Part shown: one piece after another, positions 1 through 64,000 of the stretch | How the letters are laid out: each line of letters opens with the position of its first letter | Position numbering within the stretch: the first letter of the stretch is position 1 | Source of the DNA: a virus | Lineage: Duplodnaviria > Caudoviricetes | Strand: one strand, 5' to 3' | Virus record (IMG/VR): IMGVR_UViG_3300042010_000129 | Location: 160,001 to 224,000 of that record | Length of the DNA stretch: 64,000 nucleotides | Notes under the pieces: model-generated | Seen by the model: only the letters and a program-made list of their open reading frames with translations | What the model was told of the DNA's origin: nothing | Databases searched by the model: none | Translations under genes and position numbers: made by a program

Positions 1-158
1 ATGATCCCGTGCAAATCAATTTCGGAAATTTTATACGTCTTGCAAAGTTCGGGCGCTTTCATTCCGAGCTTCGAAAGTTTTGCTTGAATTGCAGCAACCG
101 CCTGATCGCGGATATCGTCTACAGCGATTTGGCCTCGGTCGAGGTTTGGCTTGGGCAT
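1..158 (-). CDS. Hypothetical protein, 3'-truncated by window edge (MPKPNLDRGQIAVDD...)
   Basis: Hand translation: ATG at 158 with GGGGA SD; frame stays open to base 1. Confidence 0.55.
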   Translation of the reverse strand, partial: MPKPNLDRGQIAVDDIRDQAVAAIQAKLSKLGMKAPELCKTYKISEIDLHGI

Positions 159-505
159 TTCGTTCCCCGTAAATCAATGAGTAGTTGGCGGCGCGCTTGC
201 TCCACCGTAATGTTACTCATTTTATTTACAGTATCTAATTCGATGCGCAGTTCCTTGATCAGTTCGCGCAATTCCCAATGGTGGTGTTCGATTGGTTGCC
301 CGCCGATGTTAATGCGTGGCTTGGGCCTGCTGTAGATCGTACCCGGCATGCGGAAAGCTTCGTATTCTTCAGGTGCGATAATATCGACAACCTGTGCGCG
401 GTCACTGTTCAGGAAGCGTTCAAAACCTTCGGCCTTCAGCAAAAGATTTTTGATGCGCTCGGCCTGTGTAAGCAGCATCCCATTTTCGTCACGCTCTTCA
501 GTCAT
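119..505 (-). CDS. Hypothetical protein
   Basis: Track ORF 119-670 re-started at MTEERD (ATG 505), which overlaps the upstream stop. Confidence 0.65.
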   Translation of the reverse strand: MTEERDENGMLLTQAERIKNLLLKAEGFERFLNSDRAQVVDIIAPEEYEAFRMPGTIYSRPKPRINIGGQPIEHHHWELRELIKELRIELDTVNKMSNITVEQARRQLLIDLRGTKCPSQTSTEAKSL

Positions 506-977
506 TGGTCGGGTGCCCCAGCGCAGTCCACAAAAAGTATGCAGGTTTTTCAGCTTGTTCCACAGAACGAACTTGCCAGCTGGTTTCCATCGTACCCAGT
601 TCGATACCGGCGTTGACGTTCTGGTAGCTGACGGTCGCGTGGAAAAGAAAACGCGGCATGGAACCATCACGCGGATAGTTCGGAATGCGGAACATATTCG
701 ACACGCTTACCACGATGGAATACGCACGAACTTTTTCGCCGTACATTTCCTGATAGATGCGTTTGTGCAGCGCGTGCGAATAGTCGCCGGTTTCGAAGGG
801 ACGCATATCGCGCCACGTGTAACCTGCATCGCTGAACGCCAGAAAGATTGGATCGTTGGCCAGACCGTTAGGCAGATTGCTTGCGCTTTTTGCTGTTGGA
901 TCGGGCACGACGTGACTTACGTTCCGGCTCAAATTCTGATTCGACTGGTTCATCTTTTTTGGTTTCCGTTTCGGCAA
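498..977 (-). CDS. Hypothetical protein (start uncertain)
   Basis: Minus-strand ORF; 5' end overlaps 868-1305. Confidence 0.55.
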   Translation of the reverse strand: MPKRKPKKMNQSNQNLSRNVSHVVPDPTAKSASNLPNGLANDPIFLAFSDAGYTWRDMRPFETGDYSHALHKRIYQEMYGEKVRAYSIVVSVSNMFRIPNYPRDGSMPRFLFHATVSYQNVNAGIELGTMETSWQVRSVEQAEKPAYFLWTALGHPTND

Positions 978-1305
978 GAATCATTTCGACCAATTTTACG
1001 GGCGCAGGGTGCCACATAATGGTCATCATCAGATCGAAGTTCGAAGTCCAAACTTTTTGTACGTCGCCACCTTCACCTTCGACGTATTGAACTTGATCAA
1101 CTTTTTGCAGCATTTCCCACGCAGCTTTCCGCACACCAAGTGCTGTGCCCACCAACCGCGCAGCCAACACCACGACCAGCAACGCGTGCCGGTAGTCATG
1201 CAGGATTTTTGGCGGGTCTGGTTTCTTTGGAAAAATAACAAAGTGAACATGGTACGCAATTGAAGTGCGTGCAAACGGCGCCTTAAACTTTATCACTTCC
1301 CGCAT
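868..1305 (-). CDS. Hypothetical protein
   Basis: Minus-strand ORF in co-directional run. Confidence 0.5.
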   Translation of the reverse strand: MREVIKFKAPFARTSIAYHVHFVIFPKKPDPPKILHDYRHALLVVVLAARLVGTALGVRKAAWEMLQKVDQVQYVEGEGGDVQKVWTSNFDLMMTIMWHPAPVKLVEMILAETETKKDEPVESEFEPERKSRRARSNSKKRKQSA

Positions 1306-1594
1306 TTACTGCACTCGCCTTATCGTCGAACAACTTCCACAGCGCATGAAAATCCGTGTCTTCTTGCGCGGCCCTTGTTTGGTTAAGTGCGGCACGGATC
1401 GTTTCGTGATCCACGCCATCCAGATATTTAATGATCGCCACTTCTAGCCGGTGTAGGCCGTTGGCTTTTTTGCAGAAATCGGAATTCATTTTCTGCACGG
1501 TTTGTTCATGGCCCGCCGCGTAATGCCTTTCACCCGTGGCATTCGCACGCGAACCGTTGCGCGGTTTCTTTTTAGCTGGCAGTGGCTCGGTCAT
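1283..1594 (-). CDS. Hypothetical protein
   Basis: Minus-strand ORF in co-directional run. Confidence 0.6.
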   Translation of the reverse strand: MTEPLPAKKKPRNGSRANATGERHYAAGHEQTVQKMNSDFCKKANGLHRLEVAIIKYLDGVDHETIRAALNQTRAAQEDTDFHALWKLFDDKASAVNAGSDKV

Positions 1595-2003
1595 GAACGT
1601 GAGTCCTCAGTCCCATACGGCCTTTGAAAATCGGCATGTTCAGAGTGACAAGCGCATTCAGAACTTTCACCGTTTCTTCCGGATCGCAATCGCAGGAGTG
1701 TTTGACCTGAATCAAATCACCGTCCGCATTTTCGCGATAAATAAACCGCGCATTCTGCCGCCAGATACCGGGCACCATCGTGTACAACAAATCGCCCAGC
1801 ACATCGTGCGGCGCCATTTTACGTTCGGCGCGCAGAAGGTAGTAGCAATCGGTGCCGATATTCATGCGCAAAACAAACGCTTCAATATCTGCGTCGTCAG
1901 CTTTCAAGTCGAATGCCTTGATGCACTGGTCAAGTGCGGTTTTATTGCTGAAGCCGAGAATCAAACGACCGTGACCTTCAGGAATTGTAGGAATCGGAAT
2001 CAT
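1572..2003 (-). CDS. Hypothetical protein
   Basis: ATGA-coupled to upstream ORF. Confidence 0.7.
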   Translation of the reverse strand: MIPIPTIPEGHGRLILGFSNKTALDQCIKAFDLKADDADIEAFVLRMNIGTDCYYLLRAERKMAPHDVLGDLLYTMVPGIWRQNARFIYRENADGDLIQVKHSCDCDPEETVKVLNALVTLNMPIFKGRMGLRTHVHDRATAS

Positions 2004-2593
2004 GCTTGTGCCTCGCTTTGTTGGTTGAGGGTGTGCAGCAAACCTTCGGCTTTCAACCGGCGAATTTCACTGAGGGATTTTCCGTACTTCGCCGCCAGTT
2101 CTTTCACTGTACCTTCGGGCGCAGGTTGGTGCTGGCTGTTGAAGGCCGCACGCTGCTGTTCTGCGCCACGCTTTGCGCGTTCCTGTTCTTTACGTTGCTC
2201 TGCGCGCACATCACGCCATTGCAGGGCCACAGGCTTTTCTTGTCGCAGCATAGCAGCCATCAAACGAATGGTTTCTTCGTCAATGAACGGCATGAGTTTG
2301 CGCGCAGTTTCCAGCATGTGTTCCTGCGCCCATTCCTTCACTTCTTTTAGCAGCGAATCTGCGACCGGCCCGAAAACGAATTCGGCGTCTTTCAGATTGT
2401 TCATGTCCACATAACGTTCGTTGATTGCCCAAAACAACGCCATACGGATTTCCATGTCGGCTTCGTTCGTGAGCAATTCACGCGCAAACTGAAATTCCTT
2501 TTTGTAACTGTCGAGATACAGCGTGTAGCCGATCCGTGTGCGATGCTCTGTCGTCAGATGTGCGAACGGACTTTTCGCTTTCGTGGCATTCAT
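2000..2593 (-). CDS. Hypothetical protein with C-terminal HTH-like segment
   Basis: C-terminal TVKELAAKYGKSLSEIRRLKAEG resembles a helix-turn-helix. Confidence 0.65.
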   Translation of the reverse strand: MNATKAKSPFAHLTTEHRTRIGYTLYLDSYKKEFQFARELLTNEADMEIRMALFWAINERYVDMNNLKDAEFVFGPVADSLLKEVKEWAQEHMLETARKLMPFIDEETIRLMAAMLRQEKPVALQWRDVRAEQRKEQERAKRGAEQQRAAFNSQHQPAPEGTVKELAAKYGKSLSEIRRLKAEGLLHTLNQQSEAQA

Positions 2594-2961
2594 TAAAAAA
2601 TCTCGATATCGTAAATGAATTCGTCGCCCGCCAAGTGCTGTTTAACAGTCTGATAAAGCACAGGCAGCATTTCGGGTTTCTTGAAAATCGGAGGGCAGTA
2701 CATCGGCAGAATGTACGTCGGTTTACTTCCGTTCGGTGCCCACGTGTGAATCACAGCCCAGTGAGAAAAACGCAGGTCGCCAACATGCGCACGAAATGCA
2801 GAAACTTTCGCCTCTGCTGCTTTCGTTTTGCGATCAAGTGAGTCGCTACGCATGTTGCCCGGAATTCTCAACAGGCACTGGTAATCATCAATCTCAGCCT
2901 TGCCCTTTTGCATCTGCTCAACTGTGATGTGATTACCGTAAGAAATGCCTGTGAATTCCAT
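2593..2961 (-). CDS. Hypothetical protein
   Basis: TAATG-coupled ORF. Confidence 0.7.
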   Translation of the reverse strand: MEFTGISYGNHITVEQMQKGKAEIDDYQCLLRIPGNMRSDSLDRKTKAAEAKVSAFRAHVGDLRFSHWAVIHTWAPNGSKPTYILPMYCPPIFKKPEMLPVLYQTVKQHLAGDEFIYDIEIF

Positions 2962-2963
2962 GG

Positions 2964-3704
2964 TTAATCCCTGTGATGTTCTTTCAGGATTTGAGCGGTC
3001 ATTACTTCGAGGGCTTCCGGCGTTACATGAACGTCGTGCGTAGTGGAAAATTCCAGCACATTACCTTCGAGCATTTGCAGATAAAGCTGGTGAACCACAT
3101 TGACGTAAAGCTCGCGCACGTCTTTGGTTGGCAGCACGGAATCCATGACCACAGTCTGACCACCCGGCGCCTCATAGAAGAACTGCGTTTGCTGCACGTA
3201 TTGTGGTTCGATACTTTCCAGATTAATGGAAACATCGAAACGGTTGAAAGCAGTTTCCAGCAATTGCTTTGCCATCTTGCCAGTCATGTACGGCAAGTCT
3301 GGCTGACCTTTTGGATCGACCTTCGCGTGCAATTGCAATTCCAGCGTGTCGCCGTCGTGGTTCGCTTCGTACACAACGTTCAATTCGAGTTCCGCAATGC
3401 ATTCGTGCGTGCGGATTTCGTTGAGGTCGTGCAGCAGCGGTGCAAGGCACTTGCGCACGGAATCGGTGAATACTTCCACCGGGTTCATTTGTGCCACGAT
3501 TTGCTTCGCCAGCGAATCACCCGACAGGCCAGCCAGAACAACCGGAACTTTGAATTCCATCGGACTGAAAATTTCATGGCTGGTGATTTCACGATAACCG
3601 ATGCGCTTGTCTTCCAGCTTCGGTTTGCGGACACGCGGTTTAGGAGGGTTCTTTTTCAGGGAAGCCTTTGCTTTTTTCTCTTCTACTTTTTTCTTGCCAG
3701 CCAT
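2964..3704 (-). CDS. Hypothetical protein with basic N-terminus
   Basis: Start re-set to MAGKKK (3704), TAATG overlap with upstream stop. Confidence 0.7.
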   Translation of the reverse strand: MAGKKKVEEKKAKASLKKNPPKPRVRKPKLEDKRIGYREITSHEIFSPMEFKVPVVLAGLSGDSLAKQIVAQMNPVEVFTDSVRKCLAPLLHDLNEIRTHECIAELELNVVYEANHDGDTLELQLHAKVDPKGQPDLPYMTGKMAKQLLETAFNRFDVSINLESIEPQYVQQTQFFYEAPGGQTVVMDSVLPTKDVRELYVNVVHQLYLQMLEGNVLEFSTTHDVHVTPEALEVMTAQILKEHHRD

Positions 3705-4903
3705 TATTTCACCCATACCCAGTCTTTAAGTTTCGCATCCCACATTTTTGTATTGGCGGGAGTCATGCGAATGAGGTTCATGTTTTTGTATACGCCCCAG
3801 CCGCCTTTGGCAAAGTTCACAACCCATGGCGATGTGCTGGTAGCGCGCACGTACAATTTACGGACTTTCAAGCGATCAGCACCGGTACGGTCGATGCAAA
3901 TCATCTGGCGTTGAATCTCAACTACGCCAGTTTTCAAACGAGTCAGAATCTGGATGTTGTAGCACCCATTTTCCAATTCGAGTTTTGGCAATTCACTCGG
4001 TTTGTAGCGCGGATAATTCGCGATGATTACTCGCGACTCCGACGCCCCCGCGTGAATGTATTCGTCGTTCGACATTCCGCTGTACAGGAAATGATCCCCG
4101 TAGTTTGCGCGCAGGAATCCAACGTTAACCGGCGACCGGTCAAAGTTGCCGCTGAAGTACGCGCCGTATTCTGCCACCAGTTGGTTTGCCGAACGGAAGA
4201 ACGCGCCGTATTGCCCATTTGCAGCGGTGTTCACATCGGGAATATCCGGCCCGTGGTCGGTGATCAGAATCACGCCGTTACCGGCCTCACGATACGCCAC
4301 CATTGCCGCCACGCCTTGCGGTGTGAAACGCCCGGTTGCCGTCGTGTAATCCGACGACATATGCAGCACTGCGCAATACTGGTCGAGTTCTGCGAACGTC
4401 GGGTTCAGCGTGCCGCTGTAGTCCGCACGATCTTTGAAAACCGGATTGTAGCCAGCGATTGCAAACAGGTTTACAAACGACGTGTAGAAGCCCGTAGGTG
4501 CCCCCGATTTAACCGGGTAGTTCTCGGCTGCAATTGCATCGCCCAAAATCAGCACGTTGCGATTGCCCGCGTTGACCTTCACTTTGTTGCTCACGAAATT
4601 CAGCGCGTTGTGCAAATATTTAAACGCACCAGACAGCCCGGCGAATCCGACGTTGGCCGCTGGCGCATAGATGTTGTAAAACTTCGGAAAACCGCCGTCG
4701 TAAACAACGTTGCCGCGCCCGTCCTGCGTCACCGCAATAAACGGATTCGGCGGCGACAGTGTGTCGTAGGCAACGTATTCGGAAAGCGTAGGCATCAATC
4801 CGTTAACAGTGAACATAACGAAATCGACGCTTTGGCTCGCTTGCCAGTCAACGGTTTGGCGAGTGGTGTACGTGCCCGCCAAGTGATCAAGATTTACATG
4901 CAT
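3704..4903 (-). CDS. Putative virion/tail-associated protein with alpha/beta (GATase-1/ThuA-like) domain
   Basis: About 400 aa, Gly/Asn/Tyr/Thr rich; motifs NPFIAVTQDGRGNVVYDGGFPKFYN and GVILITDHG recalled from phage tail-associated proteins; start re-set to MHVNL (4903). Confidence 0.45.
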   Translation of the reverse strand: MHVNLDHLAGTYTTRQTVDWQASQSVDFVMFTVNGLMPTLSEYVAYDTLSPPNPFIAVTQDGRGNVVYDGGFPKFYNIYAPAANVGFAGLSGAFKYLHNALNFVSNKVKVNAGNRNVLILGDAIAAENYPVKSGAPTGFYTSFVNLFAIAGYNPVFKDRADYSGTLNPTFAELDQYCAVLHMSSDYTTATGRFTPQGVAAMVAYREAGNGVILITDHGPDIPDVNTAANGQYGAFFRSANQLVAEYGAYFSGNFDRSPVNVGFLRANYGDHFLYSGMSNDEYIHAGASESRVIIANYPRYKPSELPKLELENGCYNIQILTRLKTGVVEIQRQMICIDRTGADRLKVRKLYVRATSTSPWVVNFAKGGWGVYKNMNLIRMTPANTKMWDAKLKDWVWVK

Positions 4904-4913
4904 GGGAAACCTA

Positions 4914-5228
4914 TTAATGTGGTCGGTAGTCTTTATCCGGCCAATGCCCACACTCCACCATCGCATCTACCCATTGATAGTGGCAGAATTTGTAAACGCA
5001 CCCATCAAAAACTTCGCACAATTCCTCGAAGGTTTCTACTTCGTGATTTCCGTAACGAGTTTCGATGTACAGAGTTCCGCCCTTGGTGGTGTAGGCGTTC
5101 ATGTTGGCTTTTGCGCCGGTGTTGAGGTCGTAAGTAAAACGGGATTTTTCTTTGTCGTATCCGAGGGTGATTTCTACGCCGAGTTTAACCAGCTGTTCAA
5201 CCAACGGATGGAGGGGTTTCATCTTCAT
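4914..5228 (-). CDS. Hypothetical phage protein
   Basis: 104-aa minus-strand ORF. Confidence 0.65.
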   Translation of the reverse strand: MKMKPLHPLVEQLVKLGVEITLGYDKEKSRFTYDLNTGAKANMNAYTTKGGTLYIETRYGNHEVETFEELCEVFDGCVYKFCHYQWVDAMVECGHWPDKDYRPH

Positions 5229-5673
5229 GTTCTTTACCTTTACAGTTATCGTCAGGCTCAGATATTTTTGGTCGTTGCGCTTCGAGTTCGCGGATTTTAT
5301 TCAGCTTGATGGCTCGCAGTCTTTGCGATGTGGTCATCAGGATTTCTTCGACCACGCGATTACCCGGCGAATGGTATTGTGCATGCTGCTTACCGTCACG
5401 GGTCAGCGGCACACCGTATTCGCTGAAGACGCCTTTTTGAATTCCGTTCGCATCGTGCATGCGCCAACGAATATTTGTGTGACTGATTTTTTCTTGCGTA
5501 ATCGCCAGCCGGAAAGCATCGAATGCAATTTCGTTGGCGATGTGGATCGTCTCATGCGCGTCGGGCGCAAAGTAACGCGACGGGAGCGAAAGTGCCTCGC
5601 CATCCGAAAGTGCGTACACTGCGTATTCCGCTTCGTCTTGCGATCCGGGCAGGTGCAGGTGAATTGTTATCAC
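5197..5673 (-). CDS. Hypothetical protein
   Basis: 158-aa minus-strand ORF. Confidence 0.6.
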   Translation of the reverse strand: MITIHLHLPGSQDEAEYAVYALSDGEALSLPSRYFAPDAHETIHIANEIAFDAFRLAITQEKISHTNIRWRMHDANGIQKGVFSEYGVPLTRDGKQHAQYHSPGNRVVEEILMTTSQRLRAIKLNKIRELEAQRPKISEPDDNCKGKEHEDETPPSVG

Positions 5674-5971
5674 GTTGGATTAACTCCACGTTCAAGAAAT
5701 ATTCCGCATCGTGTACGTCGTGGAAAATACGCCGCCTGCACACCATGCCATGTTGATAAAAGTCTACGGTGAATTTCCGGCGTTTGCCTTTCACGTTCTC
5801 GGAGACTTTGATATTTTTCTCTGAATCGCTGATAAAGATTTCGTGCTGGTACTCGCCACGACTCAAGCGATAAAGGGAGTATGACGCTTCACGCGGTTGA
5901 TCATTGTGTTGAACAATCCGCGCCACTTTGAGGAATTCAGATTTTCGGAGCCAAGGCCAGATGCCTTGCAT
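5552..5971 (-). CDS. Hypothetical protein (boundaries uncertain)
   Basis: Overlaps both neighbours by more than 100 nt; start re-set to MQGIW. Confidence 0.35.
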   Translation of the reverse strand: MQGIWPWLRKSEFLKVARIVQHNDQPREASYSLYRLSRGEYQHEIFISDSEKNIKVSENVKGKRRKFTVDFYQHGMVCRRRIFHDVHDAEYFLNVELIQRDNNSPAPARIARRSGIRSVRTFGWRGTFAPVALLCARRA

Positions 5972-6237
5972 TTTTGTACGCTCTGACGCCGCTGGATTGT
6001 GCGTAGCATGCACAGCAGATCCTCCTTCTTGGACTCGCTGTAGCTTTTTGCAAGTCCTGTATTCAAATTACGCAAAACGAAGCTTTTACGATATTCAATC
6101 AGCACGTAATAAATCGGGCGCTGATCAGCACCGCGTGCCTTGAAAGAAAATTCGAGCGTTCCCTCGCCACGCGATTGCACCACTTTGTACTCAGGCAGTG
6201 CAGCGCGCAAATCCGATACAATTTTTGACCACAACAT
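5863..6237 (-). CDS. Hypothetical protein
   Basis: AAGGA SD upstream of ATG 6237. Confidence 0.55.
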   Translation of the reverse strand: MLWSKIVSDLRAALPEYKVVQSRGEGTLEFSFKARGADQRPIYYVLIEYRKSFVLRNLNTGLAKSYSESKKEDLLCMLRTIQRRQSVQKCKASGLGSENLNSSKWRGLFNTMINRVKRHTPFIA

Positions 6238-6266
6238 TTTTCAGAAATCCTTTTCTCAGTTTTGGG

Positions 6267-6590
6267 TTACAGGCTGCGTGGAATACCGGCCCGTTCTTCG
6301 GCCTGCGCAATGTCTTCCTGCGACAGGCTACGGATGGCAGTTTTGCGAACAGTGAAGCAGAAAATATCGTTCGCGCTGAATTCACCGTTTGCCAGTTTGT
6401 CTTCCAGCACTTCGGCGCCCCGGCGAATTACTTCCGGCAGCGGGTCAGGAATATAGGTTCCTGCTGCGTCGAACATCGTCAGCGTATTTGCCAGTTCGAT
6501 ATCAACGCTTTTCATGCCGCCGCCAGCGCGTGGCCCCGAGACATTTACTTCTGCCGCGTATTGGTCTTCGTAGCGAATTTTATCGTTCAT
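6267..6590 (-). CDS. Hypothetical protein
   Basis: GAGGT SD; 107 aa. Confidence 0.7.
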   Translation of the reverse strand: MNDKIRYEDQYAAEVNVSGPRAGGGMKSVDIELANTLTMFDAAGTYIPDPLPEVIRRGAEVLEDKLANGEFSANDIFCFTVRKTAIRSLSQEDIAQAEERAGIPRSL

Positions 6591-6597
6591 ACAGACC

Positions 6598-7392
6598 TCA
6601 ATGAATGTGGTGATTAGGAACGTTCAGGCGCACCACAGTACGCGTGCAATCGCGCAGCACTGGCAACGACTCATGCACGAACGTAACGTTGCCTGCGTAG
6701 GCCGTGTGGGCGTCCAGAATGACTTCCTGCATATGGCTGAAATCCAGATGCGAAACATCACCACCGGGCAACACCAAACCTTCCCATTCGCCAAGCAATG
6801 CACGACTGGCCGAAATGTCAGAAGCCAAAATAATTGCTTCCGGTCGGTCGTTCAAATCGAACACCCAATTTTCTGCACCAGCTTTTTTCGTCGGTTTGCG
6901 TGTGTCGTAATTTTCGCGTTTGGTCTTGTGGGGTTTTCCGAGGTCGGCACGTTCTTCGTTGCGCTTTTGTTCCTCACGCTGGCGGCGCTGATATTCTTCC
7001 TCGGAAATATACCCGTGCCCATCGCGACGGCGACCAACACCCGAATGGCTACCACGTGGCCCATGAGAGGGAGGACTAACGCCGCCGTGTGCAGAAATTG
7101 CGTTCCACGGTTTTTGTCCATCGTTCCACGCGCCCGCAGGATTCCAATAACCATCAACATGCAGACCGGGGCGACGATGCGTTGTGGTGGCAGAAACAAA
7201 TTTCTGATCGACCATCAAATAAATCGGGCCGTCAGTATCAACGCCGACCAACATTTGATCGACGGTTTGTTGCCAGCGTTTCAGGTCTTCAGGCAGACCA
7301 GTTTCCAAACGAAATTCACGCATGTAAATTCGTTCTGCTGTGAACGCCGGGAAATCAACCGGGCCAACTTTCTGCATAACCGACTGCAACAT
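6598..7392 (-). CDS. 2OG-Fe(II) dioxygenase-like protein with low-complexity insertion
   Basis: HRRPGLHVDG (HxD) ... distal HES ... RTVVRL, the facial-triad/Arg pattern of double-stranded beta-helix oxygenases; start MLQSV at 7392 (TAATG). Confidence 0.6.
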   Translation of the reverse strand: MLQSVMQKVGPVDFPAFTAERIYMREFRLETGLPEDLKRWQQTVDQMLVGVDTDGPIYLMVDQKFVSATTTHRRPGLHVDGYWNPAGAWNDGQKPWNAISAHGGVSPPSHGPRGSHSGVGRRRDGHGYISEEEYQRRQREEQKRNEERADLGKPHKTKRENYDTRKPTKKAGAENWVFDLNDRPEAIILASDISASRALLGEWEGLVLPGGDVSHLDFSHMQEVILDAHTAYAGNVTFVHESLPVLRDCTRTVVRLNVPNHHIH

Positions 7393-7718
7393 TATTTCTT
7401 CCTCGACTGCTGACGCATTTTCTTTTTGACCTTGCGCAGTTTGCGAGCTTTGGCCGCACCGTGTACGCCTTGACCAGAAGTGCGCTTTTGCCCGTACTGC
7501 CAACCGCCAGAATAGCTCAGGCCACCGAATGGCAAATGGGTACGCGGTTCCGTGTCTTCGGTGCGTGGGGGCGTCGGGTGCATTGCAGCGGCGGTTGCCA
7601 TTGCAGCAGCCAGCATACGCAAATGACCACCACGCGCGCCGCTGGTAGTGGTGCTGATAATTTCGATACCGTCCGGAAATTTGCTTACCGGTACGTCGTC
7701 TTGAATTTCATTTTGCAT
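7392..7718 (-). CDS. Small protein with Lys/Arg-rich C-terminal tail
   Basis: Ends KARKLRKVKKKMRQQSRKK. Confidence 0.65.
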   Translation of the reverse strand: MQNEIQDDVPVSKFPDGIEIISTTTSGARGGHLRMLAAAMATAAAMHPTPPRTEDTEPRTHLPFGGLSYSGGWQYGQKRTSGQGVHGAAKARKLRKVKKKMRQQSRKK

Positions 7719-8135
7719 TTAGCGAATTCCGACAGAAGTTTGAGAAACGATTACGGTGTATGTGCGCGTCGATTGGTCGGCCATCAGGGCCTTAACCTGT
7801 TCGTTCGCAATTACTTCGTCGCGGTAGTGAATCGCACGACTGCCGACTTTGGTTGTCGCTACAGAATCCAGCGCAATCACCGCCACATATTCCATCGAAC
7901 GATTTTCGCGGATCATGTAGAGATAATCGGAACCTTCCAGAAGCGCACCACGTTCAACAGTTTCGAAACCGGGACTGGCGGGCGCATCCGACCACAACTT
8001 TGCAAAGGCTTCTGCGCTTTCTTTGTTGGGAAAGCTCAGGGCCTCCCGTTCGAGTGGCAGCATTCCCACCTTGCCATCCGGATAAATCATACCGACAAAG
8101 CTGCCAGTTTTTTTGTTGCGGATTAAATAGGCCAT
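7719..8135 (-). CDS. Hypothetical protein
   Basis: 138-aa coupled ORF. Confidence 0.7.
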   Translation of the reverse strand: MAYLIRNKKTGSFVGMIYPDGKVGMLPLEREALSFPNKESAEAFAKLWSDAPASPGFETVERGALLEGSDYLYMIRENRSMEYVAVIALDSVATTKVGSRAIHYRDEVIANEQVKALMADQSTRTYTVIVSQTSVGIR

Positions 8136-8779
8136 TATTTCCGGTTCCTTTCTGCGTCAAACATCACAACCACAACCACACCGTAGCGCGTCGATTGAGG
8201 GCCACGCAAAGAATCGCGAACCTCTTCCGCCAGTTTACGGCCCGTAATCAGCATCGCTTTTTGAATGTTGGTACTACTGCGAATGTCAGGGCCAACCAAC
8301 GCCGTAATGTAACGGTTCGTGTGGTTGTCGCTGATCGCGTACATGTTCAGGTCTGTTGTTGCAGGAGGCACCGCACCCACTGGCGTAATAGGCTTCCAGT
8401 AAATGTATTCCAGCGCATCGGTAGAAGCGACACGAATATAACCATTGCGCGGCAAAGATTCTTGCAGGATTTCCGAATGCACTTGATCGACGAATACCGC
8501 GAAGTATCCGAGGGCCGCTGCGCGATTCTCCAGCCACGAAAGCAGCGTGCGGAAAAAGCCTTGTCCGCGCAGACGGGCCGCTACGTCAATCGACGCCACG
8601 GTGATTGCAGGAATGAACGTGCGGCCTTCCGGTTCCAGACGACGCCCGGCCCGCAAATAAATACGGAACTGCGAACATTTAAATTCTTCCGAACGTGGAA
8701 GCTGTGCGTCGAGTTGCTTAGTTAGCCATTCCGCGATTGCGTCCATGGTGGGGCCAGCATTATCTTTTTTCGCTTTCAT
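8135..8779 (-). CDS. GNAT-family acetyltransferase (N-terminal domain) with C-terminal extension
   Basis: VASIDVAARLRGQGFFRTLL = GNAT motif A (V-x4-RGxG). Confidence 0.75.
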   Translation of the reverse strand: MKAKKDNAGPTMDAIAEWLTKQLDAQLPRSEEFKCSQFRIYLRAGRRLEPEGRTFIPAITVASIDVAARLRGQGFFRTLLSWLENRAAALGYFAVFVDQVHSEILQESLPRNGYIRVASTDALEYIYWKPITPVGAVPPATTDLNMYAISDNHTNRYITALVGPDIRSSTNIQKAMLITGRKLAEEVRDSLRGPQSTRYGVVVVVMFDAERNRK

Positions 8780-9336
8780 AACTTACCTGCCTTTTTCGCG
8801 GCCAAGAATTGTTTTCGGAATGCCTGTTTACGGCGCGTCTGTATAATTCGTATTGCTCGCCAGCGGTCGATAAAAAGCTCGCCGGTCTTTTCGCGGATTT
8901 CCTGCGCGGCCAGCTGAATTTCAGCTTCGCCAAAAGTATTGTCCGGCACATACACAAAATGCCGTTCGAAGAAATCCAAGGAACCCGGATAACCCTGCTC
9001 ACCCTGAATAACACGGTTGCCGAAGTTCTCCAGTTCACGCAGTCGTTTCAGCATGGCCCCTGCAACGCCCTTACGGCGCTTTGTAGGCGTCACGTAGAAC
9101 TGTGCATAGCAGCGCTTGGGTTCGAACAGAATGCAGCCCACAGGCCAGCTTAGTTTCGGCCCGCCCCATGCAACAATGATCAACACTTCCCGGCGTCCGT
9201 CTTTACCAGTGCGTGCGACACGTTCCCATGAATCTTGCAGTTGGCCGCTTTCTTCGAACATGCGTTCCATTGCCATGATCCCGGCGATTTCTTTTAACGC
9301 AGTTTCACCAGTGTACGAATGACAAGCCAATTTCAT
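8776..9336 (-). CDS. GNAT-family acetyltransferase
   Basis: FYVTPTKRRKGVAGAML (motif A) and SLDFFER (motif B-like). Confidence 0.75.
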   Translation of the reverse strand: MKLACHSYTGETALKEIAGIMAMERMFEESGQLQDSWERVARTGKDGRREVLIIVAWGGPKLSWPVGCILFEPKRCYAQFYVTPTKRRKGVAGAMLKRLRELENFGNRVIQGEQGYPGSLDFFERHFVYVPDNTFGEAEIQLAAQEIREKTGELFIDRWRAIRIIQTRRKQAFRKQFLAAKKAGKL

Positions 9337-9512
9337 TTGCGGCCCTTACGCTGCGCACGCAACGCTGCACGTTTCTTTTTGGAAGGCACGCACACTTTGC
9401 GTGGATCTTCTTTCCGGTCTTTCGGATTGCTGCGCAGGATCGGCCCTAGTTGTGTACCGAGGCGAATGCTGCGCGCAATCATGTCATCGACGAAATATCG
9501 GTCTGGCATCAT
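9333..9512 (-). CDS. 59-aa basic peptide (not in ORF track)
   Basis: Hand translation MMPDRYF...SKKKRAALRAQRKGRK; ATGA-coupled on both sides. Confidence 0.7.
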   Translation of the reverse strand: MMPDRYFVDDMIARSIRLGTQLGPILRSNPKDRKEDPRKVCVPSKKKRAALRAQRKGRK

Positions 9513-9751
9513 TTCTTTTTGGCTCGCGACTGCTTACGCATTTTCTTTTCGGTCTTACGCTTGGCTTTCTTTTTCTTCGCGGCTGCGATTTCGTGCGGCC
9601 AGATTGGATCGGTTGCGCGGCTCAGATAACCCGGATGCGGTTTACCCGGCGTGAGAAACAGCGTACCGGTATTTCCAGTCAGTCGGTCGAACACGGTCGG
9701 GTTTTCGTTGCGGTCACTCATTAGCGCGTTGCGCAATCCTTGATCCATCAT
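9509..9751 (-). CDS. Small protein with Lys/Arg-rich C-terminal tail
   Basis: Ends KKKKAKRKTEKKMRKQSRAKKK. Confidence 0.7.
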   Translation of the reverse strand: MMDQGLRNALMSDRNENPTVFDRLTGNTGTLFLTPGKPHPGYLSRATDPIWPHEIAAAKKKKAKRKTEKKMRKQSRAKKK

Positions 9752-10479
9752 TGCTGTGCCCTCGCTGGCGATTCATTCGATACAGGAATCGGGTGCGTAA
9801 TCATGTACACGTATGGCATGCGGTACGTCTTGCCGTGCGTGCGGATCGAAACTTGATTCGGTAAAAGGCTGCTGACAAAACCCTGACGAATATTCATACC
9901 GAAAACACTTTTGCACGAACGCCCGTTAATGATGATCGCCAGTTCTACGGGATCACCAATGTGCAGTTCGTTGTCGATTTCTGTTGAGAAATGCGGTTGC
10001 CGACAGAGAATCGAAAATAACAGTTTCAGGAACGTGGCGTTCGGACTGAAATAAATATCGTTCTGCACGTCGTGCCACATGCAAAGCGAACGGTGTTCTT
10101 CCATTGGCCGGATCAACGACGTTTTGCCGTCGAATACATCCTGAAGTCCGGCGCTAATTCCTTCAGGGCCACCGAGGCGTTCGAGCCTATCGGTCGCTAC
10201 AAGCGCGTACAGGCGTTTTCCCTGTACGAACAGCGTTTGATATTCGGGTTGCTCGCCTACTTGCGACAAACGCGTTGTAGGACGGCAGGAAAGGATAACG
10301 AGCGAGTAAGGAACACCCTCAAGCAGTTCACGGCGCACGCGGTATTCGCTTTGTGGATATGCGCCGAAAAACTCCGGTGCCGCCATATCCTCATAGCTGA
10401 CAATTTCCTCGACGCTTTGACCGCGATGGAGTTCGGAGTAGCGGAAGCCAACACGATGCAGCAATTTAGGTTTGTACAT
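9748..10479 (-). CDS. Hypothetical protein
   Basis: 243-aa ORF, AAGGA SD. Confidence 0.7.
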   Translation of the reverse strand: MYKPKLLHRVGFRYSELHRGQSVEEIVSYEDMAAPEFFGAYPQSEYRVRRELLEGVPYSLVILSCRPTTRLSQVGEQPEYQTLFVQGKRLYALVATDRLERLGGPEGISAGLQDVFDGKTSLIRPMEEHRSLCMWHDVQNDIYFSPNATFLKLLFSILCRQPHFSTEIDNELHIGDPVELAIIINGRSCKSVFGMNIRQGFVSSLLPNQVSIRTHGKTYRMPYVYMITHPIPVSNESPARAQQ

Positions 10480-10514
10480 TTTTGTATTCCTTGTTCAAGG
10501 GCCGGTATTACGGA

Positions 10515-10886
10515 TTATTTTTTGTAGGGCGATTTTGCGCTCAACTTTACAGCGCCGTCCGGGTACATGGATGTACCTTCGGGAAGTGTTGCACCACCAC
10601 GCGGCCCGCCACGCTGATTGTTCAATTCCTGCTGAATAATTGCAGCAGCATTAAACGACGGATCGGGATGCGTGATGTAACCCATGAAACGTTCCACGGC
10701 TACGGGCGGAATCGAGCCGTAGTAATCGACCTGATTCACCGCACGGAAAATTTCCTGCACGGTGCGGGCCAGATGCTGGTCACGCAATTTAATTTTGCGC
10801 AGCAGTCGGAGAATGTAGAACTGCCCACACGCCAAAGCGAGCAACACACATGCCCAGCCAACAGCCATCCAATTTACTGTTTCCAT
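10515..10886 (-). CDS. Single-pass membrane protein
   Basis: N-terminal hydrophobic helix WMAVGWACVLLALACGQFYIL. Confidence 0.7.
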   Translation of the reverse strand: METVNWMAVGWACVLLALACGQFYILRLLRKIKLRDQHLARTVQEIFRAVNQVDYYGSIPPVAVERFMGYITHPDPSFNAAAIIQQELNNQRGGPRGGATLPEGTSMYPDGAVKLSAKSPYKK

Positions 10887-10909
10887 CTTTCATTGTCCCT
10901 AAAGTAAGT

Positions 10910-10932
10910 GGGCCACTCGAAAAGAATGGCCC
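10910..10932 (-). terminator. Possible intrinsic terminator/stem-loop
   Basis: gggcca-N11-tggccc inverted repeat just after the stop of the upstream gene; U-tract weak. Confidence 0.35.
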
Positions 10933-10941
10933 TTGTGGAAA

Positions 10942-11904
10942 TTAAGTCAGCGATGCGCTACGGCCTGCCGCACGTTTTGCAGAAATAGGCATTTCGTCGC
11001 CCATCAAAATAAAACGCGAATTGCAGCGGGATTCAACAGCATCACCGATAAGGTCACTGACGTATTCCGTCATGAACCCAACGGTGCGGCGTTTGACCAC
11101 CATGTTTTCCAAGGAACGCGCAAGAAAGCTGCGCGTAATACCTTTGATGTGGATCAGGTCGTCGTCTTCCGCTGGAAATGCTTCTTCGTTACTCACGCGA
11201 CCCACGCGTACAGGGCAACCCGTCGCACGGCAGATCAAATCTTCCAGTTCCAACACTTTGATGGAAACGCCGGATACGGAAACGTCGGAATCCTCTTTTT
11301 CCTGTTCGTGCAGCTTGCGGTATTTCACCCGGTCGTAATCCGGGGCGCAGGCGTATTCGTGTTCGTCGTAGCAGACCTTTACGCCTTGCTCAGGAATGCA
11401 GCGCGCTACAAATGCCAGCACATCAAGAAGGTCGTTGTCCTCTTCCGCCAAATTGATCATGGCGCCAGCGAACCACAACAGACTGCCACGCAGGACAAGC
11501 GTTTTCTTCGAACTGGATTTGCGCAGGATTTGAATTTTGAAGCCGGTCGCCTCGAACACCAGACTTTCGATTACGACGATTTGCTGAATTGAATGATCGT
11601 CAACTTTCAATTCAGCCAAACTACGCTGGTCGCTACGGCTGATTTTTTCAGCAGCCGTTTTTGCAAAATCCGGAATGTCTTGTTGTTCTTCCAACCACAA
11701 ACCGACCTGACGCAGACGGTCAATTTGATCCAGCCAGATTTCTTGCGCGTCTTCGTCGTGCCCGTCCATATCGACGTTTTTGCAATCGTACAGCACGCCG
11801 TTCCGCGTAACGTTATGCAATGCCTTCGCAAACCGGGAAGGCCCCAACGTGGAAACCACGTTAGCTAATACGCTCTCTGCTAAATCCATAGACTTACGTC
11901 CCAT
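10942..11904 (-). CDS. Hypothetical acidic protein, first gene after a sigma70 promoter
   Basis: Start re-set to MGRKS (11904) after GAGGAAG SD. Confidence 0.75.
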   Translation of the reverse strand: MGRKSMDLAESVLANVVSTLGPSRFAKALHNVTRNGVLYDCKNVDMDGHDEDAQEIWLDQIDRLRQVGLWLEEQQDIPDFAKTAAEKISRSDQRSLAELKVDDHSIQQIVVIESLVFEATGFKIQILRKSSSKKTLVLRGSLLWFAGAMINLAEEDNDLLDVLAFVARCIPEQGVKVCYDEHEYACAPDYDRVKYRKLHEQEKEDSDVSVSGVSIKVLELEDLICRATGCPVRVGRVSNEEAFPAEDDDLIHIKGITRSFLARSLENMVVKRRTVGFMTEYVSDLIGDAVESRCNSRFILMGDEMPISAKRAAGRSASLT

Positions 11905-11907
11905 GCT

Positions 11908-11993
11908 CAAACTTCCTCTAATGCGTGAGTGCTTTTGTTTCGGGCACACAATGGGCCAGCCGCCACACTACCATTCGTCGGCCCATGGGTCAA
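11908..11993 (-). promoter_or_regulatory. sigma70 promoter plus 22-nt leader box
   Basis: TTGACC(11993-11988)-17 nt-TAGTGT(11970-11965); leader box 11910-11931; atgggcc/ggcccat inverted repeat flanks the -10. Confidence 0.75.
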
Positions 11994-12005
11994 GGTTGTG
12001 AGGCC

Positions 12006-12302
12006 CTAGAGCGCGTAGCACTGCCGAACGGCGGGCACCGGGCCATCGGTGGTTACACGGACGGTTGCGCCCTTCTTGTCGTAGTACCGGGTAACGCTGT
12101 TGCCTGCCTTTGCCAGTTCGATCAACGCAAGGCGCAAACCATTTGCCCAAATGCTTAACGACCATCCGCATTCGATTTCAACCACGGACGAAATATAACC
12201 GCGCTGCTTTGCCAATTGCTGCGCGTTACGAATCTGGTTGAAAATAATGTCTACGTCTTGTTTCGTCTGCCGTGACTTTGGCGGCATCTTCACTTTTGCC
12301 AT
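12006..12302 (-). CDS. Hypothetical protein
   Basis: GAGGAAGTGAAAG RBS before ATG. Confidence 0.7.
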   Translation of the reverse strand: MAKVKMPPKSRQTKQDVDIIFNQIRNAQQLAKQRGYISSVVEIECGWSLSIWANGLRLALIELAKAGNSVTRYYDKKGATVRVTTDGPVPAVRQCYAL

Positions 12303-12696
12303 CTTTCACTTCCTCAGTTTTACGCATGAACAGAATCAGGTCAGCGGGAATATCGTCCGGCGCATGAATTGGATAACTTTTAATGTCATCACCTAATGCA
12401 CTCAGGCTAACACATTGACCATCCCCAACTACTTCGATTGCGGTGTAAATAAAACGGTCTTTGGTTTGGCTCACAATTGCAATATCGCCCCCGGTGCCCA
12501 TAACCAGACTCGGACGATTTACACCACGGTCGCGAAGGTACTGCAAAACCTGCAATGCCTCGGCAACGATTTTGTGATTTGTCGGTTCGCCTTCGCCACA
12601 GCACCAACCCGGTTCCGAGGTCAGAAATAATTCCAGACGCTCGAACTGGTATTCACTTAGCGAAAAAGTCCGGGGCCTTGAGAGTTTCGATTTCAT
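12226..12696 (-). CDS. Hypothetical protein
   Basis: 156-aa ORF overlapping both neighbours. Confidence 0.6.
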   Translation of the reverse strand: MKSKLSRPRTFSLSEYQFERLELFLTSEPGWCCGEGEPTNHKIVAEALQVLQYLRDRGVNRPSLVMGTGGDIAIVSQTKDRFIYTAIEVVGDGQCVSLSALGDDIKSYPIHAPDDIPADLILFMRKTEEVKDGKSEDAAKVTADETRRRHYFQPDS

Positions 12697-12964
12697 CTTG
12701 CAGTTCCCGAATGTAGGCGTTCTTTTCAGTCAGCGTGTTCTGCAATTGCAAAGCGTGCTGGCGCTGGCGGGCGTAACGTTCTTTCCACACGCGCACCATG
12801 CGCACATAGCGATTGTTCAACGCCGTCCACATGAAATCCGGAACCGGAACGCCGATATAATTCGCACGTTTCACAATTGCTTTGATGGAATGACGCTTGC
12901 CTTTGTAACCGGTGTCAGTGACGACAGGTTTATTGGCGTCCGGGTGATTCTTGTAATCAATCAT
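12653..12964 (-). CDS. Hypothetical protein with C-terminal coiled coil
   Basis: ATGA-coupled; heptad-like C-terminus. Confidence 0.65.
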   Translation of the reverse strand: MIDYKNHPDANKPVVTDTGYKGKRHSIKAIVKRANYIGVPVPDFMWTALNNRYVRMVRVWKERYARQRQHALQLQNTLTEKNAYIRELQDEIETLKAPDFFAK

Positions 12965-13731
12965 GGTTTGGTATTCCGCATAAGGTCAGAGAAAGCCATG
13001 TTCAAAACGCCGCGATGTTCATCCTGCTTGTGTGTAACCAGCTTCGGATAATCCAGCGAGTACAGAAGGTCGATACACCACTGCGCGAATGCATTTTGTT
13101 TTTCGGTTGGTTCGTCTGCCGTGGCCCATGCAAACAAATCACGAATCACGCCCTGTTCCGACATTGCCGGAAGTTGCAGCGTCATGTACTGGTCGATGTT
13201 CACAGTAGGCAGCATCGGCCCGCGCTGATCGTTGTAGTCTTTCAACTGCAAACCGACGAACAAATAACGGAATGTTTGACGACGGCGTTTCGCTTCGTCG
13301 GTGTGCTTAACCGAACTCATGCTGCCGATGGTGGAACGGAACATTTCACGCGGATCGAAGCAGCGCTGACTGACCAGTTGGAAAATTTCACGGGTTTTGT
13401 CACTGCCGTAATAAACGAACGGCGAATTGATCGCTTCGTACCCGACCAGCACAGACTTTTGCAGCTTGCGCAGAAACTTCGCAATGCTGAAAACGCGCAC
13501 GTCACATTCCTGACCTTTGAACGTGATTTTCTGTGTGAAAGAATCACGCGGGTACTGGTAGATATCGTAGTTGATATCGTGGGCCACGACCGTGAAATCG
13601 TGGTCGGAATTTTCGGTATCGGTGCCCCACGCTTTGCTGCCAGTTTCAGCAACAAAAACCAGATGCAAACCGAGGCCGCGCAAGGTATCCAGAAGCTGAT
13701 AACGCTCTTCGGAATTTAAACGTGTTTTCAT
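12961..13731 (-). CDS. Pol-beta superfamily nucleotidyltransferase (PF10127/YcgL/RlaP-like)
   Basis: ETGSKAWGTDTENSDHD = GS-x-DxD motif; CDVRVF third acidic strand; KFLRKL...GYEAINSPFVY pattern of this family. Confidence 0.8.
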   Translation of the reverse strand: MKTRLNSEERYQLLDTLRGLGLHLVFVAETGSKAWGTDTENSDHDFTVVAHDINYDIYQYPRDSFTQKITFKGQECDVRVFSIAKFLRKLQKSVLVGYEAINSPFVYYGSDKTREIFQLVSQRCFDPREMFRSTIGSMSSVKHTDEAKRRRQTFRYLFVGLQLKDYNDQRGPMLPTVNIDQYMTLQLPAMSEQGVIRDLFAWATADEPTEKQNAFAQWCIDLLYSLDYPKLVTHKQDEHRGVLNMAFSDLMRNTKP

Positions 13732-14238
13732 TTATTCCTCTTTCGGCTTCGCGGCGGTCAGCGTGAGTTTCGGATACGCCTCATGCAAAGCGATGTAGGC
13801 CGTTTCGTGCTGTTCTTTGTTGACGCGGGCACCAAAGCGATTTTTGATGCTGGTCAGATTACCGGCGTCGTCTTTGATGAAAATGGATTCGGCGGGTTCC
13901 TGATAAGCTTTCGGCAAATTGTCGCAGATCACTTTCAGGCAAGTCCAGCCGTTTACCTTGAACGCACTTTTCGCCAGATGCGCAATGTACTGGTCGATTT
14001 GTGCCTGCGTGATAATTACAGCCGGTGAATTCTTCGCGGCCTGTTCTGCAACCACGCGCAGACATGCAGGAACCGGGTACAACAGAACGTAAGTATTCAT
14101 CACAATTACCTCTTCAACTTTTCGATATGGTTCATCGACGACGATCCAGCCGAACCACCGTTTGGAAATGGTGGCCGTGCCGCCCGCCGCGTTGTTGCGT
14201 TGCATTTCACGCACAGCACTTTCGTAGGAGAAAAACAT
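13732..14238 (-). CDS. Hypothetical protein
   Basis: 168-aa abutting ORF. Confidence 0.65.
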   Translation of the reverse strand: MFFSYESAVREMQRNNAAGGTATISKRWFGWIVVDEPYRKVEEVIVMNTYVLLYPVPACLRVVAEQAAKNSPAVIITQAQIDQYIAHLAKSAFKVNGWTCLKVICDNLPKAYQEPAESIFIKDDAGNLTSIKNRFGARVNKEQHETAYIALHEAYPKLTLTAAKPKEE

Positions 14239-15051
14239 TTATTCACCGTCGAGGTTGAAGAACTCCAACATCTGCTCCAAAGAACCGTGGAATTTTTGTT
14301 TCTCGCCACCGCCCAGCAGAACGTAATAGGCCATCATCTGGTCGTGGGGTTCGCCCATAGGCCACAGGTCGATAACACCGTGAATATTTACAGCTTTTGC
14401 CACGCCGTCAACGTTGATCACCGCGCACTGAACTTTTGCCAGTTTGCGAAGCATCGGATGGTCTTTGTGGATGCCGAAAAGATTGCTGGCGCTGAACGAA
14501 TAAACGCCGTCGTAATCGCCGTAGTATTTCGAGGAAGAATCCACGATGAACAAATGCGCTACGCGTCCGTCAGCGTTGAGGGTAGGCCCGCGATAACGCA
14601 GCAGCATTCCCTCTTCGAAATCTGCCGATTCACCGGTCGCCAAATCGAAGCCGACAATTTCGTGACCAACGATGCACAATTGATTGTGTGCTTTGGAAAC
14701 CATCACACCGCAACTATGCGAAAAGTTTTGCAGCACGTTGCGAATCATTTCCGCGTCGTCAGTTGGCACCGAATCGAAATTCAACATCGACGCCATCAGC
14801 ACCAGTTCGTCGGCCTGACCACGGGTGTGAATGTTGAGCGATTCTGAATGGCCCCAGCACTTCACCGGAACGCCAGAAGAACAGAAACCGGCACCTACCA
14901 CTTTCACGTCGTCGAAGCCCGTTTCGAACGTCATGGAAATGCAGACCTGCATATGTTCCGCAACGTCGGCGTGAGTCAGCTGCTCATGGTGCATCAGACC
15001 GATTTCGAATTGCATGTCACCTTTCGTGACTTGGAAGATTTCGTATTTCAT
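14239..15051 (-). CDS. Hypothetical protein (probably two domains)
   Basis: Start re-set to MKYEIF (15051), ATGA overlap. Confidence 0.7.
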   Translation of the reverse strand: MKYEIFQVTKGDMQFEIGLMHHEQLTHADVAEHMQVCISMTFETGFDDVKVVGAGFCSSGVPVKCWGHSESLNIHTRGQADELVLMASMLNFDSVPTDDAEMIRNVLQNFSHSCGVMVSKAHNQLCIVGHEIVGFDLATGESADFEEGMLLRYRGPTLNADGRVAHLFIVDSSSKYYGDYDGVYSFSASNLFGIHKDHPMLRKLAKVQCAVINVDGVAKAVNIHGVIDLWPMGEPHDQMMAYYVLLGGGEKQKFHGSLEQMLEFFNLDGE

Positions 15052-15296
15052 TTTCCATTTCTCCGGAAAACCCAGTCGCCTAGTGGGCGGTAGAAAAGAG
15101 GCAGGGCCATAATCAAGATCCACACCATTTGCCACAGCATCAGGTAGGAGAAAATCATTCCGCTTTTACCCAGCGTACCGGCCAGCGCATCGCAGACAAA
15201 CCAATATGAGGCCGGGACTGCGTAAAGCGTTGCGAGAATGATCAACCACCACGCTTTACGCGGAGTGCTTTTGAGATAATTCAGTAGACGTTTCAC
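15048..15296 (-). CDS. Small two-TM membrane protein
   Basis: Two hydrophobic segments. Confidence 0.65.
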   Translation of the reverse strand: MKRLLNYLKSTPRKAWWLIILATLYAVPASYWFVCDALAGTLGKSGMIFSYLMLWQMVWILIMALPLFYRPLGDWVFRRNGK

Positions 15297-15502
15297 AGTC
15301 TTTGAATCCAGTCGAAAACATCACTGCCGATGGCAGCGTACAGCATGCACCAGCAATAGATCAGGGCAGACATTGCGGCGATGCGCCCGTGAGGAATATT
15401 CGGTCGCGGCCACCACATGGCCCAAACAAACAGGTAGGTGAAAATGAGCGGAAGAAACATCCAGATAAACGTGTACACCTGTTTCAACAATTCCGGATTC
15501 AT
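15293..15502 (-). CDS. Small two-TM membrane protein
   Basis: Two hydrophobic segments; coupled ORF. Confidence 0.65.
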   Translation of the reverse strand: MNPELLKQVYTFIWMFLPLIFTYLFVWAMWWPRPNIPHGRIAAMSALIYCWCMLYAAIGSDVFDWIQRL

Positions 15503-16233
15503 TACCCAACCACCTTAACCATTTCCAGATCCAGCGTTACCGGCATTTCGTATGGCTTCGGCGTTTCCTCAACCTGCACCACGCAAATCATTTGATCCAC
15601 GAAAGAACGGTGCCAACCATCGTGGCCGATCATGCAGCAGATTTTACCTTCGAGTTTTCCGCGCAGTTTGATCGCGATAAATTCACGCGGGTTAATCACG
15701 TTGACGAACGCGATTTGCGCCGGGCGCATTTCAGGCTGGATCACGTGGGCCTGAAAGTATTTGAAACCGTATTTGAAAATCATACGGTCTTCAATGTAGT
15801 CGGGGAACAGATCGCCCCAGCGCCGGTGCAGTTCGGCTTCGACTTTGCCGCCGAGTTCTTTTACTTTTTCTTGTGCTGCATCGTAGTCTTTTACGAAGCC
15901 AACCACCATGTGACCAGAACGGCCCGGATCGAGGGATTCTTCCAGCGAACGGCGCAATGCGGTTTCGAAATTCTCGCGCATGATTTTCTGAACCATGTCG
16001 GCACCGGCCAACGTGTAGTAATCGTGTTCGATATCGCCGCCGTGAATGTACTGCGTAGCCATGTGAACGTTTTCGTTACCGTCAATATCCGTACCGAAAA
16101 AACGAACAACACCGAAGTCGCCTTCCTCGCCATCGACGTAAACATAATCGTCGTTGTTTGTGGTCAGGGTGTCGGCCCACTTCGCAACAGCTTCGTCCAG
16201 CATGTTGCCGTAATGCAAACGAACATTTGACAT
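15502..16233 (-). CDS. Hypothetical acidic protein
   Basis: Start re-set to MSNVR (AAGGA SD). Confidence 0.7.
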   Translation of the reverse strand: MSNVRLHYGNMLDEAVAKWADTLTTNNDDYVYVDGEEGDFGVVRFFGTDIDGNENVHMATQYIHGGDIEHDYYTLAGADMVQKIMRENFETALRRSLEESLDPGRSGHMVVGFVKDYDAAQEKVKELGGKVEAELHRRWGDLFPDYIEDRMIFKYGFKYFQAHVIQPEMRPAQIAFVNVINPREFIAIKLRGKLEGKICCMIGHDGWHRSFVDQMICVVQVEETPKPYEMPVTLDLEMVKVVG

Positions 16234-16244
16234 GGTGTAGTTCC

Positions 16245-16595
16245 TTAGTGCCAAGTGGATACGGCGAAGTATTGCAGTTTGTCTTCCAGCTGCTTTTGAT
16301 CAGCTTCAGACAGGCCGCGCTTTTTACCGTGTGCAATCAGTTCCGCTTTGACGGTTTCGACCAGTTTCACACGGGCTTTGAATTCGGGGTTACGTTTGCA
16401 ATCGTACACAAGGCCAACGCACATAAAGTTCGGGGAGAATTCGTATTTTTGTCCGCAATCAAATTCTACAGATTCGTTCCAGTGGCCGTTGCAATGCTGT
16501 GCCCACTTCCGGGTTTCTTTCACAGTGCCACAACCGCACAACGGGCAGCGGGTTACGTCAGTCAGACGTTTGATGCCAATCTGGAAATCAGTCAT
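16245..16595 (-). CDS. Zinc-ribbon phage protein
   Basis: CPLCGC ... HCNGH ... FDCG ... CVG ... CK. Confidence 0.7.
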   Translation of the reverse strand: MTDFQIGIKRLTDVTRCPLCGCGTVKETRKWAQHCNGHWNESVEFDCGQKYEFSPNFMCVGLVYDCKRNPEFKARVKLVETVKAELIAHGKKRGLSEADQKQLEDKLQYFAVSTWH

Positions 16596-16843
16596 GTGCT
16601 TTTCCTTGTACCTTTACGAAGTGGTTTCCGTTCCGGTTCCCACCGCTCTGTGATTTGTTCGCAGCACCGGGCAATTTGACCATCGGTGACGCCGGGGTTT
16701 TGCTCGCGCAGTTCCGTCCTGATAAATTTACCGGACGATTTAGGATACTGCCGCGTGAGGTTCACGATGCCTCGAATGATATCGAAATCATCGTACAAAT
16801 ATTCAGGCTCGAAATCTTCTTGAACAACCTTTGGTTTTTTCAT
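16592..16843 (-). CDS. Hypothetical protein
   Basis: Start re-set to MKKPK after GAGGAAG RBS. Confidence 0.65.
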   Translation of the reverse strand: MKKPKVVQEDFEPEYLYDDFDIIRGIVNLTRQYPKSSGKFIRTELREQNPGVTDGQIARCCEQITERWEPERKPLRKGTRKST

Positions 16844-16856
16844 CTTACACTTCCTC

Positions 16857-16883
16857 AAAAAGGGGAATCCCGTAGGACTCCCC
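16857..16883 (-). terminator. Rho-independent terminator
   Basis: mRNA GGGGAGUCC-UACG-GGAUUCCCC-UUUUU; UNCG tetraloop; the G-U pair fits the minus strand. Confidence 0.85.
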
Positions 16884-16891
16884 CGACCAGA

Positions 16892-17497
16892 TTATTGCGC
16901 TGGCTTTTTGCTCATGTCGTACAGGCCTTGATCTTTGCCGGTTTCGAACGAAGTCGCGGTACGCTCGTTCATCAACGGCGCGTATTTGTCCGGGCCATCG
17001 TTACAACCGATTTCCAGTTTGGCGGCGCCAGTAATACCGATCACGATATTATTCGGGAACACCGAACGATAGGTACACGCAGCGGTTTTGCGATCAGTCA
17101 TCATCTTTTCTTCGTGCGTGTACTTGTCACGACCTTGGTCGATCAGGTTCACGATTTTCATCGCCAGTTCTTGCGAAGCCGGGATATTGTTTTCACGCAG
17201 GAAAAGCACAGTCGCTTTCATACCTTCGGCACCGGAACGCAACTTGATTTGTTCGTTCACAGTTTTGCGGATGTTTTCGACGTTCATGTCTTGCACGCCG
17301 ATGGCTTCTTGCACCTTCTGGCTCAGGTTCGACAGAACGGCCTGACGGCTTTTGTTCGCACCGACGATACCGGCTTCCTGACGCACGACCGTGTTATTGA
17401 TGCTGACGACCCACAGGCCCAACGCAATAACGAGGCCGATAGCTACCATAGCGCCGACCGAGATAAAACCGCCTTGTTTCGATTTCATTATTTCCAT
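16892..17497 (-). CDS. LemA-like membrane-anchored protein with prepilin-like leader
   Basis: N-terminal TM followed by helical domain (LSNLSQKVQEAIGV...LIDQGRDKY), LemA-like; begins MKSKQGG|FISV. Confidence 0.6.
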   Translation of the reverse strand: MEIMKSKQGGFISVGAMVAIGLVIALGLWVVSINNTVVRQEAGIVGANKSRQAVLSNLSQKVQEAIGVQDMNVENIRKTVNEQIKLRSGAEGMKATVLFLRENNIPASQELAMKIVNLIDQGRDKYTHEEKMMTDRKTAACTYRSVFPNNIVIGITGAAKLEIGCNDGPDKYAPLMNERTATSFETGKDQGLYDMSKKPAQ

Positions 17498-17502
17498 TTT
17501 CC

Positions 17503-17607
17503 TTAGTTGGTACAGCTTTTGAGGGCAAACAACGCAACACCGACAATCAGCACAACGATCAGAAGTTCGATCAGCGTGAAGCCCTTAGATTTCTTTGGAG
17601 ATTTCAT
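17503..17607 (-). CDS. 34-aa minimal type IV prepilin-like peptide (not in ORF track)
   Basis: MKSPKKSKG|FTLIELLIVVLIVGVALFALKSCTN; canonical class III signal G|F-x3-E; GGGA SD; its stop TAA forms part of the next gene's SD (TAAGGA). Confidence 0.85.
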   Translation of the reverse strand: MKSPKKSKGFTLIELLIVVLIVGVALFALKSCTN

Positions 17608-17618
17608 ATTGGTTCCCG

Positions 17619-18689
17619 TTAGAAAAAACCGAACTTGCGATGGCGCCGACCGTAGGCGTTACGTCTGTCCAGTATATAGTTTACAGTTAATGACGGGATC
17701 ACCACGATTGCCAGCAGCGACAACGCAATCAACCAATAAGGCGGATCGTATTCGTCTTTCAGGAAGTCGTAACGTCCGAGGTCTTCGCGTTGGAAATACT
17801 GAAACGCACTATCCAGCGATTCGATATATCGGGCTGTGTCGTAACGATTCAGCTTCACCGCGTTGACGTGCATCAGATTGGAAAAGTTGAAGCCTTGCGG
17901 ATCGGTCAGGTTATCAGCCGACCGGGTAAACGAATTCGCGTTGATAACCCGGCCTTCTTTGTCCAGACGCATGATCACCACAGCATCGTTTTTCTTGCCA
18001 CCTTTCCACTTGCTTTTCAGCGCGTAATAAAAACCTTTGAAGTCGGTTTCTTCACGCAATGCAATGACGATCACGTTGACGCCGTGCATCGGCCCCCAGC
18101 GCTTTTGTGCCACGTTCAACTGGCGCGACAATTCGCGTTGGTCAACTTGCGGCGTGTTGGAGAATCCGCGCTGCACTTTGAAGCCCGCGTAAACATGCGG
18201 ATATTCCGGCAACCAACCTTTGTACTCTTCAGCGGCTTCGCGGTCGATCATCACCGTTTGTTCGCTCACGTTCTGGAAATTCAGAAAGCGTTTGCTGGTG
18301 GTGAACGGATCGCCTATTTGCGTGTTGGTGTAAATCTCCGGCGCACGAATGGATTGATGCGTGTATTCGCTGAATTTGTCACCGTCGATATCCGACACAA
18401 CGTCCCAGCGCCAGCGTGGAATTTCGCGGGTGCAGGTTTTCGTGTGGCCTTGGGAGTCTTTGCCGCAATCGTAGCTTTCAGTTTCTGGATCATAAACACG
18501 TTTTTTCTCCGCGACAGAACCGCTCAACAATTGCAGGTCGGACGCCTGCCAATACATCGGCCCGTAGTACACTGCGCACGATACGACCACACCGACAACA
18601 AAGCACGCGCCCGACGCCAGCCAGTCATGTTCCCGGTGGTGCCAATAGGCCGCAACCAAAAGGGCTGCGAAGAGATACGCAAAAATCAT
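17619..18689 (-). CDS. Multi-pass membrane protein with extracytoplasmic TPM-like domain
   Basis: 2 N-terminal TMs, soluble domain with LNVAQKRWG...VNVIVI...WKGGKKNDAVV, C-terminal TM; typical LemA partner. Confidence 0.6.
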   Translation of the reverse strand: MIFAYLFAALLVAAYWHHREHDWLASGACFVVGVVVSCAVYYGPMYWQASDLQLLSGSVAEKKRVYDPETESYDCGKDSQGHTKTCTREIPRWRWDVVSDIDGDKFSEYTHQSIRAPEIYTNTQIGDPFTTSKRFLNFQNVSEQTVMIDREAAEEYKGWLPEYPHVYAGFKVQRGFSNTPQVDQRELSRQLNVAQKRWGPMHGVNVIVIALREETDFKGFYYALKSKWKGGKKNDAVVIMRLDKEGRVINANSFTRSADNLTDPQGFNFSNLMHVNAVKLNRYDTARYIESLDSAFQYFQREDLGRYDFLKDEYDPPYWLIALSLLAIVVIPSLTVNYILDRRNAYGRRHRKFGFF

Positions 18690-18958
18690 TGGTAAATCTC
18701 CAAATTCCTTTTGACTTCAGGCCACGCCATGATGCCCTTGGAAATGTCCTGATCATCGACAGGAACCAGATTGTATTTAAACCCGCCTGCCGCATCGCCG
18801 TAGCCGCAAATCAGATTGTCCGCGTAGTCGTGCGACCAGTACGGGGCAAACCCGGCGTCGTAGAGCGCGTAAGCAATGCAGATTTCATCCTCGAACGTGA
18901 CCAGACGTTTTTCGCCGTTGGGCATACGGTTTGGATCGAACGGCATGTATTTATCCAT
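18686..18958 (-). CDS. Hypothetical protein
   Basis: Start re-set to MDKYM to avoid overlap with 18951-19499. Confidence 0.6.
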   Translation of the reverse strand: MDKYMPFDPNRMPNGEKRLVTFEDEICIAYALYDAGFAPYWSHDYADNLICGYGDAAGGFKYNLVPVDDQDISKGIMAWPEVKRNLEIYQ

Positions 18959-19499
18959 TTGCATTTGGCGCCCCCGGTTGACGGAAGTTTTCGTTGATCC
19001 AGCGCACGGTTTTGTAAATGTCTTTACGCCCAAGAAACTCGATGTAAAACCATTTGCCATTTGGTTCGTGCGCACCGCCCTGAAAGAACGGTGACGAATT
19101 TCGACGGATTTGATAACCGGGTTTGTCGATCCACGTAGTGAACAATTCACCCATCAGGAATTCATGCAATTCTGGCGTGGCGTGATGCTCCAGAACTTGA
19201 ATGCCGATATCGTAGCGCTGGCACATGGTCGGGAAGAAACGCGGCACGCCATCGACCACACGTTGGCTCATGGTGTAGCCGGTGCGCATGTGAGAGTGGA
19301 AACCAATCACCGGCAGATTGTCGTCCACGATTTTGTACGTGCCGATAACACGATCCAAGTCATGATCGAAAATTTCGCCGTTATCCTGATAGGAAAGCAC
19401 GTCAGTGAAATGCTCTCCGAAGCCGAGGCCCCGCAGCAAAGAAGTGCAGCGTTCGCGCAGGGTTTCGCCCACGATAAATTCGCTCGCATCAAACGTCAT
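18951..19499 (-). CDS. Hypothetical protein
   Basis: Start re-set to MTFDA. Confidence 0.7.
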   Translation of the reverse strand: MTFDASEFIVGETLRERCTSLLRGLGFGEHFTDVLSYQDNGEIFDHDLDRVIGTYKIVDDNLPVIGFHSHMRTGYTMSQRVVDGVPRFFPTMCQRYDIGIQVLEHHATPELHEFLMGELFTTWIDKPGYQIRRNSSPFFQGGAHEPNGKWFYIEFLGRKDIYKTVRWINENFRQPGAPNANG

Positions 19500-19704
19500 G
19501 ACGGTATGCCTCCGGCAAATCATCCCAAGCCACTACGTCAACTTCCTGCCAGAAACCGAAAACGTCTTCGACCCAGCGACCACCATCGACGCAAACACCT
19601 TTATTAAATCGCACAACATCCGTAGTCATTCGACCACGAACGGTTGCGATGTAATCCCCGGTTTTACTCGGGGTATATTCGGTCTTCCAGTTAGCGACGG
19701 CCAT
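19489..19704 (-). CDS. Small hypothetical protein
   Basis: Coupled 71-aa ORF. Confidence 0.65.
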   Translation of the reverse strand: MAVANWKTEYTPSKTGDYIATVRGRMTTDVVRFNKGVCVDGGRWVEDVFGFWQEVDVVAWDDLPEAYRHDV

Positions 19705-19946
19705 TAGTTATGCTCCACGTCACCGGCCCAGCCGTACACGCGGAAGCACTCGGTCATGAATTTGTTGTAATACCAGTTGTAGCCGTCTTCACTCAGACGT
19801 TCACGCACTGCACGCGGCAGTTCTTCGTCGGTGAAATCCACGTAGGATTCTTTATCCTCGACTGCGGCCTTCGTGATCTTTTCGATAGCCGCGTCGTACT
19901 CCGGCATATCCTCACGGATTTTATCTTTCAAATCTTGCAGGTTCAT
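19704..19946 (-). CDS. Small acidic protein
   Basis: Coupled 80-aa ORF. Confidence 0.7.
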   Translation of the reverse strand: MNLQDLKDKIREDMPEYDAAIEKITKAAVEDKESYVDFTDEELPRAVRERLSEDGYNWYYNKFMTECFRVYGWAGDVEHN

Positions 19947-20752
19947 ACGTCACCCATTTTCTCGAAGCGCGTCTGCATAGGTTCGAAAACGATACCTTGC
20001 TGACGCAGGCTTTCTTCAACTTCGTCCAGCATTTTGCGCCGGGTTGCAATTTCGTGCGTGGTGTATTCATCACCCGTCTGATAACTGCGTGGAAGTTTCA
20101 CTTTATATTCTGGTTCGTCGCGGGCCGTAACCATCGCTTTGTAAATGGCCTCGACCGCGTTTTTGCCGTGCGCTTCTGCGTTCTCTTCGCCTTCCTCACG
20201 CTTACCGTCGAAATTTACTTCCGGCTCGGTATCGAAGAAACGACCGAGTGCCGTCATACCGGCTTTGATCATTTTTTCCGTGGTCTGGTATTTGAACGGC
20301 ACGGCGTATTCACGTTCAACCATTCCGGCAGTCAGATCGGTCAGCTGCGACAGTTGCGTTTGCAGTTCGTAAAACTTTTCCTGTACACCGTCAGCCGTGC
20401 GGGTAATCAGAGCCTTTGCCGCTACCTGCACAGCTTTTTCGAAATCGTCAAAATGCGCAGCACTCAGTTTCTGTTGAGCCAGACGATTCGCGAAATACGA
20501 CATGATTTTGTTGAAGTCTGCGTAGACCACGCGTTCGCTATTCAGGTAGATCGAAACTTTCATGCGTTCCGAATCCCACAGGGGATCGTCAACGATACGC
20601 GAAAGCGTTTCACGTGGTACAGCATCCAGCAGCACGAAATTGAACCAGCTGCCTTTGCCGCCGTTGTCGTTCTCGCCTTTCATGAAACTAACGAGTTCGA
20701 ATTCACCGGCCTCGAAAGCTTTGTCGATTGGCGATTGATTTTTCTCAGCCAT
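19943..20752 (-). CDS. Hypothetical helical protein
   Basis: Start re-set to MAEKN (AAGGAAG SD). Confidence 0.7.
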   Translation of the reverse strand: MAEKNQSPIDKAFEAGEFELVSFMKGENDNGGKGSWFNFVLLDAVPRETLSRIVDDPLWDSERMKVSIYLNSERVVYADFNKIMSYFANRLAQQKLSAAHFDDFEKAVQVAAKALITRTADGVQEKFYELQTQLSQLTDLTAGMVEREYAVPFKYQTTEKMIKAGMTALGRFFDTEPEVNFDGKREEGEENAEAHGKNAVEAIYKAMVTARDEPEYKVKLPRSYQTGDEYTTHEIATRRKMLDEVEESLRQQGIVFEPMQTRFEKMGDV

Positions 20753-21272
20753 TTTTCTCTTCCTTGTAACGACGATGTTCGGCGCGGCCACCATGATCAA
20801 CGATGCCCATTTTCAAAGTGCTGTAATCCATTGCATCCAGAATCACTTTTGCATGCGCCAACGCTTTTTCAACATCGGTAAAAATACTTTCCATGCGGAC
20901 ATGATTCGTTCCCCACGTGCGGCACATGGCATTCATGTAGGCCCGGATCATGTTGTTGAAATCGTCCAACGCATCCTGACGTTTCATCGCGTCTTGTGGC
21001 AGCACGATTTCCATGTTGCCGAATTTCAGGCGCGGAGTGAAATCCATACACGCTTGCCAGCCGTTCCACTGCATGGCGATAGCAGGATCGTCAGAGCCTT
21101 TTGGGTTCAGCTTGGATTTATCCAGAATCTGGCTTTCAAATTTCAGGCGGGATTCTCGCAGAAGTTTTCCGCGATAACGGGCGCAAGTTGCAGCCCATTC
21201 ATCAGCAGCTTTTTTCTGTGCCGCTTGGTACTCTTCGGGAGTGCCCAAAATATCTTCGAGGCTGCTTTTCAT
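20745..21272 (-). CDS. Hypothetical protein
   Basis: 175-aa ORF. Confidence 0.7.
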   Translation of the reverse strand: MKSSLEDILGTPEEYQAAQKKAADEWAATCARYRGKLLRESRLKFESQILDKSKLNPKGSDDPAIAMQWNGWQACMDFTPRLKFGNMEIVLPQDAMKRQDALDDFNNMIRAYMNAMCRTWGTNHVRMESIFTDVEKALAHAKVILDAMDYSTLKMGIVDHGGRAEHRRYKEEKNG

Positions 21273-21487
21273 GTTCTACGCCTTCTTGTCCAGCGGGAAA
21301 ATTTACAGGTAAGAAAACTGATCACGATCAAGACAATCAGGAACCCGGCAAACGTAATCACCGGGCTATCGAAAAATACAATCTTGAAGCGACCGTTATA
21401 CCAATCAATTACTGGCATAAGGCACGACACAAAGCTTAACGCAATGGAATCACCGTGCCTTGCCCAAATGGAACGCAGAAAGTTCAC
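21269..21487 (-). CDS. Small membrane protein
   Basis: Hydrophobic segments; basic C-terminus. Confidence 0.6.
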   Translation of the reverse strand: MNFLRSIWARHGDSIALSFVSCLMPVIDWYNGRFKIVFFDSPVITFAGFLIVLIVISFLTCKFSRWTRRRRT

Positions 21488-21759
21488 TTGAACATTTTCT
21501 CTGCCGGAACGTTGTAAGTTTCCTGCGCCATCACCGAATAGAACAGGCGGGCCAGATCGGTGTGCGCTACCGGCGTTTTGTTCATCATGCGGCTGCGAAT
21601 TGCGCTCGCCATTTCAGGACTGACAAAACCGTTTTCGTCGAACAGCCCCGGCGCAATCAACGGCTTGTCGTTGACCTTCACCGAATTCTGTTTCAGCTGG
21701 CCGTTCGGCATGAACAGCGCGGACAGGGTTTTAGCAGCTTGCATATTTTTGTCGTTCAT
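21484..21759 (-). CDS. Hypothetical protein
   Basis: 91-aa ORF. Confidence 0.65.
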   Translation of the reverse strand: MNDKNMQAAKTLSALFMPNGQLKQNSVKVNDKPLIAPGLFDENGFVSPEMASAIRSRMMNKTPVAHTDLARLFYSVMAQETYNVPAEKMFK

Positions 21760-21760
21760 T

Positions 21761-22333
21761 TTATTGCTCCCGTTGGGCGATGCGCTGTTGCACGTAGTTG
21801 ATAAGTTCGTTCGTGGTTTGCCACGTCATGTCTTCGTCGGGAATTTCGAGGCTGAAATGTTCCTCGACACACAACGTCAGGTCGAACATGGAAATCTCGT
21901 TGAATTCCATTTCGCTGAATGGCGTGCTGGCCTTGATGTGGTCTGCGCGATAACCAAAACTACCGGCCACCATTTCGAGAATCGTGGCTTTCAGTTCTGG
22001 TGCCATTTCACTCGGCATAATTTCCTCTACTTCGTCAAATGGCACGGTGTTCGGCAGCGGGTAATTCTTGGCCGCGTCGTCGAGTGCAGCGCGCAGCGAC
22101 GGCTTTGGTTCCGTCCGCTCAAAGCGCCACATCAAATTGAATTCTTTGGCCGGTGTGCGCTGAAACATATTCGGGTTGATCGACAGGCCGCTATTCGACA
22201 GGGCCGTGCGGCGTTCCAGATAATCGAGGCGATCAGTGTCCTCGAAAAGTTCGCGCAATTTTGCAGCGAGTTTGTAATCGGTGGCGCACACCAATTCGTA
22301 TGCGCGTTGGCGTTCCTGTTTGGTCAGGCTCAT
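21761..22333 (-). CDS. Fusion protein with C-terminal ACP-like domain lacking the carrier Ser
   Basis: C-terminal about 78 aa aligns to ACP (LCVEEHFSLEIPDED..TTNELINYV vs [25 protein letters not shown]); DSL motif replaced by NEI. Confidence 0.75.
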   Translation of the reverse strand: MSLTKQERQRAYELVCATDYKLAAKLRELFEDTDRLDYLERRTALSNSGLSINPNMFQRTPAKEFNLMWRFERTEPKPSLRAALDDAAKNYPLPNTVPFDEVEEIMPSEMAPELKATILEMVAGSFGYRADHIKASTPFSEMEFNEISMFDLTLCVEEHFSLEIPDEDMTWQTTNELINYVQQRIAQREQ

Positions 22334-22335
22334 GA

Positions 22336-22668
22336 TTAATTCACCAGCTTACGAATGAGAAACGACGTGCGAGCATAACCGATTACTTTTGAATTCTTCG
22401 GTAGCTCAATTAGCTTTCCGTAGGCCTTGCGGGTTTTATGCCCTTGGCCTTTCCCGTACCAGTACCCGGCCATCAAATGCAGACCGGGCTGGCGGGCGTT
22501 TGCACCACGCTTGATATCTTGCTGCGTGATGTTGATCGCTACCCAATGGCGGCGACCGCTACCGGTTGTTTTCGCCGGAATTTTCACTAACGACAGGTTC
22601 TTCATTTTCGTTTTCTTCCAGATTGCAGTCAGGGCACGGATCACAAACACTATCGACTTGACCATCAC
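22336..22668 (-). CDS. Basic hypothetical protein (start uncertain)
   Basis: Minus-strand ORF. Confidence 0.55.
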   Translation of the reverse strand: MMVKSIVFVIRALTAIWKKTKMKNLSLVKIPAKTTGSGRRHWVAINITQQDIKRGANARQPGLHLMAGYWYGKGQGHKTRKAYGKLIELPKNSKVIGYARTSFLIRKLVN

Positions 22669-22798
22669 CCCACGGCACTAAACCACCGATCATTCCGTGG
22701 TCGCCGCAGGTCATGCATTTAATTGAGGCCAATCGTTCAAGCTGCTCAGGCGTCAACGGAACCGCTGGTGCAAATGGAATATCGTTCTCGCCTTCCAT
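22559..22798 (-). CDS. Small zinc-finger protein (DnaJ-like CxxCxxxG)
   Basis: CMTCGDHG ... CPDC; GAGGT SD. Confidence 0.6.
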   Translation of the reverse strand: MEGENDIPFAPAVPLTPEQLERLASIKCMTCGDHGMIGGLVPWGDGQVDSVCDPCPDCNLEENENEEPVVSENSGENNR

Positions 22799-22817
22799 CG
22801 ACTACCTCACTTTGTTT

Positions 22818-22904
22818 TTAAATTCCGCGAAGAAACCACGCGATTGCAAACGCTACGCCGACCACGCAAAATGCACCGGGCCACGATGTGATTATTTCTA
22901 CCAT
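22818..22904 (-). CDS. 28-aa single-TM peptide (not in ORF track)
   Basis: MVEIITSWPGAFCVVGVAFAIAWFLRGI; ATG overlaps upstream stop and fills the gap exactly. Confidence 0.6.
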   Translation of the reverse strand: MVEIITSWPGAFCVVGVAFAIAWFLRGI

Positions 22905-23167
22905 TGTGGTGGTTCCTGTTCATGGCGCCACATTTCTTTTTGACGCACGATTTCTTCCATCTGTGCGCGCAGCGGTGCTTCCTCTTCGTGTTGCTTCACA
23001 CGGTCGGCACACGTTTCAGTTTTGATGCAATGCCCACCAGTCCACGAACAACCATAACCGTTGCTGCTGGTGCCGTAGATATGAGCGTTGATTTGTGTAC
23101 GCAACGGACAATCGGAATTCCCGTGGCCCGGATGATTTGCGTGATTACCTTTCTCAGGATGAATCAT
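22898..23167 (-). CDS. Small Cys/His-containing protein
   Basis: 89-aa ORF. Confidence 0.65.
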   Translation of the reverse strand: MIHPEKGNHANHPGHGNSDCPLRTQINAHIYGTSSNGYGCSWTGGHCIKTETCADRVKQHEEEAPLRAQMEEIVRQKEMWRHEQEPPQW

Positions 23168-23176
23168 TTATTTATC

Positions 23177-24034
23177 TCAGAATGGAGGCAAGCCTTCAAG
23201 CTCGTAACCCATGATGAATTTAAAGAACGATGCAGACGGCAGCACGCCCTGTTTGATGTACGTGGAATAACCAGACGGCCATTTCCAGCCTTTGTATTTG
23301 AAATCCGACGATCCGTTGCGGGAACCGTCCCACCGATGCGTACTCCAGCCTTTGTAAGGTGCCGAAGTTGCCTTGCTTTCGACCGAAGCCAGCTTTACCA
23401 AAAACGCTTGTGCGTCAAACGATTTCAGTTTCAACGCGACCGGGAAAGGAAGCTGCGTTCCCCTGCCGAATACACCGGGTTTTTCTCGCCAGAACCCAGC
23501 CGTTTTTTCCGGGGCTTCACAGTCTGCATTCAGCGAATCATATGTGTCCTGACCCGCGTAAGTTTTCGGCTTCTTTTCCCGCGTTTTGGTTTCTGACGGG
23601 GAAAGCCCCATCGCACTACGAATACGCGGTGAAGACGTGCCGATGGTTGTGCAGATATCGCAGTGGCCCATTCCCAACTTGGCAGCCACACGAATTAGTG
23701 CATCCATCACATAATCCGCCGACAATTCTTTTTTGATCGGTTCGTCGTCCTGCCGGTGGAATGGCCGTACAGGTAACGGTTCTGGCTGGCGCACCACATT
23801 AAACGAACGCAGACCAATTCCGCACAACACGTCGTAGGCTTCTGCGAGCGTGTAGCTAAGGCGCAATCCGTTTTTGTCCACCAACGTGCGCGTCTGGTCT
23901 TTGACGAAAAACACAATGATGAAATTGTCTTTGAACGTGGCTTCGAAAACCCGACACAAGTCAGGCTCGGTTTCCCGACCGACCAACAACTTTTTGGCTT
24001 GGGCCAACGTAACAGATGTTCCGCGTGTGGTCAC
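23177..24034 (-). CDS. Multi-domain hypothetical protein
   Basis: C-terminal YKGWST..NGS..WxWPxG..Y..GVLPS..F..FI motif recalled from phage hypotheticals. Confidence 0.65.
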   Translation of the reverse strand: MTTRGTSVTLAQAKKLLVGRETEPDLCRVFEATFKDNFIIVFFVKDQTRTLVDKNGLRLSYTLAEAYDVLCGIGLRSFNVVRQPEPLPVRPFHRQDDEPIKKELSADYVMDALIRVAAKLGMGHCDICTTIGTSSPRIRSAMGLSPSETKTREKKPKTYAGQDTYDSLNADCEAPEKTAGFWREKPGVFGRGTQLPFPVALKLKSFDAQAFLVKLASVESKATSAPYKGWSTHRWDGSRNGSSDFKYKGWKWPSGYSTYIKQGVLPSASFFKFIMGYELEGLPPF

Positions 24035-24501
24035 TTGCGCCTCCGCTCTTCTTTTGTCTTCGTCACGATTTTCATCATGTCGGAGAATTCGAAATTTTCA
24101 TCGGTATCACAGCGGTAGATAATCAGCTTCCAGCCGCGTGAAATCTCTTCCAATTCTTTTCCTGTACCTGCCTTACGTTCATCCAACGCCTTCAGCGTGG
24201 AATCCAGTAATTCGCCGTACTTGAACGTGTTGGAAAAATGCCCGGTATTGATATCGAGCCAAACCGCTTTTTCATTCGGCTTGAGTTCTTCTTTTACCCA
24301 CGCTTCGATTGCCTTTACCACGCCTTCATAGCTCAGGTCGTAGTCGATGCCGGTGTGGCCCTTCGGCGGCACGGCACCCGGTGGATTCAGATGCGGATAC
24401 CAGTAGTCGATACTCGGATTCATAATGTTGAGGCCGGTTTCTTCGTACTCGTATGCGTAAATCGGCATACGTGCCATTACAGCATCCCAATCAATATTCA
24501 C
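24031..24501 (-). CDS. Hypothetical protein
   Basis: Coupled 156-aa ORF. Confidence 0.7.
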   Translation of the reverse strand: MNIDWDAVMARMPIYAYEYEETGLNIMNPSIDYWYPHLNPPGAVPPKGHTGIDYDLSYEGVVKAIEAWVKEELKPNEKAVWLDINTGHFSNTFKYGELLDSTLKALDERKAGTGKELEEISRGWKLIIYRCDTDENFEFSDMMKIVTKTKEERRRK

Positions 24502-24860
24502 TGTTGCACCTCAGAATTCCGTCGCACAAATCCAAAGCTCAACACGTAGCGCGTGCCGTGGACAACAGGCGTCACGCTGTGCAGATGCAGATCAGGCCGG
24601 AAGAAAGTGAAAAAACGATTACTGAAAATTGCACCAGCGTGTTCCGGTACACCACCATCCTTTGCGTTCCACAAATAAACGTTCAGCCGATAATGCTTGT
24701 GGTCTGGCACGGGATCGCGATGCTTTGGAATTCCAGATCCCACCGGATAACGCAGCAGGTACAAATCCCATTTGAAGCGACTGAAAAACTTCCAGCGATT
24801 TAGGAGTTTCAGTTTTTCATAACCGGTTCCCTGTCTGCCCGGTTCCCAATTAAATCGCAT
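24498..24860 (-). CDS. 2OG-Fe(II) oxygenase (AlkB/prolyl-hydroxylase superfamily)
   Basis: LLRY..G..IPKHRD (HxD) ... HSVTPV..GTRYVLSFG (H and R). Confidence 0.8.
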   Translation of the reverse strand: MRFNWEPGRQGTGYEKLKLLNRWKFFSRFKWDLYLLRYPVGSGIPKHRDPVPDHKHYRLNVYLWNAKDGGVPEHAGAIFSNRFFTFFRPDLHLHSVTPVVHGTRYVLSFGFVRRNSEVQQ

Positions 24861-24863
24861 GGC

Positions 24864-25142
24864 CTACACCTTTTCGATTGCTACAAAGCCACGATGCTGC
24901 AAGTAACTGATAGCCCAAGACAGGACGGCCCGCGATTCTGCGTCAGGATTGACCCGCACAACTTCGAAGGTTTTGGCGGCGTTAACCCGGATGGAAAATT
25001 CAGCATCCGTTCTAGGAATCACCGCGTCAATTACACACGCGCCGTCTTGTGGTTCGATGTTGCAGAAAATCACATCGTACACACCTAGCAATTCATCTTG
25101 CATTTGAGTGCATACGACTTCTGTGTTGATACCGATGTTCAT
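24864..25142 (-). CDS. Hypothetical protein
   Basis: 92-aa ORF. Confidence 0.65.
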   Translation of the reverse strand: MNIGINTEVVCTQMQDELLGVYDVIFCNIEPQDGACVIDAVIPRTDAEFSIRVNAAKTFEVVRVNPDAESRAVLSWAISYLQHRGFVAIEKV

Positions 25143-25166
25143 AAAAAACCGACCTCGGAATTAATG

Positions 25167-25190
25167 GCGCACGTTTTTGAACAGAACGTG
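25167..25190 (-). other. Intergenic stem-loop
   Basis: gcacgtt-N9-aacgtgc inverted repeat between 25205 stop and 25142 start. Confidence 0.35.
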
Positions 25191-25204
25191 CAAACTGTTA
25201 GGCC

Positions 25205-25633
25205 TTACTGCGCTACGCCGCCTTTCAGACGAAGCAGTTGCGCTTCCAGTTCTTCGACCGACAGGTTTTCCAGCGCCGCGTCTTTCTTCTTGGCGAGAGT
25301 ATCGGTGATTTTCGCGATTTCGGTTTCGCGTGCTTTCTGGTCGGTCTTCGCTTTGTTTTCAGCGACACGGGTGTCGATGATGCTTTTCACAACGTCGAAA
25401 CGCAGCTGAATAACCGGATCTTTTTTCGCGCCGGAAACGAAGCTTTTGTTTTTACCTTTTTCCAGTTGTTCGTCGAGGTCGATTGCCAGCGCATCGAGGC
25501 TCGCTTTGTTGTTGCCGCGTGCAGTCAACGGCAGATCCCACAGGTCTTCGACCGACAGCTTACCGATAGGGGTATCGAAGCGCAGTTTCTGGCGGGTAGC
25601 TTGTTCGAAGATGTTTGCGTTTTCAGTAGTCAT
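25205..25633 (-). CDS. Conserved phage helical protein, partner of the 672-aa gene
   Basis: IFEQATRQKLRFDT..GKLSVEDLWDLPL signature; coiled-coil C-terminus. Confidence 0.75.
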   Translation of the reverse strand: MTTENANIFEQATRQKLRFDTPIGKLSVEDLWDLPLTARGNNKASLDALAIDLDEQLEKGKNKSFVSGAKKDPVIQLRFDVVKSIIDTRVAENKAKTDQKARETEIAKITDTLAKKKDAALENLSVEELEAQLLRLKGGVAQ

Positions 25634-25665
25634 TTTTCAGTTCTCTTTTTTCAGGTTTTGCGGGA

Positions 25666-27684
25666 TTAGAATTTTACGTTCAGGATGCGATTGATTGCGC
25701 CCTTCACACGGACTTGCATTTCAGCACGATCATTGACCGAGAAGCCGAGGCCGCTCAGTTGGTCAGCGCTGGCAGGCACTTTCATTTGCGCGGAAACCGC
25801 TTCGAAAGCTTTGCGATGTTTGCTCAGTTCATCGCGCAGGTATTCGTTGTAGAAACCACGGGTGCCCTCTTCGTTTACGCAGCCCTTGAGCATAAAGAAA
25901 ACATGCTCATGGCCCACGGCCTGATCGTTCCAGAAATTCGGGGAACGGCAGATCAAATCAACCGGTGTCCATTCTTCGGTTTTGATGCCCCAGTTTTCAA
26001 CCGAGGAACCAGCACCACCGACCATGCCTTGGCCTTCGACGCTGATATTGCCAGCTGCATCGACGACGATGTAACCAGCGGTAACGCGGCGATCATTGCC
26101 CAGTTCTTTTGGATGCGAGAAGCTGTAGATTTTGCCCAGCACTTCCACTTCCACTTCGAAGCCGACGTTATTGGTAGTTCGCTGCGACCAGTTGTGAACC
26201 TGAATTTCGTAGCGGCCTTTTTTGATATCGCCTTTGTCAGTCCAGAAAATGTTTTCCACTGGATCGACGCTGTTCGCGGCGTGACCGGCGTTCATGTCCA
26301 CATCGAGCGTGGCATTGAAAACTTTACGGGTACGGAAGTCGCAACGATCCCGGCCATTGTTTACGCTTAGGTCGAGGTCGTCGCCGTTCTGCCACGAAAG
26401 CGAAACGCGAATATCGCCGTCGATTTTACCGCCTGCTTTTTTCACACGTTCGCGAATCGACGACGAAGTAACTTCACCAATGTACGACCACGAAAATGGG
26501 TTGTCCCATTTCAGCAGCGGTTTCGCGTCCGGATTAACCGGGGCGATCAGGGAAACGAAACTGGCGGTGTGTTCGTGCTTCACCAGCACTTCGAGGGTGT
26601 CGGCTTTCGGCAAAACTTTCTTGATGAAATCTTTGATCGAAATGTCTTCAACGTCGTTCAGAACCGGAACGTTTTTCTTGGTCGGTTTGATGCCACCGAA
26701 CGCGCCGCCCAGCAGTTGCTTTTTCACCGTGCCGTCAACGAACAGAACGTCGTTAACCGAAATGTCTTCACGGGTTGCGTAACGACGCGCCAGCGAATCA
26801 CCGAGGCCCAGTTTATCGACCAGCTTTTCAGCTTCGTCGATCATTTTCTGAGTGACCAAAGCTTTCGAACGTTTGTAGTTCGGGCCAGCGGTTTTGAATT
26901 CGAAAGCCTTCACGGCGTTTTCGAGTTCCATGCCTTGGGTGATATCCGACAGCAGCGTGCCCACAACGTCGTTGAGGATGCGGGTGTGCGGCGTCGAATT
27001 CTTCCACAGGAAAATTTCACGACCGCGTTCGGTTTTCAGCTTGGCGTAATCCGCTTTCAGTTTACGCAGCGCTACAACTTTCTTGCGCTTTTCGTCGCCT
27101 TTGTACAGCGAGTCGGTGTCGATCAGATCCATCACGATATCAATCGCGAAATCCGCGATTTCATTGATCGAACGTTCCAGCAGATTTTTGTCTACGCTGG
27201 ATTCACCGATGTAGTCAGTTGGGTTTTTATCCCAACGGAAAATCGCAGGCACCAGACCGTGGAAGTGGTGCCACACTTCGCCCGTTTCTTGGCTGGTGGT
27301 TTTCGCGCAACCGTATTGCGGCATTTCCGCAATGAAACGGTTTTTGATTTTCAGCGAACGCACCTTTGCAGCCATTGCGTCGGCCACCGCTTGATGCGTT
27401 GGATCTTCGACCTGCACATCCCACACGGTCAGCAGTTTACCTTTCTCGGCGTACACGACAGCACCGAGGTTGCGCACGAAATTGTGGCAGGTATTGCATT
27501 CGTATTCGCGACGTTCACGGAACATCGGGTTGGTGCCTTCAGGGAACGACGCAAGGTAATGCGCCCACAATTCGTCACCGTTGATATCAACGAGGAAAAC
27601 GCTGTTCTTTTTCCCTTCGTCTTTTTGCAGCATCGAATTGTAGTTTGCGGTTACAGCCTGACCGAATTTCGAAAAATCACTCAT
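25666..27684 (-). CDS. Large conserved phage protein with C-terminal YfaP/DUF2135-like domain
   Basis: 672 aa; N-terminal YLASFPEGTNP..RER.EYECNTC; C-terminal DIRVSLSW..DDLDL..LDVD.NAG..PVENI pattern. Confidence 0.65.
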   Translation of the reverse strand: MSDFSKFGQAVTANYNSMLQKDEGKKNSVFLVDINGDELWAHYLASFPEGTNPMFRERREYECNTCHNFVRNLGAVVYAEKGKLLTVWDVQVEDPTHQAVADAMAAKVRSLKIKNRFIAEMPQYGCAKTTSQETGEVWHHFHGLVPAIFRWDKNPTDYIGESSVDKNLLERSINEIADFAIDIVMDLIDTDSLYKGDEKRKKVVALRKLKADYAKLKTERGREIFLWKNSTPHTRILNDVVGTLLSDITQGMELENAVKAFEFKTAGPNYKRSKALVTQKMIDEAEKLVDKLGLGDSLARRYATREDISVNDVLFVDGTVKKQLLGGAFGGIKPTKKNVPVLNDVEDISIKDFIKKVLPKADTLEVLVKHEHTASFVSLIAPVNPDAKPLLKWDNPFSWSYIGEVTSSSIRERVKKAGGKIDGDIRVSLSWQNGDDLDLSVNNGRDRCDFRTRKVFNATLDVDMNAGHAANSVDPVENIFWTDKGDIKKGRYEIQVHNWSQRTTNNVGFEVEVEVLGKIYSFSHPKELGNDRRVTAGYIVVDAAGNISVEGQGMVGGAGSSVENWGIKTEEWTPVDLICRSPNFWNDQAVGHEHVFFMLKGCVNEEGTRGFYNEYLRDELSKHRKAFEAVSAQMKVPASADQLSGLGFSVNDRAEMQVRVKGAINRILNVKF

Positions 27685-27737
27685 GTACTTACACTTCCTT
27701 CATGTTGGTATATTTTTTGGGATCGCTTGGCACGCAA

Positions 27738-27983
27738 TTACATTTCGCGTTTGCTTTTGTCTTTGCGTAATTCGCCAACGAATCCGAGGTCTTTTTTACA
27801 GCCCAAACAAATGCCGTGACAGGCCCTGTTTTCGCGGTAGGCTTTGTGCGGGCACCGCCACTGCTTGATCTTGTCGAGGAACGCCAGCACGACGACTACG
27901 ACAATCAGCACCAGTAGGATGGTCATTCCCACCGCCATTTCTGCGAGCGTCTTGGAAATCCAAAACCAGAAATAGTCGAACAT
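27738..27983 (-). CDS. Membrane-anchored protein with Cys/His zinc-like motif
   Basis: TM followed by CPH...CHGICLGCK. Confidence 0.6.
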   Translation of the reverse strand: MFDYFWFWISKTLAEMAVGMTILLVLIVVVVVLAFLDKIKQWRCPHKAYRENRACHGICLGCKKDLGFVGELRKDKSKREM

Positions 27984-27984
27984 T

Positions 27985-28359
27985 TTAACTCCGCTTTTTG
28001 CCGATGAACGATTGTTCCTTGCGGAATGCCTCGCTCCAGATATCGGCGTGGTCGTTGTTGATATCGACGTAAGGATTATCTTTGCCGCCGAAACCTTCCT
28101 GAGCCATCATCTTGCCCATTTGCGCCGGGCTGTATTCTTCGAACTCATGTTCGCGAACATACAGGATGGAAATGCGGGCGCCGCCTTTGTCGATATTCAC
28201 TTCTTCCATGATCGGATCGGTCAGTTGGCGAAGTGAAGGGCCATACGACCAGACGCACATAGAGCCTTCGTAAACCGACTGCCATTCGTGTTTCTGATAC
28301 GCTTGGATTTTTACGGTTACATCGAAACGGCGTTTGCATTTTACGAATTTCAACGGCAT
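27985..28359 (-). CDS. Hypothetical protein
   Basis: Start re-set to MPLKF (TAATG overlap). Confidence 0.65.
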   Translation of the reverse strand: MPLKFVKCKRRFDVTVKIQAYQKHEWQSVYEGSMCVWSYGPSLRQLTDPIMEEVNIDKGGARISILYVREHEFEEYSPAQMGKMMAQEGFGGKDNPYVDINNDHADIWSEAFRKEQSFIGKKRS

Positions 28360-28571
28360 TACATATTCCTCATTTTTTCCATCAAAGCATCCCACACGTC
28401 ACGCGGGCGGTCATTGCGGGTGAACGGTACGCAACGGTCGGCGTCGAGGCCAAAGCTCGCTACGGTATCGGCTGGCACATCCTCAACAGCGTGAGTAATT
28501 GCCTCGGCCATGTTTACGCCGACTTTCGGTTCGTACCGATCATCGACGATTTCATAAGAACGATTTTCCAT
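28359..28571 (-). CDS. Small hypothetical protein
   Basis: 70-aa ORF. Confidence 0.6.
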   Translation of the reverse strand: MENRSYEIVDDRYEPKVGVNMAEAITHAVEDVPADTVASFGLDADRCVPFTRNDRPRDVWDALMEKMRNM

Positions 28572-28608
28572 TTTGTATTTCCTCGCCTTCCTCAGTGCAG
28601 CAATTCGC

Positions 28609-29289
28609 TCACGGATTCAGATGCAGTTGGTATTTCTCGACCATGTGAGCCAGACCCGGATGGGCACAGCCAATGGAACCTTTCATCATGTTGATCATTT
28701 GCCCAACGAACCACGCACGGGTTTCGTATTGCTTGTGAGGCTTTTTGCCGTCGCCTGCAATCGTGAATTCGTTTTCCTTGTACCCGGCAGCTTCAAGCAA
28801 CGGCAGAAGCTCTGCGCCGTAGTGCTTGATATTTACATTATCTGCCAACTCAATATATTCCTTCAGCAGAAGCATCAGGCGGCAGGCAACCCAGTCGTTC
28901 GGTTGAATGCCAGAACCGCCGTGAGTCGCTGCCCAGTCCGTCAGAATCTTTTTGATTTCTGCCACGTAACTGTTCATCTTTTCCTGATTGTCCAGCGTTT
29001 GCAAACGGCGGCTTTCTTCTGCCTGTTTGTATTCGTCGGATTGACGGTAAGCTTCGGCGTTATCATCCGAAACTTTTTTGTATACCAGATAAGCCAATTC
29101 AGGATCATCGGTATACACCAGATTCAGCGTGACGCCGTTGCACTTCAGCACGCCTTTGACTTGCTGCCCGGCGTCCTCTTTCTGCTTGAGGATTTTTAGC
29201 GCATCTTCGATGCTTTCGCGGATGGTGTACCCGCCAATGCCTTCGAAGTGGTAAACAGCACCTTCACGCTTTACGATTTCAACCGCCAT
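28609..29289 (-). CDS. Hypothetical protein
   Basis: 226-aa ORF. Confidence 0.75.
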   Translation of the reverse strand: MAVEIVKREGAVYHFEGIGGYTIRESIEDALKILKQKEDAGQQVKGVLKCNGVTLNLVYTDDPELAYLVYKKVSDDNAEAYRQSDEYKQAEESRRLQTLDNQEKMNSYVAEIKKILTDWAATHGGSGIQPNDWVACRLMLLLKEYIELADNVNIKHYGAELLPLLEAAGYKENEFTIAGDGKKPHKQYETRAWFVGQMINMMKGSIGCAHPGLAHMVEKYQLHLNP

Positions 29290-29537
29290 TATTTCGGTTC
29301 CTTCTGCAATGTGTTGTAGGCCTGATCGCGCAAATGTTCCAGCTGCGAAGCGACCAAAGATTCTTCACGATTGAGCAAATAATTCTGCCCGGTTTCTTGC
29401 ATGCGGCGGTGCGCTAATTCTCGCATCGCTTCCAGCACGCCGAGAGCGTAGGTGTAATCTGCACGGGCTTGCTTGTAGTCGATGAACGTTGTACACGAAT
29501 AACTTACGTTGACTGGGGTTTGATCGGGCGTTGACAT
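29289..29537 (-). CDS. Hypothetical protein
   Basis: Start re-set to MSTPD (GGAGG SD). Confidence 0.6.
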   Translation of the reverse strand: MSTPDQTPVNVSYSCTTFIDYKQARADYTYALGVLEAMRELAHRRMQETGQNYLLNREESLVASQLEHLRDQAYNTLQKEPK

Positions 29538-30049
29538 ACGTCTTCCTCCTGCGCCAGTTCCACGATTTCGATATTCTGCAACCAACCGAAACCAACCAGC
29601 CCGTGGTGGTGATGGAAAATTTTCAGTGCGAAATTCTGCACTTCGTCCGGTCGCAAATAAATGGGCAACCAGTGGCCCCACTCAACGCAAACGTCTTCTT
29701 TGCGTTCGCGTAGCCAGTCTTTGTATTCACAGTTATCGAGGTTCGGCTGCTGCCACGGATGCGCCACGATGAAATTGTGATACTTCACGTGCGGATCGGA
29801 TGGACTGAAACCGCCACCACTTTCGCAATTAATCAGCCACGCATATTCCCACCATACGCGGCTATCCTGCTTGAACTTTTTCCACGCAGGATCGAACACG
29901 GTCATGGCCGACAGGTAATCGTCCGCTTGCTGTGCCAGCATGACAACTTCGTCGAATTCCATGTGGCCGTAAACCTGACGCAGGTTGCGCAATTTCATTT
30001 CGCACAACCGAGTAACGAATCCGCTTTTCGGTTTCTGTTCTTCAGACAT
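29504..30049 (-). CDS. Hypothetical protein
   Basis: 181-aa ORF. Confidence 0.7.
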   Translation of the reverse strand: MSEEQKPKSGFVTRLCEMKLRNLRQVYGHMEFDEVVMLAQQADDYLSAMTVFDPAWKKFKQDSRVWWEYAWLINCESGGGFSPSDPHVKYHNFIVAHPWQQPNLDNCEYKDWLRERKEDVCVEWGHWLPIYLRPDEVQNFALKIFHHHHGLVGFGWLQNIEIVELAQEEDVCQRPIKPQST

Positions 30050-30935
30050 TTACAGATTCCTTGTGCAAGGCCCTTGCGAGAATATCCGGGTCATACGTCG
30101 AACCCGAATCAATGCATTTCACCCGGCACCCTTTGACCAGTTCGTAAGCCGCTTCGTTCACCAGCAAAACGTCACCGTGATTGAGGGCGATTGTGTGCAG
30201 CGATTCGCCGTTGATATCCAACACCGCGCTAGGCATATGCAGCAAGGCCCGTGAGAGCGCCGTAGAGGCCCAATCGCCATGCGACTTAACGTTGATTACC
30301 AGTGCATGCGAAAACCCTTTACGCCAGCCCACACGACGCGGATGCAACGCGGCTTCCAGCAACCGGCGACCGTTGGCGACTTCCACCAGCGGTTCAGCCT
30401 GCTTTGCACTAGGTTTGCGTTTACCCGGTTTCGATTCATCACCGATTTTGCAAACGTCGATGTAGTTCACGCGGAAAACCATCGTGTAACCGAGTTCCTG
30501 CATTTCCTCAACGCAGGCCTGATTAAACGCCGGGTTGTCGTTGGGCCAGATGGTTGCAACGTTCCGGAATTTCGCCGGGGAAAGGCGCAGCAACTTTTCG
30601 TTCGTTTCAACGTAAAGCTGTTCCAGCCGCTTGCAGATGTTTTCGATAATCGCGGGCCACTGATCCGGCTCCACATTCGTAACCGGCAACCGGGAAATAA
30701 AACAGGCATCGGCGCCGATTTGAATTTTGTAACCGCGTTCGCCCATCAGTTCACGCAGAGCGCGCTGATTAGGATTGGTCAGCGGAGTGAAGCCGTAGTC
30801 CGCTGCCAATGCGTTTACGGTGCGGCGTGGAATGCGCACCTTTGGATTATCTGAACCACCAACACGACCGATCAAATCGTCAGCGAATTTGTGGAACTGC
30901 TTACTGAATTCCACACGCGGTTTAGGATGCTGCAT
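30042..30935 (-). CDS. Hypothetical multi-domain protein
   Basis: Start re-set to MQHPK. Confidence 0.65.
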   Translation of the reverse strand: MQHPKPRVEFSKQFHKFADDLIGRVGGSDNPKVRIPRRTVNALAADYGFTPLTNPNQRALRELMGERGYKIQIGADACFISRLPVTNVEPDQWPAIIENICKRLEQLYVETNEKLLRLSPAKFRNVATIWPNDNPAFNQACVEEMQELGYTMVFRVNYIDVCKIGDESKPGKRKPSAKQAEPLVEVANGRRLLEAALHPRRVGWRKGFSHALVINVKSHGDWASTALSRALLHMPSAVLDINGESLHTIALNHGDVLLVNEAAYELVKGCRVKCIDSGSTYDPDILARALHKESVNV

Positions 30936-31266
30936 TTTGCTCTTCCTGTGCAGGCGACGGGGCGCCAATCATTTCCAGAATTTCGTTGATGTGATCGCTG
31001 GCCTTTTCTTTCAGACGCGGGCCGTAGATTTCCATGATTTCGTTGTGTCGCACAGTCACACGCTGCACCGATTCGTTTACGTTGGCAGCACTAGAGCCGG
31101 TTTGTTCTACGGCTTCCTTTTGAGTCAGGCCATTGACCAGAACCAGATACGCGCCCTTCGTGGATTTCACATCCAGACTGGTACGCATCCACTTCGCATG
31201 CAGCATGAATTCTGCTTCGGTCAGTGTTGGATATTCGTTCCGTGGTTTGCTTCCGCCGTAATACAT
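30922..31266 (-). CDS. KorA/TrfB-like HTH transcriptional repressor
   Basis: LTEAEF...GAYLVLVNGLTQKEAVEQTGSSAANVNESVQRV matches KorA pattern MTESQF...ARGVLVDGKPQ.....LGLTRGAVSQAVHRV. Confidence 0.7.
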   Translation of the reverse strand: MYYGGSKPRNEYPTLTEAEFMLHAKWMRTSLDVKSTKGAYLVLVNGLTQKEAVEQTGSSAANVNESVQRVTVRHNEIMEIYGPRLKEKASDHINEILEMIGAPSPAQEEQNAAS

Positions 31267-31583
31267 TAGCTCGACTTCCTCATTCTTGGTTTTCTATATT
31301 TCTTGCCAGCAGCCCGGCACAGAATTTTGTACAGCGTATCGCCTTCTTTCAGGAGGCCAGCAGCGTGCAGCACATCCTGACTATCCAGCAATGCTTTTTC
31401 GAAACGGTACACAGCTTTTTCACGCGCCTGTTCGTGACGCTTTTTAATTGTCCCCAACGTGTTTGCTGTTGAGTCCAAAACCGATTCTTTCACTGGGGTT
31501 CGGTACGTGCGTTCGTAGCTGTGCCCGCCCATGCCCAGCGAATTTGCAACACGCATCATCATGCCGCCAAATGATCCGCCCAT
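31266..31583 (-). CDS. Basic hypothetical protein
   Basis: TAATG-coupled. Confidence 0.65.
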   Translation of the reverse strand: MGGSFGGMMMRVANSLGMGGHSYERTYRTPVKESVLDSTANTLGTIKKRHEQAREKAVYRFEKALLDSQDVLHAAGLLKEGDTLYKILCRAAGKKYRKPRMRKSS

Positions 31584-32008
31584 TAAAGCATTTCCTCTTC
31601 AGGAATCAGCACCGGGCAAACTTCCGCATCGCCGTGCGTGCCGACCAATTTGATCGAAGGCCACAAACCAGAACTGTCCGGGTTGCGTTGACGGTGTGCG
31701 TTCAACCATTTCAACGCCGCGTGTTCCATGTGGTGCGTGTTGGTGCTGATAATTCCGACGCGACTGGATTTGTATCCGTCATCGGTCAGCGTGTAAATCC
31801 AGAAAATGCCAACGCACACAGCGCCGTCGTATTGGTTCTGCTGCCAACCCAAACCCGGATCAACGAACAACACTTCCTGCGCCGTGTAATCCTGCCGAAA
31901 ATAATGCAGGAAGTTTTCCAACGTTTCACCGCCGTTTTCGAAACCCTTGCGGATCATCAGGCGGTGATAGTCGTAGGTACGGCTAAACGAATCAATGACA
32001 GCTGGCAT
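31583..32008 (-). CDS. Hypothetical protein
   Basis: GAGGGG SD; first gene after hairpin element. Confidence 0.7.
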   Translation of the reverse strand: MPAVIDSFSRTYDYHRLMIRKGFENGGETLENFLHYFRQDYTAQEVLFVDPGLGWQQNQYDGAVCVGIFWIYTLTDDGYKSSRVGIISTNTHHMEHAALKWLNAHRQRNPDSSGLWPSIKLVGTHGDAEVCPVLIPEEEML

Positions 32009-32060
32009 AATCAGCCCCTCGTATTATTTACAGTATCTGAGTTCACTGCAAAGGGCACCA

Positions 32061-32084
32061 TTCTAGATGCCCTTCACCAGTTGA
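32061..32084 (-). promoter_or_regulatory. Conserved-loop hairpin element (copy 1 of 4)
   Basis: aagggca-ccattctaga-tgccctt; loop reads TAGAAT (-10-like) on the minus strand. Confidence 0.6.
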
Positions 32085-32477
32085 TCAGTAGGTGATTTCG
32101 TTGAGGTCTTTGCCTTCGAGTTCCCATTCGTTCACGCGGTCTTCACCGTACTCGCGAATCAGGTCTTGGCGTCGGCGCCCGTACAGAATTGTTTTGTATT
32201 CTTCGCGGGTCAGAATTAATTCCTGCCCCATTTCATCCAGCAGCTGGCCGACCGTGGAACCCCACGTGTAATTGCTGTTGGAATTCGTACCCGGCTCGCC
32301 CACATGACGGACGATGGATTCGCCAATCGCGTGAATCGACAGTTCGCCCAAAACTTCACGAATTTCGTAAACAGTATTCCGTTCGAAAAACGCGTGCCGT
32401 CGAAACGCAGCACCGATTATCAAACCGTCTGTGTCGTCGCAGCCTCGGAAAACAAATCGCCCTAGTGCATTGATCAT
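32085..32477 (-). CDS. Hypothetical protein
   Basis: Start re-set to MINAL (ATGA overlap). Confidence 0.7.
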   Translation of the reverse strand: MINALGRFVFRGCDDTDGLIIGAAFRRHAFFERNTVYEIREVLGELSIHAIGESIVRHVGEPGTNSNSNYTWGSTVGQLLDEMGQELILTREEYKTILYGRRRQDLIREYGEDRVNEWELEGKDLNEITY

Positions 32478-32749
32478 GTTGTCGCGGCCTCCGAATGAAA
32501 CCAGCGCTGGTGAATCCACGTAGCGCTAACAATTGAAAACGCAGCAGCCGTGCCGTTGATAAAGCAGTACCACCACGTCCCTTGCATAAAGATCGTGGCG
32601 TAGGTGCCAGCGGCCACAAATTCAAACGTGCCCTGCACATACGAAGTGGCGAACATGCTCCACCACTTGTTGTGCTGAATATTCTTGAACTGAAAACCTT
32701 TCAGGAAAATCGCGATGAACGTCACACAAAATGCTGTCACGTAAATCAT
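32474..32749 (-). CDS. Small multi-TM membrane protein
   Basis: About 3 hydrophobic segments. Confidence 0.7.
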   Translation of the reverse strand: MIYVTAFCVTFIAIFLKGFQFKNIQHNKWWSMFATSYVQGTFEFVAAGTYATIFMQGTWWYCFINGTAAAFSIVSATWIHQRWFHSEAATT

Positions 32750-32940
32750 GCGCGCTTTGCCTCTTTCCTGAATTTCTTCAAGTGGCGGCGGAAACGTTTC
32801 TCTACCTTGCGCGCCAGCAGATCGAGTTCGTCATATACCTGCACGTTGAGGATGATATCGCGACTACTGCTGATTACGTCGCGACGGCCCTGCAAAGCTT
32901 CCCCTCGAAAGCTCGACAAATTGCATTGGATAATATCCAT
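32746..32940 (-). CDS. Small basic-tailed protein
   Basis: GAGGAAGTGAAAG RBS. Confidence 0.65.
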   Translation of the reverse strand: MDIIQCNLSSFRGEALQGRRDVISSSRDIILNVQVYDELDLLARKVEKRFRRHLKKFRKEAKRA

Positions 32941-32962
32941 CTTTCACTTCCTCGACTTCCGT

Positions 32963-33151
32963 CTACTTTTGTTGCGGTGGTGCGTCGTCGAATTCCCAGT
33001 TTTTCAACAGCCATTCCAATTCGGGATCGTCGCGCTTGTAGCCCTGCGCTTCCATCAGTTCCAGAAAGCGCGCCTGATTGTAATTGCAGAGTTCGTAACA
33101 CGTGTCAGCTGCGATTTGCATTTCACGCTTCATCTTTCGGTGCCTCGACAA
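32963..33151 (-). CDS. Small hypothetical protein
   Basis: 62-aa ORF. Confidence 0.55.
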   Translation of the reverse strand: MSRHRKMKREMQIAADTCYELCNYNQARFLELMEAQGYKRDDPELEWLLKNWEFDDAPPQQK

Positions 33152-33800
33152 TCGTGAAGTCGTACCAGCCGCCCAAGTGTTTCATGGCGCCGTTTTTGTC
33201 TTCGTACATGTGAGGTTCTTCGATAATCGACAGGCCGGTCTGTTTACCGAATTCACCGAGGATATATTCGAACCATGCGCGCAATTTTGCAGCACGTGGC
33301 AAATCAGGTTCCGAGGTCTGGCCGAAATAACCTTCGCCCGTTTCCATCGTGTGCAGTTCCCGGCGAATCTCGCGCAGTTCGTGCGTAACGCGTGCCATCG
33401 AAACCGGCCCCGGTGCAGTGCCGCGCAGACTGCCGTTCGATTCATTCATCCAGTCCAGCACCGTGCGCCCTTCTACGCATTTGCTGCTGATTTCGAACAT
33501 GTGGTCGAGGCCACCAGACGTTTGCCCGCCCAACGCCGCGCAAGGGTATTGGTTGTGCCACACGCTGCCTTTCGAATCGGTAAGGATATAACCGTCGTAT
33601 GCAGGTTCCGCATCTTTGTCGTCGTATTCGCCCCGCACCATGTGATGCTCGGCAACAGTCAGTTCACGAAATTGCACAGCAGGAAAATCGCTCGGTTGCA
33701 TTTCTGCGAACTTGCGCAACTTCGTGTAGAACGGATACATGAAACCGTCTTCAATGTCGGCCCACAGTACCCAAATCTTTTCACCAATTTGATGGCGCAT
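33123..33800 (-). CDS. Hypothetical protein
   Basis: 225-aa ORF. Confidence 0.7.
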   Translation of the reverse strand: MRHQIGEKIWVLWADIEDGFMYPFYTKLRKFAEMQPSDFPAVQFRELTVAEHHMVRGEYDDKDAEPAYDGYILTDSKGSVWHNQYPCAALGGQTSGGLDHMFEISSKCVEGRTVLDWMNESNGSLRGTAPGPVSMARVTHELREIRRELHTMETGEGYFGQTSEPDLPRAAKLRAWFEYILGEFGKQTGLSIIEEPHMYEDKNGAMKHLGGWYDFTIVEAPKDEA

Positions 33801-34238
33801 TTAATTTTTCCTTTTGATGGTGAACGAGCGCGGCGCGTTCAGTTTGTCCCACTTACGTTTTTCGAAGTGCGTGAATTGTTTCGCTTCCATCCGGCGCAAA
33901 TAAGCGTCGGCTGCTTCACGTGTCAGAAACGTGCAGTGCATGTTGTAGGTGTTCTGGATAATGCCGCAATCACGCATCGACATTTGACCTTCAAACCCGC
34001 TGACTTTTCCGTCACGCACCGAACGATATGTGAACATCGGTACAGGGCCACCAGACAGCCCTACAACACGCGGCATGTCCTTAACCAGAACTTCAGCCAC
34101 GTATGCCTTTGCAACGTCTGGTGCAGGCGCATAGGCCACGTACAAACGAAAGCCCGGCAGAACGTTGTGAGGCAAAGCGCGCTGGCACATTTCGCTCACG
34201 TTGTCCGGGCGCTTGTGAAATCCGACGACGATTCCCAT
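33801..34238 (-). CDS. Hypothetical protein
   Basis: Abutting 145-aa ORF. Confidence 0.7.
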   Translation of the reverse strand: MGIVVGFHKRPDNVSEMCQRALPHNVLPGFRLYVAYAPAPDVAKAYVAEVLVKDMPRVVGLSGGPVPMFTYRSVRDGKVSGFEGQMSMRDCGIIQNTYNMHCTFLTREAADAYLRRMEAKQFTHFEKRKWDKLNAPRSFTIKRKN

Positions 34239-34948
34239 TACTGAATCCCCTGTTTGCCGTAGCGGGGATCACGTTCAATTTCAGCGGCGAACCACGCCAG
34301 CTTTTCGTCGAAACGATCAGCAATCTTTTTCACGCATTCCAGAAGGCGGGAATAATCGTCGCCGGTTGGCCGGGCCGATTGATCTTCAGCTTCGTTAAAT
34401 TCGAAACCGAGTTCGTGGTAAGAAAATGCCATGGCAAAATCGTTGCGGTAATGCACGTGCAAATTCGTGTCGAGTAAAATCACCTTCGTGACTTCCCACA
34501 ACGAATGCAGACGGAAAGTGTCACGTTCGGAAATCAGGTGGCCGTATGAGCCGCGTTGTTCGAACAAAATAACCTGCGCCATTCGTGCAAACATTTGCGA
34601 GTCTGCACGCTCTTCAGGAAAGCGACCGGGCCACACAATGCGATAGCAACGGATTATCTGTTCACCACGGTCGATGGCTTCCACGATGCTCCCTACGTCG
34701 CGCTGCGTGTGTTCATCCTCATAATTGCGGGCGAACAGATCGAGGAATGTTTTCAATTCTTCGGCGGTGCCTTCGATGAACGCAGAACCGAACAGCTGGC
34801 CGTGCGGGTAGCCGGTGAAATTCGGCGCTTTAAGCAGCAGGTTCTTTTTAATGTCGTACATGTGCGCGATGTTCGAACTTAACCAGCTGACAACTTCGCC
34901 GTCTTTCTTGTAGCCACCACACGAAAGATCCACAATTATTTTAGGCAT
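34238..34948 (-). CDS. Hypothetical protein
   Basis: 236-aa ORF. Confidence 0.7.
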   Translation of the reverse strand: MPKIIVDLSCGGYKKDGEVVSWLSSNIAHMYDIKKNLLLKAPNFTGYPHGQLFGSAFIEGTAEELKTFLDLFARNYEDEHTQRDVGSIVEAIDRGEQIIRCYRIVWPGRFPEERADSQMFARMAQVILFEQRGSYGHLISERDTFRLHSLWEVTKVILLDTNLHVHYRNDFAMAFSYHELGFEFNEAEDQSARPTGDDYSRLLECVKKIADRFDEKLAWFAAEIERDPRYGKQGIQ

Positions 34949-35267
34949 CGCCCTGTTCCCATTCGAGGACTTCGGTTCCTGAAATGCCGCTGCGTGTCAG
35001 CGAATCAATCAGGATCATTACCAGCAAACCAGCTTGATGCAATTGCACCTTTTCCGACAACTGATCGCGATGTTCGAAATCACGAATGATGCGGATGTGA
35101 ATATCGCCCAACTGATCGACGCATTTATTCAGCGTCAGGTAAATCGGCCTTTCATCAACCGGGAACATCAGCGGGTGATTGGCCGGTGCGAATTTCTGCA
35201 CCAGCGAAAATTGCTCGGCAGTCCACGAACCAATATCGTGACCGACTTTTGCACATGACAGCATCAT
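34941..35267 (-). CDS. Hypothetical protein
   Basis: 108-aa ORF. Confidence 0.6.
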   Translation of the reverse strand: MMLSCAKVGHDIGSWTAEQFSLVQKFAPANHPLMFPVDERPIYLTLNKCVDQLGDIHIRIIRDFEHRDQLSEKVQLHQAGLLVMILIDSLTRSGISGTEVLEWEQGDA

Positions 35268-35272
35268 TTTGT

Positions 35273-35779
35273 TTATTCCTCGCTTTCCGTCTTGATCCGG
35301 GTAATTACGTTCGCATGCGCCGGGTGTTCTACGACCGTGCGCGTGGTGGTGTTTACTGGCGGGTCAATGTCGTAATGTTTTTTCACGTACATTGCTGCCA
35401 CGGCCATAATTGTCTGGCGCATGATTTTCGCGTGATGAACCATGTACGCTTTGTTCTGCGGCAATTCTGCTTCCGCTTCGAATTCGTGCGTGCTGGCTTT
35501 CAGCGTTTTTCCGTCGCGGGAAACGTCGATGCTCATACGCAGATAAGCAGCAACCATCATTGCGTCGGTGCCGTCGTCATACGGCGTAAAGTCGATGGGA
35601 CAAACACCGTTGTAACCGTCCACGTCGATCATGGGCCGGTACAGGCCTTTTACGCCGTTCTCGCCCAGCGGTTCAAACCGTCCGTTGCGGTAAGGCTCAT
35701 AACCCAGCAGACGCGCAAACTGCGCAGTGATTCCGTTGGTTTCGGTTGTCTTGATTACCACCAGACTTACGTTCGACAT
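35273..35779 (-). CDS. Phage hypothetical protein
   Basis: FTPYDDGTDAMMVAAYLRMSID resembles the common phage WNPL.DDGDA.RLA motif. Confidence 0.65.
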   Translation of the reverse strand: MSNVSLVVIKTTETNGITAQFARLLGYEPYRNGRFEPLGENGVKGLYRPMIDVDGYNGVCPIDFTPYDDGTDAMMVAAYLRMSIDVSRDGKTLKASTHEFEAEAELPQNKAYMVHHAKIMRQTIMAVAAMYVKKHYDIDPPVNTTTRTVVEHPAHANVITRIKTESEE

Positions 35780-35936
35780 AAATGATCCTGCATTTCGCTA
35801 GGCCGGAAATTCCGACGCAAATAAAAAACATGGCAGCACCCGCCAACTGCATTTGATACGAAAACGACGGGGCGCCGATTGAAAAACCTAACAAGCAAAT
35901 TGCTAGGTTACGAAACAATAAATGAATCAGCAGCAT
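35697..35936 (-). CDS. Possible small membrane protein
   Basis: Hydrophobic; fills the gap but overlaps downstream gene by 83 nt. Confidence 0.35.
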   Translation of the reverse strand: MLLIHLLFRNLAICLLGFSIGAPSFSYQMQLAGAAMFFICVGISGLAKCRIIYVERKSGGNQDNRNQRNHCAVCASAGL

Positions 35937-36191
35937 TCAGGACTTTGCCACCAAATAATGCTCACAGGTTTTCGGGTTGTACTCGGTGCGCATCGCATTA
36001 TCGACGGCCTCTTCGAAACTCTGCCCGGTGGCGTTCAACCATGCGCCCCGTGGATCATGCCAAACAACGCGGTGTTCTCTGTAAACGCCGCCCCGGTCAA
36101 AATCCACATGCACGCTGGCCCAACGTTCGCGAACCGTCAGCCATTCCATGCGCCGAAGATTTTCCACATCGGTTTTGAATTGATCAGCCAT
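35937..36191 (-). CDS. Hypothetical protein
   Basis: Start re-set to MADQF. Confidence 0.65.
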   Translation of the reverse strand: MADQFKTDVENLRRMEWLTVRERWASVHVDFDRGGVYREHRVVWHDPRGAWLNATGQSFEEAVDNAMRTEYNPKTCEHYLVAKS

Positions 36192-36999
36192 TTTGTTTTT
36201 CCTGTTGTGCTTTGCGGCGACGGTCGAATTCCGGAATGGAGATTTTGCTACCACGGGCCGAGTGCAATGCCGCCAGACGATCCGACAGCACTTTGTGATC
36301 GTGTTCGACCAGTGCAAAGATTGCATCGTCTTCAGCGTCCCACACGGTGCGTTTGTCGCGTTCTACGAAACGGGTCATGTGGTCAAACTTTGCAGAAGCC
36401 TTCGCCAGATCGTCGGGGGTCATTTCCAATTCACGCACAGGGCCGCTTCCAAAGCCGATTTTGGCGGCGACAGGAACCGGGGCCTTAGCTCCGTTAGGAT
36501 CGTACCGCGCCGAGCCGTCAGAGAGTGCGCAGGCGACGCGATACAGCTGCTTGCCTTTCGTGGTCAGTGCCTTGTAATGCTCACGGGTAAAACCGCTGTG
36601 CGTTCCGGCATACACGCCGAAATAAATCGCCAGCATTTCAATTGCGAAATCGAAATCCTTTTCCTTCAATTTGTTGTAATGCTGGCGAGCGGTTTCCCAA
36701 TCGACGGGATCAAGGCCTTCCGCTTTACGGTCAACGTTAAACGCCCACTGAAAGTCACCGACGCCTTTGTACTGACCGATTTCCGCGAACGCAGTAAAAA
36801 CCGGAACGTCGGATTTCTTTTTCGGGCTGCGGGTAATGCACACCACAACCTTCGTCGCCTGTAAATTCACCGACGCCACAACGTCATTAGAATTAGGGGC
36901 GTAGACTGTGAGGAATTTTTCACCGAACTCCAAATCTTTGGCAAGCGAGAATTTCAGTTTGTGGTTAGGGAACAATGCGCGGGCGTCAGTCTGTTTCAT
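36184..36999 (-). CDS. Hypothetical protein
   Basis: 271 aa; AAGGA SD; first gene after hairpin element. Confidence 0.75.
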   Translation of the reverse strand: MKQTDARALFPNHKLKFSLAKDLEFGEKFLTVYAPNSNDVVASVNLQATKVVVCITRSPKKKSDVPVFTAFAEIGQYKGVGDFQWAFNVDRKAEGLDPVDWETARQHYNKLKEKDFDFAIEMLAIYFGVYAGTHSGFTREHYKALTTKGKQLYRVACALSDGSARYDPNGAKAPVPVAAKIGFGSGPVRELEMTPDDLAKASAKFDHMTRFVERDKRTVWDAEDDAIFALVEHDHKVLSDRLAALHSARGSKISIPEFDRRRKAQQEKQNG

Positions 37000-37045
37000 G
37001 ATTTAATTCCTTTACGGTTAGGATTGTGGCTGCTGATTTATCTGC

Positions 37046-37071
37046 AATGCGCACCAATCTAGATGCGCATT
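37046..37071 (-). promoter_or_regulatory. Conserved-loop hairpin element (copy 2 of 4)
   Basis: aatgcgca-ccaatctaga-tgcgcatt. Confidence 0.6.
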
Positions 37072-37075
37072 AAAG

Positions 37076-37474
37076 TTAATCGACAGGGTGAAAGTGATTC
37101 CACTCGGCTTGTTCCTGCGAGCGTTCCCACTGTGCCATTGCTTCGGCGCTGCATTCATGACAATCAGAAAACTCAATGTCATGTTTGCAATATTCCGTCT
37201 GGTCGCATTCTACATCCATGCGCCGTTCGTGTTCTTCTTCGCAATCTGCACAGCCTTCGCCGTATGGGAAACCATGCGAGCATTTCGGCGGCGGGCTGCA
37301 AATTTCACAGCCGTTGATTTCCTCGCCGTGCTGGCAGTTATTGCAGTGGTCACAGCCTGTGCATTTATTGCTTTCGCAATTCTTGTACAGGGCATTCGAC
37401 ATTACCGCTTCGATTTCATCTTCGAGCGTACACACGTTGCACAGGCCACACGGGTTTTCGTTCGTGCATTCCAT
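37076..37474 (-). CDS. Cys-rich acidic metal-binding protein
   Basis: About 18 Cys in 132 aa; CxxCxxC and three CxH-x5-7-CxxC units; GGAGG SD. Confidence 0.7.
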   Translation of the reverse strand: MECTNENPCGLCNVCTLEDEIEAVMSNALYKNCESNKCTGCDHCNNCQHGEEINGCEICSPPPKCSHGFPYGEGCADCEEEHERRMDVECDQTEYCKHDIEFSDCHECSAEAMAQWERSQEQAEWNHFHPVD

Positions 37475-37494
37475 TACATAAACCTCCGGGTGAA

Positions 37495-37516
37495 GGGGCA
37501 CCGTTTCAGATGCCCC
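37495..37516 (-). promoter_or_regulatory. Conserved-loop hairpin element (copy 3 of 4)
   Basis: ggggca-ccgtttcaga-tgcccc. Confidence 0.55.
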
Positions 37517-37523
37517 CGGTTAA

Positions 37524-38105
37524 TTATTCGCTGACCTTTACCATTTTCAGGAGAACCGGCGCCAGCGGAACGATGGTGAAGTCAGTCGCGAATTTTTCCG
37601 CGAATGTTTGGCCGACCTGAAACGCGCCGTGCAACATATTCGGCGCCCATACCTGAAGCTGACATTCCTTTTCTTCAGGCGTGCCGGGATCGAACGTGAC
37701 GGCGAAATTGAAATCACGACCTTCCGGCGTCGGTGCGTCGGAATATTCGATACCGTCATCTTCCTTTTCTTCGACCGTGGGCGCGGTGCCTTCTACTTCG
37801 TCACACCAGTGCTGGATATCGTTCCATGCAGTCACCAGCAGCAGATAAACCGGATCGACGAATTCAGCAGGCACCACGCTTGCCACGGCTTCGCGCTCGT
37901 TCATGGTGTAGAACCGGGAGTGATCAACGATGCAGTAGTGCGTCGGTTCACCACGGGCCGCACATTCGGCGCGCTTGATATCCATCGCGGCGCTAGCAGC
38001 GTCAGAGGCCGCTTTGTCGAATGAATTTTCGCGTGCTGCCATTGATGCGCGAATCCATTTTGCGAATTGTACTTTGTCCATTTTCATACTTTCCTTTCTG
38101 TCCAT
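37524..38105 (-). CDS. Hypothetical acidic two-domain protein
   Basis: GAGGAAGTGAAAG RBS. Confidence 0.7.
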   Translation of the reverse strand: MDRKESMKMDKVQFAKWIRASMAARENSFDKAASDAASAAMDIKRAECAARGEPTHYCIVDHSRFYTMNEREAVASVVPAEFVDPVYLLLVTAWNDIQHWCDEVEGTAPTVEEKEDDGIEYSDAPTPEGRDFNFAVTFDPGTPEEKECQLQVWAPNMLHGAFQVGQTFAEKFATDFTIVPLAPVLLKMVKVSE

Positions 38106-38120
38106 CTTTCACTTCCTCAG

Positions 38121-38315
38121 TTAAAAACGAGTGCCGACCAGTTTTGCAATAAGCGCTGGCGGGCTAATGGTTACGGTCAGCTTGCAGTAACCGCAATCGA
38201 CTTTCCACGTTGGCGGCATTGTGTGCTGCTCGCGAAAATCGCTTTCGTCACCTTGGCACGTCGCCCCGCATTTGGGGCAGGTGAAAATTAAAGGCGGTGC
38301 GGATAAAACTTTCAT
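38121..38315 (-). CDS. Zinc-ribbon protein
   Basis: CPKCG ... CGYC. Confidence 0.7.
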   Translation of the reverse strand: MKVLSAPPLIFTCPKCGATCQGDESDFREQHTMPPTWKVDCGYCKLTVTISPPALIAKLVGTRF

Positions 38316-38317
38316 TG

Positions 38318-38479
38318 CTACCTCACTTGGCCCCAGCGGTCACGAACCCTGTCGTGCCGTTTCGGTTCGCGTTTCAGTTTTTCAATTTGTTCCTGCTTGC
38401 GTTGTTCCCGCAAGTGTTCAGCAAATTGCTGGTCGGCCCTGTCGCGCTGTTCTTGGCGCATGTTGTCGTGCCAGAACAT
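38318..38479 (-). CDS. 53-aa charged peptide (not in ORF track)
   Basis: MFWHDNMRQEQRDRADQQFAEHLREQRKQEQIEKLKREPKRHDRVRDRWGQVR; GAGGG SD. Confidence 0.6.
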   Translation of the reverse strand: MFWHDNMRQEQRDRADQQFAEHLREQRKQEQIEKLKREPKRHDRVRDRWGQVR

Positions 38480-38481
38480 AA

Positions 38482-39720
38482 TTAAACCCTCGATGTGATA
38501 ATTGCAAAGTCACTCGGATTCAAATCTGTGTTCTGTGCAAATTTAACCAGTTCGGTAAAACCGAATCGGCCCGCCAGTTCGTCGATGATTTCGATCCGGC
38601 GTTTCAGGCCCGACAATTCGTAAACTGCGGAGTCTTCCAAATCGTGACGGCCTGTACCCACTACAGTATTGAACAGGGCCACCAGACCGGGCGTGGAAAG
38701 ATCCGACAGCTTATCCACGGTTTCATCGTCTGGCTCTGCGTAGATTTCTTCGTCGTCGAATGAGTCCGGTTCTTCCTCTTCGTCGTCTTCCGGGTCACGG
38801 AAAGAAGAACCGATGCTGTAGCAACTGCGGCGGCACGGATGAACCGATCCGAGCATTTCGTGAAACACACGCAGCACGTCAGATTGAGCATGCGCCACGA
38901 CGTTTTCACTTTCGTAAATGTCGAAAACCCGATCAGCGATTTTCAATTCGAACGCGCTTTGCAAACTGAACAATTGCTGCGTCGTGTCTTTGCCGTTGTA
39001 CAGGTGCTGCATATACCGCAGCGATTTTTTCACGCAGGCCACATAACGCACGATTACAGAAACCAGCCATTCGTCTAGGCGCTTTGGCATTGCAGCGCCA
39101 GCCAACCGCGCCATATCGCACAGGGCCAGAATATGCGACTCGGAACCGACGTTGTGATCAATCACCAGCATTTCACCGACGTACAAACGGAAGCCGTTAA
39201 AGCCTTCGCTGATTTCCACGACAGCGCGGGCGAACGTGGTAGAAGTCGGCACGTTGCACAGGTGTACTGCGCCATCGCTGTGAATCTGCATAACGAAACC
39301 GGCAGTAGCTTTTGTGGGCGCCAATTTCTTTTCGAGGTCGCCCATGATCAGCGACAGATTGTGCGGACGGCTGTTTTGGAATCTAACCGGCTCGCCCATT
39401 TCCTTTGCCATTTTCACCACAACCTTTTTCGGTTGGGCTGCAAGCGGCGCCGAATCCATCGGTTCATGATTCGCGATATACATTTCGATATCCGCGACTG
39501 TTTTCCAACCACTCGAACCGCCGCCCGGAATTTCGATTTCGAATTCCTCTTCAAGATCCATGACGATTTCGCCAAGATCCATTGAGTCGATTTTCAGGGA
39601 ATGTCTGAGCGTGTCTGCCGAATCAATCGGGTGCCCGATTTTCATGCCCATGTGATCAGTAATGACGCGGCGGATGCGATTCATTTGATCAGCAGAAACT
39701 TTCTTGTTCGACTTAGCCAT
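38482..39720 (-). CDS. N-terminal acyl-carrier-protein domain fused to an unknown domain
   Basis: SLKIDSMDLGEIVMDLEEEFEIEIP...KTVADIEMYI aligns to ACP with an intact DS motif (S46); acidic tract near C-terminus. Confidence 0.8.
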   Translation of the reverse strand: MAKSNKKVSADQMNRIRRVITDHMGMKIGHPIDSADTLRHSLKIDSMDLGEIVMDLEEEFEIEIPGGGSSGWKTVADIEMYIANHEPMDSAPLAAQPKKVVVKMAKEMGEPVRFQNSRPHNLSLIMGDLEKKLAPTKATAGFVMQIHSDGAVHLCNVPTSTTFARAVVEISEGFNGFRLYVGEMLVIDHNVGSESHILALCDMARLAGAAMPKRLDEWLVSVIVRYVACVKKSLRYMQHLYNGKDTTQQLFSLQSAFELKIADRVFDIYESENVVAHAQSDVLRVFHEMLGSVHPCRRSCYSIGSSFRDPEDDEEEEPDSFDDEEIYAEPDDETVDKLSDLSTPGLVALFNTVVGTGRHDLEDSAVYELSGLKRRIEIIDELAGRFGFTELVKFAQNTDLNPSDFAIITSRV

Positions 39721-39728
39721 GGTGCGAA

Positions 39729-39784
39729 TTCCTTGATAAAGGTCAGTTTGATTTACTACTGACAAAACCCGCACATGGCGGGCT
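39729..39784 (-). repeat. Hairpin+RBS intergenic repeat (family A)
   Basis: 52/56 identical to 53539-53594; cccgc-acatg-gcggg hairpin; TTTATCAAGGAA RBS. Confidence 0.85.
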
Positions 39785-39801
39785 TGTCTTTGTGGTGGGA
39801 A

Positions 39802-40266
39802 TTAATCCTCCCTGAACTGGCCGCGAATATCGCACGGCATGTACAGGGTGCGTTTCTCGCCTTTGTCGTCCGTCACCTTTTTAGCGCGGAGAACTTTGTA
39901 CGGGTCGAGGCCGTACACGAAATTGTCAACGCGGTAATGAATGCGCGCCCATGCAGAACCCGGCGAATATTCTTCCCACGCCACAATCGCGTCACGCAGC
40001 GATGCAAAGTCGTCGCTGTATTTGCAACTTTCCTCGCCGTCGCTTTCGTACTTGCCGGTAACGACGCCGTAAGGAAAAGCAGCGTCTGCAAATTGCGCCA
40101 GCGTTTCGGCAGGCAACGCATTGTGACGGCTCGCCAAGTCGATCAACTTTTTGAGGTATTCGGTTTCCGTTACCAAACCATCCTGCAATTGCGTGTGCAG
40201 TTGGTTTGCTTCGGCGCCAGTGGCGATATTGAATTGCAGAACGGCCAACAGGTTCAGGTTGAACAT
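39802..40266 (-). CDS. Hypothetical protein, first gene after sigma70 promoter
   Basis: GAGGAAG SD within leader box. Confidence 0.75.
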   Translation of the reverse strand: MFNLNLLAVLQFNIATGAEANQLHTQLQDGLVTETEYLKKLIDLASRHNALPAETLAQFADAAFPYGVVTGKYESDGEESCKYSDDFASLRDAIVAWEEYSPGSAWARIHYRVDNFVYGLDPYKVLRAKKVTDDKGEKRTLYMPCDIRGQFRED

Positions 40267-40270
40267 TTTT

Positions 40271-40357
40271 AACTTCCTCTATTGCGTGAGTGTGTGAATC
40301 GTGGGCGCAACTTGCCCGACTGGATTTCATTGTACCTATGCACCGACGAACGGTCAA
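40271..40357 (-). promoter_or_regulatory. sigma70 promoter with exact AlgR core site plus 22-nt leader box
   Basis: TTGACC(40357-40352)-17 nt-TACAAT(40334-40329); ACCGTTCGTC at 40354-40345; leader box 40271-40292. Confidence 0.85.
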
Positions 40358-40361
40358 CAAA

Positions 40362-40384
40362 CGAAAACAGCCCCTACAGGGGCC
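40362..40384 (-). terminator. Probable intrinsic terminator upstream of promoter
   Basis: GCCCC-UGUA-GGGGC followed by UGUUUUCG. Confidence 0.5.
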
Positions 40385-40730
40385 GCTTGCACTCGCTACA
40401 GCATCGTTTGAGCTTGAGGCCGATTCGACCTTGCGCCCATTGCAGGAACAGCCCTTTACGCTCGCCAAGGCCCGATAGCACTTCCGTTGTGTCGTGGGTT
40501 GCACTGGCGGCAACAGCGAGCGCCTTTGCTTCGTCAGCAGTCACCGGGTCAGGGCGCAACACAACGTCGGCGTTTGCGCGGGCCTTTGCATCGGCGCGCA
40601 ATCGTTCCATTGTCGCGGCTGCTGATTTGTACCCGTAACGTTTCAGGTCATCAATGCAGCGCGCCAACTGGTAAGCCGAGATTTCGTGAATCACTGCGTA
40701 ATCGTGAATTGTCGAGAAATAATATTTCAC
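40374..40730 (-). CDS. Hypothetical protein with C-terminal CxxC
   Basis: 118-aa ORF. Confidence 0.65.
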   Translation of the reverse strand: MKYYFSTIHDYAVIHEISAYQLARCIDDLKRYGYKSAAATMERLRADAKARANADVVLRPDPVTADEAKALAVAASATHDTTEVLSGLGERKGLFLQWAQGRIGLKLKRCCSECKRPL

Positions 40731-41416
40731 GCCGCCTCCTTTGGAATTTTGAAAGCCAGATGGTCACTGCCAATCCACGTGCCGTTCGTGGCCGACAGAT
40801 ATTCGATGGTGTTGTATTTGCCGTCGATCAACTGGCGCGGATTTACCACCACGACATAATCTAGGCCGGGCATGTAATAGTTTACAGTTTTGAACATCCG
40901 CTGAAGGTCGAAGCCGAGAACGGATTCCATGACCGGCGATTCTGGATAAAGAAACATCACCCGGTAAAATCCATCCTGCCCCAAAATGCCGGGCAGCGTA
41001 GCAATCGAACAATCCAGCGTTTCGTTTACTTGCAGGTCTACGCCATCCTTTAAAACGTCGAGGCGCATAATCGTGCGACCGTTGCGAAGTGCGGTTGCCA
41101 ATTGATCAAGCCACGGCTCGTTTTGTGTCACGGTGTTGTGCGTGCCGGTGCGATAGTGGAATGACATATCAGGACTGCGCAGCGTCACGCGGTAATCGTT
41201 ATGTTCCATCCATGCACAGAAAATGTGCCGGGGCGCTTTGGCCCAAATTGGCGCCGTGTCGATTCCGTACAATTTCGCAATACGCAGATGCGCACGGAAA
41301 CCAAACAGCGCAGCAACCAAACCCAGCAACGCAGGCAGCACATATTTAATGAAAACGAAAAGCAGGGCAGCAGTGCCCAAAACTTTTAGGATCGTGGACA
41401 TAATCTCGGTGGTCAT
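40727..41416 (-). CDS. Membrane-anchored protein
   Basis: N-terminal double hydrophobic segment. Confidence 0.7.
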   Translation of the reverse strand: MTTEIMSTILKVLGTAALLFVFIKYVLPALLGLVAALFGFRAHLRIAKLYGIDTAPIWAKAPRHIFCAWMEHNDYRVTLRSPDMSFHYRTGTHNTVTQNEPWLDQLATALRNGRTIMRLDVLKDGVDLQVNETLDCSIATLPGILGQDGFYRVMFLYPESPVMESVLGFDLQRMFKTVNYYMPGLDYVVVVNPRQLIDGKYNTIEYLSATNGTWIGSDHLAFKIPKEAA

Positions 41417-41454
41417 CTTCTACTTCCTCAGTTGTGAATCGGATTTCATCCCGT

Positions 41455-41480
41455 TGCACACTCTAGCCTCAGAATGTGCA
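41455..41480 (-). promoter_or_regulatory. Inverted repeat around a -10-like TAGAGT
   Basis: tgcaca-N14-tgtgca, intergenic. Confidence 0.35.
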
Positions 41481-41487
41481 GCAGTGA

Positions 41488-41940
41488 TTAGTCCAACACG
41501 ATGGCTTTAATGTACCAGTCCGGCGCCGAAGCGGCGTTGTTGTATTTCAGGTTGTACGCAACACACCACGCATCACGTTCTTCTGCCGTGTCGAATTCCA
41601 ACAGGTCGTCGCGCTTGTTGCCCCAGCCGCGTTCGAATTCCCGCGTTTCCGCGTAGAATTTTCCAGCGGTGCGTTCCGTCACAACTTTACGCGTGCCGGG
41701 AGTTTCCAGAATCGAAACCGGGGCGGGAATGGTCGCCACTACCGAAGCTTCGTCCTTTTCTTTGTCGAGCATGGATTGCGTTTTAAAAGCATCCCATTCT
41801 TTTTCCTCGACCACGCGGGCGCCGCTGTTGATTTCTTTTACGGCGTCGTCAGGCCACAGAATGGATTTCGCTTTGGTCACATCGTTGACCAGCAGCACCA
41901 TACCTTTGAACGTGCCTTTTTTAATCGTGTTGAGGGTCAT
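41488..41940 (-). CDS. Hypothetical two-domain protein
   Basis: 150-aa ORF. Confidence 0.7.
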   Translation of the reverse strand: MTLNTIKKGTFKGMVLLVNDVTKAKSILWPDDAVKEINSGARVVEEKEWDAFKTQSMLDKEKDEASVVATIPAPVSILETPGTRKVVTERTAGKFYAETREFERGWGNKRDDLLEFDTAEERDAWCVAYNLKYNNAASAPDWYIKAIVLD

Positions 41941-42142
41941 GGCGTTTCTCCTTCGGTTTTAATTTCCGTGCGTGCTGCATGTGTGCCACACGGTCAATTT
42001 TATATTCGTAAGCGGCCATCAGAAAACCGTTACGCATGGCGTTTAAGAAATGACGCTGTGAATAACGCGCCCAGTCAACAGCACTTTGAAAACTTTGTGC
42101 CTCGACAAATTCCGCGTCGGCCACATAATCAGTTTTGTACAT
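41921..42142 (-). CDS. Small hypothetical protein
   Basis: 73-aa ORF. Confidence 0.55.
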   Translation of the reverse strand: MYKTDYVADAEFVEAQSFQSAVDWARYSQRHFLNAMRNGFLMAAYEYKIDRVAHMQHARKLKPKEKRHDPQHD

Positions 42143-42389
42143 GACTCAGAGCCTTCCGCTTGAACGGGGTTTCCGCGTCCTGCGAGTTGAACCATTCCAG
42201 CAGAGCGGAACGGCGGTAACGCCCCACAATGACGACAGAGCCAAAGCGGGAATCAATGCGGCCTGTTTGCGTCTGACTTGCGGAGTCAGGAACAGGAACC
42301 AATTTTGCGCGCTCACGCAAAGCGCTTTCGGTTACGTGAGTGTGACCGGCCAAATCTTTAAGTGACCACAAAGGTTCGCGTGCTTTCAT
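42129..42389 (-). CDS. AlpA/excisionase-like winged-HTH protein
   Basis: LWSLKDLAGHTHVTESALRER ... YRRSALLEWF. Confidence 0.55.
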   Translation of the reverse strand: MKAREPLWSLKDLAGHTHVTESALRERAKLVPVPDSASQTQTGRIDSRFGSVVIVGRYRRSALLEWFNSQDAETPFKRKALSHVQN

Positions 42390-42775
42390 ATATCTGCGTC
42401 CATAGCTGCTTTACGTTTTGCCGCCGCTTGCTGTGCGTTCCACTTCTTGCCAGCAGCGCGGGTAAATGTCTTGCGGAAACTCCAGCGGAAAATGCCGCTC
42501 CAGCTTGATTCGTTGTTGCTGGTGTTCTCGACGCCCGAATTAAGCAGGCCCCATACAAACAAATCCACGAACACCGCACGCACGAAACGCTTGAACACAC
42601 GCCACATGGAAATGCCGCATTTGTAGAACACGACAGTTTCATACAGGCCGTAACTCAAACCGCGTAGCAACGGGCGAGCCGCAATAAAAGTCATAACTGG
42701 CAAAATCACAAAGCCCGTCATAAAGCAGGCCGCGATGTACCAGTGCGGAAACCAACCCAAAAATGATTCCATCAT
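42386..42775 (-). CDS. Membrane protein
   Basis: Hydrophobic N-terminal segments. Confidence 0.65.
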   Translation of the reverse strand: MMESFLGWFPHWYIAACFMTGFVILPVMTFIAARPLLRGLSYGLYETVVFYKCGISMWRVFKRFVRAVFVDLFVWGLLNSGVENTSNNESSWSGIFRWSFRKTFTRAAGKKWNAQQAAAKRKAAMDADI

Positions 42776-43005
42776 GTCTTAATCCCCACAGTGTGTTGAA
42801 CGACCGCGTATTCCGGTTCAGGATTTGCGCGAGTTGGATTTTGGTAGGCAGTTACACGCCCCCAGTAATTTTCCCCGAAATAATCACGCGCTTCAGGATC
42901 GTCCTGAAACACAAAATCGTATTCGAGGGTAAAACCGTCTTCGTCAAAATGCAGTGCAACGTAAGTCGAATCGCCGTGGCGCCCGACCGAGAAATTATTG
43001 AACAT
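42772..43005 (-). CDS. Small acidic protein
   Basis: 77-aa ORF. Confidence 0.65.
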   Translation of the reverse strand: MFNNFSVGRHGDSTYVALHFDEDGFTLEYDFVFQDDPEARDYFGENYWGRVTAYQNPTRANPEPEYAVVQHTVGIKT

Positions 43006-43008
43006 GAT

Positions 43009-43221
43009 TTATTCCACCATTGATTGACAGGTCGTACAGCGCTGCGTGCGTGGAAAGATTTCCAAGCGTGCAGGAAGTATCGGTCTGTCGCAGTCTATGC
43101 AATCGGTGCGCGGTTCCCCTTCTGACGCTTCGAGGTTAATCCGTGCCCGCCTAATTTCGAGGGCGATAATGTTTTCACTTTCTTTTTCCGTGTCGCCCTC
43201 ACGCGCCCAACCTACAGCCAT
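43009..43221 (-). CDS. TraR/DksA C4-type zinc-finger protein (YbiI-like)
   Basis: MAVGWA...IRRAR...CIDCDRPILPARLEIFPRTQRCTTCQ matches the YbiI/TraR pattern. Confidence 0.85.
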   Translation of the reverse strand: MAVGWAREGDTEKESENIIALEIRRARINLEASEGEPRTDCIDCDRPILPARLEIFPRTQRCTTCQSMVE

Positions 43222-43279
43222 TTATTTGCCTCCCGTGTTTCATCCTGTTACGCACTCCCAAAGAAATGCGCACCAGCGA

Positions 43280-43552
43280 TTATTCCACCTTGAGTTCCAG
43301 ATGCAGCAGACCTTCCGCTTTCAGCACTTGCGCGAATTCGTGTTCGCCAATGCCTACGTGTTTGCGGGAACCATGAACGGTGGTCAGAATAAAATAATCG
43401 TCATCGTCCACGGTGAACGTGCAGATCAAAACGTTTTTACCGCCCAACACAGTTTCCACGCTGAACAGCCGAGCGTTCGCAAACTGGTTAACGTGTGCCA
43501 CGTGATGCTCGGCAGAGAAAAAACCTTTTATGGTTGAGACAGAGTTGAACAT
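43280..43552 (-). CDS. Hypothetical protein
   Basis: GAGGA SD. Confidence 0.7.
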   Translation of the reverse strand: MFNSVSTIKGFFSAEHHVAHVNQFANARLFSVETVLGGKNVLICTFTVDDDDYFILTTVHGSRKHVGIGEHEFAQVLKAEGLLHLELKVE

Positions 43553-43588
43553 TTTTAAATCCTCGTTGGGGCGTCAGTTTCGTCACGC

Positions 43589-43616
43589 CTGCGCACCCAT
43601 GTAAGCCGATGCGCAG
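43589..43616 (-). promoter_or_regulatory. Inverted repeat, intergenic
   Basis: ctgcgca-N14-tgcgcag; shares GCACC...GATGC ends with the hairpin family. Confidence 0.4.
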
Positions 43617-43629
43617 AATCAACTAGCTG

Positions 43630-44034
43630 TTATTCAGCAACGGGTTTCAAACCGTAGTGTTCGCTTTTACCTTTCTGGAACACTTCCAGCAGCACACCGT
43701 TCATTTCCATTTTCTGGCCCGGCACCAAAAGAATGAGCGTTCCTTTTGGTTGCTTCGACGATGTAATCATCGCGCCGCAATTGTTGATCCAGTATTTTTC
43801 ATGACCGAACTTGTCACACCGTGCCTCGGCTTCGACCGGGCATTCGTTGTACTGCTGCGCGTAGTAGGCAGCACAGCCCGGCGCGACTTCCGGGTACAGC
43901 GTGTCGATACGTGTTTCTTTCGCTACGCAAAATTTCAGGCCGGTGAAGTTGTCCGTCTGTTCGCGGGTCAGAGTAATCACGTCTTGTTCGAGGTCGATAA
44001 TGTCGAAAGCTGGGAAAGAGGCGACGATTTTCAT
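43630..44034 (-). CDS. Phage hypothetical protein
   Basis: YAQQYNECPVEA..R..GH..YWIN motif; AAGGA SD. Confidence 0.7.
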   Translation of the reverse strand: MKIVASFPAFDIIDLEQDVITLTREQTDNFTGLKFCVAKETRIDTLYPEVAPGCAAYYAQQYNECPVEAEARCDKFGHEKYWINNCGAMITSSKQPKGTLILLVPGQKMEMNGVLLEVFQKGKSEHYGLKPVAE

Positions 44035-44075
44035 TTTTGAATTCCTTTACTGTCAGGAGAATGTTTTGCAGCGGT

Positions 44076-44219
44076 TTAGATTTTGGTAGCGCCACGCGGT
44101 TTCGGTGCGTTGCGTTTGGCGCGGCGTTCGAAGTAAACGAAGGTGCCCATGATCGCCAGTACACCAGCCAAGACAGCGATTTCTTTTACGTGGCCGATTG
44201 CGGTAGTAGCGTATTCCAT
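44076..44219 (-). CDS. 47-aa single-TM peptide (not in ORF track)
   Basis: MEYATTAIGHVKEIAVLAGVLAIMGTFVYFERRAKRNAPKPRGATKI; TAAGGA SD. Confidence 0.65.
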   Translation of the reverse strand: MEYATTAIGHVKEIAVLAGVLAIMGTFVYFERRAKRNAPKPRGATKI

Positions 44220-44230
44220 TTCCGTGTTCC

Positions 44231-44458
44231 TTATGCGTTGACGTTTACAGAGTTGATTGTGACTTCGATGTACTTCTGTTCATCGCGGGCGTAGAACGTG
44301 CTGACCACCATGCCCGGCGTCGAACCGTCGTTGCACTTTTCAATTGCTGCCTCTTCCGATTCAGCAACAACGGTGCGCGTAATGTTTTTGGTCAGCTTGG
44401 TATCCAGCAGCACATTAAACAGCGTCACGTTGATAATGCATTTGTAGGCGCGTTTCAT
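44231..44458 (-). CDS. Small hypothetical protein
   Basis: GAGGT SD. Confidence 0.65.
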   Translation of the reverse strand: MKRAYKCIINVTLFNVLLDTKLTKNITRTVVAESEEAAIEKCNDGSTPGMVVSTFYARDEQKYIEVTINSVNVNA

Positions 44459-44467
44459 TTTCTGACC

Positions 44468-44611
44468 TCAGATGGATTTGCGAAAGCGGCGAGCGGCTTC
44501 GGTGATTTGTTTTTCGCGGGCTTCTTGTTCCATGCGAATTTGCATGTCCCATTTCCAAGAAGGCTGTTTAGCGGTTTCGGTTTTGCGACGTGCAGTAGTT
44601 GCGTAGGCCAT
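44468..44611 (-). CDS. 47-aa basic peptide, first gene after sigma70 promoter (not in ORF track)
   Basis: MAYATTARRKTETAKQPSWKWDMQIRMEQEAREKQITEAARRFRKSI; TAAGGAAG SD. Confidence 0.7.
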   Translation of the reverse strand: MAYATTARRKTETAKQPSWKWDMQIRMEQEAREKQITEAARRFRKSI

Positions 44612-44617
44612 GATTCA

Positions 44618-44704
44618 AACTTCCTTAATTGCGTGAGTGGCTTTTCTGCGGGCAGCAGAAGCCCGATTGAGGCCAAAGGTATCAAAGGCCCCTATAGGCG
44701 TCAA
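44618..44704 (-). promoter_or_regulatory. sigma70 promoter (extended -10) plus 5' hairpin plus leader box
   Basis: TTGACG(44704-44699)-17 nt-TGn TACCTT(44681-44676); leader box 44618-44639. Confidence 0.8.
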
Positions 44705-44780
44705 CAAGTTTCTGCAAAGGCCCCATAACGCCACAGGAACCACGCGCACGCGTATAGAGGAAGAACCGAACGCCAGAAAC

Positions 44781-44815
44781 GACAAAGGCCCCGCCAGCGT
44801 GAACTGGGGAGCCTT
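44781..44815 (-). terminator. Probable intrinsic terminator
   Basis: GC-rich hairpin followed by UUUGUCGUUUC on the minus strand. Confidence 0.55.
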
Positions 44816-44824
44816 GAGGTTGTG

Positions 44825-45130
44825 CTACGGGTCTACTGTCACGATGCGGGATGCAAACCATTGCCCGGTCTTCTTGCTTTGGTAAATCTCCTTATAGCTG
44901 CCTTCGTACACCGTTCCGTAATCGCCCCGGCTGGCGCGATCCATGTTCCGGTCTTTTTCCATCTGGTAACGAAGCGTGCGGTTTTCGTTTTCCAAATGTA
45001 CGGCGTGCAATTCAGCAGCCATTAACTTTCGGCGCAGTGTGGCAGTCGAACCTAAAAGCTTGAGCGCCAGAATTGCCATGCCTGCAAAACCGAGCGCCAT
45101 CATAAAAGCGGGAATCAGGTCTGGTTCCAT
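44825..45130 (-). CDS. Membrane-anchored coiled-coil protein
   Basis: N-terminal TM. Confidence 0.65.
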   Translation of the reverse strand: MEPDLIPAFMMALGFAGMAILALKLLGSTATLRRKLMAAELHAVHLENENRTLRYQMEKDRNMDRASRGDYGTVYEGSYKEIYQSKKTGQWFASRIVTVDP

Positions 45131-45140
45131 GGGCGCCCCC

Positions 45141-45536
45141 TTACGAATGGCAGTCGATTTTTATTTTCGTGCCTGTATCCCGTGCGGCGGTTTCCAAACT
45201 CGGACGCATGTAGTCTGCGTTTTTCGCACACATCGGGGCCGCGCTTTCTTTGCCGTAGAAATCTGCCAGCGGGAAAGTACCGCATTCGCCAGCAGACATT
45301 TTTGTAGCCGGGGTGCAGATTTCAAACTTGAGTGCGGCCAGCGATGCGAACTGGCTCACAGGCAAACCAGATTTGCATTCGAACGTACCGGCGCGCTTTT
45401 CAAGCTTTGCCTGTTCCATCATTCCGTCGCGGTTGAAGCTGCACATAAAGGATGCTTGCGCCGAGTAGAAATCCGCGACTCGAATTTCCTTGCACGGCTG
45501 CCCTGCCAAACACAATTTTAACATCAGCGAAAACAT
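45141..45536 (-). CDS. Cys-containing protein with internal duplication, possibly exported
   Basis: C..G.PCKEIRVADFY....FMC repeated as C....GECGTFPLADFY....PMC. Confidence 0.65.
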   Translation of the reverse strand: MFSLMLKLCLAGQPCKEIRVADFYSAQASFMCSFNRDGMMEQAKLEKRAGTFECKSGLPVSQFASLAALKFEICTPATKMSAGECGTFPLADFYGKESAAPMCAKNADYMRPSLETAARDTGTKIKIDCHS

Positions 45537-45545
45537 GGTCGTTCC

Positions 45546-46064
45546 TTATTTCTTGATTTCGATTTTGGTGCCCATTTCGTCAGACGCCCATTTCAGCGCC
45601 TCTTTGACGTAGCGGGTTAATTCTGGCACCGATTCACAATCGTGATAGCCACGGTCGTTTTGAATGGGGAACGCTTGACGGCCCTTCGGACGGAAAAACC
45701 ATTGGTGCGAAAGCGGCACGTCGTAAACTTCTGGTTCGTAGCAACGCGCAAACTGGAATTCCAATTTGTGCCCGCCGACGCAATGCAGAATCAGCGTCCA
45801 GTTGTAGGCGGTGCGGCCCATTGAACCATCTTCGAGCTTACCGACCGTTACACGCCCGCCGTTGCGCTTCACGTAGTCACACAGCCGGGTCATGATTTTA
45901 TCCTGCCGAATTTTCTCGACTTGGATAAGGCGCTGCAATTCTTCCGGCGAAACGTTGCGCTCTTTTGCCGCTTTCAGATAATCGAGCGTTTCGCGGGTAG
46001 TCTTGAACAGGTCTTGCAGCGACTGGAAATTTAATTCGTGCGCTTCATTCCATGCAGTGGTCAT
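45546..46064 (-). CDS. Hypothetical protein
   Basis: Start re-set to MTTAW (GGAGG SD, ATGA overlap). Confidence 0.7.
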   Translation of the reverse strand: MTTAWNEAHELNFQSLQDLFKTTRETLDYLKAAKERNVSPEELQRLIQVEKIRQDKIMTRLCDYVKRNGGRVTVGKLEDGSMGRTAYNWTLILHCVGGHKLEFQFARCYEPEVYDVPLSHQWFFRPKGRQAFPIQNDRGYHDCESVPELTRYVKEALKWASDEMGTKIEIKK

Positions 46065-46549
46065 TGTTCGTCCTCCGGTTCGACGTAGCGCACAAGGTCG
46101 CATTTGTAATAATCGCCGTCAGCGCGCTTTTCAGAACGGCGGTGATCTTTGTAGCCACCGGAATAAATCCAGCCTTCATCGGTCAGAGACTTTTTCAACT
46201 TCGGTTCGGCGTCGTAGGCAAGGCGCGGCTGTTCCTTGATCCACACTTGTTTCGTTTCTTTGAGCAGGCCGATCAATTCGGCGCTGTCTTCGAAAACTAA
46301 CGCGGCTTTTATTTCTGCGCGGTTGCCTAGTGCAGCCATAAGTCCGCCACCGGAAATTATCACAGTGGCGAACGAACGGTTGTTTGCACCATCGCGCAAA
46401 TTGATGTGCAGGTCGAATTCTTCGTTGCAGTCATGATCAGCACGGCGCTGATCGAATTCGACTTCACGGCGGTTTACGTTTACCCGGATCGGGTAAAGTT
46501 TGCCGGGCTTCGTGCGTAGCCACAGGCCGCTAGCCTTTTCAGGAATCAT
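46061..46549 (-). CDS. Hypothetical protein
   Basis: Start re-set to MIPEK (GAGG SD). Confidence 0.7.
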   Translation of the reverse strand: MIPEKASGLWLRTKPGKLYPIRVNVNRREVEFDQRRADHDCNEEFDLHINLRDGANNRSFATVIISGGGLMAALGNRAEIKAALVFEDSAELIGLLKETKQVWIKEQPRLAYDAEPKLKKSLTDEGWIYSGGYKDHRRSEKRADGDYYKCDLVRYVEPEDEQ

Positions 46550-46556
46550 AAAAGCC

Positions 46557-47192
46557 TCACAGGTAAGCGAACGTTTCCAGTTCTGGTGGACGTTCTTCAT
46601 TTTTCAATTTACGCATGGCCCACAACGCTGTGCGCTTGCGGCCTTCGTCGTGCAACAGATTCAGCGGGAAAATATCTTTCGGTGGAGAATAAAAACGGCG
46701 CAGGGCATCCATCGGGTTCCGCGATTTAGGCGGCGTGTAGATTACCTGCACTTCGTGGCTTGCCATAATAAAGCGAATGACAAAACCGTGCTTCATCATC
46801 GACAAAGTAAATTCGTCGTAAGTATCGCCGTCACAAGGGAAGCCTTCAAAGTTCGGATAATCAAACTTTGGTTTCACTTCCACATTTACAGTATCGGGAT
46901 TCGATTTTGGCACGTCTTGCAATTCGATGGCTTCGGCATTTGCCTTGGCCCGTGCCTCTTCACGTTCTGCACGCGTAAAAGGAATGTCGCGTACAGGAAC
47001 AGCAGGTGTTGCGTTACTCCAAAATCCGCCCGGCTCTTTCGGTGCCGAAAAGGCGTCATCCGGCAATTGCAGATCGGCGCTAGCTTCTAGCTTTCCGCTG
47101 GCGCGTGCCCCGAAGGTCATACGATACAGCACCACAAGGCACAGAACGATGCCTAGCACGCATACAGCCAGTACATACTCTATATAGTCCAT
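46557..47192 (-). CDS. Membrane-anchored protein
   Basis: Start re-set to MDYIE (AAGGAGG SD); N-terminal TM. Confidence 0.7.
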   Translation of the reverse strand: MDYIEYVLAVCVLGIVLCLVVLYRMTFGARASGKLEASADLQLPDDAFSAPKEPGGFWSNATPAVPVRDIPFTRAEREEARAKANAEAIELQDVPKSNPDTVNVEVKPKFDYPNFEGFPCDGDTYDEFTLSMMKHGFVIRFIMASHEVQVIYTPPKSRNPMDALRRFYSPPKDIFPLNLLHDEGRKRTALWAMRKLKNEERPPELETFAYL

Positions 47193-47233
47193 GCTAAATA
47201 CCCTCCTTAGCATTTGTGAGAAAACAGAAGGCG

Positions 47234-47268
47234 AAAAATAACCCCCTTTGCATTTACGCGCCGGGGGT
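47234..47268 (-). terminator. Probable intrinsic terminator
   Basis: ACCCCC-N16-GGGGGU followed by UAUUUUU. Confidence 0.5.
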
Positions 47269-47292
47269 GTTTCGGTACAGCGCCCTTTTTTA

Positions 47293-48810
47293 TTACAGGG
47301 CGCGGAATTCATCGGCAGTAATTTTGCCGGTGAAAGTTGGTTGACCATCAAAGGACATGATCAGGCTGTACGGCAGTGCGCCTTTGTTCTCGGTCACGGC
47401 CACCAGTTGATCGTCACGGGTAACGATGCGAATCACGTTAACCATTTTTTCCTTGCTGCCTTTGATTACACGCACGCCCACGGTTTTGACTTGATCGCGG
47501 GTTGGCTTTTCCGAAACAACCTGCTTGGCAGCTTTTGGCGCCTTTTCAGCTTTTTCGAAATTCAGTTTTGCAGCCTTGCCGTTTACAGTCTTGCGGGTGT
47601 TTTCAGCAGGCTTTGCAGCCGGGGCCGATGCAGCGGTTTTGCCAGCCTTCGACGGAACTTCATGCAGGTCAGCAACGCGGAACTTGCCTTTGACCAAAAC
47701 AATCGACAGCAAAGGAACACGCTTGCCGCTGGTGGTCACTACAACGCGTTCCTGAGTTTCTTTTACGCGAACGATGCTCTGTACGGTTTCGTGTTTACGA
47801 CCGTCCATGAAACCCTCGGCGCGCAATGCGGTAGTGCTGATTTCAGCAACCGGCGCAGCGGCTTTCGGTGCAGCAGTTTTTGCAGCAGGTTTAACCGCAA
47901 CGGTTTTCACCGGGGCTTTTTCGCTGGCGGCGTGTGCAGCTTGCGAAGCGGCCATTTTGTGGTTTTTAACCATTTTGCCTTTCTTGTCGTGGGCGATGTG
48001 CGACGAGAAATGTTTCCACGGCTGCGCCGATTGTTCGAATGCGCGAACTTCGCTCAGTGCAACGCCTTCGTATGCCCACACGGCGGCGTCTTTCAGAGTC
48101 ACGAACAGGGTTTTCGTGTTGCGGTCGTACTCGGCACCGGTCAACTGGGTGCTGGTTTTGATGTTCAGGACGCGAATCGGGAACACACGGCCACCGGCAG
48201 CGGCTGGGGTTTCTTCTGGCAAATCTTCCTGTTCAACGGCAGCAGGTTTTTTGCCGGTGGCTTTCGGTGCAGCAGCGGCTTTTACAGGCGCCGAAGTTTC
48301 AGCAGGGGCGGTGTATTTTTCCACCATATCCAGTTTCACACGCAGCGCGCCGCGATTGTTGAATTCCAGATCGGCAACGGCGATTTTGCTGCCCTTGTCG
48401 GTTACGACGGTGCGCACGTCGTTGATTTTGGAAATGCGCAGAACGTTTTCCTTGGCGCGACCGATCATCACCACGCCCGCTTCACGAATGGCGCCCGATT
48501 TCAGTTCTTCGGCAACCGGTGCAGTTTTCGCGGCAGCAGTTGCTTTCGGTGCAGCAGTTGCTTTCGGTGCAGCAGCGGCTTTTGCAGCGGCAGGCTTAAC
48601 AGATGCAGCAGCCGGTTTCGAAGCGTCGGCCTGTTTAGCGGCAAACTCTTTGCGCCAGTTTTTCAGGTCACGCAGTTTTACGCCGGGGGAAACTTCGGTG
48701 CCGATGCCGGGCACTTCCACGCCCGCTTTTTTAGCGGCGGAGATTTGCGCGGTCAGAGCGTCAACAGCAGCAACCAGCAGAGCAGTGGTGTTCAGAGTAG
48801 TGTTAGTCAT
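47293..48810 (-). CDS. Ala/Lys/Pro-rich modular protein with KTSC domain and three repeated beta modules
   Basis: KTSTQLTGAEYDRNTKTLFVTLKD..VWAYEGV....RAF..S..PWKHFSSHI = KTSC; histone H1-like linkers. Confidence 0.75.
   Translation of the reverse strand: MTNTTLNTTALLVAAVDALTAQISAAKKAGVEVPGIGTEVSPGVKLRDLKNWRKEFAAKQADASKPAAASVKPAAAKAAAAPKATAAPKATAAAKTAPVAEELKSGAIREAGVVMIGRAKENVLRISKINDVRTVVTDKGSKIAVADLEFNNRGALRVKLDMVEKYTAPAETSAPVKAAAAPKATGKKPAAVEQEDLPEETPAAAGGRVFPIRVLNIKTSTQLTGAEYDRNTKTLFVTLKDAAVWAYEGVALSEVRAFEQSAQPWKHFSSHIAHDKKGKMVKNHKMAASQAAHAASEKAPVKTVAVKPAAKTAAPKAAAPVAEISTTALRAEGFMDGRKHETVQSIVRVKETQERVVVTTSGKRVPLLSIVLVKGKFRVADLHEVPSKAGKTAASAPAAKPAENTRKTVNGKAAKLNFEKAEKAPKAAKQVVSEKPTRDQVKTVGVRVIKGSKEKMVNVIRIVTRDDQLVAVTENKGALPYSLIMSFDGQPTFTGKITADEFRAL
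48533..48575. repeat. 18-nt tandem repeat (2.4 copies) encoding AAPKAT
   Basis: gcagcagttgctttcggt x2 plus gcagcag. Confidence 0.8.
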
Positions 48811-48816
48811 TTTCGA

Positions 48817-48903
48817 AACTTCCTAAATAGTGTGAGTGTGATACTGCGTCGGCGTGATTGCCGATTGGATTTCAGAATGCCATTACAGGCGCCAAGGTGT
48901 CAA
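48817..48903 (-). promoter_or_regulatory. sigma70 promoter plus 5' hairpin plus leader box
   Basis: TTGACA(48903-48898)-18 nt-TGn CATTCT(48879-48874); leader box 48817-48838. Confidence 0.7.
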
Positions 48904-49178
48904 CTGCTTTTGCGGTGGCTTTCGTTTAGTACCGGGTAGTTCTGGCCGTGGCCGAAAAACTTTCCTGCGGCGTCGAGCCGTGTTTCCGGGGTTACGTGCC
49001 AAACCTGCATATGGTTTTGCAGCCGGGTACGTTTCCCGCCCGGAATCTTTTCCAGCGCCTCTTTAACCGTGGAACCGAAACCCCAATCCCCGAAGTCCAC
49101 GACGATAAAGTGGGTCAGTGCAGGATTCAGATTTTCCGGTTTCGCGATTTCGCTGGCCGCGTCTAATTTGCGAGCCAT
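48900..49178 (-). CDS. Hypothetical protein, paralog of 53608-53883
   Basis: Start re-set to MARKL (AAGGAG SD); shared LTHFI..WGxG..EA..WxxTPExR motif. Confidence 0.7.
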   Translation of the reverse strand: MARKLDAASEIAKPENLNPALTHFIVVDFGDWGFGSTVKEALEKIPGGKRTRLQNHMQVWHVTPETRLDAAGKFFGHGQNYPVLNESHRKSS

Positions 49179-49220
49179 AGTTTTTATCTCCTTTCGATTT
49201 TGGGGTTTCAGTACAACCAG

Positions 49221-49246
49221 CATGCGCACCGTTCTAGATGCGCATG
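49221..49246 (-). promoter_or_regulatory. Conserved-loop hairpin element (copy 4 of 4)
   Basis: catgcgca-ccgttctaga-tgcgcatg. Confidence 0.6.
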
Positions 49247-49260
49247 AGGGTTTATCTGAA

Positions 49261-49683
49261 TCAAGAAAGCGGGTGCGGCTTCCGCATGTGCGGTGGTGGC
49301 ACAGGATCAATATGCGCCGCTACGTCACGATCTAAAACCGTCGCCAGAAGTTCAGCGGCAGAATTTGCAGCGTGACGATAAACGCCGTCGCCTTTTTCCC
49401 ACGTCGCGAAATACGTCGAGCCTTCTAGGCACTCGGCCAGCACTTCGCCCTGTTCTTCGGTTTCGATATAAACCGCCAGCAGTGCGCCGGGGCTGCTGCT
49501 GAAACTCACGTACAGCTTTTCAATCGCGTCATATAGGCGCTGGGGGTCTAACTGCTGTTCGCGGTCTTCGTCTTCGAAGAGTTCAACCACGTCGTCATTG
49601 TGCAGGCCCCACAAATGTTCTAGGCGGTGCAGAATTACGGCGCGCTGCTGTTTGGTCAGAATGATTTTCTGCGGAAACGGCAT
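49261..49683 (-). CDS. Hypothetical acidic protein
   Basis: Start re-set to MPFPQ. Confidence 0.7.
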   Translation of the reverse strand: MPFPQKIILTKQQRAVILHRLEHLWGLHNDDVVELFEDEDREQQLDPQRLYDAIEKLYVSFSSSPGALLAVYIETEEQGEVLAECLEGSTYFATWEKGDGVYRHAANSAAELLATVLDRDVAAHIDPVPPPHMRKPHPLS

Positions 49684-49684
49684 T

Positions 49685-49966
49685 TCACTTACTCCCATCG
49701 AGTGGTGGTATCGGGGGCACGTTCCAGTCAAGAATCAAAGGCGCCCACAAAATGACAAGGTACAGCCACACGCAAAAGCCAACGAAAAACTTCCAGCGCC
49801 ACGGCATACGTTTCATGCCGTTATAAAGGTTGGCGCTCTTTTTATCCGTCGCGTGAGTCTGGCACACGTAGTAGGTCATGAGGGCGGCAAACACGAAACC
49901 CAAAATTAAATACAGGGCAACGGCAACCGCCAGCACATAACCTAAAGCCAAAAACATTTCGTTCAC
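49685..49966 (-). CDS. Two-TM membrane protein
   Basis: Two hydrophobic helices. Confidence 0.7.
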   Translation of the reverse strand: MNEMFLALGYVLAVAVALYLILGFVFAALMTYYVCQTHATDKKSANLYNGMKRMPWRWKFFVGFCVWLYLVILWAPLILDWNVPPIPPLDGSK

Positions 49967-50313
49967 TCGGCCTCCTTTGGCAGTCCGGCGAAAATACCGG
50001 GGCCAGTTGTATGTGGTTCCAAACGCAGACCATGCTGACGTGCATAATCCAGTTCACGCGGCGAATATGTGCGCTCTTCGTAATCCTGCCCAAAGGCAAC
50101 CGATTTGCGAACGGTGATTCCGCCGTCGCTGTTCACACGAAACGCCTGTTTACCGAAAACGGGAAAACCGATCAGGGCGCGTTGAGTTTTTGCGTCGAGG
50201 CGGATTTCTTTGTTTTCCAAATCCTGCACGGCGATGGTTTCGAAGAACGAAAGAACGCCTGCGTGATTAGGAACGGCCCAGCTTTCGATTTCGGTGAATT
50301 GCATCCGGCTCAT
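49963..50313 (-). CDS. Hypothetical protein, first gene after sigma70 promoter
   Basis: ATG 50313 after TAAGGAAG SD. Confidence 0.7.
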   Translation of the reverse strand: MSRMQFTEIESWAVPNHAGVLSFFETIAVQDLENKEIRLDAKTQRALIGFPVFGKQAFRVNSDGGITVRKSVAFGQDYEERTYSPRELDYARQHGLRLEPHTTGPGIFAGLPKEAE

Positions 50314-50318
50314 TGTCA

Positions 50319-50402
50319 AACTTCCTTAATTGCGTGAGTGTCTAAATCGCAGGCACAGTTTGCCCGCCACCAAAGAATCTCAAAACCGGGTTCCGGTGTC
50401 AA
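50319..50402 (-). promoter_or_regulatory. sigma70 promoter plus 5' hairpin plus leader box
   Basis: TTGACA(50402-50397)-17 nt-TGn GATTCT(50379-50374); leader box 50319-50340 identical to 44618-44639. Confidence 0.75.
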
Positions 50403-50590
50403 CTGGTTTCGTTTTCGGTTTCCGGTTTTGGTTTTGGGTTCAGCTTTTGTTCTAGCTCGCGTTGGGCGCGCTCATAAGGGTTTTCCCCGTGGTACTGGCG
50501 CCAAAGCTCTACGCACACGCCTACAACCAGAATCGCACCACAGGCGTATTGCACAAGCTCTAGGATCATTCCCCAAAAGTCGAGGGTCAT
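50399..50590 (-). CDS. Small single-TM protein
   Basis: GGAG SD; hydrophobic N-terminal half. Confidence 0.65.
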   Translation of the reverse strand: MTLDFWGMILELVQYACGAILVVGVCVELWRQYHGENPYERAQRELEQKLNPKPKPETENETS

Positions 50591-50619
50591 GGTTTGCGTC
50601 TCCTATAGAAAGCAGAAAG

Positions 50620-50650
50620 CCGGGAACTGCCCCCGGCTTCGTTTTTGGTT
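50620..50650 (-). terminator. Probable intrinsic terminator
   Basis: AAGCCGGG-N7-CCCGGCUU followed by UCUGCUUUC. Confidence 0.55.
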
Positions 50651-50655
50651 CGCGG

Positions 50656-51093
50656 TTACTGCGCCGGGAAATCAACCAGCGGTTTTACTTTGCGCACACC
50701 GATTTTGCAAAGCTGGCGAATCTTGGAACTGTTATCGACGGTAGGCGACGGTTCGAAATCGTTGGTGACAGTGAACAGCCATTTGTCAGCAGTACACACC
50801 GTTTGAAAAAGCGGATCGGTTTCCAGCAGCCCGACAAAAAGATCGTCGTTCGCATCCATGATCGTTTTTCCGAAACCACGGCGACCGGTCAAAGGCGACA
50901 CGATATAAAAACGATCCAGCAATTCCACGATCAGCGAGCCGTCACCTTCCACAGTTGTGAACAGGTGATTTAATTCTGCATCGCCCCACGAAGTTTGGCC
51001 GGGTTCTTCGCCGTCCGGTTGCGGGATCTTGCAAACCATTTCGTGAACGGTGCGCCCGGCTGGAATTACGAAGTGCGTTAATTTGCGTCCCAT
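50656..51093 (-). CDS. Hypothetical protein
   Basis: 145-aa ORF. Confidence 0.7.
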   Translation of the reverse strand: MGRKLTHFVIPAGRTVHEMVCKIPQPDGEEPGQTSWGDAELNHLFTTVEGDGSLIVELLDRFYIVSPLTGRRGFGKTIMDANDDLFVGLLETDPLFQTVCTADKWLFTVTNDFEPSPTVDNSSKIRQLCKIGVRKVKPLVDFPAQ

Positions 51094-51096
51094 TAT

Positions 51097-51321
51097 TTAT
51101 TCCTCGGGGTTTTTTGGTTCGTTGGGTTTATCCAGCGCTTTCAAAACAGCGACCGTCAGAAAGGCCGCTGCTAATTGTGCGTCGAATGCTTTACGGCGAC
51201 TGTCGTAGTAGCGCTTGACCGACAGGGCCTTGGAAATTTCGCACCACGCGAAAATAACCATGCCCAGCAGAATTGCGCCCATGATAATTCGCAGCCACCA
51301 GATCGGTTCTATTTCGTTCAC
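51097..51321 (-). CDS. Small membrane protein
   Basis: TM segment. Confidence 0.65.
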   Translation of the reverse strand: MNEIEPIWWLRIIMGAILLGMVIFAWCEISKALSVKRYYDSRRKAFDAQLAAAFLTVAVLKALDKPNEPKNPEE

Positions 51322-51872
51322 GCTGCTTTTTCCTGACTGGCGATGAATTCTGAGTGCGTGATAGTGAAGCGCAGGTACTCACACGGCACGGCGGTATCGT
51401 CACCGAAATGGCCTGCGGTCTTCAACATGCAGTCTTCCTTCAGAATGGCGAAGAATGCGATGGCGCCCACCACATCATAATTGCGCAGCGCCACACGTTC
51501 GAAAAACAAATCGACATAAGGAGTGCCGTTGCCACCTTTTGCAAAAACGTAATTCGGTTCCTGTGTGCTGGTGTTGTAAGTCTCACACCACGAATAATTC
51601 GTGACGTAGGCAATGCGCAGGCGGTAGCCGCGTGGGATCGAATGTGAGCGCCCGTTGCAGTCGATATATTTTTCGACCGCCATCGGAATCGGTGCATCCC
51701 ATTCGTCTTCTGGCGAAAGATAACGGCGCTCGCTTTTCACCGGCTCGGTGATTTGATGCAGCAGGTCGATATTCAGTTGGTCGATTACGGCCTGCACATC
51801 GTGGTCGGCGTCGTTCACGTCGATAATTGCTTGGGCCAACAATTTGGTAATCGCTTTCTTTGCAGGGGTCAT
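51318..51872 (-). CDS. Hypothetical protein
   Basis: 184-aa ORF. Confidence 0.7.
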   Translation of the reverse strand: MTPAKKAITKLLAQAIIDVNDADHDVQAVIDQLNIDLLHQITEPVKSERRYLSPEDEWDAPIPMAVEKYIDCNGRSHSIPRGYRLRIAYVTNYSWCETYNTSTQEPNYVFAKGGNGTPYVDLFFERVALRNYDVVGAIAFFAILKEDCMLKTAGHFGDDTAVPCEYLRFTITHSEFIASQEKAA

Positions 51873-52369
51873 GGTTTCGTTCCTTCTATGACTTTAAAAT
51901 TGGCACGGTTGCCCAACGCAAAACAATTGCGCAGTTCACCGGGCGGCACGTCGCGCATAATCAGCATGCCGTTACCGGTGCTGGTGATGTGCTGTTCGAG
52001 TTCTGAATATTCCACGTCGTCGAGCATGGCGAGCAATGCCGCTTCAATATCCGGCTGCTGGAATTTCAGACGTTGCTTTGTGTGTTCTTCGTTGTGCTGT
52101 TCTTTCGTGAGGTTGTGCAGCACAACAATTGTCAGGTGTTCGTATTCCAGTTCCTCAGTGCCGCGCATTAATTTCACGGCGTACATATACGGGCGCAGTT
52201 TCAAATGTTCGAACGCCACAGAACTGCGCACGTCCACATTGATTTTGAAAAGGTCAGGGTCGGTCATATGCCCGCTGACTTTTTCAGCTAGTTCTGGATT
52301 CTGCCCAACGAGGGGCCACACGTCCGCTTTCGTGGGAACCGTGGGCGACAGCACGGCAATATAAAACAT
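51869..52369 (-). CDS. Hypothetical protein
   Basis: RBS supplied by family A repeat. Confidence 0.7.
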   Translation of the reverse strand: MFYIAVLSPTVPTKADVWPLVGQNPELAEKVSGHMTDPDLFKINVDVRSSVAFEHLKLRPYMYAVKLMRGTEELEYEHLTIVVLHNLTKEQHNEEHTKQRLKFQQPDIEAALLAMLDDVEYSELEQHITSTGNGMLIMRDVPPGELRNCFALGNRANFKVIEGTKP

Positions 52370-52377
52370 GGTTTCAA

Positions 52378-52422
52378 TTCCTTGATAAAGGTCACTACCG
52401 ACAAACCCCGCACAGGGCGGGG
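52378..52422 (-). repeat. Hairpin+RBS intergenic repeat (family A, 11-nt internal deletion)
   Basis: ttccttgataaaggtc-actaccgacaaaccccgcacagggcgggg. Confidence 0.85.
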
Positions 52423-52437
52423 TAGTGGTGCAGCTAT

Positions 52438-52809
52438 TTAGGCGCGGCGAACTTTGCCCTTACGCGGATATTTGTTTTTCGTTTTCTTCGCCCGCGTGAA
52501 AAGCAGCGCCATGTTTTCCGGCTGCGACTTTATATAGCTGTCGTGCCACAGGGCATTGCGCAGCGTGCGCAGATCGCACGGGCCTATATCATCCTTGCCC
52601 GGTGTAACGAGCATGCAGCCATTACCTTCGTGTGGAATCACGATGGTGGCGCGGGTGAAAATGAACTGGCAAATATCAATCGCCAGATGATCCGCTTCCT
52701 GCCGGGTTTTCAATTCGAACACAGTGTCGAGCGGCCCCGGCACAATGTGCGGGTTAGGTGCGAACAGCGCTTGAATTTGGGGCAGTTGCGAAAGCATGGA
52801 ATTTTGCAT
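52438..52809 (-). CDS. Hypothetical protein
   Basis: 123-aa ORF. Confidence 0.65.
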   Translation of the reverse strand: MQNSMLSQLPQIQALFAPNPHIVPGPLDTVFELKTRQEADHLAIDICQFIFTRATIVIPHEGNGCMLVTPGKDDIGPCDLRTLRNALWHDSYIKSQPENMALLFTRAKKTKNKYPRKGKVRRA

Positions 52810-52824
52810 GGTCAGATCCTCAGA

Positions 52825-53028
52825 TTAAAGTTTAATTCGTTTCACTTTCACGGTCGGGCACTTCGTACAGTGCATCGTGAAGCTGCGGTGATGGATTACA
52901 CCCGCGTGCGCCATATCAACATCAATAATGCGACCATACTGATCAGAACGCCATGCCACATTTTTGATATGCACCACTTTATAATTGTGGTCGCACAGAC
53001 CAAGAAGCCAACGCAGAATTTTAATCAC
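52825..53028 (-). CDS. Small zinc-binding protein
   Basis: CDH ... CTKC. Confidence 0.6.
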   Translation of the reverse strand: MIKILRWLLGLCDHNYKVVHIKNVAWRSDQYGRIIDVDMAHAGVIHHRSFTMHCTKCPTVKVKRIKL

Positions 53029-53531
53029 TTGGCTTTCTCCACGACAGCAACGCGTTTGTGTTCACGGCGGGCGTTACCGGTTACGCAGCGTTTGTCTTTA
53101 GCGCCTGCCATCCAAACAAATGCAGGCGTGATACGAACCACGTAATGGCAATAAAGCGTCGATCCGCTGCAATCCCCGTAGGCCACCAAATCACCGAGGC
53201 CGATTTCCACGCCGCGCACGTCACACGGTGCTTTCTCTTTTGCAACGCCTTTCTTTTTTGCCAACGCCTCTTTTCTCGGCATGGACTTATCGTGGCGTGC
53301 AGGTTTCGAGGTCTGCTCTTCCTGCGCAACTTCCCGCGTGTCTTTCAACCTGCAAATCGCCGCCAGTTCTTCAACGGTCGAAATCGACATGTCAGCCACG
53401 GAAAGGAAATCCATGAATTCCGGCGCGTTTCCAGAAATGTCGAACAACGCGTGCCCGCTGCCGTAGCAACGAATTTTCATGTTGTTGGGTTTCAGGCGGC
53501 GGTTCACTTTGGCGATGTTGTTCGGGGTCAT
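53025..53531 (-). CDS. Two-domain hypothetical protein (C-terminal SH3/KOW-like)
   Basis: DVRGVEIGLGDLVAY...VVRITPAFV; RBS from family A repeat. Confidence 0.65.
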   Translation of the reverse strand: MTPNNIAKVNRRLKPNNMKIRCYGSGHALFDISGNAPEFMDFLSVADMSISTVEELAAICRLKDTREVAQEEQTSKPARHDKSMPRKEALAKKKGVAKEKAPCDVRGVEIGLGDLVAYGDCSGSTLYCHYVVRITPAFVWMAGAKDKRCVTGNARREHKRVAVVEKAK

Positions 53532-53538
53532 GGTTTTG

Positions 53539-53594
53539 TTCCTTGATAAAGGTCGATTTGGTTTACTACTGACAAAGCCCGCACATGGCGGGCT
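53539..53594 (-). repeat. Hairpin+RBS intergenic repeat (family A)
   Basis: 4 mismatches to 39729-39784. Confidence 0.85.
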
Positions 53595-53607
53595 AAGTGT
53601 TCAGGTT

Positions 53608-53883
53608 TTAATTAATTCGCACTGCGGGCTTCTGCCCCATCTTGCAAACCAGCGAACCGTTTTCGTTGATGCGCGATTCTGGCGTACACATCCAGATTTG
53701 CACATTCTTGGAACGGGTAGGGCCACCACGCTGTTTATCCGACTCGGCAATTGCTTCGTCGAGATTCGCGCCCTTGCCCCAGTAACCGGAATCGCACGCG
53801 AAAATGAAATGCGTCAGCGACTGGTCAACGGTGGCCGGATCAACGCGCAATTCGAATTTACCCATTTTCAATTTGTTCGCCAT
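53608..53883 (-). CDS. Hypothetical protein, paralog of 48900-49178
   Basis: Shared motifs; AAGGA SD. Confidence 0.7.
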   Translation of the reverse strand: MANKLKMGKFELRVDPATVDQSLTHFIFACDSGYWGKGANLDEAIAESDKQRGGPTRSKNVQIWMCTPESRINENGSLVCKMGQKPAVRIN

Positions 53884-53885
53884 TT

Positions 53886-54146
53886 TTAATTTCCTTGTCC
53901 GTGGTCACGATTCAGAACCGCTTCGATACGAATTCTGAGTGGGTCTTGCATTGGTTTCGAACGGGTGTAGCACTGCGCAATTGTTTCGCGCAGCAATTCC
54001 CGCAACTCTTCAACTTCGGTCAACGCTTTGGCCGGGGCGCCGCGTGGATCTAATCGACCGCACGCCAAGCATTCACCGTAGTACGGATCGGCTTCAGTTA
54101 CATCGCTGCACGCCGGGCAATATTCGTCATCGTGTTGGTCGCACAT
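53886..54146 (-). CDS. Zinc-finger protein
   Basis: CPAC ... CLAC. Confidence 0.65.
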   Translation of the reverse strand: MCDQHDDEYCPACSDVTEADPYYGECLACGRLDPRGAPAKALTEVEELRELLRETIAQCYTRSKPMQDPLRIRIEAVLNRDHGQGN

Positions 54147-54149
54147 TGT

Positions 54150-54635
54150 TCAGCCCTCAAAACCGTTTGCTTTGTCTTCCGCGAAAAACGCATGGGGGAA
54201 TTTGCTGCGATCAAAATTCCCACCTTCCGGATGCGTGGCGAGATAAAATTGTGCGCGGCGTTCTGCTTCCATGCCCCGGCGAATAGTTTCTTCCAGATCC
54301 CACAATTCTTGCATTTCGTGTTTGTGGATATATTCACCGCTTGGCTTGCGGCTCAACTCTTCGCGGCGGGCCTGCAATTTGCGGATCATTTCGAAACCCG
54401 GCTGTTCTGGCTTGGGTTCCATTTTCGCAACCAGTTCACGACCTTCAGCAACCCACTGATCGAAACCCAAATGGTTCAAGGCGCAAACCACGACGCTGTG
54501 CGTTTCGTACAGGCCTTTCGGTTGGTTGTCGTAGGAGAAATAATAGTAGCCTTCACCTTTGTGCAAATTCAGGTGGTCGCAGCCGATGGCTTTCATAATG
54601 GCGGCAGTGGTAATGCGTTTGGTGGTCGTGGTCAT
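54150..54635 (-). CDS. Hypothetical protein
   Basis: RBS from family A repeat. Confidence 0.7.
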   Translation of the reverse strand: MTTTTKRITTAAIMKAIGCDHLNLHKGEGYYYFSYDNQPKGLYETHSVVVCALNHLGFDQWVAEGRELVAKMEPKPEQPGFEMIRKLQARREELSRKPSGEYIHKHEMQELWDLEETIRRGMEAERRAQFYLATHPEGGNFDRSKFPHAFFAEDKANGFEG

Positions 54636-54642
54636 TTTTGCA

Positions 54643-54698
54643 TTCCTTGATAAAGGGCGATTTGTTTTACTACCGACAAACCCCGCACAGGGCGGGGG
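54643..54698 (-). repeat. Hairpin+RBS intergenic repeat (family A)
   Basis: ttccttgataaagggcgatttgttttactaccgacaaaccccgcacagggcgggg. Confidence 0.85.
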
Positions 54699-54707
54699 CT
54701 ATTTGTA

Positions 54708-55034
54708 TCAGTCGTTCGACCAATTTACATCGGTTTCAACACCGTGGCGGTTGATGATTTTCAACGCACGGGGTTTCCTGTTTTCCTCTTCAACCGCTTT
54801 GTATGCGTCGGAGGCCTGCACAGAAGTTTTCCCGGCGATGTAATCTTTCAGGAAAATCATTTCCAGTTCACCGCCACGATAAACCTCACGGCCCAGCAGC
54901 GATTCGGTTTCGGTCAGCCACTGTTCATAAGCGGCACGTTCGTCGTGAGTCACAGGATGGCCGAACATTTCAGCCAACCACTTTTCAAATGCGGCGCGTT
55001 GCTTCACAGGTATTTTGCTATTGAAGTCTGTCAT
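54708..55034 (-). CDS. Hypothetical protein
   Basis: AGGAG SD. Confidence 0.7.
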   Translation of the reverse strand: MTDFNSKIPVKQRAAFEKWLAEMFGHPVTHDERAAYEQWLTETESLLGREVYRGGELEMIFLKDYIAGKTSVQASDAYKAVEEENRKPRALKIINRHGVETDVNWSND

Positions 55035-55062
55035 TCGAATTTCTCCTAAGCACGAAATGTGC

Positions 55063-55092
55063 TACTACCTACAAACCCCGCACAGGGCGGGG
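55063..55092 (-). repeat. Family A hairpin repeat (without TATCAAGGAA RBS)
   Basis: tactacctacaaaccccgcacagggcgggg. Confidence 0.8.
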
Positions 55093-55099
55093 TAGTTGG

Positions 55100-55387
55100 T
55101 TAATGCATTGTCAGGACTTCTACAATCTCACCGCCGAAAACGCCAGTGCTGCGTATTCGTTCGCTGTCGTGATTCCATCGTGGCTGGTGCTTTTCCATCG
55201 GCGCATAAACCGTGTCAGCATCCATATCAACGCACATCGTGTCAGGTGCATTTACCCAACGCAGAACTTCGGTGACGGTGCCTGTACCGGTCGAACCGTG
55301 ACGGCTTTTAATTCGTACACGCGTGCCTTTCTGAATCTTGCGGCCTTCGTGGGTAATGAAATACGGGATTGCGTTTTTGTGTCCCAT
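55100..55387 (-). CDS. Small SH3-like beta protein
   Basis: GTRVRIK...GTGTVTEV pattern. Confidence 0.6.
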   Translation of the reverse strand: MGHKNAIPYFITHEGRKIQKGTRVRIKSRHGSTGTGTVTEVLRWVNAPDTMCVDMDADTVYAPMEKHQPRWNHDSERIRSTGVFGGEIVEVLTMH

Positions 55388-55397
55388 GCTACTGACC

Positions 55398-55775
55398 TCA
55401 GAAATTAACCATGCGGTTGGAACCGGTGCGGCCCATCTTCAAAATAGCGCCGTCTTTATAGTAGACAGCGATATTCGTTTCCAGACCTTCGCGGCTGTAG
55501 CAATAGAAGTCGATCACGGCGCGACCGTCTTCGGTCAATGGAACGCCAGCACGGAAACCAGCCCACGAAATAAAATCGTTCAGGTCTGTGTCCTGCCAGT
55601 CTTCCGTTTTTGCAACCAGCGCAATGTTCAACGACTGTTCAATTGTGCCGTCTTGCAGATTGATACGCGTGCCGCCTTCCATTCGAGTAAGGCCCCGGAC
55701 TTCGCGTTTGGTGAAGTCGCGAATCCGTTTGCATTCGTCGGCGGTCGGTTTCCATACGTTGTGTTTAGCGGCCAT
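55398..55775 (-). CDS. Hypothetical protein, first gene after sigma70 promoter
   Basis: Start re-set to MAAKH after AGGGAAG SD. Confidence 0.75.
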   Translation of the reverse strand: MAAKHNVWKPTADECKRIRDFTKREVRGLTRMEGGTRINLQDGTIEQSLNIALVAKTEDWQDTDLNDFISWAGFRAGVPLTEDGRAVIDFYCYSREGLETNIAVYYKDGAILKMGRTGSNRMVNF

Positions 55776-55779
55776 TTCA

Positions 55780-55867
55780 AACTTCCCTAATTGCGTGAGT
55801 GTTAGATTAGCGGACACAGAAAGTCCGTTGAGGCCCCAAAGGTATCAAAGCACCTATAGAACGTCAA
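55780..55867 (-). promoter_or_regulatory. sigma70 promoter (extended -10) plus 5' hairpin plus leader box
   Basis: TTGACG(55867-55862)-17 nt-TGn TACCTT(55844-55839); leader box 55780-55801; homologous to 44618-44704. Confidence 0.8.
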
Positions 55868-55911
55868 ACGGTTTCGGAAACGGCCCGGAAACCAAACCGG
55901 GGGCCAGAAAC

Positions 55912-55934
55912 GACAAAGCCCGCACAGGGCGGGC
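55912..55934 (-). terminator. Family A hairpin, probable terminator
   Basis: gacaaagcccgcacagggcgggc; followed on mRNA by UUUGUCGUUUC. Confidence 0.7.
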
Positions 55935-55984
55935 TAAGTGGTTGCTATATAGAGAACGTGGCGCTACGGGCGCAGGGCGGGCAT

Positions 55985-56494
55985 CTAGGCTGCTTCGTTT
56001 AGCACAAGCTGCATCGCCTGCCGATCCGGGTAGAACGTGGCGACGTGGCGCATGATCGAAAGCGGACGGCCCCACAGTTCCAGATTGCGGCCCCGGTCGA
56101 AATACACGGTGCAAAGTTTTTCACCGGGCAACGGGCCTTTGACAAAACGCAAACCGTCAGCGATTCGCATATGGGCCAATGCCTGTTCTTTTTTCGCCTG
56201 ATAGAAATCCGTCGTCGTGTCGGTATCGGTCAGCGTTTGCAACCCGGCAATAAATCCGTGCGTGCTTGTGTTTCGTTTTGCGGCGTCAACCGCAATGTCA
56301 CTCATTGGCGTGTGGTCGAAATACGCCAGCGCCTTGCTTAGAAATTCGAGCAATTCGTTTTTGTGCGGCACGTACTGCTGATTTTCGAGCAACTGCAATT
56401 GCTCCTTTGTAATGCACACGTATGCGGCAAGGTCAGCTTGACCAATGGCGAGGCGTTTGCGCCAGACTTGAATTTTGCGGCCTGATAGTTTCAT
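55985..56494 (-). CDS. XRE/Cro-C1 HTH protein with C-terminal domain
   Basis: GRKIQVWRKRLAIGQADLAAYVCITKEQLQLLEN. Confidence 0.7.
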   Translation of the reverse strand: MKLSGRKIQVWRKRLAIGQADLAAYVCITKEQLQLLENQQYVPHKNELLEFLSKALAYFDHTPMSDIAVDAAKRNTSTHGFIAGLQTLTDTDTTTDFYQAKKEQALAHMRIADGLRFVKGPLPGEKLCTVYFDRGRNLELWGRPLSIMRHVATFYPDRQAMQLVLNEAA

Positions 56495-56519
56495 GCGTGA
56501 AGTCCATTTTATTCGGGCA

Positions 56520-56550
56520 TAAAAAAGCCCCGCACAGGGCGAGGCTTTTC
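56520..56550 (-). terminator. Rho-independent terminator (family A hairpin)
   Basis: mRNA GCCUCGC-CCUGU-GCGGGGC-UUUUUUA; U-G pair works only on the minus strand. Confidence 0.85.
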
Positions 56551-56562
56551 CGTTACGGGGTT

Positions 56563-56997
56563 TTACTGCTGGTGATTGGCGAACAGTTCCTGCATAAGCG
56601 CAGCAGCCTTCACCGGATCGGCATCAGCAGGAATTTCCACGCTGACCATTTGTTTCTTTGCTTTGTTGCGAACGGTCGTGTTGTAAAACAGATTGCGGGC
56701 AGTGTCGCTAACCGACTGCGGTTCGCCCGGCGCGGCCAAACGAGTCAGTACCCAAATCTCACATTCGTATTCGCACGCAACCCAGTCGCCATACTTCTTG
56801 TGGAAACCGGAACCCGTCAGTTGATCGCAGATTTGTTCCGCGAACTGAGTACGGGTCAGCTTGGAAAATTTCATCGCGCTGAACATTGCACGAATGTCGA
56901 AGAAAACCGTTGTCTTGCTGGCGACCTTCGCAGCATCCACCATCGAGAGAACTTGGGTTTCAACTTTTGTAATGTCAGCAGGATCGTACTTAGCCAT
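56563..56997 (-). CDS. Hypothetical protein
   Basis: AAGGA SD. Confidence 0.75.
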   Translation of the reverse strand: MAKYDPADITKVETQVLSMVDAAKVASKTTVFFDIRAMFSAMKFSKLTRTQFAEQICDQLTGSGFHKKYGDWVACEYECEIWVLTRLAAPGEPQSVSDTARNLFYNTTVRNKAKKQMVSVEIPADADPVKAAALMQELFANHQQ

Positions 56998-57102
56998 CGT
57001 TTTGTTTCCTTTGCCAACCTATATGAATGCACCGGGCGCCATGCCGGTCAGCAGTAGCCAGCGCCTAGTGTTTGTTGCTCTGTAGTATTTACAGTTTTTC
57101 GA

Positions 57103-57477
57103 TCACAGCAAAATGCCTGTGCGGATCAGGTGTACAAACCCGCCCGGATCGAAGCTGAAAGATTTCTGATTGATGCGGTATTTATTCAGCAGATTGAAAA
57201 AGCGGTTCTGCTGGTACTGGTCGGTTTCGTCCAGATATTTAACGTCGTCACAAACCGCCGCCTGTAGATAGGCAACGTCTTTGTCTGCGCGTTCGCTGTC
57301 CGGGCTTTTCGTCAGGTGGTTGACGTACACGTCTTCGAGCCGAACGATTGCATGCAGCAGCGGCAACGGCACGTCGGAAAGCGATGGAATGTAGAAGAAC
57401 GCAATTTCTTCCGGAATCTGCTCGTAACAAAGCAGAATGTTGTCGCGTTTGTGTTCGCTCAATGATTGTTCGCTCAT
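57103..57477 (-). CDS. Hypothetical protein
   Basis: GGAG SD. Confidence 0.7.
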   Translation of the reverse strand: MSEQSLSEHKRDNILLCYEQIPEEIAFFYIPSLSDVPLPLLHAIVRLEDVYVNHLTKSPDSERADKDVAYLQAAVCDDVKYLDETDQYQQNRFFNLLNKYRINQKSFSFDPGGFVHLIRTGILL

Positions 57478-57490
57478 AGCGTCACTCCAA

Positions 57491-57694
57491 TTATTGTTTC
57501 ACGTAGACGGTAATATCGTCGTCCTGCAAAACATATTCGTCACGGGTTTGGCGGCAAACGTCCAGATCATCATCTGTTGCGATAATCACTTCGTTAACGT
57601 TTCCGTCCGGCATTCTACGAAGCACGGCGGCAGAGAAACCACTGATCATCATTGCGCCCAGTTTCAAACCCATAGAGGCCAGTGAATCGCTCAT
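57491..57694 (-). CDS. Small acidic protein, first gene after sigma70 promoter
   Basis: AAGGGAAG SD within leader box. Confidence 0.7.
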   Translation of the reverse strand: MSDSLASMGLKLGAMMISGFSAAVLRRMPDGNVNEVIIATDDDLDVCRQTRDEYVLQDDDITVYVKQ

Positions 57695-57698
57695 GGAA

Positions 57699-57783
57699 AA
57701 CTTCCCTTATTTCGTGAGTGTAGTTACGTCGGGCACAGGGGTGCCACGCTGCACAGTATGCACTTCTAGAGCGCTGGCGTCAA
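57699..57783 (-). promoter_or_regulatory. sigma70 promoter plus 5' hairpin plus leader box
   Basis: TTGACG(57783-57778)-17 nt-TG CATACT(57760-57755); leader box 57699-57720. Confidence 0.75.
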
Positions 57784-58140
57784 GGCTAGGCTGTCCAGCC
57801 ACATGCGCTTGACCGGGCTGTAATAGCGGCGCGAGACAGGGAAGTTAAATCCGCCCTTCAACGACACGAAATAATCGGAGGATGCAGGGGCGCGACCTAC
57901 TTCAATGATCGAATTCAAACGAACCAAAGTACCGCGATGGACTGGAATAAAATCCTCTTTGAAACGTTCGTCCGCAATCAACTGACGCAGCGATTCAGTC
58001 CAGATCGGACGATCCTTGTTATTGCGCAAAATAACTTCGACGTATTTGTCGGAAGCGTGAAACGCAACAATGTCTTCGCGGTTGAATTCGATCACACGCA
58101 AACCGAGGCGCGTGCTAAATTCGAAGGTCGTGCCCTGCAT
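57766..58140 (-). CDS. Stand-alone LytTR DNA-binding domain, AlgR-like (no receiver domain)
   Basis: STRLGLRVI..EDIVAFHASDKYV..ESLRQL..FIPVHRGTLV..RAP..LKG..PVSRR aligns to the AlgR C-terminal domain (RTRKGIELI..EEVIFFIADHKYV..EPLKAL..FVRIHRNALV..RTP..LKG..TVSRR). Confidence 0.85.
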   Translation of the reverse strand: MQGTTFEFSTRLGLRVIEFNREDIVAFHASDKYVEVILRNNKDRPIWTESLRQLIADERFKEDFIPVHRGTLVRLNSIIEVGRAPASSDYFVSLKGGFNFPVSRRYYSPVKRMWLDSLALTPAL

Positions 58141-58149
58141 GGTATTTCC

Positions 58150-58758
58150 TTATGTTTTGAGCAAAGCCAGCAAATCTTTCAGTTCGTCTTTGGAACGTTG
58201 AGCAACGCTGTCCTGAACTTTTTTGCTGCTGGATTTGAAATAGATCGCAACCGAAGAGCCGCGATAGTTTTGGACTTTCTCGATGAACTCTTTGTCAGTC
58301 CCTTTGAAGTTCGGGCCGAGTGCCTTGATGGTCAGGCTGGTGTTCGGCCCGTACTGAATCGAAACGCTCAGCACACATTCGCGCACCGCAACATGGCGGT
58401 CGTAAATGTCGATGTAGCTGGCCTTCAGTTTCGCGGCCTGCGGTTCGTAGTGCGTCGATGCGATGTACAGAAATTGGTTGGTCGCAAATTCGAGCGGTTT
58501 TTCTGCTGCGATTTTGTTGTAGACCTCGGTAAACGCTTTGGTGCCCGGTTCCAGACTGCCAAACGCTGCGCGGTAAGGCGCACCGAATTGCGAAGCGAGG
58601 TATTTCGCCATGGAACCATTTTTCGAAGCCAGTTGGTGCTTGCCGTAGCTCACACCGCCCGCGTCACCTTTGCCAGTGCTGACGGTTTTTACGCCACGGC
58701 CACCGGATTCATATTTACCAGCGATATCGCCGGTAATCTCACGTCGTGCATTAGTCAT
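58150..58758 (-). CDS. Lysozyme-like peptidoglycan hydrolase (VgrG3 C-terminal-like)
   Basis: KYESGGRGVKTVSTGKGDAGGVSYGKHQLASKNG...HYEP...SVSIQYGP pattern. Confidence 0.75.
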   Translation of the reverse strand: MTNARREITGDIAGKYESGGRGVKTVSTGKGDAGGVSYGKHQLASKNGSMAKYLASQFGAPYRAAFGSLEPGTKAFTEVYNKIAAEKPLEFATNQFLYIASTHYEPQAAKLKASYIDIYDRHVAVRECVLSVSIQYGPNTSLTIKALGPNFKGTDKEFIEKVQNYRGSSVAIYFKSSSKKVQDSVAQRSKDELKDLLALLKT

Positions 58759-58807
58759 AGTGACTTTTCCTTTCGGTTGGTTTCTATGACTAAATTACGA
58801 CGATCAA

Positions 58808-59323
58808 TTATTTACGTTCCGGATGTACAACATTTCCGGTTGGAACCAGCAGGCCGCTGAAGTTTGTCCACTCGGAACTGCTTTCGCAGCGTGGGCACTT
58901 GTGCTTGAATTTGTGGTCGCCCAAAACTTCCAACAACAAATCCTGTGCAGGTTCGTCAGTCAGAAACTTTTTGCAATTCGGACATTGCAAATCCAGTGGG
59001 CCACGGCTCACACCGTCGCGCCCCGACATACCGACGCAGCCCATAGCGCCCTGCATCCCCGGTGGCCCTTGAAAGATTTTCAACCAGCGCGCAAGCAGTG
59101 GCATCCACGTAACAATGCCCTGATAATCACGATAGTTTCCGACGTAGCGTTTTGCACAATCTTCTGCGACGCTGCGTGGATCAAGTTCGTTGTTGTAGCA
59201 GTCCAGTTTTTCGGACTCTTCTTCGAAAATCGTGTCGGAAATGTTGAACCATGTAGGCCACAACATCGGACGCATTTGCGGGATATAACTCCCGTCTTTG
59301 TAAAGCACTCGACTGTACATCAA
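58808..59323 (-). CDS. Hypothetical protein with C-terminal zinc ribbon
   Basis: CPNCK ... CPRCE. Confidence 0.65.
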   Translation of the reverse strand: MMYSRVLYKDGSYIPQMRPMLWPTWFNISDTIFEEESEKLDCYNNELDPRSVAEDCAKRYVGNYRDYQGIVTWMPLLARWLKIFQGPPGMQGAMGCVGMSGRDGVSRGPLDLQCPNCKKFLTDEPAQDLLLEVLGDHKFKHKCPRCESSSEWTNFSGLLVPTGNVVHPERK

Positions 59324-59772
59324 ATACTCCCGTCTTCTTTTCGGAAAAATTTCAGATCAGATGCGGATTCCACAAGCGCCACAAATTCAGGACTCCATGG
59401 CGTGTTGTATGAACGGAAAAGGTTTGTCATTTTGTACGACGCCGGAATGCGTTCATCGACAATCAGAATGACGCGTGCGCCGGACGTTGGACACTGGATC
59501 GCGATCACGTCCAATGGGCCGAGGTCTTTTGCGGCTTCCTTGTAATTTTCCGCCCACATGTTCACTACGTTGTAAGCCAGACGGCCTTCGTCGATTTTCC
59601 GGATTTTGACGCCCATCGGCTGACCATCCAGTTCGTCGAAGTCATCCTGCAAAATGACGCTGAAATAATTGCCGTAGTTGGATGGTACACCCGGCTCTTT
59701 GAAAATGCCCACGCACGATTGCGAAAGCAGATACACCTTGCAATTCAGTTTACGGATCACAGTCGGCCCCAC
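59320..59772 (-). CDS. Hypothetical protein
   Basis: 150-aa ORF. Confidence 0.6.
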   Translation of the reverse strand: MGPTVIRKLNCKVYLLSQSCVGIFKEPGVPSNYGNYFSVILQDDFDELDGQPMGVKIRKIDEGRLAYNVVNMWAENYKEAAKDLGPLDVIAIQCPTSGARVILIVDERIPASYKMTNLFRSYNTPWSPEFVALVESASDLKFFRKEDGSI

Positions 59773-59969
59773 GTTTGGTAATCGGCTTCGGTCATGTGCG
59801 AATCATCACGCATTTTCTTTTCGTATGTGCGCAAATCTTCGACATGGTTTTCACACGCTGCTTTGCTCAGTCCACCGAGTCCGCTTTTGCGAAAGCAGGC
59901 TGCAACTTTTTGCCCGGCTTCTTTGCACCACGTGCAGTTGTAAGGTTCATTTATTTTGACTTTTTTCAT
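59757..59969 (-). CDS. Small zinc-finger protein
   Basis: CTWC ... ACENH. Confidence 0.65.
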   Translation of the reverse strand: MKKVKINEPYNCTWCKEAGQKVAACFRKSGLGGLSKAACENHVEDLRTYEKKMRDDSHMTEADYQTWGRL

Positions 59970-60271
59970 TTGGCGTCGGTGGCGTCAAACACGTGCCAAA
60001 TCAGACCGCCGTTTTCGGTGCTGACAGTGCCGATGAATTTGCCCGGTTCGGTTTGCGGTTCACCTTCGTAGGTGCTGCGATCTTTCGGAACTTTGTGACC
60101 GGTGCCGTAAATGTCGATAACTTTCGTGACGGTCGATTCAGTGCCGTAGTCGATCAGCGCGTACAGCACAACTTCGCCACGCTGTTCGATCACAGAAAGA
60201 ATTTGTGCCGGTGCCGGAATTTCCAACACTTGGCGGTCGGTTACATTCAGCACGTATTTGCCGATGATCAT
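59966..60271 (-). CDS. Conserved phage small beta protein
   Basis: IGKY.L..Q.LEIP..A.ILSV..Q..YGTGH..FIGTV..LIWHVF motif. Confidence 0.7.
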   Translation of the reverse strand: MIIGKYVLNVTDRQVLEIPAPAQILSVIEQRGEVVLYALIDYGTESTVTKVIDIYGTGHKVPKDRSTYEGEPQTEPGKFIGTVSTENGGLIWHVFDATDAK

Positions 60272-60681
60272 TCGTTGATTTCCATTTTGTTTACGTGGTC
60301 AGTGGGCGCCTGTACAAAAGGCACCAGACGGCCACGCTGCAAACCAGCAAATGGCGTCCACTTTTCATAACTGGCGTTGTACTTACACATGCCTGCAAGC
60401 AATGCGGCGCGTGACTGTTCCGCAACTTCGATACTGTCGGTTGGAACCGCGTAAAAGGCGAAGTAATTCGGATTGAGTTTGTGAATCGACTGATCAGGCC
60501 ACACCAAATGGCCGCGCCCGTCCGTACCGATTTGCCGGTGAATAATTCCGTAGGGTTCCCAACGCTGACTTTCTTCGTCAAAGGCTACGGCAAACCAGCA
60601 ATCGGCGGTGAATTTGAATTTAACGCGCTGTGAAGCCCGATGGCAGGTCGTAGTCAAACGTCCCTTCAAATTTGCTCGCAT
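60268..60681 (-). CDS. Hypothetical protein (start uncertain)
   Basis: Minus-strand ORF. Confidence 0.6.
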   Translation of the reverse strand: MRANLKGRLTTTCHRASQRVKFKFTADCWFAVAFDEESQRWEPYGIIHRQIGTDGRGHLVWPDQSIHKLNPNYFAFYAVPTDSIEVAEQSRAALLAGMCKYNASYEKWTPFAGLQRGRLVPFVQAPTDHVNKMEINE

Positions 60682-61000
60682 CTACTTTCATCCCCATTGA
60701 AAAACTATTCGGATGTTGCTGCTGTTCGATAGCCTCACGCAGGCGTTTCACCATCGCAGGATGTGCCACGATTTTCTGGCCGAACATCATCATTTGATCC
60801 GACGGTACTTTGAACGGAATACGATTGAAACGTTGTTCAGGTTTCCAGCGTTTGCGGTGCGACCATTTCCGCTCTTCGAGGTGATATTTAAGTTTCACCA
60901 TGCTCGGGTCTTCAATGATTTGGAAGCCTTGGCATCCCATTAAAGAACCGAGGCCCTCGATACCGGGGAACAAGTTCCCGTTTCGATCCGGATACGACAT
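60620..61000 (-). CDS. Hypothetical protein
   Basis: GGAGAAG SD. Confidence 0.7.
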   Translation of the reverse strand: MSYPDRNGNLFPGIEGLGSLMGCQGFQIIEDPSMVKLKYHLEERKWSHRKRWKPEQRFNRIPFKVPSDQMMMFGQKIVAHPAMVKRLREAIEQQQHPNSFSMGMKVDASKFEGTFDYDLPSGFTAR

Positions 61001-61340
61001 TGTTCACTTCTCCAAAAAGGCCGACTAATTTTCGCGATGCAATTTGCTGGCCTTCGGAAGCCAGTAATTCTTTGTAGGTGAAATCGCGCAGGCGGTGCCA
61101 GTGTTCAAAATATTCACGGCGGCTGCTGGTCTGGCGCAGAAGTGCAACGCGTTTCAACGGTTCGTGCATGCCGAACGCAGCATACAACACCCGATCAATA
61201 AACGGATCATCACGCTCAGATTTGCGCCCGTGGATTTGATCGAACGTAACTTCCTGCAAGACGCGACAGAAATCCCGATAGTCACCGCCACCGAAATTCG
61301 CAAATAAAATAAAAGCTTCGACTCGCATATAGTTCCCCAA
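60912..61340 (-). CDS. Hypothetical protein
   Basis: 142-aa ORF, 3' overlap with next gene. Confidence 0.55.
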   Translation of the reverse strand: MGNYMRVEAFILFANFGGGDYRDFCRVLQEVTFDQIHGRKSERDDPFIDRVLYAAFGMHEPLKRVALLRQTSSRREYFEHWHRLRDFTYKELLASEGQQIASRKLVGLFGEVNNVVSGSKRELVPRYRGPRFFNGMPRLPNH

Positions 61341-61364
61341 AGGGCCGTCCTTGGCCCACTCGAA

Positions 61365-62342
61365 TTACTTAGAGATTTCTTCCATCTGAATAACGCGTTT
61401 CTTCGGCATTTTCTTTCCGTCGCCGCCACAGGTCGCGTGGTCAGGGCCGTCGTTGTAGTACGGCAGATGCGGGCGGATGGTGTCAGTGAACAATTTCCAC
61501 GCCACAACATCATGGATGCAAATATCACGATCCGAACCGACCTGATCCACGCTTTGGTAGGACTGCAAATCGTCCAGCATATTGCGGATCACATGCGGCG
61601 CGAATCGTGCGAAGTCTTCACCGAGGCGAATTGCATGCAGCATGGAGCGGTCGAACTCTTCACGCGGGTTGGAATACGAAGCGAAAGTTTTTGCAGGATC
61701 AAGAATCCATGGTGCGGACAGCATCGCCTCACCTTCGCCCAAAACTACTTCGAATTCACCTTCAAATCCGAGGTTGCGATTGCGTTTTTCGAGGTTCAAT
61801 GCAGACGTGATATACGAACGGGAAAACCGATTACGTTCGTCGTAGAAAAACCAGTGTTGCGGTCGCGCCGATTTCCAGATTTCGAAAAGGGCACCCAACA
61901 GGTTTTCCAGAATCTCGGTGCTAGGCACCAGCACGTGCATTTCGCAGCCGCTGCCGTGGCGGTCTACGTGCTTGCCGAGCATGTGAATCAGTTGCGAGAA
62001 AAGTTCGAAAGACATTTCACGCAAATACGAAACTTCCGGGCAGAAAATGACGTGCCCTGAAAAACTATACTGCGTCAAAATCTTTTGAGTTGCGTTCAGG
62101 TCAGAATCCGCACCAAAACATGCGATGTTATCCGGCTGCTGACCTTTGAAGCAATTGCGCACGCGTTGTTCTGCTGCGTCTTCAGTGGCGCCGATCACGA
62201 TCACGTTGATTGTGTGGTCAGACAGGCGCATGACGGCCTTCGTATCCTGATCGGGTACACCCAGTCCGTAACCGAACATGATGGAACGGGAAATCTTGTC
62301 AAACATTTGCGGTGTGTCGATAACGCTATGATGAAATTTCAT
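61365..62342 (-). CDS. Hypothetical alpha/beta protein
   Basis: 325 aa; AAGGA SD. Confidence 0.75.
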   Translation of the reverse strand: MKFHHSVIDTPQMFDKISRSIMFGYGLGVPDQDTKAVMRLSDHTINVIVIGATEDAAEQRVRNCFKGQQPDNIACFGADSDLNATQKILTQYSFSGHVIFCPEVSYLREMSFELFSQLIHMLGKHVDRHGSGCEMHVLVPSTEILENLLGALFEIWKSARPQHWFFYDERNRFSRSYITSALNLEKRNRNLGFEGEFEVVLGEGEAMLSAPWILDPAKTFASYSNPREEFDRSMLHAIRLGEDFARFAPHVIRNMLDDLQSYQSVDQVGSDRDICIHDVVAWKLFTDTIRPHLPYYNDGPDHATCGGDGKKMPKKRVIQMEEISK

Positions 62343-62382
62343 TCGATATTATTCCTTCGCGCTTTCCACGCGTAAGTAAAGG

Positions 62383-62415
62383 GCAGCACTATGTGCGCCG
62401 CCCAGTTGGTGCTGC
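62383..62415 (-). promoter_or_regulatory. Intergenic inverted repeat around a -10-like CATAGT
   Basis: gcagcac-N19-gtgctgc. Confidence 0.3.
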
Positions 62416-62424
62416 ACTGCTTAT

Positions 62425-62754
62425 TTACAGTTTGTCGCTGGTTTCGTCCAACAAGGTGTCGATGGCCGATGGCTGAATGCCGCTAGTGGTGTGGTTGAAG
62501 ACTTTGCGAATTTCCGCAATGCGCGACAGCAGGAAATTTTCCAGCCCGTCATCACCGAGATACATATTGTCGTTGCAGGTATCCCACAGATTGAAGCCGC
62601 AGAACTGCACACCGAATTCCCCGGCTGCGTAGCTGAACGACAGCAACGGAACCAAATGCTCCAGACGTTCCGGCAAACCTTCGTAAACGAGGTGGTCGTT
62701 GATCTTGTCCACAATGCGGACAATTTGATCGGGTGTACTTACGTCGAATTCCAT
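62425..62754 (-). CDS. Acidic hypothetical protein
   Basis: GAGG SD. Confidence 0.7.
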   Translation of the reverse strand: MEFDVSTPDQIVRIVDKINDHLVYEGLPERLEHLVPLLSFSYAAGEFGVQFCGFNLWDTCNDNMYLGDDGLENFLLSRIAEIRKVFNHTTSGIQPSAIDTLLDETSDKL

Positions 62755-62760
62755 ACCGCC

Positions 62761-63189
62761 TCACTTTATATTTTTCAGTTTTTGCTCAGTACGTTTTACA
62801 TACTTGAGCAAATCTTTTTTGTTGAGTAGCGAAAGAGTTGCAATGCACGGTTTAGGCAGGTACTGACCACGCTTGATCAGTGCAATGTTGTAGCGCGCCT
62901 GTGCGTCTTCTGCCATTTCCAAAACGTCGCGGTAGACCATGCGGTTGATGGGCCAGACGATGCGCAGGTACACGAACGGCTTACCACTGCCGACCGTACC
63001 GCACCATTCGGATTTCCCTTTGCAGCGCCCGCATTTGAAAATGGAAACGTCTACGTTTTTCTGGATCACTTCCCAGCGGCGTTTCTGGAAAAAACCCATG
63101 CCTTTCAGGCCGTGATTACACACCGGACATTCTTCGATGCCGTAGGCGGTAATCGGTGCAACGAACCACGATTTGATCAGGGCAATCAT
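62761..63189 (-). CDS. Zinc-ribbon protein
   Basis: CPVCN ... CGRCK. Confidence 0.65.
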   Translation of the reverse strand: MIALIKSWFVAPITAYGIEECPVCNHGLKGMGFFQKRRWEVIQKNVDVSIFKCGRCKGKSEWCGTVGSGKPFVYLRIVWPINRMVYRDVLEMAEDAQARYNIALIKRGQYLPKPCIATLSLLNKKDLLKYVKRTEQKLKNIK

Positions 63190-63506
63190 GGAATCTTGAT
63201 CCCAAGCAGATTTGCGGTGCGGATGATATCGGAGTACGTGCCGCCCGTTGGCAACGCATCCAATTCAGCGCGGATTTTTGCAGTCGGTTCCAACAGCTTT
63301 TCCATTTCCGCCAGAACGTCACTCAACGTTTCGGTCTTTGGAGTTTCGGACGGCGTGAAACGAATTGCTTTGTCAGGATTGCGCGAACATTCCAGACGGT
63401 GACGCAGACGATCCAGTTGCCCGCATGCCTTCAACAACGCAGCGCGTGCGTTCAAGTAGCGAATTTGATCCTGATCGGTGCAGCGGGTAATTTTGTGGTC
63501 GGTCAT
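63186..63506 (-). CDS. Hypothetical helical protein
   Basis: ATGA-coupled. Confidence 0.65.
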   Translation of the reverse strand: MTDHKITRCTDQDQIRYLNARAALLKACGQLDRLRHRLECSRNPDKAIRFTPSETPKTETLSDVLAEMEKLLEPTAKIRAELDALPTGGTYSDIIRTANLLGIKIP

Positions 63507-64000
63507 CCGTAAAGTCCTTCGCGCATGAGTCGTTGTTTAATTGGATTGATATCGGTGCCGTAGCGGTCGATACGGGCCAGCACTTTTTTCATGTCGGGTT
63601 TATTGCGCAGATTGTAAATCGGGATATCAAATTCCCACGCAATCATAATCGCAACCCCGGTGCCGCCTGTACGCCCACGCAGATAACCGGATGGGCTGAC
63701 GCAACCGTCTGGCGTCCAGCACACTAAAAATTCGGATGGATCGGAATCTTCTACGCAGGTAGACAGGCCGACCACTTGAAAAGCATTGCGGCGAAACATT
63801 TTCATGTGTTGCTTATTCTGGATCACAATTGGATAAACTTTCTGTGCCAGATATTCGCCCCACATCGCTTGTTCTTCGGTGTACTGCCAGATGCCAGTTT
63901 GATGCCCACGAAACCCGCGATCAGGCAGATAAATTTCCGTGTGCTTGGCACCGTCCTCAAAAGCTTTGTCGGAGCCTTTCGCGGCCCCGGAGCGCATAAT
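63503..64000 (-). CDS. DprA/Smf-like (SLOG superfamily) protein, 5'-truncated
   Basis: RSGAAKGSDKAFEDG..EIYLP..RNAFQVVG..PSEFLVCWTPDG..GGTGVAIMIA..IPIYNL. Confidence 0.7.
   Translation of the reverse strand: MMRSGAAKGSDKAFEDGAKHTEIYLPDRGFRGHQTGIWQYTEEQAMWGEYLAQKVYPIVIQNKQHMKMFRRNAFQVVGLSTCVEDSDPSEFLVCWTPDGCVSPSGYLRGRTGGTGVAIMIAWEFDIPIYNLRNKPDMKKVLARIDRYGTDINPIKQRLMREGLYG

Follow-up and report, generated by a model that had tools for sequence, protein, structure and literature searches.

A headless type IV prepilin predicted in a membrane-protein operon of an uncultured jumbo phage, a candidate mimic of host pilins

Introduction

The core of type IV filaments is formed by the first ~25 residues of the pilin, the outer contacts being contributed by the head domains; docking of the subunit is driven by Glu5 together with the N-terminal amine, and prepilin peptidases have Gly-1 as their main requirement. 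Both T4a pili and a PilD-dependent T2SS are present in Pseudomonas. Some natural pilins, i.e. the Flp/Tad pilins and the 61-aa PilA-N of Geobacter, consist of barely more than the N-terminal helix (40-60 mature residues) and nevertheless assemble.

Several phage proteins are documented to interfere with type IV pili (T4P). PfsE of the Pseudomonas filamentous phage Pf4 is a peptide of ~30 residues that resides in the inner membrane as a single helix, binds PilC, blocks T4P extension and excludes pilus-dependent phages; it acts through an aromatic YAWGW motif (PMC8764522). In the same source, Tip of phage D3112 and Aqs1 of phage DMS3 are described as switching off T4P and as acting in superinfection exclusion (PMC8764522). 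Virus-encoded pilins that use the host assembly machinery have been described for the archaeal virus SNJ2 (PilA1 and PilA2; PMC12426801).

The gene considered here (mini-prepilin gene) is located in a 64-kb window, i.e. the whole stretch of viral DNA analysed (64,000 nucleotides). With PilA, the FimU/GspH-like minor pilins and GspG, its predicted product has in common the basic leader, Gly-1, Phe+1, Glu+5 and an alpha1-N of ~20 residues; unlike type IVa pilins and pseudopilins, it is devoid of alpha1-C, the beta-sheet head and the disulfide loop, and its gene belongs to a lytic jumbo phage without PilB, PilC and PilD genes. The peptide is similar to PfsE in size and in its single predicted inner-membrane helix; PfsE, however, is not pilin-like, whereas the mini-prepilin has a full class III signal and no aromatic motif. 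Tip and Aqs1, in contrast, are soluble and bind PilB, the cytoplasmic ATPase; neither of them is a membrane peptide or a substrate mimic. The mini-prepilin is unrelated to PfsE, Tip and Aqs1. As in SNJ2, a pilin-type gene is carried by a virus and would depend on host machinery, but PilA1 and PilA2 are full-length, build functional pili and belong to a temperate virus, whereas the mini-prepilin is truncated. From the Flp pilins it differs by their motif (G/xxxxEY), and it has approximately half the length of the Flp and Geobacter pilins.

Results

Sequence features and classification

The mini-prepilin gene (17503..17607, minus strand) is a single ORF with an ATG start that encodes 34 aa; its coordinates, sequence and anatomy had been given correctly in the original prediction, which named no strand. 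The leader (codons M to G, 17581-17607, minus strand) comprises nine residues with four lysines, has a net charge of +4 and ends in Gly-1. Behind the G/F cleavage site, the mature part of 25 residues (17506-17580, minus strand; F1, E5, G14, K21, C23) begins with Phe-Thr-Leu-Ile-Glu and continues as an unbroken hydrophobic run (mean Kyte-Doolittle hydropathy of 2.9 for mature residues 1-20); the stop codon (17503-17505, minus strand) is located within the SD of the next gene. The SD that had been ascribed to the gene itself exists as an upstream element, but by sequence reading it is only a weak SD-like GGGAA here, 5 nt 5' of the ATG (17613-17617, minus strand), in contrast to the strong GGAGG at the equivalent place in the relative L015; in the relative L014 the gene starts at a TGATG stop/start overlap. 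The GC content of the mini-gene (44% at 17503-17607) is below that of both neighbours (51-52%), which is mostly explained by the Lys-rich leader and the Ile/Leu/Phe-rich helix; the ORF is too short for inferring a foreign origin.

The peptide was matched by Pfam N_methyl (PF07963) with 36.8 bits (cut-off 21.2) and by NCBIfam TIGR02532 with 30.1 (cut-off 16.3), and the TIGR02532 cut-off was passed by all six short phage prepilins examined. In a six-frame scan of the 64-kb window the mini-prepilin was the sole prepilin motif, and the motif was not encountered in any of 200 shuffles of the window. Judged from its sequence, the mini-prepilin displays every feature of a class III (prepilin) signal and is predicted to be a headless type IV prepilin; it is made up of this signal peptide plus the alpha1-N stalk, and its C-terminus roughly coincides with the point at which the head domain of a normal pilin would begin. 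The proposed reading as a minimal prepilin without head is thus borne out by profile scores above the cut-offs and by a stop 25 residues past the cleavage site. The same headless form is found in the L014, L015 and L146 variants, as seen from the stop position and the next gene.

Other assignments were considered and rejected. A complete type IV pilin or pseudopilin would possess a globular C-terminal domain, which is absent from the peptide as it stops 25 residues past the cleavage site; no pilin-like sequence was found 3' of the stop codon, where the next gene follows 14 nt on in a different frame. Matches to the equivalogs of named pilin subfamilies (GspG/H/I/J, PilA, PilV, ComG) were restricted to the N-terminal 20 residues and far under their cut-offs, the best partial match being GspH (25.7 versus 80). 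A lipoprotein lipobox, defined as [LVI][ASTVI][GAS]C conserved among homologues, is not represented by the L-K-S-C of the window with its Lys at -2, and L014 has Gln at -1 and L146 no Cys at all. For a Flp/Tad (type IVc) pilin, Pfam gave only N_methyl at E <= 1, and the motif is the type IVa-like G/FTLIE. Neither the YxWGW aromatic motif nor any similarity to a PfsE-type protein is present in the mini-prepilin; its aromatic residues are F1 and F18 only, and an aromatic cluster is absent.

Genomic context

The upstream gene (17619..18689, minus strand; phrog_2087, PHROG match 1.4e-68) encodes a TPM-like inner-membrane protein of 356 aa. Its confident AF2 model (pLDDT 87) places a beta-rich domain, which carries a conserved Cys pair, and an alpha/beta domain between a pair of N-terminal TM helices and a single C-terminal one; the C-terminal tail is basic. 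With Foldseek, the alpha/beta domain was matched to Psb32 (8c7i), PG_0361 (2kw7) and AtTLP18.3 (3pvh) with a TM by target of ~0.5, and the AFDB matches of the protein were TPM-domain clusters as well as a cellular "transmembrane protein" cluster (TM 0.73); a Pfam sequence search of the 356-aa protein gave no match. The downstream gene (16892..17488, minus strand; phrog_1383, PHROG match 8.4e-43) encodes a LemA-like membrane protein of 198 aa, for which the second ATG (17488) is the probable start and the ATG at 17497 the alternative according to SD position and homologues. In the model, whose pLDDT of 69 is moderate, this protein is all-helical with an N-terminal TM helix; its best AFDB cluster matches belong to the LemA family (E 1.2e-5, TM 0.64-0.66). 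The LemA fold is backed by AFDB clusters only, since no PDB structure was matched by Foldseek with this model at E <= 0.001; PDB sequences searched with profiles of either neighbour yielded nothing meaningful. Both the TPM-like and the LemA-like protein have a conserved Cys pair in their predicted periplasmic part. In related phages phrog_1383 is annotated as "virion structural protein", yet the LemA-like protein appears to have a periplasmic, disulfide-bonded domain.

The mini-prepilin gene is separated from the TPM-like gene by 11 bp and from the LemA-like gene by 14 bp, with its stop codon overlapping the SD of the latter. A strong intrinsic terminator (16856..16884, minus strand) begins 7 nt past the LemA-like stop; its GC-rich stem of 10 bp is capped by a UACG loop and followed by a U5 tail (fold of -22.5 kcal/mol, z = -2.2). 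It was seen by direct RNA folding and missed by the consensus scan. A consensus scan for a sigma-70-like promoter of the three-gene unit found none. The arrangement points to a three-gene operon of TPM-like, mini-prepilin and LemA-like genes that is closed by the terminator. Read-through or fusion of the mini-prepilin with the LemA-like gene was rejected, as the frames differ and the spacing varies among relatives.

Occurrence and sequence conservation

Every long ORF of the window is located on the minus strand, the GC content is ~51%, and no tRNAs were found in the 64 kb. According to the neighbouring proteins, the nearest isolates are the Pseudomonas jumbo phages HRDY3, Lu11 and PaBG (44-60% identity), and DNA of the window was found in plant, rhizosphere, soil and food metagenomes of 11 studies, the clade being abundant in those from plants, rhizosphere and food. 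The source is thus an uncultured jumbo phage, and the host is probably a Pseudomonas-like bacterium, judging from relatives and habitat. A megablast of 6 kb around the locus gave no match in the phage collection; neither did tblastn of the 34-aa peptide (E <= 10), a result probably caused by the low-complexity filter and therefore not to be read as absence.

The identical 34-aa peptide is encoded on 21 metagenomic contigs of up to 311,690 bp from at least ten samples. Nine DNA copies (window and eight further loci) were compared and represent two alleles with three synonymous and no non-synonymous differences, whereas the flanking proteins of the respective phages differ by 2.2% and 6.1%. More distant variants occupy the same slot: in L015 (35 aa; upstream flank 68% and downstream flank 89% identical) a dN of 0.094 and a dS of 0.75 result in a dN/dS of ~0.13 relative to the window; in L014 (31 aa; flanks ~44% identical) the synonymous sites are saturated and 61% of the residues are kept; L146 (35 aa, on a 312-kb IMG/VR contig) has an upstream protein of 38% identity. 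In these four variants of the window clade the mature length is 24-26 residues, and the lone periplasmic Cys is kept in three of the four, L146 being Cys-less. An alignment of six short prepilins revealed Gly-1, Thr2, Ile4, Glu5, Ile8 and Val9 to be invariant. The comparison shows that this is a real phage gene under purifying selection.

The distribution of the gene is nevertheless patchy, so that the presumed conservation in relatives holds for those that keep the gene under purifying selection and not for others, including the nearest isolates. No N_methyl match was obtained anywhere in the genomes of Lu11, HRDY3, PaBG and a 308-kb IMG/VR relative. In these four phages the flanking genes abut, except that Lu11 has an unrelated 61-aa ORF between them; the metagenomic loci L011-L013 also lack the gene and have a gap of 19 bp, their upstream protein being sister to that of L015. 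Carriers of the gene are scattered over the tree of the upstream protein, a pattern that requires at least three gains or losses. The simplest reading is that of an old, dispensable accessory gene which would have been lost repeatedly.

From this absence in many relatives and from the GC content of 44% versus 51% in the neighbours, one could suspect that a host pilin gene was captured and has left only a non-functional remnant. However, length and synteny are conserved, synonymous change is in excess (dN/dS ~0.13), start and SD are intact in four diverged lineages, the same peptide recurs in at least ten samples, and nothing pilin-like is found past the stop. Because length, invariant residues and synonymous excess have been kept in diverged lineages, a broken gene is most improbable, and the original prediction, which had named this outcome as its refutation, stands on this point; the remnant reading is effectively refuted by the conservation pattern.

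Linkage to a widespread gene pair

By tblastn the LemA-like protein was detected in 501 phage records, which include Ackermannviridae, ICP1, PhiW-14, Lak phages, Bacillus phage G and jumbo phages of Erwinia and Serratia. In a survey of 52 IMG/VR loci (L158-L209), nearly all contained a membrane-protein gene within ~100 bp upstream of the LemA-like gene. The TPM-like/LemA-like pair thus occurs as a conserved unit in hundreds of large phages, very few of which have the mini-prepilin: a short prepilin ORF was present in four of the 52 loci (three distinct contigs) and absent from 48, and the pair without prepilin also occurs in four isolates of other genera and in the three nearest isolates.

The short prepilin of L146 is homologous to the gene of the window. 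In L095/L158 (359-kb contig) a 37-aa prepilin directly precedes a LemA-like gene that is only ~26% identical to that of the window, and in L163/L186 a 48-aa prepilin is located 7 nt before the TPM-like gene. In all three contigs (359, 312 and 184 kb) the only N_methyl match of the record is found within ~1.3 kb of the pair, placed between its two genes, just before the LemA-like or just before the TPM-like gene. Since a random position in a record of 184-359 kb would fall within the fetched 5.5 kb with a chance of ~1.5-3%, chance is an unlikely explanation of the linkage, even if the lineages are possibly not fully independent. Short prepilins beside the same pair are thus carried by a second jumbo-phage lineage, which may not be fully independent of the first.

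The junction of the pair is a hotspot for small inserts. Besides the unrelated, Cys-containing 61-aa ORF of Lu11 (L002, 3975-4160; Lu11_0343), a homologue of which is present in L014 in addition to the mini-prepilin (~3130-3310), the junction is occupied in other contigs by a 70-aa ORF, a 165-aa ORF or four genes. Short prepilins are also encoded far from the pair, e.g. a 44-aa ORF with a long hydrophobic tail (L030; L212, 1462-1596) and a 102-aa ORF with a Pro-rich linker (genome of L165; L211, 1267-1575). A separate family of viral prepilins of 63-64 aa, with four cysteines in a tiny C-terminal domain, is distributed over seven contigs (L028, 6772-6966; L053, L059, L062, L073, L127, L139).

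In the mini-prepilin clades, the LemA-like proteins start with a basic leader that ends in Gly and is followed by a hydrophobic run (e.g. MKSKQGG/F..., MNKQKG/A..., MKNQRG/S...; window 17460-17497, minus strand; L015 3010-3027 and 3142-3159; L095 1625-2206, minus strand; L014 3317-3883); no such leader is seen in their counterparts from PhiW-14 and from phages of Acinetobacter, Vibrio and Aeromonas. Within each phage of these clades the LemA-like N-terminus resembles the mini-prepilin leader, and in L015 the two genes have 16 of 18 leader nucleotides in common, pointing to an exchange or a duplication that involved the 5' ends of both. No N_methyl match was obtained on the LemA-like N-terminus; by its leader, it could be a second, Glu5-less substrate of PilD.

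Discussion

The leading, albeit tentative, hypothesis is that the headless pilin acts as a pilus poison or PilD decoy; we infer membrane insertion, processing and an effect on pili or secretion from the sequence, and hold this reading to be somewhat short of probable. No Peptidase_A24, T2SSF or T2SSE match above cut-off was found in two complete and one partial mini-prepilin records; with no phage peptidase, platform protein or ATPase found, any processing or assembly would therefore use host proteins. As co-translational SRP targeting is impossible for a protein of 34 aa, insertion and access to PilD have to be assumed. The peptide would insert into the host inner membrane with its N-terminus inside and its C-terminus outside, be cut at G/F and N-methylated by the host prepilin peptidase (PilD/XcpA type) and join the host T4a pilus and/or T2SS pseudopilus machinery as a subunit. 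Docking via F1/E5 and the hydrophobic stalk, this headless subunit would offer no head-to-head contacts, with the result that filaments might be weakened or stalled, or that the platform or PilD would be occupied. The likely pay-off would be that pilus-dependent competitor phages are excluded, or that progeny are kept from adsorbing to infected cells. The more specific proposal of a substrate mimic against type IV filament machines, i.e. a PilD-trimmed headless pilin that poisons growth or saturates PilD or the platform and is delivered within a conserved membrane operon, is possible but rather doubtful.

Several observations count for a poison or decoy: the prepilin scores are well over curated cut-offs and the motif is missing from every one of the 200 shuffles; selection on the mini-prepilin is purifying while its flanks diverge; mature length and six positions are kept; the lack of a phage-encoded peptidase, platform or ATPase above cut-off implies dependence on the host; patchy presence is typical of host-interaction accessory genes and not of core parts; short prepilins recur outside the pair, so that the peptide can stand alone; PfsE provides, by analogy, the precedent of a ~30-residue phage peptide that blocks T4P; and the nearest isolates infect Pseudomonas. 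On the other hand, linkage to the pair is explained no less well by a role with those two phage proteins, the frequent loss in L011-L013, Lu11, HRDY3 and PaBG indicates a conditional benefit, and location alone proves little, as the junction takes unrelated small ORFs too.

Such a role with the neighbouring proteins, which is the main rival and likewise possible but on the unlikely side, would make the mini-prepilin an accessory subunit of a phage inner-membrane module (TPM-like and/or LemA-like) that tunes the action of the module on the envelope: its helix might pack on the TM helices of the neighbours, or Cys23 might form a disulfide with their periplasmic domains, the pilin-type leader serving only for orientation and trimming by the host peptidase. 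The compact operon (gaps of 11 and 14 bp, a stop inside the next SD, a single terminator) speaks for this arrangement, as do the sole N_methyl match of three jumbo contigs within ~1.3 kb of the pair, the Cys pairs in the predicted periplasmic domains of both neighbours together with the lone Cys of three of the four clade variants, the LemA-like N-termini that look like weak prepilin leaders (...Q-K/R-G) in the mini-prepilin clades, and the 16 of 18 identical leader nucleotides in L015. A required subunit, however, would not be missing from 48 of the 52 IMG/VR loci and seven isolates that have the pair; moreover, the L146 variant is Cys-less, short prepilins occur far from the pair in other large phages, and a generic TM anchor would not need the F1/E5 motif to be nearly as well conserved as it is. 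A prediction of the three-protein complex (TPM-like, LemA-like, mini-prepilin) scored 0.00, which is no answer and counts neither for nor against binding.

Improbable, in turn, is a generic small membrane peptide (lysis timing, depolarisation) or a regulatory uORF coupled to the LemA-like gene, in which the likeness to pilins would be a relic. Small hydrophobic phage peptides frequently act in lysis, a muramidase gene is located 3' of the module in PaBG, and the mini-prepilin stop overlaps the LemA-like SD; but a relic motif would decay, whereas six positions are invariant across flanks of 38-44% identity at a dN/dS of ~0.13, a charged Glu within a TM helix is costly unless used, and the LemA-like gene of relatives is translated without an upstream ORF. 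Still less credible is polymerisation of the peptide by the host machine into a thin headless filament or pseudopilus of benefit to the phage, i.e. a pilin in the manner of SNJ2 and not an inhibitor, even though all docking and core-packing residues are present and natural near-single-helix pilins exist (Flp/Tad, 61-aa Geobacter pilin). The hijacking of host PilB/PilC by virus pilins is documented (PMC12426801). Nevertheless, even the shortest pilins known to assemble are approximately twice as long as these 25 residues, a hydrophobic stalk on its own would not be soluble once outside the membrane, and a new appendage would come too late to be of much use to a strictly lytic jumbo phage.

In the literature searched, no report of a phage-encoded pilin mimic, headless pilin or mini-pilin was found. 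The lack of precedent implied at the outset therefore applies to pilin-mimic inhibitors in the literature and not to prepilin starts as such, since PHROGs includes short phage families whose members begin like prepilins (phrog_13280, 67 positions; phrog_10597, 59; phrog_11263, 72), besides phrog_3433 with the annotation "pilin". The matches to these families span the first 20-30 profile positions only, and no PHROG fits the 31-37-aa form or its operon slot; the headless form of 31-37 aa, the purifying selection on it and its setting in a TPM-like/LemA-like operon appear to be undescribed. The gene was overlooked by isolate annotation and is invisible to low-complexity-filtered BLAST, which suggests that micro-genes of this sort are under-counted.

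T4P and T2SS, which have one peptidase and one assembly logic in common, are of major importance as receptors for phages, as virulence factors and as routes of secretion. If the poison or decoy hypothesis is true, no earlier phage factor against pili or secretion would have acted as the mini-prepilin does, by mimicking the pilin and not by binding PilB, PilC or PilZ, and substrate mimicry would constitute a new mechanistic class in superinfection exclusion. The peptide could then also serve as a very small genetic tool, or as a lead peptide, to switch pilus and secretion machines off. Should the peptide enter the pathway, its 25 residues would show how little PilD and the platform need for recognition, i.e. 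the minimal unit. If it instead works with the TPM-like/LemA-like pair, it would give a first means of access to this membrane module, which hundreds of large phages have conserved.

Follow-up and report, generated by a model that had tools for sequence, protein, structure and literature searches.

An acyl carrier protein fold without its attachment serine in a fusion protein of Lu11/HRDY3-like Pseudomonas jumbo phages

The window analyzed here, a 64,000-nucleotide stretch of viral DNA, encodes on its minus strand a 190-residue protein (P0001) whose C-terminal part is a genuine acyl carrier protein (ACP) domain with glutamate in place of the serine that carries phosphopantetheine. As far as can be judged from its sequence, the evidence says that this protein cannot serve as an acyl carrier in this phage. 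We consider it probable that it is a two-module adaptor, in which the C-terminal ACP-derived module acts as a cofactor-independent docking domain of Lu11/HRDY3-like Pseudomonas phages; docking as the mode of action is what we infer, and the same applies to the identity of any partner. Orthologues carry the public labels “acyl carrier protein” or “hypothetical protein” (the latter in the case of Lu11_0346), and the first of these suggests a lipid-metabolism auxiliary gene, a suggestion that the evidence contradicts for this phage.

The gene, taken from the ORF list and its translation, spans 573 nt (21761..22333, minus strand, stop codon included). It belongs to a tightly packed set of minus-strand genes: the stop codon of the upstream ORF lies 2 nt ahead of its ATG, which is preceded at 8 nt by a Shine-Dalgarno-like GGTGA, and the gene for a basic 91-aa protein directly downstream (21484..21759, minus strand) starts 1 nt past its stop codon, with the GGGAG ribosome site of the 91-aa gene sitting within the final codons of the ACP gene. 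A promoter and terminator scan around the ACP gene gave matches no more numerous than in shuffled sequence. Megablast of phages returned no match and the IMG/VR viral contigs no relatives; the identical protein occurs in metagenomic contigs whose lengths reach about 312 kb. Since the neighboring 672-aa (DUF8224) protein is 57-60% identical to those of two cultivated phages of Pseudomonas, HRDY3 (313.7 kb) and Lu11 (280.5 kb), we conclude that the window is part of a Lu11/HRDY3-like jumbo phage.

Fold and attachment site of the ACP domain

Residues 113-190 (21764..21997, minus strand) are confirmed as a true ACP domain. The Pfam PP-binding family PF00550 matches residues 117-181 with 30.9 bits (cut-off 20.8), over profile positions 2-67 of 67, and matched all 14 family members tested, while phmmer against PDB chains returned almost only ACPs, headed by the Aquifex ACP 2ehs (E 5e-6, ~30% identity). 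The AF2 model, with a pLDDT of 70-84 in the C-terminal domain, places helices at residues 112-126, 139-142, 146-160, and 174-189 and has the four-helix ACP bundle with its long helix I-II loop and short helix III. Foldseek against the PDB aligned it over 70-76 residues with chains of AcpP and other ACPs (TM by target 0.83-0.88, rmsd ~1.0-1.2 Å). The domain is strongly acidic, with a pI of 4.3 and a net charge of -10. Fold and register, as assessed by AF2, Foldseek, and profile alignments, are thus ACP-like, and the objection foreseen in the first-pass annotation, namely, a predicted structure that does not resemble an ACP, has failed.

The ungapped alignment by which that annotation had put a glutamate at the position of AcpP Ser36 proved real. 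HMMER alignments to 2ehs, 7e42, and 1vku set Glu146 opposite the phosphopantetheine serine, MAFFT alignments with stand-alone ACPs and orthologues leave this register unchanged, and DSSP on the AF2 model makes Glu146 the first residue of helix II (146-160); by the codon table, it is specified by the codon GAG at 21896..21898 on the minus strand. The canonical G-A-D-S-L-D reads E-F-N-E-I-S in the window protein, and the carrier serine motif is absent. The helix II/III signature described as retained is indeed kept (D151, E157, E158, F160, and E163-I164-P165-D166). Across the 32 members of the family, no change occurs at E157, D166, or Y180, and hardly any at I164, P165, or V181.

If the domain were still a carrier, phosphopantetheine would have to be held by Ser148 of the EIS triplet or through an unusual linkage, with acyl groups being shuttled for a phage or host enzyme. 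There is indeed a serine two residues past the canonical site, and Pseudomonas possesses a broad-specificity PPTase, both of which count in favor of this explanation. However, Ser148 is already one turn inside helix II, where AcpP has D38, and is not a substitute attachment site, because it is replaced by Ala in the closest relatives (P0002, P0003, and P0040) and by Asp in the remaining clades; the family alignment contains no alternative conserved serine in the ACP domain. Moreover, the equivalent of AcpP Asp35 is Asn in the window protein, and in E. coli ACP, D35N alone is enough to stop AcpS from modifying the protein in vivo (bioRxiv 10.1101/2025.01.28.635281). The genomic setting also speaks against a carrier: a Pfam scan of the 126 window ORFs found no ketosynthase, acyltransferase, AMP-ligase/adenylating enzyme, or PPTase, the only carrier-related matches being two PP-binding (ACP) domains, and PF01648, the one PPTase family searched for in relatives, was found in neither of the two complete genomes examined, Lu11 and HRDY3. 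We regard a persisting carrier function as extremely unlikely. The earlier description of a domain without a usable attachment serine stands, and, given an ACP fold that has no attachment serine, its action must therefore be by binding, without a prosthetic group.

Serine loss and selection across the family

Two database searches together with cluster look-ups gathered 32 proteins of the same architecture, which are 24-98% identical to the window protein and are encoded on jumbo-phage contigs of ~310-320 kb. The window protein shares this architecture, in which a linker connects an N-terminal domain with the motif series DRLDYLE...SGLSIN...MWRF...LRAAID to an ACP domain at the C terminus. At the Ser site, Ser and Glu each occur in 14 members and Asn in the other 4, so that the conservation of serine loss, which had been put forward as a check on the first reading, is partial: 18 of the 32 are Ser-less, but the other 14 keep the residue, in the motif GADSVD or MDSLD. 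Where the PPTase motif GADS(L/V)D is degraded, to EFNEIS or EADEIA, the helix II/III residues stay fixed.

Ser is ancestral: in a maximum-likelihood tree whose root was placed on the long HRDY3-like forms (231-248 aa), it is found in all seven outgroup rows and in the deep-branching P0014. Four clades with good support make up the 190-197-aa subfamily, one with Ser, one with Asn, one with Glu that includes the window protein, and a second one with Glu; since the branching order of the four is not fixed, the tree needs between one and three losses of Ser. The codons at the site are AGC for Ser, AAT for Asn, and GAA or GAG for Glu, and the change from Ser to Glu would amount to two to three substitutions, plausibly routed via Asn and Asp. 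The Ser-bearing orthologues might be pantetheinylated by a host PPTase and act as carriers, and the original role of the family could differ from its role in this phage.

The gene neighborhood is kept in the loci compared (the window, L002, L003, L013-L016, L021-L027, HRDY3, and Lu11), in that the ACP gene is found downstream of the 672-aa gene (DUF8224) and next to, or not far from, the 91-aa gene. The HRDY3 protein XDJ15383.1 belongs to the same family (profile match E 1e-42) and has both of these genes as neighbors, but its linker is longer, its serine is preserved (MDSLD), and a canonical stand-alone ACP gene comes next. Lu11_0346 (AFH14884.1) is likewise a member by profile (E 2.5e-13; hhalign probability 97%) and shares the neighborhood, but it has Asp at the Ser site (GVDDLD) and lacks the core of the N-domain. 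A further orthologue in Lu11-like phages is A0A8S5UG88 of Myoviridae sp. ctshb19, whereas the ACP fusion of phage pf16 is a different one, with Ser retained, and pf16 has no homologue of the 91-aa protein. In the literature, we found no paper on phage Ser-less ACPs, on HRDY3, or on the family combining this N-domain with an ACP.

Nei-Gojobori estimates from codon alignments of seven loci, all based on small counts (7-12 synonymous differences within the Glu clade of the window protein), gave a dN/dS of ~0.05 for the N-domain within that clade. For the ACP domain, the ratio was 0.29-0.32 in the same clade and 0.145 when the second Glu clade was compared with the Asn clade; for the linker, dN/dS was ~1 between clades. 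By these estimates of 0.15-0.32 on small counts, the Ser-less ACP domain is under purifying selection, and it is relaxed relative to the N-domain, yet not decaying. Could it nevertheless be the remnant of a former carrier, drifting in a clade in which only the N-domain matters? The degradation of the DSL motif at 5 of 6 positions, with FNEIS, FNEVS, and ADEIA among close relatives, would agree with such drift, as would a dN/dS that exceeds the N-domain's value about sixfold. On the other hand, the ratio is well under 1, none of the 18 Ser-less members has a frameshift, a stop, or a truncation, the fold is predicted with confidence, and E157, I164-P165-D166, and Y180-V181 have hardly changed or not at all. 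In Lu11, in turn, it is the N-domain core that is gone and the ACP part that was retained, which is the reverse of what a decaying ACP domain would predict, and we consider this explanation highly improbable. Separately, the six-fold faster evolution of the ACP domain compared with the N-domain is also compatible with a weakly constrained accessory role.

The N-terminal domain, the 91-aa protein, and a second ACP fusion

The N-domain (residues 1-93; 22055..22333, minus strand), delimited by conservation and the AF2 model, shows the strongest conservation within the protein. It has a pI of 8.8 and carries the motifs D-x-D-R-L-D-Y-L-E, S-G-L-S-I-N, M-W-R-F, and L-R-A-A-I-D. Modeled alone by AF2, it folds with moderate confidence (pLDDT 75) into a helical hairpin, two short strands, and a helix. 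It found no match in Pfam, PHROGs, PDB sequences, or Foldseek pdb/BFVD, with sub-threshold HTH_46 and Phage_TAC_6 as the only Pfam and PHROGs signals; a VIA-wide search reached a best Z of 4.0, with helical hairpins only, an Atlas shape search returned only its own family, and an Atlas feature search gave scores of at most 0.86. The fused domain running from DRLDYLE to LRAALDDA, which had been described as a phage N-terminal domain, is therefore real, but it corresponds to no known phage domain in Pfam, PHROGs, or the PDB. An Ead/Ea22-like (PF13935) identity was tried and rejected at the level of the profile, as none of 14 members gave a match at E ≤ 5, although a distant structural kinship is conceivable; the only link between PF13935 and the N-domain consists of a weak Atlas feature neighbor (score 0.76), in 29% of whose members that family occurs.

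The linker (residues 94-112; 21998..22054, minus strand) is recognizable by its low pLDDT and its variable sequence. It is acidic, with a net charge of -5, and differs in length and sequence between clades; residues 95-108 have a pLDDT below 50 in the AF2 model, from which it is probably flexible.

The 91-aa protein has a pI of 9.4. Its gene, identified by position and alignment, is directly downstream of the ACP gene not only in the window but in 9 of 9 related metagenomic loci, and homologues lie 1-3 genes from the ACP gene in HRDY3 and Lu11. The gene tracks the ACP part of the fusion, since Lu11 pairs it with an ACP gene that is missing the N-domain core. Searches gave no relatives of the protein outside Lu11/HRDY3-like phages and no Pfam or PHROG matches, and the idea that it might be a diverged ACP, in analogy to the stand-alone ACP beside the HRDY3 orthologue, was dropped because no similarity was found. 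A complex prediction using the full-length family and 91-aa family alignments scored 0.00, which speaks neither for nor against binding.

The second ACP domain of the window is located at the N terminus of a 412-aa protein, ACP2 (38482..39720, minus strand, from the ATG at 39720), where it is detected by a home-made ACP HMM (E 3e-15) and by PF00550 (21.3 bits); the C-terminal ~310 aa are orphan. To compare it with the first ACP domain (ACP1), pairs were taken from single DNA molecules by walking along related contigs. In the window, ACP1 has Glu and ACP2 an intact IDSMD serine (Ser46). The pairs elsewhere are Ser and Gly in L021, Asn and Asp in L024, Glu and Gly in both L026 and L027, and Asp and Glu in Lu11, while L025 has Asn in ACP1 and no ACP2 in the 20 kb examined. 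Ser is thus absent from both ACP domains in 4 of the 7 related phages examined, the complete Lu11 genome among them. We therefore rejected the notion that every phage keeps at least one Ser-bearing ACP domain, with one compensating for the other: Lu11, L024, L026, and L027 have none.

These substitutions also bear on the suggestion that the negative charge of the glutamate imitates holo-ACP. The charge is not conserved, the site being Ser, Asn, Asp, or Glu among the orthologues and Ser, Gly, Asp, or Glu in ACP2, and orthologues with Asn, as well as Gly at the same site in ACP2, argue against a charge-based mimic. Ser, Gly, Asn, and Asp are preferred helix N-cap residues, and the set of Ser, Gly, Asn, Asp, and Glu would fit better with a purely structural constraint than with a need for negative charge. 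Taken together, one jumbo phage group uses the ACP fold without its cofactor in two separate fusion proteins, in which the former active-site residue varies freely among Ser, Gly, Asn, Asp, and Glu.

A candidate docking module and its relation to known ACPs

As first read, the domain could act as a decoy against ACP-dependent enzymes. In the host-directed form of this idea, the Ser-less domain would mimic apo- or holo-AcpP and compete for ACP-binding enzymes of the host, for example, PlsB, LpxA/D, Fab enzymes, AHL synthases, or MukB, so that host lipid or signal synthesis would be shut down or redirected during infection. Consistent with this, D151, E157, and E158 correspond to AcpP E41, E47, and E48, the partner-binding acidic residues, which form ion pairs with AcpS (bioRxiv 10.1101/2025.01.28.635281), and the ACP gene lies among small orphan genes, as is typical in host-takeover regions. 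The growth arrest caused by overproduced ACP is a further point in its favor: excess ACP halts the growth of E. coli in that the glycerol-3-phosphate acyltransferase is inhibited, more strongly so by apo-ACP (review PMC3896788). However, the domain is distant from host AcpP, scoring 17-19 bits against the E. coli and P. putida proteins, with 2ehs as the best match at ~30%; orthologues of the same architecture keep GADSVD and would probably become holo-ACP; and a simple decoy would have no use for a fused N-domain that is more strongly constrained than the decoy itself (dN/dS 0.05 vs 0.3). SpoT, which had been among the suggested targets, does not bind apo-ACP according to a review (PMC3896788). 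What survives of the original interpretation is hence a true ACP fold without an attachment serine, but neither the charge mimic, nor a decoy of host AcpP, nor SpoT as a target is supported, and we judge a host-directed decoy to be unlikely.

It is also conceivable, albeit doubtful, that Ser-less ACP-fold modules form a recurrent, unrecognized class of phage host-takeover or counter-defense proteins that seize ACP clients or ACP-dependent defense. Phages would then repeatedly capture the ACP fold, drop the cofactor serine, and dock via the acidic helix, be it to PlsB, LpxA/D, MukB, ISC, SpoT, or others or to an ACP-dependent defense, with the N-domain and the 91-aa basic protein bringing effector activity to the target.

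In the adaptor that we favor, the C-terminal module would be of genuine ACP descent, would have lost phosphopantetheinylation, and would have been kept for protein docking. ACPs bind all their partners through the acidic helix II/III face. The conserved helix II/helix III face of the module (D151, E157, E158, E163, and I164-P165-D166) would accordingly be the docking surface, and its target would be a basic surface on the partner. The flexible acidic linker would tether this module to the more strongly conserved N-domain, which probably supplies a lineage-specific activity. Within the phage, the foremost partner candidate is the 91-aa basic protein, whose gene is co-conserved and translationally coupled with the ACP gene; the alternative would be host ACP-binding enzymes. 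If the 91-aa protein is the partner, a new phage-internal module would be defined; if a host ACP-client enzyme takes that place, a phage would have a new route by which to control host membrane or signal synthesis.

Like AcpP (Aquifex 2ehs, E. coli 1l0h and 4ihf, and P. putida 7pdi), the module is a four-helix fold (TM 0.83-0.88, rmsd ~1 Å) with an acidic helix II, the E-I-P-D turn of helix III, and counterparts of the core residues F28, E41, E47, F50, I54, P55, D56, and Y71. It differs from AcpP in that Ser36 is Glu, GxDSL is degraded, identity is ~20-30%, and a 93-residue orphan domain precedes it in the same polypeptide; unlike for AcpP, there are no fatty-acid or polyketide enzymes in the window and no PF01648 PPTase in the window, Lu11, or HRDY3. 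The family would offer a clean natural system in which to study roles of the ACP fold beyond acyl carriage, for which there is one well-studied precedent, the mitochondrial ACP of Plasmodium falciparum. That protein carries no phosphopantetheine, yet it is retained and essential and binds Isd11-Nfs1 (Falekun et al. 2021, eLife, PMC8547962). Like the phage module, it is an ACP homologue without phosphopantetheine, and it functions purely as a protein-binding subunit. It differs in being eukaryotic, organellar, and stand-alone, and in having a known partner, and its sequence kinship with the phage module extends to the ACP superfamily only.

The second ACP-domain protein

Besides ACP1, the 190-aa fusion of an N-terminal domain with an ACP domain, the window encodes a second ACP-domain protein, ACP2 (38482-39720, minus strand), whose length of 412 aa we counted from the ATG at 39720, while the ORF list has a GTG at 39774 as its start. 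Its ACP domain is N-terminal and retains an intact serine (IDSMD) at the phosphopantetheine attachment position, and the C-terminal part of ~310 aa is an orphan. Orthologues on related metagenomic contigs carry Gly at this Ser site in three loci (L021, L026 and L027) and Asp in a fourth (L024); the Lu11 relative is shorter (241 aa) and has Glu, and similarity in HRDY3 is confined to the C-terminal part. ACP2 appears dispensable, judging from one relative of the clade with Asn at the ACP1 Ser site (L025, ERR8576902_379), since the gene is absent from its syntenic place (region 5800-6800) and tblastn returned no ACP2 match within the 20 kb of contig fetched.

The 91-aa gene and other genes of the window

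The gene next to ACP1 (21484-21759, minus strand) encodes a basic 91-aa protein (pI 9.4) whose invariant motif reads SAIRSRMM..P.AHTDLARLFY, and the two genes are translationally coupled. The protein matched no known family in Pfam or PHROGs and is limited to Lu11/HRDY3-like phages, where its gene always adjoins or lies near the ACP1 gene.

Also on the minus strand, a 120-aa protein (24498-24860) strongly matches phrog_13746 (E 2.6e-54) and shows a weak match, under the cut-off, to a 2OG-Fe(II) oxygenase family (PF13640, E 4e-4). For the 672-aa protein (25666-27684, minus strand), whose counterparts in related loci are assigned to DUF8224, tblastn matched 555 phage records across many host genera, including Salmonella, Klebsiella, Bacillus and Caulobacter, with 45-60% identity in the top matches; the protein is annotated as hypothetical nearly everywhere. 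Across the window, the Pfam scan of 126 ORFs matched only 12 families and left ~90% of ORFs without one. One of the 12, a T6SS VgrG3-like C-terminal domain, matched strongly (E 4e-54); others, likewise on minus-strand ORFs, were the LytTR DNA-binding domain, the DksA/TraR zinc finger, a KorA-like repressor, and the families RlaP and DUF7352.

ACP genes in pf16, Lu11 and HRDY3

The P. putida phage pf16 has a further ACP fusion architecture: pf16_58 (L019:4963-5454, 163 aa) has an N-terminal ACP domain with the Ser retained (GTDSLD). An 85-aa tail of unknown kind follows, and the gene lies ~500 bp upstream of the pf16 homologue of the 672-aa gene, with one small gene between. The complete Lu11 genome yielded no PPTase match (PF01648), and its PP-binding matches are limited to two ACP-fold genes, both annotated 'hypothetical protein': Lu11_0346 (L006:10738-11160), with Asp at the Ser site (GVDDLD), and a minus-strand gene at ~275.4 kb (L012:1021-1746) with Glu (LADETD). 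In HRDY3, the fusion gene is directly followed, with a 14-nt overlap, by a canonical stand-alone ACP of 90 aa (GGDSLD; L001:6581-6853, PQ015379.1 301613-301885), whereas the window phage carries the unrelated 91-aa gene at the same position.
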